Assembly: GCA_900234795.1 (NCBI GenBank)
Contig: LT962688.1
Span: forward strand, 960,001 to 992,000
Length of the DNA: 32,000 bases
DNA from: Methylorubrum extorquens
GTDB lineage: Bacteria > Pseudomonadota > Alphaproteobacteria > Rhizobiales > Beijerinckiaceae
Reading direction: 5' to 3'
Shown: one piece after another, positions 1 to 32,000 of the stretch
Numbering within the stretch: position 1 is the stretch's first letter
How the letters are laid out: each line of letters opens with the position of its first letter
Notes under the pieces: model-generated
Databases searched by the model: none
Told to the model about the DNA's origin: nothing
Seen by the model: the letters and a program-made list of their open reading frames with translations, nothing else
Program-made: the position numbers and the translations under genes

Positions 1-285
1 TCGTTGGCAGCATCCTCTACGACTTGTCGCGTCAGCCACTCACTAAGCGTGGCGATGGGAACTCCTCGAAGATGAGCATCAGCCTCGCTGGTTCCCGAGC
101 GAGCAGCAGGTCAATCGCCTCCGCCGCTCATTGATTGTTAACCATACCGTCCCCATTTCAGAGACATGCCGATCGCGATCCTGTCGCTTGATCGGACGCG
201 GCCACGATGCCGGGATGAGGGTGACGCCGGATGTACGCGCACCTTCGTTCCGGCTCTCGTGGCCGTTCTCTTTTCTGCGACCACC

Positions 286-534
286 TTAGAAGGCGGCGGC
301 CTGCTTCACCCGATCGCTGGTAGCCGGAACCTTCCATTGGACTGCACCGGGAAGGGCATAGCCGCCCTGGCGGTGCACCAAGCCGACGTTGGTGGCGAGA
401 CCCCGAGTCTCCAGGGTGAGGGCACCGACCGTCTTGGTGTTGTCGATGCCGGCCGGCTCGCCCGCGATGGCGGCGTTGGCGGTCAGGGTCAGCGCCAGAG
501 CGGCAGCAGCGCGCGAGATGATCTGCTTGGACAT
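286..534 (-). CDS. small secreted hypothetical protein (82 aa)
   Basis: An internal ATG (cat at 532-534) of ORF 286..675 gives MSKQIISRAAAALALTLTANAAIAG.... This has a basic n-region, an Ala/Leu h-region and an AxA-type cleavage site. The upstream part of the ORF looks non-coding. Confidence 0.45.
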   Translation of the reverse strand: MSKQIISRAAAALALTLTANAAIAGEPAGIDNTKTVGALTLETRGLATNVGLVHRQGGYALPGAVQWKVPATSDRVKQAAAF

Positions 535-844
535 TGTGTTCAGCCTCTTCTTCGTTGGTGCGACGGGTGCCCGTCGCTTCGTGAAGAGGAATGTGCTGTT
601 GGCAGCGCCATGAAGCAAATGGGTTGATTTCATAATACGGATCGATCTCGTGCATATTAGTCGGCGCGACATCAACCTGATCGTGGTGCAAGACGTGACG
701 TAGCCGACAGGACCGTTCAGACGTTGATAGAGGCTATCCCCGATCGCAGCGGTTGAGCCTTAGGGTTCCCAACCGCGAGAGCGCCGGCCGCCATGTTCAC
801 CCCGTTCATGCGTGGCCGGCGAGTCCCTGCATGTGAGCAGCATC

Positions 845-1378
845 ATGAGAGACGAGAATACGGCCGCGCACTTGAACGTCGAGGCGAAGGTCGAAGCGTT
901 GAGCGGCGCCCTTTTAGGCGACGACGAGCTTGGTGCTGTGGTTAGGGGGCACATCTACATCGAGAACGAACTCATAGCGTTCATCAAGGCCCGACTTCCG
1001 AAGCCGGAGGCAATCAAAGATCGCGACATCGATTACAACATGCGCGTGAAGCTGGCGGTTGCTCTCGGTCTCGATCCAAGCTTCGAGCCCGCCCTGAATT
1101 TTGTCGGTTCACTTCGCAATCAGTTCGCTCACAGCCTGGAGGCGAGGATCGGTAAGCAGGAGGCGGTGAATTTCGAGAAGGCTCTGGGGGCACACAGAGC
1201 GATCACGTCGGCTGCGTATCGGCAGGTCCACATCCATCTCGGAACCGAAGCCGCAGCGATCCCGACCAAGCAGCAAGAGCCGAAGGATCGGATCATCTTG
1301 TGCTTCGTGACGCTCTGGGCCGGCATCTTGATAGAGGCTCACGCGGCAGCGCTGGCGCGATCCGAAGATCAACCGTAG
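845..1378 (+). CDS. MtlR-like HEPN-domain protein with an intact R-x4-H motif
   Basis: The ORF track starts at GTG 812; the first ATG is at 845. The segment ...MRVKLAVALGLDPSFEPALNFVGSLRNQFAHSL matches the MtlR/DUF4145-type HEPN signature (..alGli....l..iRNxFAH). RNQFAH is encoded at 1115-1132. Confidence 0.6.
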   Translation: MRDENTAAHLNVEAKVEALSGALLGDDELGAVVRGHIYIENELIAFIKARLPKPEAIKDRDIDYNMRVKLAVALGLDPSFEPALNFVGSLRNQFAHSLEARIGKQEAVNFEKALGAHRAITSAAYRQVHIHLGTEAAAIPTKQQEPKDRIILCFVTLWAGILIEAHAAALARSEDQP

Positions 1379-1797
1379 GGGCCGCGAAACAGGTCGCCGA
1401 GAGCCTTCCGCCGGAACAGAGTCCGCCAGCGCCGCCGCTGGTGCTCGGGCTGATCGTGCAGGATGTGACATCGCTGGCAGAAGGCCGCGAGGTTCGCCGA
1501 GCTGTTGTCGGCCGTATCATGGTTCCGGTGCGCGGTGGCGAGCACCACCCGCGTCGTGCGCGCGCTCCCGAGCACATCGTCGGAGCCGACCGCGAGGCAG
1601 ACGATTGCGCCGGCTCCGTCGCGCCAGGAGGCAGCCTCCTCGTCCCACCATCGCCCATCGCCCAGGTGGAACACGGTCTGACCGTGCGGGCGCCCGCAGC
1701 CCTCGCACCGGCCCTTCGCACGGCCGAAGCGGATCACCGCCGAGAGCTGCGGCCAGTCGATCGGATAGAAGAAGCGGTGCTCGCGCCGGATCGGCAT
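1369..1797 (-). CDS. HNH endonuclease (phage/island-type)
   Basis: The 142-aa ORF carries CEGCGRPHG ... ATAHRNHDTADNSSANLAAFCQRCHILHD. This is a Cys-pair zinc knuckle plus an H-N-H core. Its 3' end overlaps the convergent HEPN gene by 10 nt. Confidence 0.75.
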   Translation of the reverse strand: MPIRREHRFFYPIDWPQLSAVIRFGRAKGRCEGCGRPHGQTVFHLGDGRWWDEEAASWRDGAGAIVCLAVGSDDVLGSARTTRVVLATAHRNHDTADNSSANLAAFCQRCHILHDQPEHQRRRWRTLFRRKALGDLFRGPYG

Positions 1798-1987
1798 GGC
1801 AGGGCATCGAGGCCAATGGCTACGCTTCTGCGTAGGCGATGGCCGGCCGGTTGGCTATCTCGGAGCAGTCAGCAGCAGCGCCGCCTGCTACCAAGAGTCT
1901 GTCGAGCGGATCAGCGATCGTGCGGATGACGATCTGCCGTCATTGTTCTCGCAGACGTGACGGGGCCCCCTGTTGGTCTCGCGTACG

Positions 1988-3682
1988 TCATTGCAATGGA
2001 TGTGGAGGAGGCGACGTGACGGCGAGAACGGCCATCCCTCCCTCGGTATCGACGATAATCGCGATCGGGGCAGGGTCCGACACGCAAGCCTCAGCTGGAA
2101 TTTGCATTCGATAGCCGATCCGATGTCCCGCATTCTCCTGGCCGAGAAGGGGAATGAGGTCCTTGCGCGCACGACGTGGCCGATCAAGATGGATCAGTCG
2201 ACCGGAGCAGTAAAGAGCCAGAAGAAAGGTCCGTTTCGGTTGCGCCGGATCATAGGCAAAGGCGGTCACTAGGGCCTCAGTCCACGATAGACGCTCGATG
2301 CTTTCCAACGCACCTTGCACCGAGACAGGTAGGGCAACGCCATGGTTGAAGATCGCGTTGGCAGCCGTCTCTCGACTGGTCCAAGTGTCTGGAGGTAGAG
2401 CCGCCAGCGCCATCCGAACCCGGCTTTCGCGCCAATCGTTGCGGGCGGTTTCCACGCTGCCCCACGCGGCACAACCTGCAAACAACAGAAGATAGATGGC
2501 AAGCCACCGTTTGAGGGTCCTGGGCGGGGCCGCATCGATGTGACGGCGCAAAGCGCGGTAGAGCGCCATGTCGAGCGGGCCGAGCAGCGCTGCGAGCCCC
2601 AACGAAGCTGCAACAGCGGTGAGCCAGTAGGTGAGCCCAGACCACTGAGCTGGCAGCGCCCAGGCTGTTAGAACCAGAATTGGAGCGTGGACGAGGTAGA
2701 GGACGTAACTGGCATTGCCGAGGGCGAGCGCTGACCGGGACAAGGCGCCCTCATCCTGGATCTGGCGCCCTACGGCGGCAGCGCCGACGAGAAGCACCGC
2801 TGCAACCCCACCAAGCCACCGTGCCACGTCCTTCTCAACGAAGAAGCAAGCCGCGCACAACGGCAGGAAGAGGAGCCCGGCAGCTGGAGGAAAGCGCCCA
2901 GCGGCAATTAGCCGAGGTAGGAGCAGGCCACCTGCGAAGGGGACGCAGCCTGCCATGATCGGCAGCAGGTAAATGGGTGGCTGGATCGTGTCGCGGGAAC
3001 CTTCGGGGAGCAGCAGAAATGCCGCCGCGAGCAGCCCGAGCCATAGGGTAGCTACTGCGGTGATCCGGTGAGAGAGGCCGGTGCAGGCGACGAGGAAGAG
3101 GCCAACATAGAAGCTTGTTTCGTAGACGAGCGTCCACTCGACGTTGAGCGCGTAGCTGCGCGGGCCTGAGGGAGCGAGCGACAGCGACAGTGGGGTGAGA
3201 CCGCCGAAGCTCAGGCCGAGACCGGCGAAGAGCACCGCGAACAGCGCCACGACTGCAAGATAGGTTGGAAAGATCCGGGAGATCCGGTGAGACAGGAACA
3301 CGAGGGGCGGGTCGCGCACGACGAGACCCGACATCAGGAAGCCGGAGATCGCGAAGAAGATTGAGACGCCCCACGGGCCCAACAAAGCGTCGAGAGGCGG
3401 TAGAAGGCGGTCCGCGCCGCGTAGGAAATGGGCGTAGATTGCAGCATGATGGACGAGCACCATCGCCGCTGCGAGCCCACGTAGTGCCTGGATGTTCGAC
3501 AGACTGGAAGCTGCGCGGGTGCCGATCGGAGCAGGCGTAGGGCCGACCTTGATCCTCGCCTCCGGGACCGCGCCCGAATGCACATTTGTTGCGGCGCTCG
3601 TGGCGCTCGTTCGCCGGCTCGTGTTGGCTATCGGTGCGGCTGACGTGAACTTGATGAGCACCTTAGCAACGCGTTGGAGCAT
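1988..3682 (-). CDS. acyltransferase family 3 (OafA/YrhL-like) membrane protein with an extra C-terminal domain
   Basis: The 564-aa ORF has the LRGLAAAMVLVHHA motif and about 10 hydrophobic segments typical of acyltransferase-3. A C-terminal soluble domain of about 170 aa follows, with no SGNH motif seen. The N-terminal ~60 aa are low complexity, so the true start may lie downstream. Confidence 0.8.
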   Translation of the reverse strand: MLQRVAKVLIKFTSAAPIANTSRRTSATSAATNVHSGAVPEARIKVGPTPAPIGTRAASSLSNIQALRGLAAAMVLVHHAAIYAHFLRGADRLLPPLDALLGPWGVSIFFAISGFLMSGLVVRDPPLVFLSHRISRIFPTYLAVVALFAVLFAGLGLSFGGLTPLSLSLAPSGPRSYALNVEWTLVYETSFYVGLFLVACTGLSHRITAVATLWLGLLAAAFLLLPEGSRDTIQPPIYLLPIMAGCVPFAGGLLLPRLIAAGRFPPAAGLLFLPLCAACFFVEKDVARWLGGVAAVLLVGAAAVGRQIQDEGALSRSALALGNASYVLYLVHAPILVLTAWALPAQWSGLTYWLTAVAASLGLAALLGPLDMALYRALRRHIDAAPPRTLKRWLAIYLLLFAGCAAWGSVETARNDWRESRVRMALAALPPDTWTSRETAANAIFNHGVALPVSVQGALESIERLSWTEALVTAFAYDPAQPKRTFLLALYCSGRLIHLDRPRRARKDLIPLLGQENAGHRIGYRMQIPAEACVSDPAPIAIIVDTEGGMAVLAVTSPPPHPLQ

Positions 3683-3829
3683 GACTTGAGTTTCCGACCC
3701 AACAGGCGCGACCTATTGCCTGTAGGCATCGGTCACACTCCGTAGCGGAAACTTGGGCAGGCCTACGAAACAGCGTCGTTCGTCAGCCGAAGCGGCAATT
3801 CGGCAACACCTTGGGCGTGTCCCTAGACG

Positions 3830-4012
3830 ATGCTCGTGGACATCGATCACATAGTGGCGGCCAGATGGGTCAGGGCAGAGCCTCGGCGATCCGGCCGGCG
3901 GGGTGCGCCAGCCGAAACCGCCAAGGACGAGGAGGCCGGCGCAGCCCTGGCAGGGGCTCTGCGGGCCTGCGAAGAAGTGCGGCAACGGTTTTCGAAGAAG
4001 AAGCCGAGGTGA
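3830..4012 (+). CDS. hypothetical small protein (60 aa)
   Basis: ATG-started ORF. Its stop overlaps the next candidate start (GTGA at 4009-4012). Third-position GC bias is only moderate. Confidence 0.3.
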   Translation: MLVDIDHIVAARWVRAEPRRSGRRGAPAETAKDEEAGAALAGALRACEEVRQRFSKKKPR

Positions 4013-4179
4013 CGAGGCGGGGCGCCGGCCCGCGCGGCGAACGCCTCGCCGACGAGTTGCACCGCGCCGAACGCGACGTGTCCCGCCTGCCGATCGCCTT
4101 GGAAGCACTCGGCGCCCTCACGGCGCTCGACCGCCGACAGGTGCTTGCCAGCTTTGCCCGCCTACATCGTTCAGCCTGA
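4009..4179 (+). CDS. hypothetical small protein (56 aa)
   Basis: GTG at 4009 lies in the frame of ORF 3811..4179. The C-terminal part (ERLADELHRAERDVSRLPIALEALGALTALDRRQVLASFARL) looks helical and protein-like, with good GC3. The N-terminal part of the tracked ORF is Arg/Gly junk. Confidence 0.35.
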   Translation: MTRRGAGPRGERLADELHRAERDVSRLPIALEALGALTALDRRQVLASFARLHRSA

Positions 4180-4188
4180 GAGGCATCC

Positions 4189-4524
4189 ATGAAGCGCCCC
4201 CACACCACCGGCCACCTCGGCGTTCCGCCAACGCTGGGCGATCCCATAGAGCCGGCCGAGCCGGTTCAGCCTGCCGTGACCGAGGCAGGCGTGGGCGGCC
4301 TCATAACCATCGTTGCTGCGGCCGAGACGCAGCCAGCGGGACCGGCCACGAAGGCTTACCGGGCCGCGATCCGTCGAAAGGGTGAGGAGATTGCCGCTTC
4401 CGACGGCAGCGAAGCCCTTGAGGCCGTGCTTCGCCAAGTCTGCGACGCCGCGCCTGATCGCGCAGAGCGTCGCGAACGCCTCCTCACAGAGGCGTGGGCT
4501 GGCCTCCCTGGATGGCGCTCATGA
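4189..4524 (+). CDS. hypothetical protein (111 aa)
   Basis: ATG preceded by GAGAGG. Same strand and tight spacing with neighbouring small genes. Confidence 0.5.
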   Translation: MKRPHTTGHLGVPPTLGDPIEPAEPVQPAVTEAGVGGLITIVAAAETQPAGPATKAYRAAIRRKGEEIAASDGSEALEAVLRQVCDAAPDRAERRERLLTEAWAGLPGWRS

Positions 4525-4572
4525 TCGCTCAAGCCCGCAACGCCATCGCCGCGCCAGCATGAAGGAGACGAG

Positions 4573-4824
4573 ATGATCCCGACCGAGATCGACAGCCAGT
4601 GGTTCCACAACAACCCGGATCGAGAGTTCCGCCTGCGCCGTCAGCCACCCACCGAGTTCCAGGCGTGGCCGGTGCCGCCCGAGCCCGGTATGGTGGCGTG
4701 GTGCATCATTCGAAAGTCGGACGGGGCCGTAGAGCAATTCGCCCTGCCTGCCGGCGACGAGTGGGACGACTACGACGAGGAACTGGCTCCCTTTTTCGAG
4801 CAGCTTCAGGGGCACTCGAAGTGA
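4573..4824 (+). CDS. hypothetical protein (83 aa)
   Basis: ATG preceded by a strong AAGGAG Shine-Dalgarno sequence about 6 nt upstream. Balanced composition (MIPTEIDSQWFHNNPDREFRLRRQPP...). Confidence 0.65.
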   Translation: MIPTEIDSQWFHNNPDREFRLRRQPPTEFQAWPVPPEPGMVAWCIIRKSDGAVEQFALPAGDEWDDYDEELAPFFEQLQGHSK

Positions 4825-4967
4825 GCCCCCGCGAACTCGCCGCCTACCGCGTCGGCCTGCGCCAAGCCGCAGACATGGCCCTCATCGCCGCGATGGAACT
4901 CGAACTCCGGCCCGACGCCGGCAAGCTCCGCCAGCAGGCCGCCATCGAGGCGATGCGCGGTCTGTGA
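4821..4967 (+). CDS. hypothetical small protein (48 aa)
   Basis: GTG at 4821 overlaps the stop of the previous gene (GTGA). It is in frame with the C-terminal part of ORF 4599..4967 (VSPRELAAYRVGLRQAADMALIAAMELEL...). Confidence 0.3.
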   Translation: MSPRELAAYRVGLRQAADMALIAAMELELRPDAGKLRQQAAIEAMRGL

Positions 4968-5121
4968 GAGCCGAGCAGCTCATCATCGGCGTCACGCCAC
5001 TTCCAATGGATCCTGCTCGCCAGAGAAAATCGTTAGCCATACCCTTTTTGGGAGCTGGCCCGTCGTCGTAGCCTACTTGAAGACATGATTCCAATTTTGC
5101 CATCAGCCGAAGGAGTATACT

Positions 5122-5577
5122 TTGAGCAATGAAGCTGCCAGGACTGTTGGCGCCATCGACCGCATCGACCTCGCTGCCATGATCGTCATGGCTTTTGTTG
5201 CCAAAAATACGTTGCCGGCGAATGATTTACCTCGATTTCTAGCCGAGGTGCACAGCGCGCTGATCGCCTGTGATGGCACTGCGGACACGGACGGGCCGAA
5301 GGCTGAAGTCGAGAAGCCAAGTCCCACCCAGATCAGAAAATCCATCACACCGGACGGCCTGATCTCGTTCATCGATGGTAAGTCATACACGATGCTGAAG
5401 CGGCATCTGAGCAGGCACAACCTCGACCCACAGGGCTACCGCGAGCGCTACGGACTGCATGCCGATTATCCTATGACAGCGTCGAACTACTCAGCGAAGC
5501 GGTCGGCACTCGCGCAAGCAATCGGGCTTGGGCAGCGCATCAGCCGCGCCGGACCAGCATCGCAGACGATCGAGTAA
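5122..5577 (+). CDS. Ros/MucR-family transcriptional regulator, variant lacking the Cys zinc ligands
   Basis: TTG start with GGAG about 8 nt upstream. The N-terminus (LAAMIVMAFVAKNTLPANDLPRFLAEVHSAL) and the C-terminus (KRHLSRHNLDPQGYRERYGLHADYPMTASNYSAKRSALAQAIGLGQ) are family signatures. The CxxC position reads S-F-I-D. Confidence 0.85.
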   Translation: MSNEAARTVGAIDRIDLAAMIVMAFVAKNTLPANDLPRFLAEVHSALIACDGTADTDGPKAEVEKPSPTQIRKSITPDGLISFIDGKSYTMLKRHLSRHNLDPQGYRERYGLHADYPMTASNYSAKRSALAQAIGLGQRISRAGPASQTIE

Positions 5578-5710
5578 GGGCTCGGCAGTTGCGGCGGTAG
5601 TGACAGGAACAGCAGCGACTTGTCCGAGGCGGTTGGTAGCGCCACGTCGAGGGCACGCAGCAGCAGCGAAATCCCTTGACGCTGGGCCTGCAACGACCGA
5701 GCACATCTCC

Positions 5711-6418
5711 GTGGGACATATCGCGCAGACAGAAGCCGCAGGCTTGGTTGGAATCGGGCTCTACACGCCCGCTGAGGCCGGCCGCCTTCTCCTCATCAGC
5801 CCAGCGAAAATCTCGCGATGGCTCCGTGGACACGAGGCCAACGGCAAGCAGTACGAGCCGCTGTGGCGCCCGCAGGTGGACCTGGGCGATGAGGGCATCT
5901 TCCTCGGGTTCCGTGACCTCCAGGAAGTTCGCGTGGCCTCGACCTTCATCGAAAAGGGGCTAAGTGCGCAGCGGGTACGGCAGGCGATCGAACTGGCGCG
6001 CGATCTTGTCGGAGAGGCGCGACCTCTCTCGACCGCGAAATTCAGGTCGGATGGTCGAACGGTCTTCCTTCAGGTCGTCGAGGAGGATGGCCAGACGAAG
6101 CTCATCGATCTGTTCAGGAAGCAGTTCGCGTTCCGGGACGTCATCGAGCGGAGCCTGACCAACCTCGACTATGATGAGGCCGGCGTCCCGGCCGTGTGGT
6201 GGCCGCTCGGGCGCACGAAGTCGGTGAAGATCGATCCGACCCGTTCCTTCGGACAACCGATCGAGGCAGAGACCTCTGTGCCGGTTGATGCTCTGGTGTC
6301 CGCGGTAGAGGCGGAGGGCTCGCCTGAAGCTGCAGCTCGTACCTGGGACGTGCCGATCCGCGCCGTAAAGCGCGCGCTCGCGTTTCGACGCGAGATGGAC
6401 ATGCGGTCGGTAGCTTGA
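5711..6418 (+). CDS. VapB45-like antitoxin candidate (N-terminal HTH-like domain plus C-terminal DUF433)
   Basis: The C-terminus (IDPTRSFGQPIEAETSVPVDALVSAVEAEGSPEAAARTWDVPIRAVKRALAFRREM) resembles DUF433. The size (~235 aa) and the pairing with a downstream PIN-like gene match the Rv2018/Rv2019 architecture. The start is uncertain (GTG 5711 chosen; the ORF is open from 5528). The stop overlaps the next start (TTGA). Confidence 0.55.
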   Translation: MGHIAQTEAAGLVGIGLYTPAEAGRLLLISPAKISRWLRGHEANGKQYEPLWRPQVDLGDEGIFLGFRDLQEVRVASTFIEKGLSAQRVRQAIELARDLVGEARPLSTAKFRSDGRTVFLQVVEEDGQTKLIDLFRKQFAFRDVIERSLTNLDYDEAGVPAVWWPLGRTKSVKIDPTRSFGQPIEAETSVPVDALVSAVEAEGSPEAAARTWDVPIRAVKRALAFRREMDMRSVA

Positions 6419-6825
6419 GGGTTTTTTTTGACAACTGCACCAGCCCTGTGCTGGCCGAAACCCTCGATGGTTATCTCCGGCATCGCAAGGACAGCGCCTC
6501 GCACATTCGCGATCTTCCCTGCGGCAGGGACGCGAGCGACCTGCAGTGGATGGCGTACCTCGCCAGTACGGGGGACGACTGGCTCGTGATCACGGGCGAT
6601 GGGCGAATCAGGAAGAATGGCGCGGAGCGTGCGGCCTTTCGGCAGGTTCGGCTGAAGGGCATCGTCCTCGCGTCGGCCTACCAGAAGACGCCGATCCAGC
6701 AGCAAGCCTCGTTTCTGATCTGGCGCTGGCCCGACGTTGACACTCTCCTACGCCTGGCGGAGCCCCCCTTCTTATTCGAACTTCCGATGAACCGCGAGGC
6801 TAAGATCAGGCCGCTGCCGATCTGA
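6415..6825 (+). CDS. VapC45-like PIN-like (DUF5615/PIN_10-type) toxin candidate
   Basis: 136 aa. It begins (M)RVFFDNCTSPVLAETL, and WLVITGDGRIRKNGAERAAF is typical of the Mut7-C/PIN-like partners of DUF433 proteins. It is translationally coupled to the upstream gene. Confidence 0.55.
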   Translation: MRVFFDNCTSPVLAETLDGYLRHRKDSASHIRDLPCGRDASDLQWMAYLASTGDDWLVITGDGRIRKNGAERAAFRQVRLKGIVLASAYQKTPIQQQASFLIWRWPDVDTLLRLAEPPFLFELPMNREAKIRPLPI

Positions 6826-6923
6826 ACTCTGACCTCGCTGCCCCTTCATCAGGGTTATGAACCAATTGGCCCGAAATAGGCCACTTCATCTGTACGACCA
6901 AGGATAAGCTCTACTGCTGGGCA

Positions 6924-7409
6924 TCACCAGCGCAGCTTGAAGTACATCGCGTCCTCCCATCGTTTGAACGACAAGCGGTGCGATGCGTGAAGCCTTTTCG
7001 CGTCAAAGACCGAATGGGAATAGAGCGTCTTCACACTCGCTTGGAGCTCACGGTAGCGTTCGAGCAGTTCCCCCTCGATCGGAGTCGGAACCGTCACGAT
7101 CTTCGCAGCCATCCGGTGCTGTGCACACCATTTCAGAGCTTCCTCAAGATCCGGAACGTTCCGGCGCAGACTCATTCTTCGGGCTTGGGTGGTCGGATCA
7201 GCGTAGTCAAAGCGGCTCAGGGCCAACTGAAGCGTCAAATCATCAATCCACCGGGGTTGCATTTCGACGATGAGGAACGCTCCGGTGGGCACCTCGATGT
7301 CGCCATACCAAGAAGTACGTCGAGTGCGAGTGAAAGAAGATATTTTTAAATCAATATTCAATATATTGGAAATGTAGCGAAATTTATGTTCGGGCGAGGC
7401 CGGCTTCAT
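6924..7409 (-). CDS. hypothetical protein (161 aa)
   Basis: ATG-started ORF, last gene of a minus-strand series. The 5' ~90 nt is noticeably AT-rich. No family recognised. Confidence 0.55.
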   Translation of the reverse strand: MKPASPEHKFRYISNILNIDLKISSFTRTRRTSWYGDIEVPTGAFLIVEMQPRWIDDLTLQLALSRFDYADPTTQARRMSLRRNVPDLEEALKWCAQHRMAAKIVTVPTPIEGELLERYRELQASVKTLYSHSVFDAKRLHASHRLSFKRWEDAMYFKLRW

Positions 7410-7619
7410 CGGTCTCTAGGAGCAAGGGTGAAGCTGCGCTGGCTCAGCATGAAGATGCCGAGGATCACCCAGACGGCCAGAAACGCCTCGACTGGTGCTC
7501 TGCGATTTGCAGAGAAGCTGTCGCACCAATTGGCGGGATGAAAGGCTGAGAGAGGGGCGTGCCAATGAGCTTGCCCTCCTGGCAACCACGATTGCAGGCG
7601 CTACCGCAGGCAGCGTGCT

Positions 7620-8108
7620 TCAGTGCAGCCGGTCCGCAATCGTGCTGATGACGCGGGAGGTGTTCGTCGTCATATCGAGAGGCTGCCCCCTGGCCTCGCA
7701 CTTGGCGATATGGTCGGCCATGACCCACCATTCGTCCTCATCGTCATCCGGGCAGGCCGAGCCGCGAGCCAGGATCACGCCGCGCGCGAGGTTCGCGTGC
7801 TCAATCCGATCCAAGATTTCCAGGCTGCTGAACCACAGCCCCGCATCCGGCCGGACAGCACGAATGAATTCGAGCTTGTCGAGCGCTTCCGTGAGGAAGG
7901 ACGCGATCAGCATCATGCGACTGTCGGGGCGGTCAGCCATGCCGGCGTGGATCGCGAAGTAGCCATCCTCCTCGGCATCCTCGACGGAGGCGAGCAGCAC
8001 GTGGTCTCCGAAGTCCTGGCACGCCTCCAAGGTGAAATACGTTGCCGCCTCCAGCTCGGAGCGAACATCGGCAGGCAGCAGGGCTTTCTGTTGAGCGAAA
8101 TCGGCCAT
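7620..8108 (-). CDS. acidic hypothetical protein (162 aa), distant paralogue of 9691..10224
   Basis: An internal ATG (cat at 8106-8108) gives MADFAQQKALLP.... The part of tracked ORF 7620..8246 upstream of that ATG runs into the IS end. It shares AA(T/S)YF(T/V)LE and (I/L)R..RPDA blocks with the 177-aa protein. Confidence 0.6.
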   Translation of the reverse strand: MADFAQQKALLPADVRSELEAATYFTLEACQDFGDHVLLASVEDAEEDGYFAIHAGMADRPDSRMMLIASFLTEALDKLEFIRAVRPDAGLWFSSLEILDRIEHANLARGVILARGSACPDDDEDEWWVMADHIAKCEARGQPLDMTTNTSRVISTIADRLH

Positions 8109-8115
8109 AGGATTA

Positions 8116-8958
8116 GGGCCTGTTGTCGCTTGAACGGATTGCCAACTCTGGCGTTTTCTCGTTTTCAAGTGAGGAGGCGTGATGCTGTCGGACGCGCAGT
8201 GGGATGAGTTGGAGCCGTTGATCGAGGCCTGTCGCCCAAAGGCCAAGACGCCGCCTCAGGAGCTTCGGCGCACGATCTCGGCCATCCTCTGGCGGCATCA
8301 GAACGGGGCCAAGTGGCGGGCCATCCCCGAGGAATTGGGCCCTTGGTGGCGCGCTGCTCAGATCTTCATCCGGTGGGCGCGCGCCGGGGTGTGGGAGCGG
8401 TTGCTCGACCGCGTGCAGGAGCGCGGTCTCGCACTGGGCATGGTCTTCCTCGACGGCAGCAACGTGCGGGCTCATCAGAAGGCGGCGGGCGCTGCAAAAA
8501 GGGGGGATCTGCGGCCGAGCGAGACCATCGTGAAGCGCTTGGCCGCTCACGTGGCGGCTATGGCACCAAAGCCTGCGTGATCGCCGACGGAGCGGGCCGC
8601 GCCGTCGCCTTCCGCATCGCCCCGGGGCAGGCGCACGAACTGCCCCATGCCATCCCGTTGCTCGACCAATTGCCCGGTGTGCCGAAGTGGGTGGTGGGCG
8701 ACCGCGGCTACTCCAGCCACGGCTTCCGCGACCACATCTGGAAGGCAGGCGCCCGGCCCGCGATCCCGACCAAACGCAACGAGGCCCCGGTCGCCTGCCC
8801 GAGTTGGGTCTACAACAACCGCAACATCGTCGAGCGGCTCTGGGCGCGCCTCAAGGAGTGGCGGGCCGTGGCAACCCGATACGAGAAGACCGCCCTCAGC
8901 TTCACCGGCGTTCTCTGCCTTGCCGCAACGCTCGATTGGATCAAGTGACAACAGGACC
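8116..8958 (+). mobile_element. IS5-family (IS427-like group) insertion sequence, apparently intact
   Basis: The terminal inverted repeats are GGGCCTGTTGTC(G)CTTGA at 8116 and the reverse complement of TCAAGTGACAACAGGACC ending at 8958, with few mismatches over about 18-20 bp. They are flanked by TA (8114-8115) and TA (8959-8960), consistent with a 2-bp target duplication. The element encodes a two-frame DDE transposase. Confidence 0.85.
8179..8948 (+). CDS. IS5-family DDE transposase, OrfA-OrfB fusion by programmed -1 frameshift
   Basis: OrfA is 8179..8580 (MLSDAQWDELEPLI...AILWRHQNGAKWRAIP). OrfB is in the -1 frame to 8948. The slippery run GCAAAAAGGGGGG lies at 8494-8506. DDE hallmarks are VFLDGSNVRAH, VVGDRGYSS and NIVERLWARLKEWRAVATRYEK. 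Confidence 0.8.
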
Positions 8959-9058
8959 TAAATCACAAGTTAATAGGTGAAGGTGGTCGGCGCTGAGCGA
9001 TCCCGGGGCAGCCGACCGAGGTTCATGCGCCGCAGCGGCGCGGCGCAATGGGGGACGA

Positions 9059-9577
9059 TCAGTTGGCAACCGCGGTTGGCTCACCCTCTTCCCCGGTGAC
9101 GTACTCGAAGAAGTTGCCGGCGATCACGTCCCAGCGCTCGTAGTTGTCGTCGAGGCCGACGAGGTGACCACGGTTGATCGGCGTGCCGATCGCCGCGACG
9201 AATTCGGCGATGGCGTCATCGATCTCGGGGTCGGCCGCCAGTGCGGGCCGGTAGAACTGGACGAGGTACAGCAGCATGTCGGCGACTTCGGCGTTGTGCT
9301 CCGCCAAGCGCGTCGGGCTGTGCCGGACGGGGTAGGAAGGCACCGGGTTGATGCGGCCAGGATCGCGCCAGGGCTCACCCGTGACCATCTGGCGGATGGC
9401 GCCGTGAGCGGGGCGGTACTGGCCGTCCTCGTCCGCCATCAGAACTTGGCCCGTGTCTTCGAGATGAACCACATGGGCGACGGGCAGCCCCTCGTTGCGG
9501 AGCGCATCGAAGGCGGCGCCGAAGGGGGAGGAGGGGTCGCGCAGCAGCGCGGAGAGTGGATCGATGTTGGAGGGCAT
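9059..9577 (-). CDS. hypothetical protein (172 aa)
   Basis: An internal ATG (cat at 9575-9577) gives MPSNIDPLSALLRDPSS.... The upstream part of tracked ORF 9059..9817 crosses an intergenic hairpin. No family recognised. Confidence 0.6.
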   Translation of the reverse strand: MPSNIDPLSALLRDPSSPFGAAFDALRNEGLPVAHVVHLEDTGQVLMADEDGQYRPAHGAIRQMVTGEPWRDPGRINPVPSYPVRHSPTRLAEHNAEVADMLLYLVQFYRPALAADPEIDDAIAEFVAAIGTPINRGHLVGLDDNYERWDVIAGNFFEYVTGEEGEPTAVAN

Positions 9578-9643
9578 CAAATGGCTTTCTGGCAATGTGG
9601 ATCGTGCCCGACGCCCAAACGGCGTCGTAAGGTATGGATACGA

Positions 9644-9687
9644 GGCAGCCCTGACCGCCGTCGATATCTTTCGGTCAGGCGGCTGCC
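9644..9687. repeat. GC-rich intergenic hairpin whose loop carries a conserved 20-mer (copy A)
   Basis: The structure is GGCAGCCCTGACCG-[ccgtcgatatcttt]-CGGTCAGgcGGCTGCC. The 20-mer CCGCCGTCGATATCTTTCGG at 9655-9674 is identical to 10461-10480. The hairpin starts 4 nt after the stop of gene 9691..10224. Confidence 0.6.
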
Positions 9688-9690
9688 GGA

Positions 9691-10224
9691 TCAGCCCGCG
9701 GCGGCAAAGAAGGCTTGGCGGTCCTTGATCGCCTGCGCGATCGAAGCGAAGAACGGGCTGTAATTGCGGCCCTCGGAAGGGCAGTTGCCGGCGGCATCCT
9801 CCGCCAGCCACTTCCACTCAACCGGATCGTAGCTGTCCCCCCGCCCGGCCATCGCGTCGATCAAGCCGAATAGCATGTCGTCGCCGATGATTTCGAGACC
9901 CCATTCATTGACGTCGTCCACGACGTAGACGCGTGCATCCGGCCGCCGCTCCCGAAGTTCGTGGAGCATAATGATCGCCTCGATGAAGTCGGGGGTCTCC
10001 CAGGCATGCCGCCGGGCAGGGCAATCGGGAAATCCCACGGCGATGCAGTAGTAGCTGGGCTCTTGTTCGTCCAAGTCGTCGTCGCCAACCACATCAAGGG
10101 TCAGCACGTTCGTGCCTTCGTGGCTGATGGGGAGAGGTTCGAGAACGAAGTAGCTGGCCGCAGCGATGTTGGCATCAGAGTTCGGAACAAGGGCTCGCCA
10201 ATCGAGCATAGAACGGATCATCAT
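9691..10224 (-). CDS. acidic hypothetical protein (177 aa), distant paralogue of 7620..8108
   Basis: ATG-started ORF with Asp/Glu-rich stretches (DVVGDDDLDEQEP). It shares sequence blocks with the 162-aa protein. Confidence 0.6.
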   Translation of the reverse strand: MMIRSMLDWRALVPNSDANIAAASYFVLEPLPISHEGTNVLTLDVVGDDDLDEQEPSYYCIAVGFPDCPARRHAWETPDFIEAIIMLHELRERRPDARVYVVDDVNEWGLEIIGDDMLFGLIDAMAGRGDSYDPVEWKWLAEDAAGNCPSEGRNYSPFFASIAQAIKDRQAFFAAAG

Positions 10225-10460
10225 GTGCGTACTTTCTGCGCCCCAACGGCGCGTTTCTATGTAATGAGGCAGGAGTCGCGGTCTTGTCGATATTTTCTGG
10301 GACTGCCTAAGAAGAGGATTGCGGCGATCGGCTAAATACGAGATGCGCTACTATGAGATTGTCTGGGCCATCTTTGATGAGGCCAAGACCAGAAAGCCGA
10401 AAACGCCTCTGGTACCCACCCAATCCAGAAACCAAAGACCTAGCTATTCGACTGCCAGCG

Positions 10461-10480
10461 CCGCCGTCGATATCTTTCGG
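10461..10480. repeat. second copy of the conserved 20-mer CCGCCGTCGATATCTTTCGG (copy B)
   Basis: Exact 20/20 identity to 9655-9674, with partially similar flanks (..GGCGG..GGAT). It sits in the 447-bp divergent intergenic region between 10224 and 10672. Confidence 0.6.
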
Positions 10481-10671
10481 CCCCCTGGCGGTGGATTGAT
10501 CGATGCCGACGCTGAAGACTTGGTGGATCAGGCGAGTTCCGGCGCGATGACGGCGAAGATCGAGCTGTAGTCACCCTCTTTCGCTTGCCGCAGCCGGTGC
10601 GAAAAGAAATCGCTTTCCGGACTCCTGCGCAGCTATGGTCAGGGCATTGCTCAACACGAGAGACATTGCCC

Positions 10672-11895
10672 ATGCCCAATTACGCTATCAATCGCCTGAC
10701 CCTCACCGGTCCAGTGTCCGAACTGAGGCGCTTCGAGAGCGAATGCATCCGCGTTCAACGCGATGAACCCGCTGGGACGCCCGCACTTGATCTCGAGGCG
10801 CTTGTCCCGGTGCCGCCCGAGATTGTGGCCACCTTCGACGACCGATCGGATGAAGCGCGGCAGGCCGCCGTCGCCGCTACCGGGTGCGAGAACTGGCGCG
10901 ACTGGTGCATCCAATCCTGGGGCACGAAGTGGAATACGTGCGACTTCATCGGGCGCATGATCGACGGGATGATCTACGACTGCGTCTTCGACACGGCTTG
11001 GTCGTGTCCGGAGCCGGCCCTGAGAGAACTGGCCGCCAAGTATCCTGCCCTCAGTGGGACCATCGTGTCGTGCGACCCGGCGGACGATTGGTGCCTGATC
11101 GGTACCATCCAGCACGGCTTCTACAGCAGTTCTGCGAGCGCCTACGATCCCCAGATCGACCTGCTGATGTGGGCTGGGTACCAGGAAATGGCATATCCTG
11201 GTGCGCTCATCCACGCGCTGATCGAGAGTGTTTCCGGTGAGAGGGCCGGTGAGGCGAGCCGTGACATGGCTGTGCCCGAGCGCCGGAGGACGATCTTCGC
11301 CGCTCTCGACCAGCGACTTACTCACAGCCTGTGTCGGCGCTTCTACTTCGAGCGGTCGGCCTTGGACGTGCTCGCTCTCCTGGAGGCCGGCCAAAGCGTT
11401 TGGGACATCCGTGAGCGCAATCTCGTGCAGCATCCGGGAAGCGCAAAGGACGTCGCGTTCCTCCTCGGGAACGACCGCATGCGTACTCCGCTCGACCGCC
11501 AACTGCTGATCGGGATGGCGACCGCTCTTCGAGACGACGCGCTGGTGGGCTGTGGTGACAATGAGAAGGCCGCCCGCGATCGACGCACCCGGATCGAGGA
11601 TCAGGTGCTGCCGGACTACGATGAGGACGATCTAAGAGCCTGGGCCGCGGTGGCGATGTACCGGCCGGGTGTGCTGATCGACATGGGGAGCATCGAGGCG
11701 CTCGAGCAGAGCGTCCTCGACTACGCCGATCGCTTGCATGCCGATCTGCTGGCGCACATGGACAGCGGAGGGATCGAGTTCCCCGACCCAATCCGGACGG
11801 AACAGGCGATTGACTGCGCCCTCGAAGCGCTCCGGCTTCCGACGCAGGAAGGCGTTCGCTTTGGGGCTGCCGAGGTCGGATCGAGTAGCCCATGA
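10672..11895 (+). CDS. DUF1281/Api92-like ferredoxin-fold domain protein with a long C-terminal extension (407 aa)
   Basis: ATG at 10672 gives MPNYAINRLTLTGP.... The motifs NWRDWCIQSWGTKWNTCDF and FDTAWSCPEPALRELAAKYP match my memory of the DUF1281 family common on plasmids and ICEs. The C-terminal ~230 aa were not recognised. Confidence 0.55.
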   Translation: MPNYAINRLTLTGPVSELRRFESECIRVQRDEPAGTPALDLEALVPVPPEIVATFDDRSDEARQAAVAATGCENWRDWCIQSWGTKWNTCDFIGRMIDGMIYDCVFDTAWSCPEPALRELAAKYPALSGTIVSCDPADDWCLIGTIQHGFYSSSASAYDPQIDLLMWAGYQEMAYPGALIHALIESVSGERAGEASRDMAVPERRRTIFAALDQRLTHSLCRRFYFERSALDVLALLEAGQSVWDIRERNLVQHPGSAKDVAFLLGNDRMRTPLDRQLLIGMATALRDDALVGCGDNEKAARDRRTRIEDQVLPDYDEDDLRAWAAVAMYRPGVLIDMGSIEALEQSVLDYADRLHADLLAHMDSGGIEFPDPIRTEQAIDCALEALRLPTQEGVRFGAAEVGSSSP

Positions 11896-11995
11896 CGGCC
11901 GACCGGCCTGCGCGAGGATGCATCGGACCAAGAAGACCGAGGTTGCGACGCCTCTACAGGCACAAGCCTCTGGGCGACATCTGCACCGCTCACCG

Positions 11996-12124
11996 TCAGC
12001 CGCGATCCATCAGCTTCCAGCCGAAAACGGCCCCAACTGCGAACGCGACTACGTGGAGCGTGATCCAGACGATCGCGCGTCGGAAGACCCGCACGACAGC
12101 GACCAGCATCAGCAACTCGATCAT
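11996..12124 (-). CDS. unannotated 42-aa hydrophobic membrane peptide
   Basis: Hand translation gives MIELLMLVAVVRVFRRAIVWITLHVVAFAVGAVFGWKLMDRG*. The ATG overlaps the stop of the J-domain gene (ATGA at 12121-12124). Third-position G/C bias is very strong. It is below the 60-aa cutoff of the ORF track. Confidence 0.45.
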   Translation of the reverse strand: MIELLMLVAVVRVFRRAIVWITLHVVAFAVGAVFGWKLMDRG

Positions 12125-12603
12125 TCACGAAGCTCCTTGATCCGCTCGAAGGCGGCGCAGACGGCCTGGAAACTCGCCGTGGCCGCCGCCTTCTTCTCGG
12201 GCGGCCGGCGGTCTGGGTGATAGTGTTGGAGCAGAGCCCGCCGCGCCGCAGCGACAACGACGGTATGGGCAGTCGCTGCGAGCCCCACGCTGCGGTAGAG
12301 CTTGTCCTCCTCGTCGTCCTCGATCGACGCCAGCCGCCCCTGAAGTTGCTCGATCCATGCGTGCGCGGTCGCAAGATCGTGCCGCGTGCTTTCGATCTGA
12401 GTACGGGCCTCGGCAAGCTCGGCACGAACGAGTTCGTGCTTCCCGCGCAGGGCTGAGTCCTCACCCTTGATGCCGAGGACGCTGTCGAGCAGACGCAGAT
12501 TGCGGCGCGTGATGTCAGCGAGCCGTTCCAGGCTCGGGCGAACGGCAGCAAGCTGCGCGGGCGTGTATCGGCCAAAGTTCAATTCGTCGATTTCTAGGAT
12601 CAT
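12121..12603 (-). CDS. coiled-coil protein with a C-terminal J-domain (DnaJ-like, HPD motif)
   Basis: LYRSVGLAATAHTVVVAAARRALLQHYHPDRRPPEKKAAATASFQAVCAAFERI fits the J-domain helix II-HPD-helix III pattern. HPD is encoded at 12211-12219. The N-terminal half is heptad-like (ELVRAELAEARTQIESTRHDLATAHAWIEQLQGRL). There is an ATGA overlap with the upstream gene. Confidence 0.75.
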   Translation of the reverse strand: MILEIDELNFGRYTPAQLAAVRPSLERLADITRRNLRLLDSVLGIKGEDSALRGKHELVRAELAEARTQIESTRHDLATAHAWIEQLQGRLASIEDDEEDKLYRSVGLAATAHTVVVAAARRALLQHYHPDRRPPEKKAAATASFQAVCAAFERIKELRE

Positions 12604-12827
12604 CGCAGCACCAGAGCCGGGAGCAGATTGCCGGTGCCGACGAGAACGCCACGCGCATCCCGGGTCACGTCGGCGCGATGATCGTACTGGCCGACCAAAA
12701 GGCCGCGCGCGTCGCGAGCGACCGTCTTCGTCGTGAGGTGCTGCGTCTCGAGGCGGCCGACGATGATGCCGCGCTTGTCACGGATGATCTGAACCGCTGC
12801 GGGCTGCTGATACGCGGGCGTGTCCAT
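12600..12827 (-). CDS. 75-aa protein made of three RDxRGxxVG repeats
   Basis: The repeats are IRDKRGIIVGRLE, ARDARGLLVGQYD and TRDARGVLVGTGN. The start overlaps the stop of the 420-aa gene (TGATG), and the stop overlaps the J-domain gene start (ATGA). Confidence 0.6.
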   Translation of the reverse strand: MDTPAYQQPAAVQIIRDKRGIIVGRLETQHLTTKTVARDARGLLVGQYDHRADVTRDARGVLVGTGNLLPALVLR

Positions 12828-14089
12828 CAGGCCGCCTCGCTCGCGACGGTCTCAAGCTCTTCGAGGTCGTTGGCGGGCGCCTCGTCGAACTCGACGCCCC
12901 AGCCGGTGTTGTCGGGCTCGGCAAAATTGTACTGGCTCAGTACCTGTGCCGCGGCGGCAACCAAGTCCCCGTCGTCCGGCGCGTGGTCGTAGAGCGCGAC
13001 CCCACAGGCCGCCAGCTTGCGCCGCACGGCAGCCGCGCGCTCCGGCCTTACCTTGCAGTTCTTGCGTGCATAGAGCCCTTCAAGCAGGAAGCCCTGCGTG
13101 GTCACGCGCAGTTCGGCGATGACGCCCGGTTCCGGTGCTGCCGGGCGGTACTCGATGTACACGTAGTTGCCGACGTAGACCTCTCCCGCTTTGCTTTTGA
13201 GGCAGTTTGCGTAACGGCGACCCGCATCCGCCAGTGCGTCGGCCGATCCGAGGGTGACGAGGGTAGGGTCACCGCGGGTGTCGAGCGTGCGCGGCAACCG
13301 GTCAAATCGATAGGTCCACCCCTTGTAAAGCGTCGAGCGATGATCGCCCGGCTTCAATCGTGCCAGGGATGATCGGATCGCCTCACCGGTTGCTTTGGAG
13401 CAGCGCGCCCGAACGTAGGCCAGGGCAGCGTTGAGTTCGGCGACCTGCTTCGTTTCGTTGACACTGGCGACGAACGCCGGATGCAGCAGCATGGGATCGA
13501 GCAGGCTAACGATCTCAATCTGCGCGCCGACGAGGCTGCCGCTCATCTGACCGAGCACCTTCACCCTGTGCCTGTCTGGAGCGGTGGTGGAGAAGAACAG
13601 GCGCTGAAGCTCCCTGTAAGTCTCCGGAGCCCCGACAGGGGCATGCCCTAGCCGCTGCATGGCGCCGAGAAGCCCGTCCGGCACGGTGTCGAAGAGCGCA
13701 CGAACAAGATTGCGCGGGCGGCGTAGCAGCAGGATGGCACGGCCGATCACGGCTGGATCGCTGTTGCCAGGAGCGTCGGTCTCTTCGAGCGCATATCGAA
13801 AACGTTTGGCAATCTCAGCCTGTCCGAGCCAGTCGAAGCTCGCCAGCGCCAGGAACAGGGCCTGCCGACGCGCCGATCCGAAGTACAGGGTCGATGCCAG
13901 CAAGCCAGGACATGCACGATCGAGGATGATGGCTCGATCGAGTGCCCAGCCGGAGTAAGTTTTGGGTCTAGAATGCTTACGATCAGCCGACGAGGGGGCG
14001 GTATTTGATAGCTGCATCATTAGATGCTGCCTTAGATCGAAATTCTCGCAAGCGAAATCGTGTGCACGTTCGAACATGGCCGGGTGCAC
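12827..14089 (-). CDS. 420-aa hypothetical protein, C-terminal region possibly PcfJ-like
   Basis: Long ORF with good coding bias. The segment LVTLGSADALADAGRRYANCLKSKAGEVYVGNYVYIEYR...IAELRV...LEGLYARKNCKV loosely recalls the PcfJ-like pattern (L..EG....HCV..Y......I.S....). This assignment is tentative. Confidence 0.65.
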   Translation of the reverse strand: MHPAMFERAHDFACENFDLRQHLMMQLSNTAPSSADRKHSRPKTYSGWALDRAIILDRACPGLLASTLYFGSARRQALFLALASFDWLGQAEIAKRFRYALEETDAPGNSDPAVIGRAILLLRRPRNLVRALFDTVPDGLLGAMQRLGHAPVGAPETYRELQRLFFSTTAPDRHRVKVLGQMSGSLVGAQIEIVSLLDPMLLHPAFVASVNETKQVAELNAALAYVRARCSKATGEAIRSSLARLKPGDHRSTLYKGWTYRFDRLPRTLDTRGDPTLVTLGSADALADAGRRYANCLKSKAGEVYVGNYVYIEYRPAAPEPGVIAELRVTTQGFLLEGLYARKNCKVRPERAAAVRRKLAACGVALYDHAPDDGDLVAAAAQVLSQYNFAEPDNTGWGVEFDEAPANDLEELETVASEAA

Positions 14090-14133
14090 GCGTATTAACT
14101 ACGATGCTGCCTTCGCCCTAATGGGAGACACAC

Positions 14134-14460
14134 ATGCTTCCCACCAAAAATATGCGCCCTGCTCCGACGATCAGTGTCCCTGATCGCGGTGCAATCTTCA
14201 GCGACATCCTTCGGCGGCAGGCTCTACGCCGCGAGTCACAACTCCCCCTGCTCAACGTGCGGGCCGAGTACGAGCGCGCCGTCGAAGAGGCTCGATGGCG
14301 GGCGCATGTTGAGAAAAACGGCGAGGCCATCCGCGCCCAAGTTCTTGCCGAACTTCGCGCCAAGAACGGGCCTCAGTTCGGAGGCAGCGCTTGCTGCAAG
14401 TGGGCCGTAAAAGTATTGGCTTCAAGAAGGCTCCACGCAATGTTCGACAAGTCGGCTTAG
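14134..14460 (+). CDS. hypothetical protein (108 aa)
   Basis: ATG preceded by GGGAGA. Divergent from the 420-aa gene with only 44 bp between them. Arg/Glu-rich and helical. Confidence 0.5.
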   Translation: MLPTKNMRPAPTISVPDRGAIFSDILRRQALRRESQLPLLNVRAEYERAVEEARWRAHVEKNGEAIRAQVLAELRAKNGPQFGGSACCKWAVKVLASRRLHAMFDKSA

Positions 14461-14650
14461 CTATTTATGCGAGCCTGTATTTCGCTAGCCACAATTGCTT
14501 TACGAAATATGGCAAATGTAAAGCATAAACTAGCAGATAAGCAATAAATTGCTGCTAAGCATTCGAGCATACACTAATAGATCACCACAACGGCCATTTT
14601 TATATTCGGACAGGATGCTATTTACAAGTTATGTAGCATGGTTCGCATCA

Positions 14651-15241
14651 TCACTTCACGTCTCCAAATCCGTCTTTAACCAATTCATCACTCAACTCTA
14701 TCGACTGGCCAGTAAAAATTTGACCAACTTCGACGCCAATATCATGCATGTATTTGATATTTGATTCGTAATACACTTTTATATCCTCTAGCCGCTTCGG
14801 CGACACCGACCAATCTATCTGCTCGAACTCCAAGGGTCGGGGAATCGAGTGCTCGATGATAACTTGAAGTCCAGCACGAAGTCCAGACCGGGTCCACTGA
14901 GGCAAGGGACCATCAGCATTCCAGTCATTCATCGTGACGGGCTGATTTTCGGCGATCTTATGCTCCTGAACTACTGATATTGTCTTGCAAATACTTGAGA
15001 TGAGCTCGCGAACATTCTCTTGTTTTTCCATCATATCCAAAATTTTTCTATATTTTAGAAAAGTTTCGATCATAAACTCAGATTCTTCGCTAATAGATCT
15101 TCCAGAAGATGCCGCAGCCGCAGCAACACGATCCTTCAAATCTTCTCTCACGCGAAATCGAAGCGTTTCAGATTTGCGCTCATCGGCCGATTTTTGCGGA
15201 CGCCCCATTCTTTTCGGCCGCTCGTTTGGTTTTGAGATCAT
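14651..15241 (-). CDS. ribbon-helix-helix (CopG/MobC-like) N-terminal domain fused to an unknown C-terminal domain
   Basis: GRPQKSADERKSETLRFRVREDLKDRVAAAAASSGRSISEESEFMIETFL is an RHH pattern. The start was chosen at the ATG at 15239-15241, which has AGAGGGA upstream; the ORF is open to 15265. The gene is markedly AT-rich relative to its surroundings. Confidence 0.6.
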   Translation of the reverse strand: MISKPNERPKRMGRPQKSADERKSETLRFRVREDLKDRVAAAAASSGRSISEESEFMIETFLKYRKILDMMEKQENVRELISSICKTISVVQEHKIAENQPVTMNDWNADGPLPQWTRSGLRAGLQVIIEHSIPRPLEFEQIDWSVSPKRLEDIKVYYESNIKYMHDIGVEVGQIFTGQSIELSDELVKDGFGDVK

Positions 15242-15534
15242 CCGTATCCCTCTGCGCGCCGGCATTCGTAGCAGTGCCCAAAACCTCGCACAACGACACT
15301 TGCATCACATTTAGTGGTACCATATAGGTTTTTTGAAACACCATAAACATTTTTGTTCCACAAAAATACCTGGATACCTACATGACCAAACGTCCCGCTA
15401 GTCTGACGCGCCTCACGGACCTCAGAAGGATGGCGAAAAAACACGCCAACACCCACGAGACTAATGGAAGACTATTGGTACTTGCATCTGCGATATACAC
15501 CCTTGTGACCACCCATTGTTGCGAATGGTAAATC

Positions 15535-15723
15535 ATGGCCCGCCGCTCGAATGTGTCACAAGCCACCATCATTCGCACCCTGAAAGCTGCACAGAGAGTT
15601 GGCCTAAAAATCAAATGTGTCGAGGTTGATGGCAATAAGATTGTAGTTCATTCGGGAGATGGCGCCCAAGCTGAACCAACGTCGGAACTAGAAGCATGGA
15701 AGGCTAGGCGCAATGCGCGTTAG
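15535..15723 (+). CDS. small DNA-binding / excisionase-like protein upstream of the integrase (62 aa)
   Basis: Its position and 11-nt overlap with the integrase start. MARRSNVSQATIIRTLKAAQRVGLKIKCVEVDGNKIVV resembles the small genes that precede Rhizobiales island integrases. Confidence 0.45.
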   Translation: MARRSNVSQATIIRTLKAAQRVGLKIKCVEVDGNKIVVHSGDGAQAEPTSELEAWKARRNAR

Positions 15724-16762
15724 ATTGAAGGGCTTGAACTCCAAAACTAAGGTCTTAGCGGACGGGACTAAGCGAACCTACTGGTACGCATGGAAAGGAG
15801 GCCCCCGGATCGAGGGCACGCCAGGCACACCCGAGTTCATGGCAAGCTACAGCGCGGCGGTTGCCGAGAAGCGCAAACCCGCGGGCGGCGTCCTCCTTTC
15901 GATCATGCAGGACTTCCAGGCCAGCGACGCCTTCCTCGGCCGCGAACCTCGCACCCGTTCTGACTACGTGCGGCACATCAAAGCGATCGAGGTCGAGTTC
16001 GGCGATTTCCCGCTTGGCGCGCTGACCGACCGACGCACCCGCGGCGAGTTCATGGCATGGCGCGATCGCCTTGCCCTGCGATCCCGTCGGCAGGCCGACT
16101 ACGCCTGGAGCGTGCTCGCCCGCATTCTCTCCTGGGCGCTCGACCGCGGCCTCATCCTGGCCAACCCCTGCGAGCGGGGAGGGCGGCTCTATCGAGCGAC
16201 GCGCAGCGACAGAGTATGGACTGATGCCGACGAGGCTGCGTTCCTCGCATGCGCGCCGGCCCATCTGCATCTGCCGCTGATCTTGGCGCTCTGGACCGGA
16301 CAGAGGCAGGGCGATCTCCTTCGCCTGCCGTGGTCGGCGTACGACGGCAACACGATTCGCTTAAAGCAGGGCAAGACGCGCGCAAGGGTCGTGGTGCCGG
16401 TCGGCGCGCCGCTGAAGGCTGCTCTCGACGCAGCACTGCGTCAGAGTCCGGTAATTCTGGCGAACTCGGAGGGTCGGCCCTGGACCGGCGACGGCTTCCG
16501 CTCCTCGTGGGGCAAGGCTTGTCGCGCCGCCGGTATCACCGGCCTGACGTTCCACGACCTGCGCGGTACCGCAGTGAGTCGGTTGGCACTGGCCGGATGC
16601 TCAGAACCCGAGATCGCGACACTCACCGGTCACGCACTCCGAGACGTCCGCTCAATTCTGGATGCCCACTACCTGAATCGCGACCCGGCGCTCGCGCTTG
16701 CTGCGATCAGAAAGCTCGAAACGAGAACGCAATTTCCCGACCGCTCTCCCGACCGGGCGTGA
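15713..16762 (+). CDS. int: tyrosine recombinase / phage-type integrase
   Basis: 349 aa. The N-terminus (MRVRLKGLNSKTKVLADGTKRTYWYAWKGGPRI) is typical of alphaproteobacterial island integrases. The catalytic region includes GQRQGDLLRL, HDLRGTAVSRLALAG and the distal HY. It ends 40 nt from a tRNA 3' end. Confidence 0.9.
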   Translation: MRVRLKGLNSKTKVLADGTKRTYWYAWKGGPRIEGTPGTPEFMASYSAAVAEKRKPAGGVLLSIMQDFQASDAFLGREPRTRSDYVRHIKAIEVEFGDFPLGALTDRRTRGEFMAWRDRLALRSRRQADYAWSVLARILSWALDRGLILANPCERGGRLYRATRSDRVWTDADEAAFLACAPAHLHLPLILALWTGQRQGDLLRLPWSAYDGNTIRLKQGKTRARVVVPVGAPLKAALDAALRQSPVILANSEGRPWTGDGFRSSWGKACRAAGITGLTFHDLRGTAVSRLALAGCSEPEIATLTGHALRDVRSILDAHYLNRDPALALAAIRKLETRTQFPDRSPDRA

Positions 16763-16801
16763 TGTTCTCGCGATGAAAAGGGAAAAGCTCAGGTTTTTCA
16801 G

Positions 16802-16875
16802 TGGCTGGGGGACCTGGATTCGAACCAGGACTAGCGGAGTCAGAGTCCGCGGTTCTACCGTTAAACTATCCCCCA
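16802..16875 (-). tRNA. tRNA-Gln (anticodon CUG)
   Basis: Hand-folded on the minus strand. The acceptor stem is TGGGGGA/TCCCCCA with discriminator G and an encoded CCA. The T arm is CCTGG-TTCGAAT-CCAGG. The anticodon stem is GCGGA/TCCGC with loop CTCTGAC; the anticodon CTG corresponds to plus-strand cag at 16841-16843. Confidence 0.85.
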
Positions 16876-16958
16876 CCGGAGCCGTCACCGGCCCCGTCGA
16901 GGGAGGCCGGAAGCAGGTGGGATCGCGTTGTCCGCCATCCCGCGCTCGGTGCTGGCGT

Positions 16959-16987
16959 CAGATAGGCTGTGACGGGCGTCGCGTCAA
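16959..16987 (-). promoter_or_regulatory. candidate sigma70-type promoter for tRNA-Gln
   Basis: The minus strand reads TTGACG (16987-16982), a 17-nt spacer, then TATCTG (16964-16959). This is about 80 nt upstream of the tRNA 5' end. Confidence 0.3.
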
Positions 16988-17097
16988 CATGGCTGCACGC
17001 GTGATCGTGAGGGTGAGGCTCAGCGGCCACGGTGCCGGGGGCTGCCGGGTCTCGGGCGGGGTGGGTGGTGGTGTCCGCGCGCTCGGAAGCCACCCGT

Positions 17098-18282
17098 TCA
17101 GTTCAGGGAGGGCTGCCGGTGACCGGCCTTCGCCGCGACGAGTGCCTCGCTCGGCGGCGACGCCGTTCGAGGGGACGGGCCCAGCGCCAGCGTCTCGGCG
17201 ATCACGTAGCGGGCCAGCGCGTCGAAAGTGTAGACCCGTTCGACCAGAGCCTGAGCGGCCGACGTCATCCGGTCGACGCCCGCGTCGTCCGTGCGCAGAA
17301 GCTGGTCGAGGGCGCGTTCCAGATCCTCCTGCGGGTCGAGATAGAACCCCTCGCGTCCGTGCAGGAAGGGTTCGATGCCGGTCAGCGGGCGGGTATCGAA
17401 AATCGGCACGCTGCCCAGCGACGCGACCTCGTAGTGCCGGTAGCAATCCCAGCCGACGCCGCCCGGCGACAGGCAGAACCGGCTCCGGGTGATCGCCTCG
17501 GCGAAGGCTTCCGGGCTCAGGCGATGCGTCGGCGCGTGGATGCGCCACCCCCGGGCCGCCAATCGCGGCAGGACGCCGCTGACGGTCTCGCGGAAGGCGA
17601 TGCCCTGCGCCGAGCCGGCGTAGAACAGATCGTAGCTGCGCGCGGAGGCCGGGATCGGGGTTTTCAGCGCCGTCGCCTCGATCCCGAGGGCGAAGGGGCG
17701 CAGCTTGGCCCGGAGCGCCAGGCAGGCGGGATCCTGGCGGGCATGGCCGGCGCAGGCGCCGCGGGGCAGCACCGTTTCGAGGGTGTTCCACGGATTGGCG
17801 GCCAACTCGCGCTTGAAGAACAGGTCGCACCGCCGGAGGAAGGCGCGGTCGCGCGGGTGGATCGTGAGATGGTCGGTCACGTCGAGGACCGCGAGCCGGA
17901 CGCGGGGGCCGCGGGCGGCAAACAGGACGAGGCCGCGGAAGGCGAGCCCGATCAGGCTCAGGGCCGCATGGACGGGGTAGGCGTGCCCGGCGCTGTTGAC
18001 CGGGCCGACACACCGGGCGACGACGATGTCGTAGTCCTGGGCGAGGCAGGCCCGGCCGATCCCGGCCACCCGCCGCGCCAGCTTCAGCAGCCGCAGCGGC
18101 AAGCTGCCGGAACGCGGCGCGCGGGTCCGCACATCGGCCCAGCGCAGCCGCGTGTCGAGGAAGGTCGTGCGCTCGGGGAAGGCGGCGGTCACGAGCGGCA
18201 TCAGCCCGAATTCGAGGATCCGCGGAGGGCCCGGGAAGCCATCCGACGCCACGTGGCGGGCGCGGTCGATCAGCGTCTCCAT
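17098..18282 (-). CDS. exostosin-like (GT47-type) glycosyltransferase
   Basis: 394 aa. DLFYAGSAQG...ITRSRFCLSPGGVGWDCYRHYEVASLGSVPIF matches the exostosin-family C-terminal pattern (S.FCL.P.G.....R..Ea...G.iPV). Confidence 0.6.
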   Translation of the reverse strand: METLIDRARHVASDGFPGPPRILEFGLMPLVTAAFPERTTFLDTRLRWADVRTRAPRSGSLPLRLLKLARRVAGIGRACLAQDYDIVVARCVGPVNSAGHAYPVHAALSLIGLAFRGLVLFAARGPRVRLAVLDVTDHLTIHPRDRAFLRRCDLFFKRELAANPWNTLETVLPRGACAGHARQDPACLALRAKLRPFALGIEATALKTPIPASARSYDLFYAGSAQGIAFRETVSGVLPRLAARGWRIHAPTHRLSPEAFAEAITRSRFCLSPGGVGWDCYRHYEVASLGSVPIFDTRPLTGIEPFLHGREGFYLDPQEDLERALDQLLRTDDAGVDRMTSAAQALVERVYTFDALARYVIAETLALGPSPRTASPPSEALVAAKAGHRQPSLN

Positions 18283-18451
18283 GGCGACTCCCTGGCGGTT
18301 TCGGGGTCGGCATAGCGGCGCCCGCCCCGCGCCGGGACCGTGCCACCGGATCCGCTCGAATGGAGCGGCTTCCGCCTCATGACGCCGGCGCGATGTCCGA
18401 GCCGGCGCCCTCCGTCATCGCGACGGGATCGCGAGGGCTTCGCCTCGGACA

Positions 18452-19270
18452 TCAGAAGTGGGCGTGGGGCTGAAGCTTCAGCCGGCTGCGGCCGAGATCG
18501 AGCTGCTTGCTGACGAGCCAGTCTGGATTGCGGGCGTTGAAGTAACCCTTCAGCGCGTAGCGCCAGAACAGCTCTTCAGCGCGGGAGGACGGCCCGTGCA
18601 CCCCCTTCACCTGGGCGACTTCGCCCAGCGCCCGGGCCTTGTGGGCGAGGTTGGCGCTGTTGTTCTGCCCGGTGCGGCGGAAGCAGGCGACCGGCCTAGC
18701 GACGCGGGCATAGGGCTCCTGCGCCAGAGCACGGCAGAACATCTCGTAGTCGCCGCAATCCCTGAACGCGTAGTTGAACCCGCCGAGCTCGGCGTAGAAA
18801 TCCCGCGCGATGTAGGTCGCCATGTGCATGACCGGGTTCCAGCCGAGGCACACGAGCATGCGCGGCGTCATCCAGTTGGGCGGGGCGGCCAACCCGCCCA
18901 GGCCCCGGCCGCGCCCGTCGATCCAGCGGATCCCGCCGACGACCCAGCGCCGATGGCTGCCCTTGTAGGCCTCGACCACGGCCTCCAGGCCGCCTTCGAG
19001 CAGCACGTCGTCGGCGCCCAGGAAGCCGAGCAGCTCGCCCGATGCGGCGAAGGAGCCCTTGTTGATCGCGTCGAAGATGCCGCGATCCTTGCCCTGGAGC
19101 ACGGTGGCGCCGAGGCTTTGCGCCAATTCGACGGTACCATCGGTGCTGCCCGCATCGACGATCACATGCTCGACCTCGATGCCGTTGCGGGCGCTGGCCC
19201 GCGAGGATTCAATACATTCGCGTAAGTATTCGACGCCGTTCAGCGTCGGGGTGACCACGGACACCTTCAT
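18452..19270 (-). CDS. family 2 glycosyltransferase
   Basis: An internal ATG (cat at 19268-19270) gives MKVSVVTPTLNGVEYLRECIESS...VIVDAGSTDGT...GIFDAINKG, a classic GT2 N-terminus. Confidence 0.85.
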   Translation of the reverse strand: MKVSVVTPTLNGVEYLRECIESSRASARNGIEVEHVIVDAGSTDGTVELAQSLGATVLQGKDRGIFDAINKGSFAASGELLGFLGADDVLLEGGLEAVVEAYKGSHRRWVVGGIRWIDGRGRGLGGLAAPPNWMTPRMLVCLGWNPVMHMATYIARDFYAELGGFNYAFRDCGDYEMFCRALAQEPYARVARPVACFRRTGQNNSANLAHKARALGEVAQVKGVHGPSSRAEELFWRYALKGYFNARNPDWLVSKQLDLGRSRLKLQPHAHF

Positions 19271-19364
19271 GGCCGGCTTCCTCGTCTTTCGGCTTGCGAT
19301 CGCGTGCGGGACCACGCGCGTTCGGGCAGGGGCGGCGCCGGGCCCTCACGGCGCCGCACGATCG

Positions 19365-20126
19365 TCAGGCCACAGCCGCGAGCGCGCTGGAGAAGCTGTC
19401 ACGGCCGGCGACGAGGGGGAAGGGCGCTACGAGGCCGCCGAACCGCTCGGCGGGGGCGCAGCCATTGGTGACGATGCCCTTGTTCATCGCCCAGACCGCC
19501 GCCTGCGTCCGATTCTTCACTCGGACCTTGCGCAGGATCGCCTTGACGTGAACCTTGACGGTCGCCTCCGCGATATCGAGGTTGCGGGCGATGACCTTGT
19601 TGGACTCCCCCAAGGCCAACCCTTCGAGGATGTTGACCTCGCGGCTCGACAGGCTGGAGAGCGAGGTGCCGTCCGCCCGCTGCAGCCCGGTCAGGGCGGC
19701 GACCGGACCGGGTGCGCGCACCGGATCGAAGGCCAGGCACAAACGCCCGAGGAAGCTCACCGGCAGCACCGCGCAATCGGCGATCACCACCTCGAGGGTC
19801 TTGAGCAGGTCGGCCGGAGAGACGTCCTCGGTCAGATAGGCCGAAGCGCCGAGTTGAAGGCTGCGCAGCATCAGCCCTTCGGTATCGCGCAGCGCGAGCG
19901 CCACGATCTTGACCTCGGGCAGCGCCTCGGCGACCTGCCCGACGATCCCCGCGGCCTCCTCATCGATGACGACGAGCGCCAAATGCGCCGCCTTGAGGTC
20001 GGACAGGTGAAGCGCCGGGCTGGCCGCGACCTGCCGCACCATGAAGCGGGTGCCGGAAAGAAGCGCGATCAGGCTTTCCCGGACCATGCGGTTGTCACTG
20101 ACGATGAGCGTATCGATGTGTTCCAT
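19365..20126 (-). CDS. LuxR/FixJ-type regulator with a degenerate receiver domain
   Basis: The C-terminal HTH reads LSSREVNILEGLALGESNKVIARNLDIAEATVKVHVKAILRKVRVKNRTQAAVWA. The receiver keeps an Asp at VVID but lacks the conserved Thr/Ser (KIVALAL) and Lys (AYLTED versus the usual GYLxK). Confidence 0.8.
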   Translation of the reverse strand: MEHIDTLIVSDNRMVRESLIALLSGTRFMVRQVAASPALHLSDLKAAHLALVVIDEEAAGIVGQVAEALPEVKIVALALRDTEGLMLRSLQLGASAYLTEDVSPADLLKTLEVVIADCAVLPVSFLGRLCLAFDPVRAPGPVAALTGLQRADGTSLSSLSSREVNILEGLALGESNKVIARNLDIAEATVKVHVKAILRKVRVKNRTQAAVWAMNKGIVTNGCAPAERFGGLVAPFPLVAGRDSFSSALAAVA

Positions 20127-20204
20127 CGGAGCTACTCCCCTGATCTCCTGAAAACCTCCCGCGCCGGATCACCCTGACCGCCAGATTCTGTTCAGGCCGT
20201 TCAA

Positions 20205-20221
20205 ACGCACATATTGTGCGT
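20205..20221. promoter_or_regulatory. perfect palindrome ACGCACA-TAT-TGTGCGT, candidate operator
   Basis: 7-bp arms with a 3-bp spacer. It lies about 80 nt upstream of the start of regulator gene 19365..20126, inside a 193-bp intergenic region. Confidence 0.3.
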
Positions 20222-20319
20222 CGCAGAATGGTTAGGCACAAATTAACTAGACCGAATGGGAGGTGTCCTGTCATGTCAGAAAAAACTTGGACATCTCAAC
20301 AAGGCGTATCCAGTTCGTA

Positions 20320-20970
20320 CTAGGCTTTTCCCTTGAGAATGGTCGGCGCGAGCAGCGCAGCCTCGGTTCGATTTCTGACGCCGAGCATTCGGATCACGGC
20401 TGAAACGTGAATTTTCACGGTCGCCTCGGCGATACTCAATGCGATCGCGATCTCTCGATTGGATAACCCCTTGCCGATTAGCGCCAGAACTTCACGTTGG
20501 CGCAGGGTCAACCCGAATGTTCGCACGCTGCGCTCCGGTTGCCGCAGCCCCGCCCCGGCATCCGGCGGCTTCACGGCCAGGATGGTGGTGGGTGCGTAGA
20601 GCCGGCCGTCGAGCGTGGTTCGGACCGCCTCGAGCATTTCCTCGTGGCGCTGGCGCCGAACGATCAATCCGTGAAAGCCGAGGCTCAGAGCATCCTGGAA
20701 CAGGTCGGCCGAGGCATGGGGGACGACGAGCAGGAGGCGTGCGGTGCCGGACGCGCGCTTCAGGGCTCCGAGATAGGTCGGATCGCCGGCCGGAAGGAGG
20801 CGCGATCCGACGATCACGAGGTCCGTCTTCAGCGGTGACCGAAGGCTGTTAATCAATTCTGATGAATTCGAAACATCGACGACGATGATTCCACTCAGAT
20901 TCAATTCCAGAGTTCGCCGCAAGACGATGCGGAAATTTCTTTGGTCATCTGCGATGATGATCCGCAACAT
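20320..20970 (-). CDS. LuxR-type regulator with a pseudo-receiver domain (phospho-acceptor Asp replaced by Gly)
   Basis: The HTH reads LTLRQREVLALIGKGLSNREIAIALSIAEATVKIHVSAVIRMLGVRNRTEAALLA. In the receiver, IIIADDQ is present, but the acceptor position reads DLVIVGSRLL (Gly55). The T/S and K positions read VVPHAS and LIVRRQ. Confidence 0.8.
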   Translation of the reverse strand: MLRIIIADDQRNFRIVLRRTLELNLSGIIVVDVSNSSELINSLRSPLKTDLVIVGSRLLPAGDPTYLGALKRASGTARLLLVVPHASADLFQDALSLGFHGLIVRRQRHEEMLEAVRTTLDGRLYAPTTILAVKPPDAGAGLRQPERSVRTFGLTLRQREVLALIGKGLSNREIAIALSIAEATVKIHVSAVIRMLGVRNRTEAALLAPTILKGKA

Positions 20971-21642
20971 AACTGAGCGTTAACTCCTTAGATTGCCGAT
21001 CATCGCGATTAAAATGAATATATCTGCTATAAATTCACTTCGAGCGCGCCGATCTGTTTTTATGCTCTGAAAATCACAGCTTTCGATCGCACCGCACTCA
21101 GGAAAACGTCAAATCAAAACGAAATCCCGAATTATAGACAAATTGACAGACTTTTCTGCCTCGCAGAAGAGCTCTGCCTCGCCCAATGCTTAACATGCGA
21201 ACCGCAATCGGCAAGTTTCTCTCAAGAGACTACCCGATATTGGCAAATATTATTTTGAGTCGTCGATTCGATCAGGAGCTCATTCCAGAAAATCCGCGAC
21301 GCGCTATCAATTATGAACTTAATACGCCTTTCGGGCTATCAACAATGAGGTATCGGCAAAACACTTTTGTTATATACCGCGCCGCAGCAGAGTCATATCG
21401 TACAACCTTACGGTCGCCTGGGCAGAACTAATCCGGTGTTTCGATCATAACCCGGATGGATCATGCCACCATGGCAACGGTGGGTAGTGGGGGGACTCCG
21501 TCGATGTCAGTAATCGTGGCGGGTGATGGCGGCTCGATCACGCGGCTGATGTACGAGCGTCGATGCCGAACGTTCTCGACACGCTTATCGCGCCCTCGCC
21601 GGCTCCACGGAACAACACGCGTGGCCGCACGGAGGCGGTGAC

Positions 21643-22878
21643 GTGTCCGGGGGGGCCTCGTCGATGGATCAGAGCGTGGCGACGGCGGCCGGCTCAGGCC
21701 CGCTGACCGCGGACGCGGCGCGCGTCCTCGATGCGGTCGATGCCCCTGTCCTGGTCGTCGCCCGCTCGGGCAGCATCGCCTACGCCAACGATCCCGCCCG
21801 CCTGCTGCTGACGCGGGAGGATCCGTCCCGGACCCATCTGAGCGGTCATACCTCGCGCAACAGCGAGACCTCGCCGGCCGACAAACACGCACTCACAGGC
21901 AAAATCTCGACGGTGTTTCTGGCCCGAGCCAGAGCGACGCGGACGCCGCTTCCCGGCGTGATCGCGATCAAGCGGGGAAGCGGGATACGCCGTTACCGCT
22001 GCCACGGCTTCCGCCTGAACCGGGAGGGGATCGACCCCCTGGTTCTCCTGCGGCTCCTGCCGACGCCGGAGATGCGGTTCAATCTCCAGGCGACCGAGGC
22101 GGCGATGCTGCGGCGCGAACTCGCCGCGCGCGAGCGCCATCAGCGCAGCCAGCAGGCGCTGCTGCGCGAGCGTGACCTCCTGCTGGCCGATTTGCGCAGC
22201 AGCGCGCAGGCGCGTCTGCGCGCCGAACGCGACCGGGACGCGGTCCTCGCCCAACTCTATCGCGCGCATCAGGCCGAGCGGGAGCGTCTGGCCCGGGAAC
22301 TCCACGACGAGGCCGGCCAGCAGCTCGCATGGCTGAAGCTTCAGCTCGACCGCCTGCGGCGCGCGCCCTCGCCGACGCAAGTCGAGGCGATGCTGAACCA
22401 GGTCGATGCGATCTCGGCCAGCCTGCGGCAGGTCGTTCGCGAGCTGCGCCCGGTCACCCTGACCGAACTCGGCCTCATCCTCGCTTTGGGCGGCCTCGTG
22501 CGCGAATGGTCCGACCAAAGCGCGATCCCCATCGACTTCCAGCTTTCGGGAACCACGGTCCGCCTCACGCCGGAAATCGAGGTGACGATCTTTCGGCTGG
22601 TGCAGGAAGCTCTCACCAACGTCGTCAAGCACGCGCCGGGGGCGCGCCACGTCTCCGTGACCCTGCAATACGCCAGTACGGGCGTCACCCTGGCGATCGA
22701 GGACGACGGGCCCGGGCTTGCCTGCGAGCAGGCGCCCGAGGCGCGGCGGGCAGGCGGCGGCTTCGGACTCGCGGGCATGCGCGAGCGGCTGACCCTGCTC
22801 GGAGGAACGCTCATGATCGAATCGCCTCCCGGCGGCGGGACGACGATTCTGGCGCGATTGCCGCTGACAGGGGGATGA
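21643..22878 (+). CDS. soluble sensor histidine kinase (PAS-like N-terminus, HisKA_3 plus HATPase_c; NarX/DegS class)
   Basis: The H-box is RERLARELHDEAGQQLAWLKLQL. The ATPase motifs are LTNVVKHA, IEDDGPGL and GGFGLAGMRERLTLLGG. No hydrophobic transmembrane segment was seen. GTG 21643 or ATG 21664 could be the start. Confidence 0.85.
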   Translation: MSGGASSMDQSVATAAGSGPLTADAARVLDAVDAPVLVVARSGSIAYANDPARLLLTREDPSRTHLSGHTSRNSETSPADKHALTGKISTVFLARARATRTPLPGVIAIKRGSGIRRYRCHGFRLNREGIDPLVLLRLLPTPEMRFNLQATEAAMLRRELAARERHQRSQQALLRERDLLLADLRSSAQARLRAERDRDAVLAQLYRAHQAERERLARELHDEAGQQLAWLKLQLDRLRRAPSPTQVEAMLNQVDAISASLRQVVRELRPVTLTELGLILALGGLVREWSDQSAIPIDFQLSGTTVRLTPEIEVTIFRLVQEALTNVVKHAPGARHVSVTLQYASTGVTLAIEDDGPGLACEQAPEARRAGGGFGLAGMRERLTLLGGTLMIESPPGGGTTILARLPLTGG

Positions 22879-22879
22879 G

Positions 22880-23590
22880 ATGCGAATGGCGAAAGAACGG
22901 GTCAGGGTCGCCCTGATCGACGACCACCCAATCTTCAGAAGCGGGGTCCGCGGCCTGCTCGGCGAGACGGCCGGCATCGAGGTCGTCGGAGAGGCGAGCG
23001 ACGGCCGGCACGCCCTGGATCTGGTCCTCAGGACCAAGCCGGACGTCGTCATCATGGACATCACCATGACCGGCATGAGCGGCCTTGCGGTGGCGCGTGC
23101 GCTCCGGGAAGTGGGCTCCGCGGTGCACATCGTCTTCCTGACGGTCAACGAAGACCTCGCCTTCGTCGACGAGGCGCTGACCGCAGGGGCCCAGGGCTAT
23201 GTCCTGAAGCGTTCCGCCGGCACCAGCCTGCTGGAGGCCATCGAAGCGGTCGTCTTGGGCGGCCAGTACGTCGATGCCGAAATGCGCGCGCCGCCAGCGC
23301 CGCCCGACCGTACGGAAGCCGGCCCGCCCGCTCCGCATCCCGGCCAGGAGGGCGGCCTCACCGCACGGGAGCGCGAGGTGCTCCGGCTCATCGCGCTGGG
23401 CATGACCATGAAAGAGGTCAGTCTCGCCATGTCGATCTCGGCGGCCTCGGTCGACACCTACAAGATCCGCGGCTGCAAGAAGCTCGGCCTCCGGTCCCGC
23501 GCCAGCATCGTCCGCTTTGCGCTCGGGCAAGGCTGGCTCGAGACCGAGAACAGGCGCTTGTCGTCGGAGCGGCCACCATCACTGATGTGA
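22880..23590 (+). CDS. NarL/FixJ-family response regulator (canonical receiver plus LuxR HTH)
   Basis: VALIDDHPIFRSG, PDVVIMDITMTGMSG, IVFLTVNED and GAQGYVLKRS keep all the receiver hallmarks. The HTH reads LTAREREVLRLIALGMTMKEVSLAMSISAASVDTYKIRGCKKLGL. It starts 1 nt after the kinase stop. Confidence 0.9.
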   Translation: MRMAKERVRVALIDDHPIFRSGVRGLLGETAGIEVVGEASDGRHALDLVLRTKPDVVIMDITMTGMSGLAVARALREVGSAVHIVFLTVNEDLAFVDEALTAGAQGYVLKRSAGTSLLEAIEAVVLGGQYVDAEMRAPPAPPDRTEAGPPAPHPGQEGGLTAREREVLRLIALGMTMKEVSLAMSISAASVDTYKIRGCKKLGLRSRASIVRFALGQGWLETENRRLSSERPPSLM

Positions 23591-23909
23591 GTCTTATCGA
23601 GAACCGGCGTTTCGTTTGCGTAGGAGTTGAAACCATCCCATGAGCGGCGCACCCGATCACCTCGTGCGTTTCATGCGGCACGAAGCGGACAACCGAAATC
23701 CGGCCATCGACGGAAGGCACCCGACGGGTCATTGATCGTCGAAATTCTACCGCTCCGCATGACCGGGGCGGGCGCTCTCTTGCATATTGTCAGAGCTTTT
23801 TCTCGTAGCAGGGCCGACCGGCCAAAGCTGCCCGTTTCATCGCAAGCGTTGCACCGCCTCGGCAGCCGAACGGCCCGCGACAAGCCCGGCCCCTTCTCAC
23901 CGAGCCTGC

Positions 23910-24470
23910 TCAGCCCAGTTCCTGCGCCGCGCGTTCCAGCGCGCCCAGAAGCGGTTCGATCTGCGCGGCGCTCAGATCATGGAAGCCGAGGGTGCGGCCC
24001 ATCACGACGCCGAGCAGCGCGAAGAACAGGGCGGCCCCGACACCGGCCGGCCCCTCCGCAGCCTCGAACCGGGCGAGCCGCTCGGCCACGAACACGCGGT
24101 AGCCGGCGAGGGCATCCGGATTCTCGGCGGAGGCGAGCAGAAGGGCGCGGCTGAACTCGTCCTCCTCGCAATAGCTGCGGCGCAGATGCTCGATCATGCC
24201 GAGCGCGAGCCCCGTCGCGCCCGGGCCCCGCTCGGCCTCGCAGGCGGCGATGCCGGTGCGCAGCTCCTCCAGCTTGCGGCCGACGAGGGCGAGGATCAGC
24301 GCGTCCTTCGAGGCGTAATGGTGCAGCACGCCGCCCTTGCTGAGGCCCGCCTCCGTCGCCACGGCGTCGATGGTCAGCGCGCGCGCGCCGCCCCGGCGCA
24401 GGACCGCGCCCGCCGCGTCGAGAATCACTTCGGCACGGTCGTCGCGCCGGCTGCGCGTCTTCTGCGACAT
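23910..24470 (-). CDS. TetR-family transcriptional regulator
   Basis: An internal ATG (cat at 24468-24470) gives MSQKTRSRRDDRAEVILDAAGAVLRRGGARALTIDAVATEAGLSKGGVLHHYASKDALI, the TetR HTH signature. It is divergent from the efflux operon. Confidence 0.85.
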   Translation of the reverse strand: MSQKTRSRRDDRAEVILDAAGAVLRRGGARALTIDAVATEAGLSKGGVLHHYASKDALILALVGRKLEELRTGIAACEAERGPGATGLALGMIEHLRRSYCEEDEFSRALLLASAENPDALAGYRVFVAERLARFEAAEGPAGVGAALFFALLGVVMGRTLGFHDLSAAQIEPLLGALERAAQELG

Positions 24471-24585
24471 GATCGCCCCCGATCCCCGCCCCTGCACGCG
24501 CCATCCAGCGTGCCACACTAAATCACTGTTGCCGCTGATGTTTCGGGAGAAACCAGGGGCGTCCCCCAAGCCAGTTCGCTTAAAA

Positions 24586-24599
24586 ACCGTCTGGACGGT
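24586..24599. promoter_or_regulatory. palindrome ACCGTC-TG-GACGGT, candidate TetR operator
   Basis: Perfect 6-2-6 inverted repeat in the 186-bp divergent region between the tetR-like gene and the first membrane-fusion-protein gene. Confidence 0.35.
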
Positions 24600-24656
24600 C
24601 GGTAAGATAGGCGATAAGCCTGCGCCGCGAAAGCCGTCCTCTCACGAATCGGCCGT

Positions 24657-25853
24657 ATGCCCCATCCCCGACGTCCGGAAACTCGGCCGATGTCCCCACG
24701 GCTCCGCCCCCTCCTCACCGCCACCGTCCTCACGGCCGCCCTGTCGGCCCTCCTGGTGACGGCGGCCTTTCCGGCGGATGCGCCCGCGACCTCCGCCCTC
24801 CCGGAGGCGGAAGACCCGTCCGTCGCGCTGGTGCGGGTCGTGACGGCGACGGAGGGCCCTGTCACCTCGGATGTGGTGCTCACCGGCGACATCCAGGCCC
24901 AGGCCCAGACCAACGTCGCTTTCCGCACCAACGGCAAGGTCGCCGAACGCCGTGTCGAGGTCGGCGATCACGTCACCGCCGATCAGGTGCTCGCGGTGCT
25001 GGAGCCGCTGACGCAGCGGGCGAACCTCGACAACGCCCGCGCCGCCCTGGTCTCGGCGGAGGCGCAGCTCACCCAGGCCAAGGTGACTTTCGAGCGCCAG
25101 AAGCAGCTCATCAACGGCGGCTACACCACGCGCCCGTCCTACGACAACGCCGAGCAGCAGCTGCGCACCTCCCAAGCCGCGGTCGATTCGGCCAAGGCGG
25201 CGCTCGGCACCGCCGAGGAACAGCTCTCCTATACCGAGCTGCGCGCGGGCGTATCCGGCATCGTCCTGAGTCGCACCTTCGAGGTCGGGCAGGTGGTGCA
25301 GGCGGGCCAAGCCGTGATGGTCCTGGCCCAGGACGGCCCGCGCGACGCGGTGTTCAACGTCTACGAGGCGCTGACGGCCCACCCGCCCGGCGACAAGACG
25401 ATCCACGTCACGCTCCAGTCCGATCCCGCGGCAGCGGCGACCGGTCACGTGCGCGAGATCTCGCCGACCGTGGACGCGGCGAGCGGCACGGTCCGCGTCA
25501 AAGTCGGGCTGGAAGCGACCCCGCCCGCAATGTCGCTCGGCGCCGTGGTGATCGGCCGGGGCCGCTTCGCCTCGCGCGAGGCCGTGGTGCTGCCCTGGTC
25601 GGCGCTCTACCGCTTCGACAACCGGCCGGCGGTGTGGATCTACGATTCCGCCGCGGGCACGGTCTCGATCCGCGGCGTCGAGATCGACCGCTACGGCTTC
25701 GACAACATCGTCCTGAAGGGCGGCGTCAGGTCCGGAGAAACGGTGGTGGTCGCCGGCATCCAGTTCCTCCGACCCGGCCAGCACGTCGCGCTGGCGGCAC
25801 AGGACGCCGCGCCGGAACCGACGAAATCCGCGGCGGGGGAGGGCGGACGATGA
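24657..25853 (+). CDS. RND efflux periplasmic adaptor (membrane fusion protein) 1
   Basis: HlyD/MFP pattern: VLTGDIQAQAQTNVAFRTNGKVAERRVEVGDHVTADQVLAVLEP, a coiled-coil segment, then YTELRAGVSGIV. The signal-like MSPRLRPLLTATVLTAALSALLV suggests the real start may be ATG 24690. Confidence 0.85.
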   Translation: MPHPRRPETRPMSPRLRPLLTATVLTAALSALLVTAAFPADAPATSALPEAEDPSVALVRVVTATEGPVTSDVVLTGDIQAQAQTNVAFRTNGKVAERRVEVGDHVTADQVLAVLEPLTQRANLDNARAALVSAEAQLTQAKVTFERQKQLINGGYTTRPSYDNAEQQLRTSQAAVDSAKAALGTAEEQLSYTELRAGVSGIVLSRTFEVGQVVQAGQAVMVLAQDGPRDAVFNVYEALTAHPPGDKTIHVTLQSDPAAAATGHVREISPTVDAASGTVRVKVGLEATPPAMSLGAVVIGRGRFASREAVVLPWSALYRFDNRPAVWIYDSAAGTVSIRGVEIDRYGFDNIVLKGGVRSGETVVVAGIQFLRPGQHVALAAQDAAPEPTKSAAGEGGR

Positions 25854-27013
25854 GGCACGCGCTCCTTGTCTGCGCCGTCGTTGCCGGCGCCGCTCCGCTC
25901 ACCGCCTGCCAGCCGTCGCAGGAGGCGCCCGCACCGCCGCCGGTGCGGCCGGTTCTGACCACCCTGGCACAGCCCACCGACAGCGTGATCTTCGGCCCCT
26001 TCGCCGGCACGGTCGAGCCGCGCTACCAGTCGCAGCTCGGTTTCCAGATCGGCGGACGGGTGGTGGCCCGCGACGTCACCGTCGGCGACGTCGTGAAGAA
26101 GGGCCAGCGCCTCGCGGCCCTCGACCCGATCGTCTCGCGGTTCGACCTCAGCCGCGCCGAGGCGGAACTGTCCGATGCCAAGGCCCAGGCCGAGAACGCG
26201 ACGGCCACCGAGGCGCGCACGCGGCGCCTGATGGAGGGCGGCAACGTCACCCAGGCCCAGCTCGACGCGGCGGTGGCCCGGCGCGACACCGCCCAAGCCC
26301 GCCTCTCCCAGGCCGGCGCCAGCCTGCAGAAGGCCCGCGACCAGATCGGCTACACCGAGCTGCGTGCCGATTTCGACGGCGTCGTTACCCAGCGGCTCGC
26401 CGAAATCGGGCAGGTCGTGAACCCGGGGCAGGGGATCGTGACGCTGGCCCGGCCCGAGACCCGCGAGGCCGTGGTCGACATCCCCGAGACGCCGGCCGGC
26501 GCCATGCCCAAGGACGGGCTGTTCACCGTGGTGCTCCAGAGCGCGCCGGAAATCACCGCCCGCGGCCGGGTGCGCGAGGTCGCCCCCTTCGCCGAAGCCG
26601 GCACCCGCACCCGCCGCGTCCGCCTGACCCTGGAAGAGCCCGGCCCCGCCTTCCGGCTCGGCGCCACCATCACCGTCGCGCTGGAGCGCCGCATCGAGCG
26701 CCGCTTCGTCCTGCCGGCCACCGCGCTTCTCGACGCCGATGGCCGCCGCTCGGTCTGGATCGTGCCGGCGGCCGACAAGCGCGGAGACGATAAGGCGGAC
26801 GGTCAAGCGGCCGTGCAAGAGGCCGTGCAGGGCGATGAGCCGGGCGACCGTCACGTCGAGCGCCGCGACGTGACCCTCGACGGGGACGGGCCGGACGGAA
26901 ACGGGCGCATCGCCGTGCGCACGGGGCTGAAACCCGGCGAGCGGGTCGTGGTCGCGGGCGCCCATTCCCTGCGCGACGGCCAGACCGTCCGGCTGGCCGA
27001 CGACCGGAACTGA
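25850..27013 (+). CDS. RND efflux periplasmic adaptor (membrane fusion protein) 2, lipoprotein-type
   Basis: The ATG overlaps the upstream stop (ATGA at 25850-25853). MRHALLVCAVVAGAAPLTAC is a lipobox. The MFP core includes FGPFAGTVEPRYQSQLGFQIGGRVVARDVTVGDVVKKGQRLAALDP and YTELRADFDGVV. Confidence 0.85.
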   Translation: MRHALLVCAVVAGAAPLTACQPSQEAPAPPPVRPVLTTLAQPTDSVIFGPFAGTVEPRYQSQLGFQIGGRVVARDVTVGDVVKKGQRLAALDPIVSRFDLSRAEAELSDAKAQAENATATEARTRRLMEGGNVTQAQLDAAVARRDTAQARLSQAGASLQKARDQIGYTELRADFDGVVTQRLAEIGQVVNPGQGIVTLARPETREAVVDIPETPAGAMPKDGLFTVVLQSAPEITARGRVREVAPFAEAGTRTRRVRLTLEEPGPAFRLGATITVALERRIERRFVLPATALLDADGRRSVWIVPAADKRGDDKADGQAAVQEAVQGDEPGDRHVERRDVTLDGDGPDGNGRIAVRTGLKPGERVVVAGAHSLRDGQTVRLADDRN

Positions 27014-27081
27014 GCCGGAACCCGGCAAGGGATTCGGCCCGGCAAGACATCCGGCAAGACATTCTGCAAAGGTTTCCGCGC

Positions 27082-30000
27082 GTGAAGGACTTCAACCTTT
27101 CCGATTGGGCGCTCGGCCACCGTTCGCTGGTCTGGTTCCTGATGCTCGTCTGCCTCGTGGCGGGCGTGATGGCCTATTCGCGCCTCGGCCGGGAGGAGGA
27201 CCCGCCCTTCGCCATCAAGACCATGGTGGTCCAGGCGAGCTGGCCCGGCGCCACGATCAAGGACACGCTCGATCAGGTCACCGACCGGATCGAGAAGGAG
27301 CTCCAGCAGATCAACGCGCTGGATTACGTGCGCAGCTACACCACGCCGGGGCAGGCGACGGTGTTCGTGCAGTTCCGCGACACGACCAAGAAGGAGGAAA
27401 TCCAGCCCGCCTTCTATCAGGTGCGCAAGCGCCTGGGCGACATCCAGCACACCTTCCCGCAAGGCGTGCAGGGCCCGTCGTTCAACGACGAGTTCGGTGA
27501 CGTCTACGGCAACGTTTACGCCTTCACCGCCGACGGCCTGACCCACCGGCAGCTGCGCGACTACGTCGAGGGCGTGCGCACCGAGATCCTCAAGGTGCCC
27601 AATATCGGCAAGACCCTGCTCATGGGCGTGCAGGGCGAGACGATCTATCTCGACTTCTCGACCCGTAAGCTCGCGGGCTACGGCATCGATCTCCAGGCCT
27701 TGATCAAGGCGCTGCAATCGCAGAACGCGGTGGCCGCCTCCGGCGTGGTCCAGGCGGGGCCGGAGCGGGTGAGCCTGCGGGTGAGCGGCCAGTTCTCCTC
27801 CGAGGAGTCGCTGCGCAACGTCAATCTGCGCTTCAACGACCGCTTCTTCCGCCTCGCGGACGTGGCCGAGATCTCCCGCGGCTACGAGGACCCGCCGGCC
27901 GCCCTGTTCCGCGTCGACGGCAAGCCGGCGATCGGGCTGGCCATCGCCATGCGCCCCAACGCCAACCTGCTCAAGTTCGGCGAGGATCTGAAGGAGCGCA
28001 TGCATCACGTCGAGGGCAAGCTGCCCATCGGCGTCGGCATCCACCTCGTCTCCGACCAGCCCAAGATCGTCGAGGAGGCGGTCAGTGGCTTCACCAAGGC
28101 GCTGGTCGAGGCGGTCGTCATCGTGCTGGTCGTGAGCTTCGTCAGCCTGGGCCTGCGCGCCGGGCTCGTGGTCGCGATCTCGATCCCGCTCGTGCTCGCC
28201 ATCGTCTTCGTCGTCATGCAGATCATGGGCGTCACGCTCCAGCGCATCTCGCTGGGCGCCCTCATCATCGCGCTCGGCCTGCTCGTGGACGACGCGATGA
28301 TCACCGTCGAGATGATGGTGGCCCGCCTCGAACTCGGCGACAACCTGAAGAAGGCGGCGACCTTCGCCTACACCTCCACCGCCTTTCCGATGCTCACCGG
28401 CACGCTGGTGACGGTGGCGGGCTTCCTGCCAATCGGCTTCAACGGCTCCTCGGCGGGCGAGTATACCTACTCGCTGTTCGTGGTGATCGCCGCTTCGCTG
28501 CTGGTCTCCTGGGTCGTCGCGGTGCTGTTCGCGCCGCTGCTCGGCGTGACCATCCTGCCCAAGACCATGAAGCACCATGCCGAGCGGCAGGGCCTGTTCA
28601 CCCGCATCTTCATGGCGGTCCTTCGGGTCGCGATGCGGCTGCGCTGGATCACCGTGATCGCCTGCGTCGCCCTGATGGGGCTGGCGGTGGTCGGGATGGG
28701 CCACGTGCAGCAGCAGTTCTTCCCGTCCTCCGACCGCTCCGAGCTTCTCGTCGACCTGACCCTGCCGCAGAACGCCACCATCGCCGAGACGCGGGCGCAG
28801 ATGGACCGCTTCGAGGCCCGGCTGAAGGCCGATCCCGACATCGAGCGCTGGAGCTCCTATGTCGGCCAGGGCGCGGTGCGCTTCTACCTGCCGCTGGACC
28901 AGCAGCTCGCCAACGCCTTCTTCGGGCAGATCGTGATCGTCACGAAGTCGCTGGAGGTGCGCGACACGGTCATGGAGCGGCTGCAGAAGTTCGGCCGGCA
29001 CGACTTCGTCGGCACCGACGTCCTGGTGCAGCCGCTCAGCCTCGGCCCGCCGGTGGGGCGCCCGATCCAGTACCGTCTCTCCGGCCCCGACGTGCAGGAG
29101 GTGCGCCGGCTCGGGCTCAAGCTCGCCGACGTGGTGGCGACCGACAAGCGGCTCGCCGTGCCGACCTTCGACTGGAACGAGCCCGGCAAGGTGCTGCGCG
29201 TCGAGATCCTGCAGGACAAGGCGCGCCAGCTCGGCGTCACCAGCCAGGACATCGCCGGCATCCTCAACGCCGTCGTCGGCGGCCAAGCGATCACGCAGGT
29301 GCGCGATTCGATCTACCTCGTGAACGTGGTCGGCCGGGCGCGCACCGTGGAGCGCACCTCACTCGACACGCTCCAGAGCCTTCAGGTCGCGCTCTCCAAC
29401 GGCTCGGTCGTGCCGATCCTGGCCTTCGCCAAGATCGATTACGATCTGGAGCAGCCGATCGTCTGGCGCCGCGACCGGGTGCCGACGCTCACCGTGCGGG
29501 CCACCATCAACGACGCGACCCAGCCCCCCACCGTCGTCGCCGCGCTCCAGCCGGCCATCGACGCCTACATGAAGGCGCTGCCGGAGGGCTACACGCTGGC
29601 GGTCGGCGGCGCGGTCGAGGAGGCGGGCAAGGGCCAGGGCCCGATCGCCGCGGTCGTGCCGGTGATGCTGCTGGCCATGGCGGTGTTCCTGATGATCCAG
29701 CTCCAGAGCTTCCAGAAGCTCTTCCTGGTCTTTTCCGTCGCGCCGCTCGGCTTGATCGGTGTGGTCCCGGCGCTGCTGCTGTTCGACAAGCCGATGGGCT
29801 TCGTCGCCATCCTCGGCATTCTGGCGTTGATCGGTATCATCGTGCGCAACGCCGTGATCCTGGTCAGCCAGATCGAGGAATGCGAGGCCGAGGGGATGGC
29901 GCCCTGGGACGCGGTGGTCGAGGCCACCCGCCACCGCATGCGGCCGATCCTGCTCACGGCGGCGGCGGCGAGCCTCGGCCTGGTCCCGATCGCCCGCGAG

Positions 30001-30144
30001 GTGTTCTGGGGGCCGATGGCCTACGCGATGATCGGCGGCATCCTGGCCGCGACAGCCCTGACGCTGCTGTTCCTGCCCGCACTCTATGTCGGCTGGTACA
30101 GGATCAGGCCGCCCTCGCGCGACGCGGCAGCGCCCGGCCATTGA
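27082..30144 (+). CDS. RND-family efflux transporter permease (AcrB/TriC-like)
   Basis: 1020 aa with a 12-TM RND architecture. The N-terminus (FNLSDWALGHRSLVWFLMLV...REEDPPFAIKTMVV) and the C-terminus (ATRHRMRPILLTAAAASLGLVPIA) are conserved. Confidence 0.95.
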   Translation: MKDFNLSDWALGHRSLVWFLMLVCLVAGVMAYSRLGREEDPPFAIKTMVVQASWPGATIKDTLDQVTDRIEKELQQINALDYVRSYTTPGQATVFVQFRDTTKKEEIQPAFYQVRKRLGDIQHTFPQGVQGPSFNDEFGDVYGNVYAFTADGLTHRQLRDYVEGVRTEILKVPNIGKTLLMGVQGETIYLDFSTRKLAGYGIDLQALIKALQSQNAVAASGVVQAGPERVSLRVSGQFSSEESLRNVNLRFNDRFFRLADVAEISRGYEDPPAALFRVDGKPAIGLAIAMRPNANLLKFGEDLKERMHHVEGKLPIGVGIHLVSDQPKIVEEAVSGFTKALVEAVVIVLVVSFVSLGLRAGLVVAISIPLVLAIVFVVMQIMGVTLQRISLGALIIALGLLVDDAMITVEMMVARLELGDNLKKAATFAYTSTAFPMLTGTLVTVAGFLPIGFNGSSAGEYTYSLFVVIAASLLVSWVVAVLFAPLLGVTILPKTMKHHAERQGLFTRIFMAVLRVAMRLRWITVIACVALMGLAVVGMGHVQQQFFPSSDRSELLVDLTLPQNATIAETRAQMDRFEARLKADPDIERWSSYVGQGAVRFYLPLDQQLANAFFGQIVIVTKSLEVRDTVMERLQKFGRHDFVGTDVLVQPLSLGPPVGRPIQYRLSGPDVQEVRRLGLKLADVVATDKRLAVPTFDWNEPGKVLRVEILQDKARQLGVTSQDIAGILNAVVGGQAITQVRDSIYLVNVVGRARTVERTSLDTLQSLQVALSNGSVVPILAFAKIDYDLEQPIVWRRDRVPTLTVRATINDATQPPTVVAALQPAIDAYMKALPEGYTLAVGGAVEEAGKGQGPIAAVVPVMLLAMAVFLMIQLQSFQKLFLVFSVAPLGLIGVVPALLLFDKPMGFVAILGILALIGIIVRNAVILVSQIEECEAEGMAPWDAVVEATRHRMRPILLTAAAASLGLVPIAREVFWGPMAYAMIGGILAATALTLLFLPALYVGWYRIRPPSRDAAAPGH

Positions 30145-30435
30145 GGCCGGGCAGGCCGGCGCCGGCGGTCCCCGCGCCGGCTACATCCCGCGGCATCCGG
30201 CGGATTCGAGACGATCACGCACAGATGAAACCAGTTGTATTATGCATCTCACGCGTTTCGGGCCGAGATTTTTGCGCTTGAGCGCATGACCTCTGCTTTC
30301 GATGCATAGCCGTCCTGTGCGGCAACACGCGTCGCCAAAACCCCTTTGCGGATGTCAAGCCATCCGCTAGGCACGTCCCGAACGCCGCGCCAAGGCGGCG
30401 GCTCCGATCACCTTCAGGCGAGCCGGCTGCCCGCG

Positions 30436-31770
30436 ATGACCACCGACCACGCCACGGCCAATTCCCACCCGCTCGAGCGCGACGCGCAAGTGGCCATGAG
30501 CCACCACGACGTCAGCCCCAATGACATCGCGCTCGGCGTGGTGATCGGGCGGGCGTCGGAATATTTCGACTTCTTCGTGTTCGGCATCGCCTCGGTGCTG
30601 GTGTTCCCGAAGGTGTTCTTCCCCTTCGCCGCCCCGCTCACGGGCACGCTCTACTCGTTCGCCATCTTCGCGCTGGCCTTCATCGCCCGCCCGCTCGGGT
30701 CGGTCTTCTTCATGTGGGTCCACAAGCGGCACGGACGCGGGGTGAAGCTCACCCTCGCCCTGTTTCTGCTCGGCGGCTCGACCGCGGCGATCAGCTTCCT
30801 GCCGAGCTACAACTCGATCGGCGTCGTCGCCATCGAGCTGCTCGCGGTGCTGCGGGTCGCGCAGGGCTTCGCGCTCGGCGGCGCCTGGGACGGCATGGCC
30901 TCGCTGCTCGCCCTCAACGCGCCGCGGGAGCGCCGCGGCTGGTACGCGATGATCCCGCAGCTCGGCGCACCGTTCGGCTTCATGGTGGCGAGCGCGCTGT
31001 TCGCGTTCTTCTCCGTCAATCTGACCCCTGAGGATTTCACCGACTGGGGCTGGCGCTTCCCGTTCTTCTGCGCCTTCACCATCAACGTCGTGGCCCTGTT
31101 CGCGCGGCTCCGGCTCGTGGCCACCCCCGAATTCACCCGGCTTCTCGACAAGGGTCGGCTCGAGCCCGTCAGCGTCGTCGATCTCGCCCGCCACCACGCC
31201 CTCGACGTGTGGATCGGCGCCTTCGTGCCGCTGGCGAGCTTCGCCCTGTTCCACCTCGTCACGATCTTCCCGATCGCGTGGCTCGCCCTGTCGAGCGAGC
31301 GCTCCGCCGGCGACTTCCTGATGGTGCAGTTCTCCGGCGCCATGGTTTGCGCCGGCGCGATCGCCGCCTCGGGCCTGATCGCCGACCAGATCGGGCGGCG
31401 CAACGTGCTGCTGATCAGCGCCGGGCTGATCGCCGTGTTCGCCTGCGGCAGCATCCTGGCGCCGCTGATCTTCGGCGAGAACGCCATTGGCCAGACGATC
31501 TACGTCAATATCGGCTTCATGCTGCTCGGCCTGTCCTACGGCCAGACCGCCGGTGCCGTAACCTCGCGGCTGGGCGGGCGCTACCGCTACACCGGCGCGG
31601 CGCTCACCTCCGACCTCGCCTGGCTGTTCGGCGCGGGCTTCGCTCCCCTCGTGGTGCTTTACCTCTCCACCGAGTACGGGCTCGCGATGGTCGGCGTGTA
31701 CCTGCTGTCGGGCGCGCTCGCGACGCTGCTCGCGCTCTCCCTCGACCGGTCCGAGATGCGCCAGATGTGA
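30436..31770 (+). CDS. MFS transporter (metabolite:H+ symporter-like)
   Basis: Multiple TM segments. The motifs GRASEYFDFFVFGIASVLVFPKVFFP and RPLGSVFFMWVHKRHGRGVKLTLALFLLG are typical of the MHS subfamily. ATG 30436 was chosen; the ORF is open from 30346. Confidence 0.8.
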   Translation: MTTDHATANSHPLERDAQVAMSHHDVSPNDIALGVVIGRASEYFDFFVFGIASVLVFPKVFFPFAAPLTGTLYSFAIFALAFIARPLGSVFFMWVHKRHGRGVKLTLALFLLGGSTAAISFLPSYNSIGVVAIELLAVLRVAQGFALGGAWDGMASLLALNAPRERRGWYAMIPQLGAPFGFMVASALFAFFSVNLTPEDFTDWGWRFPFFCAFTINVVALFARLRLVATPEFTRLLDKGRLEPVSVVDLARHHALDVWIGAFVPLASFALFHLVTIFPIAWLALSSERSAGDFLMVQFSGAMVCAGAIAASGLIADQIGRRNVLLISAGLIAVFACGSILAPLIFGENAIGQTIYVNIGFMLLGLSYGQTAGAVTSRLGGRYRYTGAALTSDLAWLFGAGFAPLVVLYLSTEYGLAMVGVYLLSGALATLLALSLDRSEMRQM

Positions 31771-31822
31771 GTTTTGCCCCGCTGGCGGAGACTCATCTCG
31801 CCGCGGGACCGGAAGCGCTTTC

Positions 31823-31849
31823 CGCCGAACCCTGGATGCCGGTTCGGCG
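31823..31849 (+). terminator. GC-rich hairpin downstream of the MFS gene (CGCCGAACC-N9-GGTTCGGCG)
   Basis: Perfect 9-bp stem. There is no U-tract, so an intrinsic-terminator role is uncertain. Confidence 0.25.
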
Positions 31850-31880
31850 CCAGAAAGCGCGTCACAACAAGGTCCCGGAA

Positions 31881-31910
31881 AGGCCGAGCCTGACACCGTC
31901 GGCTCGGCCT
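31881..31910 (+). terminator. GC-rich hairpin (AGGCCGAGCC-N10-GGCTCGGCCT)
   Basis: Perfect 10-bp stem about 30 nt after the previous hairpin. No U-tract. Confidence 0.25.
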
Positions 31911-32000
31911 CTCCGGAGAGAAACGAACCGCCGCCACGCGGGAAGTCACCCGCGCGGCCCTTGCGATGGAACGAAGATTCGTGGCCATGACCGCCGACCG

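Follow-up and report, generated by a model that had tools for sequence, protein, structure and literature searches.

A possible DjlA-like DnaK recruitment module for a divergent PcfJ-like protein on a mobile island of Methylorubrum extorquens

The closest described counterparts of the locus analysed here are the J-domain proteins DjlA, AtcJ and Rki, the TAC systems and PcfJ of plasmid pCF10. DjlA is a class-C J-protein which proteobacteria anchor in the membrane; its membrane part is N-terminal and its J domain lies at the very C-terminal end. It is without DnaJ-type substrate-binding domains and is presumed to steer DnaK to particular membrane-proximal clients, as in the efflux-pump case of Caulobacter (PMC10754441). 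AtcJ, from the AtcJ-AtcABC operon of Shewanella oneidensis, is a short dedicated J-protein which binds its operon partner proteins. It consists of an N-terminal J domain with a tail of 21 aa, its gene is chromosomal and its role is in cold adaptation; the abstract of the study reports neither a membrane element nor a PcfJ-like partner (PMC6715715). Rki of phage RB43 is a stand-alone J-protein that acts on the host DnaK; it is encoded by an early gene of the phage and has neither coupled partners nor a membrane tether; it has no generic co-chaperone activity, its known effect is the stabilisation of sigma-32, and its toxicity needs both DnaK and the Rki J domain (PMC3486835). TAC systems encode a dedicated SecB-like chaperone in small mobile operons. 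PcfJ (PF14284) is borne on mobile elements; its N-terminal part is helical and its C-terminal domain is of the alpha/beta type. On pCF10 the gene is coupled to one of the AcrIIA9 family, and the plasmid also carries ArdA and ssb genes at other positions. PcfJ-like genes occur in 449 phage records, mostly of virulent Herelleviridae. A literature search retrieved no functional study of PcfJ or PcfJ-like proteins.

In our study, a window of 32,000 nucleotides of the Methylorubrum extorquens contig LT962688.1 was analysed. The open reading frame check of the window has confirmed four minus-strand genes, here called A (12827-14089 in its longest reading), B (12600-12827), C (12121-12603) and D (11996-12124), linked by start/stop overlaps of 1 or 4 nt at TGATG 12825-12829, ATGA 12600-12603 and ATGA 12121-12124. 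All four show coding-type GC1/GC2/GC3 values and purifying selection, the gene caller of a public assembly gives products of 397, 75, 160 and 42 aa, identical overlaps are seen again in the loci L001, L002, L025, L005, L007 and L030, and the sequence GAGG lies 8 nt upstream of the ATG of B. The four genes are therefore real, conserved and under purifying selection, as chained as the earlier note had read them. That note had also deduced stoichiometric co-expression; the overlaps support translational coupling, whereas stoichiometry is not proven by them. The promoter scan detected no sigma-70 promoter at the operon, and the terminator search gave a single terminator-like site, inside gene B, which is fewer than in shuffled sequence.

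The longest reading of gene A reaches GTG at 14089 and gives the 420 aa that were first assigned to it. Since its first 23 codons are not conserved among homologues and annotated homologues start at ATG 14020, the gene probably begins there and encodes 397 aa (12827-14020). The 69 close homologues all belong to Methylobacterium or Methylorubrum, and the wider family comprises 560 cluster representatives at E ≤ 1e-3. The AF2 model (mean pLDDT 76.6) predicts an all-helical N-terminal domain at 13307-13948 (residues 48-261 of the 420-aa reading, pLDDT mostly above 90), and a C-terminal alpha/beta domain at 13016-13273 is a putative homologue of the PcfJ domain. R52, G116 and Y135 (397-aa numbering) are near-invariant across the family, as are N272, C273, G284, N321 and G340 of the C-terminal domain, in which the conserved Asn-Cys is encoded at 13202-13207.

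The relationship of A to PcfJ was found by structure and profile comparison. Foldseek against the viral models of BFVD returned more than 15 PcfJ-like entries with probabilities of 0.85-1.0 and TM-scores of only about 0.2. With hhalign, the C-terminal domain matched a 10-sequence PcfJ-domain alignment with a probability of 88% and E 2.9e-6 over 82 columns, GRRYxNCL of the A family pairing with EGxxLxHCV of PcfJ; the match was significant only with this alignment and was limited to the C-terminal domain, and the A profile gave no match to the single pCF10 PcfJ sequence. No Pfam match was found across the 93 family members examined (A and 92 relatives), and none to PF14284 even at E ≤ 1; pCF10 PcfJ, the positive control, scored 148.9 bits against PF14284. 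Because Pfam fails on 93 of 93 members and the single-sequence comparison also fails, the link has to be called remote, and A is regarded as a divergent PcfJ-like protein and not as an orphan; the earlier note had recognised no enzyme in the operon. Like PcfJ, it places a C-terminal alpha/beta domain of similar size behind a helical part and is borne on a mobile element, and the motifs G..(H/N)C(V/L) and G..N of the two align. The differences are that the residue before the conserved Cys is His in PcfJ and Asn in A, and that no J-protein was seen beside PcfJ on pCF10. C273 is kept in at least 90% of the 93 sequences, and this single conserved, Asn-preceded Cys is the obvious candidate for an active site. 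Neither sequence search nor Foldseek found a PDB relative of A, and the NrdF matches given by Foldseek against the PDB were dismissed at a TM-score of about 0.1. Close relatives are absent from the phage collection and from IMG/VR, and the plasmids yielded one relative only. A literature search on the CM4 locus tags found nothing.

In protein C (12121-12603, 160 aa) an N-terminal helix precedes a long coiled-coil helix (12289-12459), and the J domain (12124-12303), with the HPD motif at residues 129-131 (12211-12219), is C-terminal. Its match to Pfam DnaJ (PF00226; E 3.9e-5, 24.1 bits) lies below the gathering score of 27.8, and two homologues carry a precomputed PF00226 match. With the family profile, some 30 J domains of known structure are matched at a best E of 3.8e-5, and these include E. 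coli DnaJ (1bqz, 1xbl). In the AF2 model helices span residues 15-42, 49-105, 110-127 and 135-159, the HPD lying between the last two; the top Foldseek match of this model was a J domain, at a non-significant E of 1.2. HPD is invariant in 20 sequences of the C family, down to 24% identity, and also in loci that are without D. Together these results show that the long coiled coil of C is followed by a genuine J domain whose HPD is strongly constrained, in agreement with the stand-alone coiled-coil J-domain protein first described from the letters. No hydrophobic segment was found in C, which shows only a minimal J domain and a coiled coil and no recognisable substrate-binding domain; it is read as a predicted class-C J-domain co-chaperone dedicated to the module.

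Peptide D (11996-12124, 42 aa) has two membrane segments, and its gene carries a strong Shine-Dalgarno sequence of its own (AAGGAG at 12133-12138, 8 nt before the ATG). In L001, L002, L003, L025 and L005 the peptide is conserved in length and pattern (41-42 codons in five loci), with a dN/dS of 0.3-0.5. Most of the loci that have A and a J-protein with intact HPD, however, have lost it or hold it in decayed form. The distribution follows the architecture of the J-protein. In 11 loci the J-protein itself bears a conserved N-terminal two-segment hairpin, and an intact separate peptide is present in one of these and a frameshifted remnant in two; in 7 loci the J-protein is soluble, and 6 of them have a separate two-segment peptide, encoded after the J gene in Methylobacterium and before it in L044. 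The exception is L015, with a soluble J-protein and no peptide. Retention of the peptide with a soluble J-protein and its loss with an anchored one gives a Fisher p of 0.0025, in which the Methylobacterium soluble-J loci form one clade and are not independent. A membrane element thus accompanies the J-protein, fused N-terminally or as a separate tiny gene, with L015 excepted. Homology between D and the fused hairpin was dropped as evidence, z being below 2 in 16 of 18 shuffling comparisons; since D has no significant similarity to the hairpin, the anchor reading rests on architecture and on presence and absence. On this footing D appears to serve the J-protein as a membrane anchor that can be detached, and does not look like a toxin.

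The mini-protein B (12600-12827, 75 aa) contains three RDxRGxxVG repeats with the cores RDKRG, RDARG and RDARG, and has a dN/dS of 0.20. It is intact in 6 of the 17 Methylobacterium-type loci and decayed in 4, and relatives adjoin distant A homologues in L012 and L017; B is hence optional, though recurring beside distant A homologues, and not the wired-in component that it had been taken for. Membership of the RHS repeats (PF05593) is not established, as B itself has no match and one of 8 family members, that in L017, just attains the gathering score with its 22.0 bits. The B family profile has no sequence match in the PDB.

The gene-neighbourhood search which the earlier note had proposed found the co-occurrence in other genomes. 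A and the J-protein are adjacent in 16 of the 17 Methylobacterium-type loci and again in the distant loci L015 and L044, at about 35-40% identity of A, and the A-J order and overlaps are conserved across 25-85% identity, unrelated metagenomic contigs included. The two genes have thus remained neighbours over deep divergence. Head-to-head with A lies U (14134-14460, plus strand), a divergently transcribed gene for a helical protein of 108 aa. Almost every Methylobacterium-type locus keeps this arrangement (jackhmmer E 1e-40 to 1e-55), and the protein has no match in Pfam, NCBIfam or PADLOC. The conserved core is A and the J-protein, and U belongs to it too. A near-palindrome in the U-A spacer was set aside, as it is not conserved in L024. 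Most distant A homologues are without a J partner, so that A does not generally need one. In L019 the partner of A has lost the J domain and retained the coiled coil, which implies that the coiled coil does something with A independently of the J domain.

The module lies on an island, as had been supposed from the first reading. A tyrosine integrase (15713-16762, plus strand; Pfam Phage_integrase E 6.7e-14) and a tRNA-Gln (CTG; 16802-16875, minus strand; ARAGORN and Rfam), the likely insertion site, adjoin it, and GC3 rises from about 0.75 to about 0.9 beyond the tRNA. A search of the window for a further att copy of the tRNA end gave none. The island also holds an IS fragment and a TA pair.

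The weak DnaJ match was the sole outcome when all products were searched against Pfam, NCBIfam, PADLOC and PHROGs, in line with the first impression that no described module looks like this one. In Pfam, NCBIfam and PADLOC no toxin, antitoxin or SecB-like family was found for A, B, C, D or U; no PADLOC-DB v2 defence model matched A, B, D or U, and the weak matches of C in that database (LmuB, E 0.0019; Cas6, E 0.0026) are stray. Membership of TAC or of classical TA systems was rejected on the missing toxin, antitoxin and SecB-like domains: the idea shared with TAC is a dedicated chaperone component in a small mobile operon, whereas here a predicted co-chaperone would borrow the host DnaK. C resembles Rki as a stand-alone J-protein on a mobile element that is predicted to act on host DnaK, and resembles AtcJ as a short dedicated J-protein in an operon with partner proteins. 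In layout the likeness is to DjlA: in both, the membrane element is placed N-terminally and the J domain last, and C, too, lacks DnaJ-type substrate-binding domains and may likewise steer DnaK to particular membrane-proximal clients. C is nevertheless not a DjlA equivalog: it is without a transmembrane segment of its own and matches the NCBIfam model (PRK09430) weakly over residues 61-159, at 17.1 bits against a cut-off of 162. Unlike DjlA, it is island-borne, contains an extended coiled coil and shares a coupled operon with a PcfJ-like protein.

The best explanation, which we hold tentatively and at somewhat short of even confidence, is a DjlA-like, client-dedicated module recruiting DnaK for the PcfJ-like protein A on the mobile island. 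Peptide D would tether the soluble C to the inner membrane, where the J domain would dock host DnaK-ATP and trigger hydrolysis, and DnaK would clamp a specific client. This client would most likely be A, possibly together with the hairpin-repeat protein B, and DnaK may assemble, activate or restrain A at the membrane. Because PcfJ-like proteins are otherwise found on conjugative plasmids and virulent phages, and because the PcfJ gene of pCF10 is coupled to an AcrIIA9-family gene, the module is probably of use to the mobile element and not to host housekeeping, be it during entry, during establishment or in conflicts with other elements.

The same associations would also suit an anti-defence or establishment cargo, in which A disables a host barrier after arrival of the island, and C, D and DnaK are only helpers in its folding or assembly. 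The phage records, the AcrIIA9-coupled PcfJ gene with ArdA and ssb on the same plasmid, and the position of the module within a few kb of an integrase in several loci speak for it; we consider it unlikely, as the module proteins have no match to known anti-defence proteins, close relatives are missing from the phage and IMG/VR collections and a single plasmid carries a relative, and no conjugation genes were seen in the window. A little more doubtful is a Rki-like hijack, in which DnaK itself is the target, through membrane titration or sigma-32 stabilisation, and A a sensor or regulator and not a client; the host would be reprogrammed for the element, or DnaK-dependent invaders starved. Rki is a precedent for such toxicity from a mobile-element J-protein and the bare build of C fits it, but the coupling to A, B and a membrane element is tight and conserved, which points to a particular client close by, and the coiled coil kept without a J domain in L019 argues for a separate role with A.

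One of the two readings in the earlier note was a chaperone-dependent toxin/antitoxin or abortive-infection switch. In it D would be a membrane-damaging toxin, held in check, or released on infection, by the J-protein with DnaK or by A. D is indeed short, very hydrophobic, two-segmented and well provided for translation, small membrane peptides directly follow A in L014 and L044, and some distant A homologues lie among defence-type genes (SIR2, Abi_alpha, WYL, UvrD-PDDEXK). This switch is nonetheless improbable: most loci with A and a J-protein of intact HPD have no peptide or a frameshifted one, the J-protein itself can carry the equivalent hairpin as a fusion, the family searches named above gave nothing toxin-like, and D is translationally coupled at the end of the operon, where, among the hallmarks of small membrane toxins and holins, no promoter-like site of its own, antisense signal, Rfam RNA or nearby lysis gene was found. 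That the four small genes are unrelated, fortuitous neighbours without joint function on an island in decay, as the frequent loss of B and D and the IS fragment and TA pair might suggest, is very improbable indeed because of the conserved synteny, and selection on all four genes also speaks against it.

The DnaK recruitment reading suggests a link to the host Hsp70 that is undescribed for the PcfJ-like family, and the 560 cluster representatives form a large alphaproteobacterial branch of that family which Pfam misses. If the reading is right, the few J-proteins dedicated to a client, now DjlA, AtcJ and Rki, would be joined by a bacterial one that a mobile element carries. A further proposal, which we advance as speculation and think unlikely, is that PcfJ-like proteins are membrane-associated effectors of mobile elements gated by host Hsp70, and the module a first DnaK-dependent conflict system, in defence or counter-defence, whose tethered J-protein licenses or restrains the effector. 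If this is true, the state of the host chaperone pool becomes part of the conflict decision. Conjugative plasmids and large virulent phages commonly carry PcfJ-like proteins, and a branch tied to its own J-protein and anchor offers a cheap experimental handle on them through an HPD mutant, DnaK dependence and localisation.

The four minus-strand open reading frames, their TGATG, ATGA and ATGA overlaps, the HPD codons (12211-12219) and the three copies of RDxRG were all found as described in the earlier note. Since an open frame by itself means little in 65% GC DNA, further coding evidence was sought. GC1/2/3 values were of coding type in all four frames, and the gene caller of a public assembly predicts products of 397, 75, 160 and 42 amino acids. 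Gene order, with overlaps of 1 or 4 nt, was repeated in loci with identity as low as about 50%. The dN/dS was 0.20 for the 75-aa gene (B) and 0.3-0.5 for the 42-aa gene (D, 11996-12124), and in three of four comparisons there were fewer nonsynonymous changes than expected under neutrality (p<0.1). Moreover, the length of the 42-aa peptide is held at 41-42 codons in five loci and AAGGAG lies 8 nt 5' of its ATG. In case of the large first gene (A), the reading frame stood and the proposed length of 420 aa probably did not; the start is most likely ATG 14020 (12827-14020, 397 aa), as this is where homologues begin and the 23 codons before it lack conservation. The finding is real and more structured than could be seen in the first reading.

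The operon belongs to a genomic island of Methylorubrum extorquens. The gene for a tyrosine integrase (15713-16762, Pfam E 6.7e-14) adjoins tRNA-Gln (16802-16875), and coding-frame GC3 is about 0.75 to the left of this tRNA gene versus about 0.9 to its right. A second copy of the tRNA-Gln end was looked for within the window and none was found, so the far border of the island lies outside the window or has decayed. Other island content comprises an acyltransferase, two overlapping plus-strand genes, one for a DUF433-like protein (5528-6418, weak match, E 0.0025) and the other for a protein with a PIN_10 domain (6415-6825, E 3.8e-21), which look like a toxin-antitoxin pair, and part of an IS4/5-family transposase (DUF4096, 8179-8580, plus strand, E 1e-20), which is a sign of island decay. 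Between operon and integrase, a low-GC patch (14000-15500, 44-50% GC versus about 64% around it) holds a 204-aa minus-strand ORF (14651-15265) with weak Arc/RHH-like N-terminal matches; it was not conserved in related loci. A 436-aa plus-strand ORF converging on the operon (10585-11895), with a short Api92/DUF1281_C-like stretch and a match to phrog_12644 (E 8e-14), was not found adjoining the module in other loci. A perfect 20-nt direct repeat, CCGCCGTCGATATCTTTCGG, is present at 9655-9674 and 10461-10480, the copies being 806 nt apart.

Protein A is 100% identical to a protein annotated 'conserved protein of unknown function'. It had no match in Pfam, NCBIfam, PADLOC or PHROG, and neither a sequence relative nor a fold match in the PDB. 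A profile search of 1.84 billion representatives gave a family of 560 cluster representatives at E<=1e-3 (118 at E<=1e-30), and no Pfam domain was found in 93 diverse members. In the AF2 model (pLDDT 76.6), a well-predicted helical domain precedes a small alpha/beta one, and Foldseek against predicted viral structures returned more than 15 proteins annotated PcfJ-like, with probability 0.85-1.0 and the low TM-scores expected of two-domain proteins. The C-terminal domain of the family was further compared with an alignment of pCF10 PcfJ (PF14284, 148.9 bits) and nine phage proteins; hhalign aligned 82 columns (probability 88%, E 2.9e-6), pairing GRRYxNCL of the A family with EGxxLxHCV of PcfJ and a later G..N with G..NR. 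On this profile and motif alignment, A is identified as a remote, Pfam-invisible PcfJ-like protein. The conserved Cys is common to both, whereas the preceding His of PcfJ is Asn in A. A search of the literature found no known function for PcfJ. The PcfJ domain is present in 449 phage records, mostly Herelleviridae. In pCF10 (locus L033, 10874-12984), a gene with the annotation Cas9 inhibitor AcrIIA9 family lies upstream of the founding PcfJ gene, which overlaps its stop, and the two are coupled in translation. The disordered acidic C-terminal tail of A (12830-12890, AF2 pLDDT <50) ends in L..L.EAA, conserved throughout the Methylobacterium clade, which may be a short docking motif.

Among the 17 Methylobacterium-type loci with enough flanking sequence, window included, the J-protein gene comes after A in 16, and in the one remaining locus the downstream region is rearranged. 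The divergent 108-aa gene U (14134-14460) was found in nearly all of them. Intact copies of B were present in 6 and decayed ones in 4, with none in the other 7; for D, 6 loci have an intact gene and 2 have frameshifted remnants. Methylobacterium sp. P31 carries three module copies, two of which flank an integrase; L006 and L011 lie on one contig, 10 kb apart, and the third is L004. In L004, L005, L006, L009, L010, L011 and L030, in the clade with the membrane-anchored J-protein, a leader containing a GC-rich hairpin (for example GGTCGGCGCG-n6-CGCGCGACC) is conserved about 50 nt 5' of the first codon of A. This leader is absent from the window's clade and may be a regulatory RNA element. Outside the clade of these Methylobacterium-type loci, A precedes a J-protein in L015, and in M. 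aquaticum the product encoded after A is homologous to the coiled-coil part alone and has no J domain. L012 and L017 again have B-like proteins adjoining distant homologues of A, and two A paralogues each are found in L012 and L014. Other distant members stand alone, often beside WYL/WCX regulators (three loci among L012, L043 and L045) and UvrD-PDDEXK helicase-nucleases of 1050-1070 aa (two loci among the same), or near SIR2 or Abi_alpha genes. These defence-like neighbourhoods keep a defence role for the module open; no component matches known defence, anti-defence or toxin-antitoxin families in Pfam, NCBIfam or PADLOC. Kinship with PcfJ and the location on an island both point towards mobile-element biology.

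The third product (C, 12121-12603) had been proposed as a J-domain protein with an HPD tripeptide, and this was borne out. As a single sequence it scored 24.1 bits against Pfam DnaJ, just under the 27.8-bit threshold. In an alignment of 20 relatives, down to 24% identity, V-G-L, A-A-R, H-P-D and the helix-III Phe are invariant, and the profile of this alignment matches about 30 J domains of known structure, that of E. coli DnaJ among them (best E 3.8e-5). In the AF2 model (pLDDT 78.6), residues 15-42 form one helix and residues 49-105 a second, 57 residues long, and HPD is flanked by two J helices; the top Foldseek match was a J domain, though the alignment was too short to reach significance. 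Hence, C is a class-C (type III) J-protein, with a coiled coil and a minimal C-terminal J domain. A further stand-alone J-domain ORF, of 90 aa, is present in L004 (11724-11996 of that locus).

The J-proteins occur in two forms, with an N-terminal two-segment hydrophobic hairpin in 11 loci (conserved as IRILSLPGW.R.WLAV) and without it in 7, the window among these. Of the 7 loci lacking the hairpin, 6 have an intact gene for a separate two-segment peptide, versus 1 of the 11 with the hairpin (Fisher p = 0.0025, a test that ignores shared ancestry), and frameshifted remnants are seen in two further hairpin-bearing loci. L044 encodes A, a 51-aa two-segment membrane peptide and a 139-aa coiled-coil J-protein in that order, the peptide gene lying immediately 5' of the J gene, which is the fused-form order as two genes; in L014 a 45-aa two-segment membrane peptide directly follows A. 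HPD is still invariant where D is missing. D had been suspected as the toxin-like peptide of a chaperone-dependent switch, and this distribution is not that expected of a toxin at the centre of the system. By fusion/fission logic and architecture, D is best read as a detachable membrane anchor; sequence homology between D and the fused hairpin could not be shown, so the argument is architectural.

Beyond the presence of the J domain, a mechanism can be inferred from established J-protein biology. C would probably be dimeric through its coiled coil and, in the window's clade, would be kept at the inner membrane by D. Its J domain would recruit DnaK-ATP, and DnaK would then work on a specific co-encoded client, most likely A and perhaps B. 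DjlA (PMC10754441), the AtcJ operon (PMC6715715) and phage Rki (PMC3486835) are the closest working analogues. The hairpin-repeat protein B is best read as an optional accessory. The centre of the finding is shifted to a core of a PcfJ-like protein and a dedicated membrane J-protein. The module would be a client-dedicated J-protein module, a known kind, here attached to a widespread PcfJ-like family.
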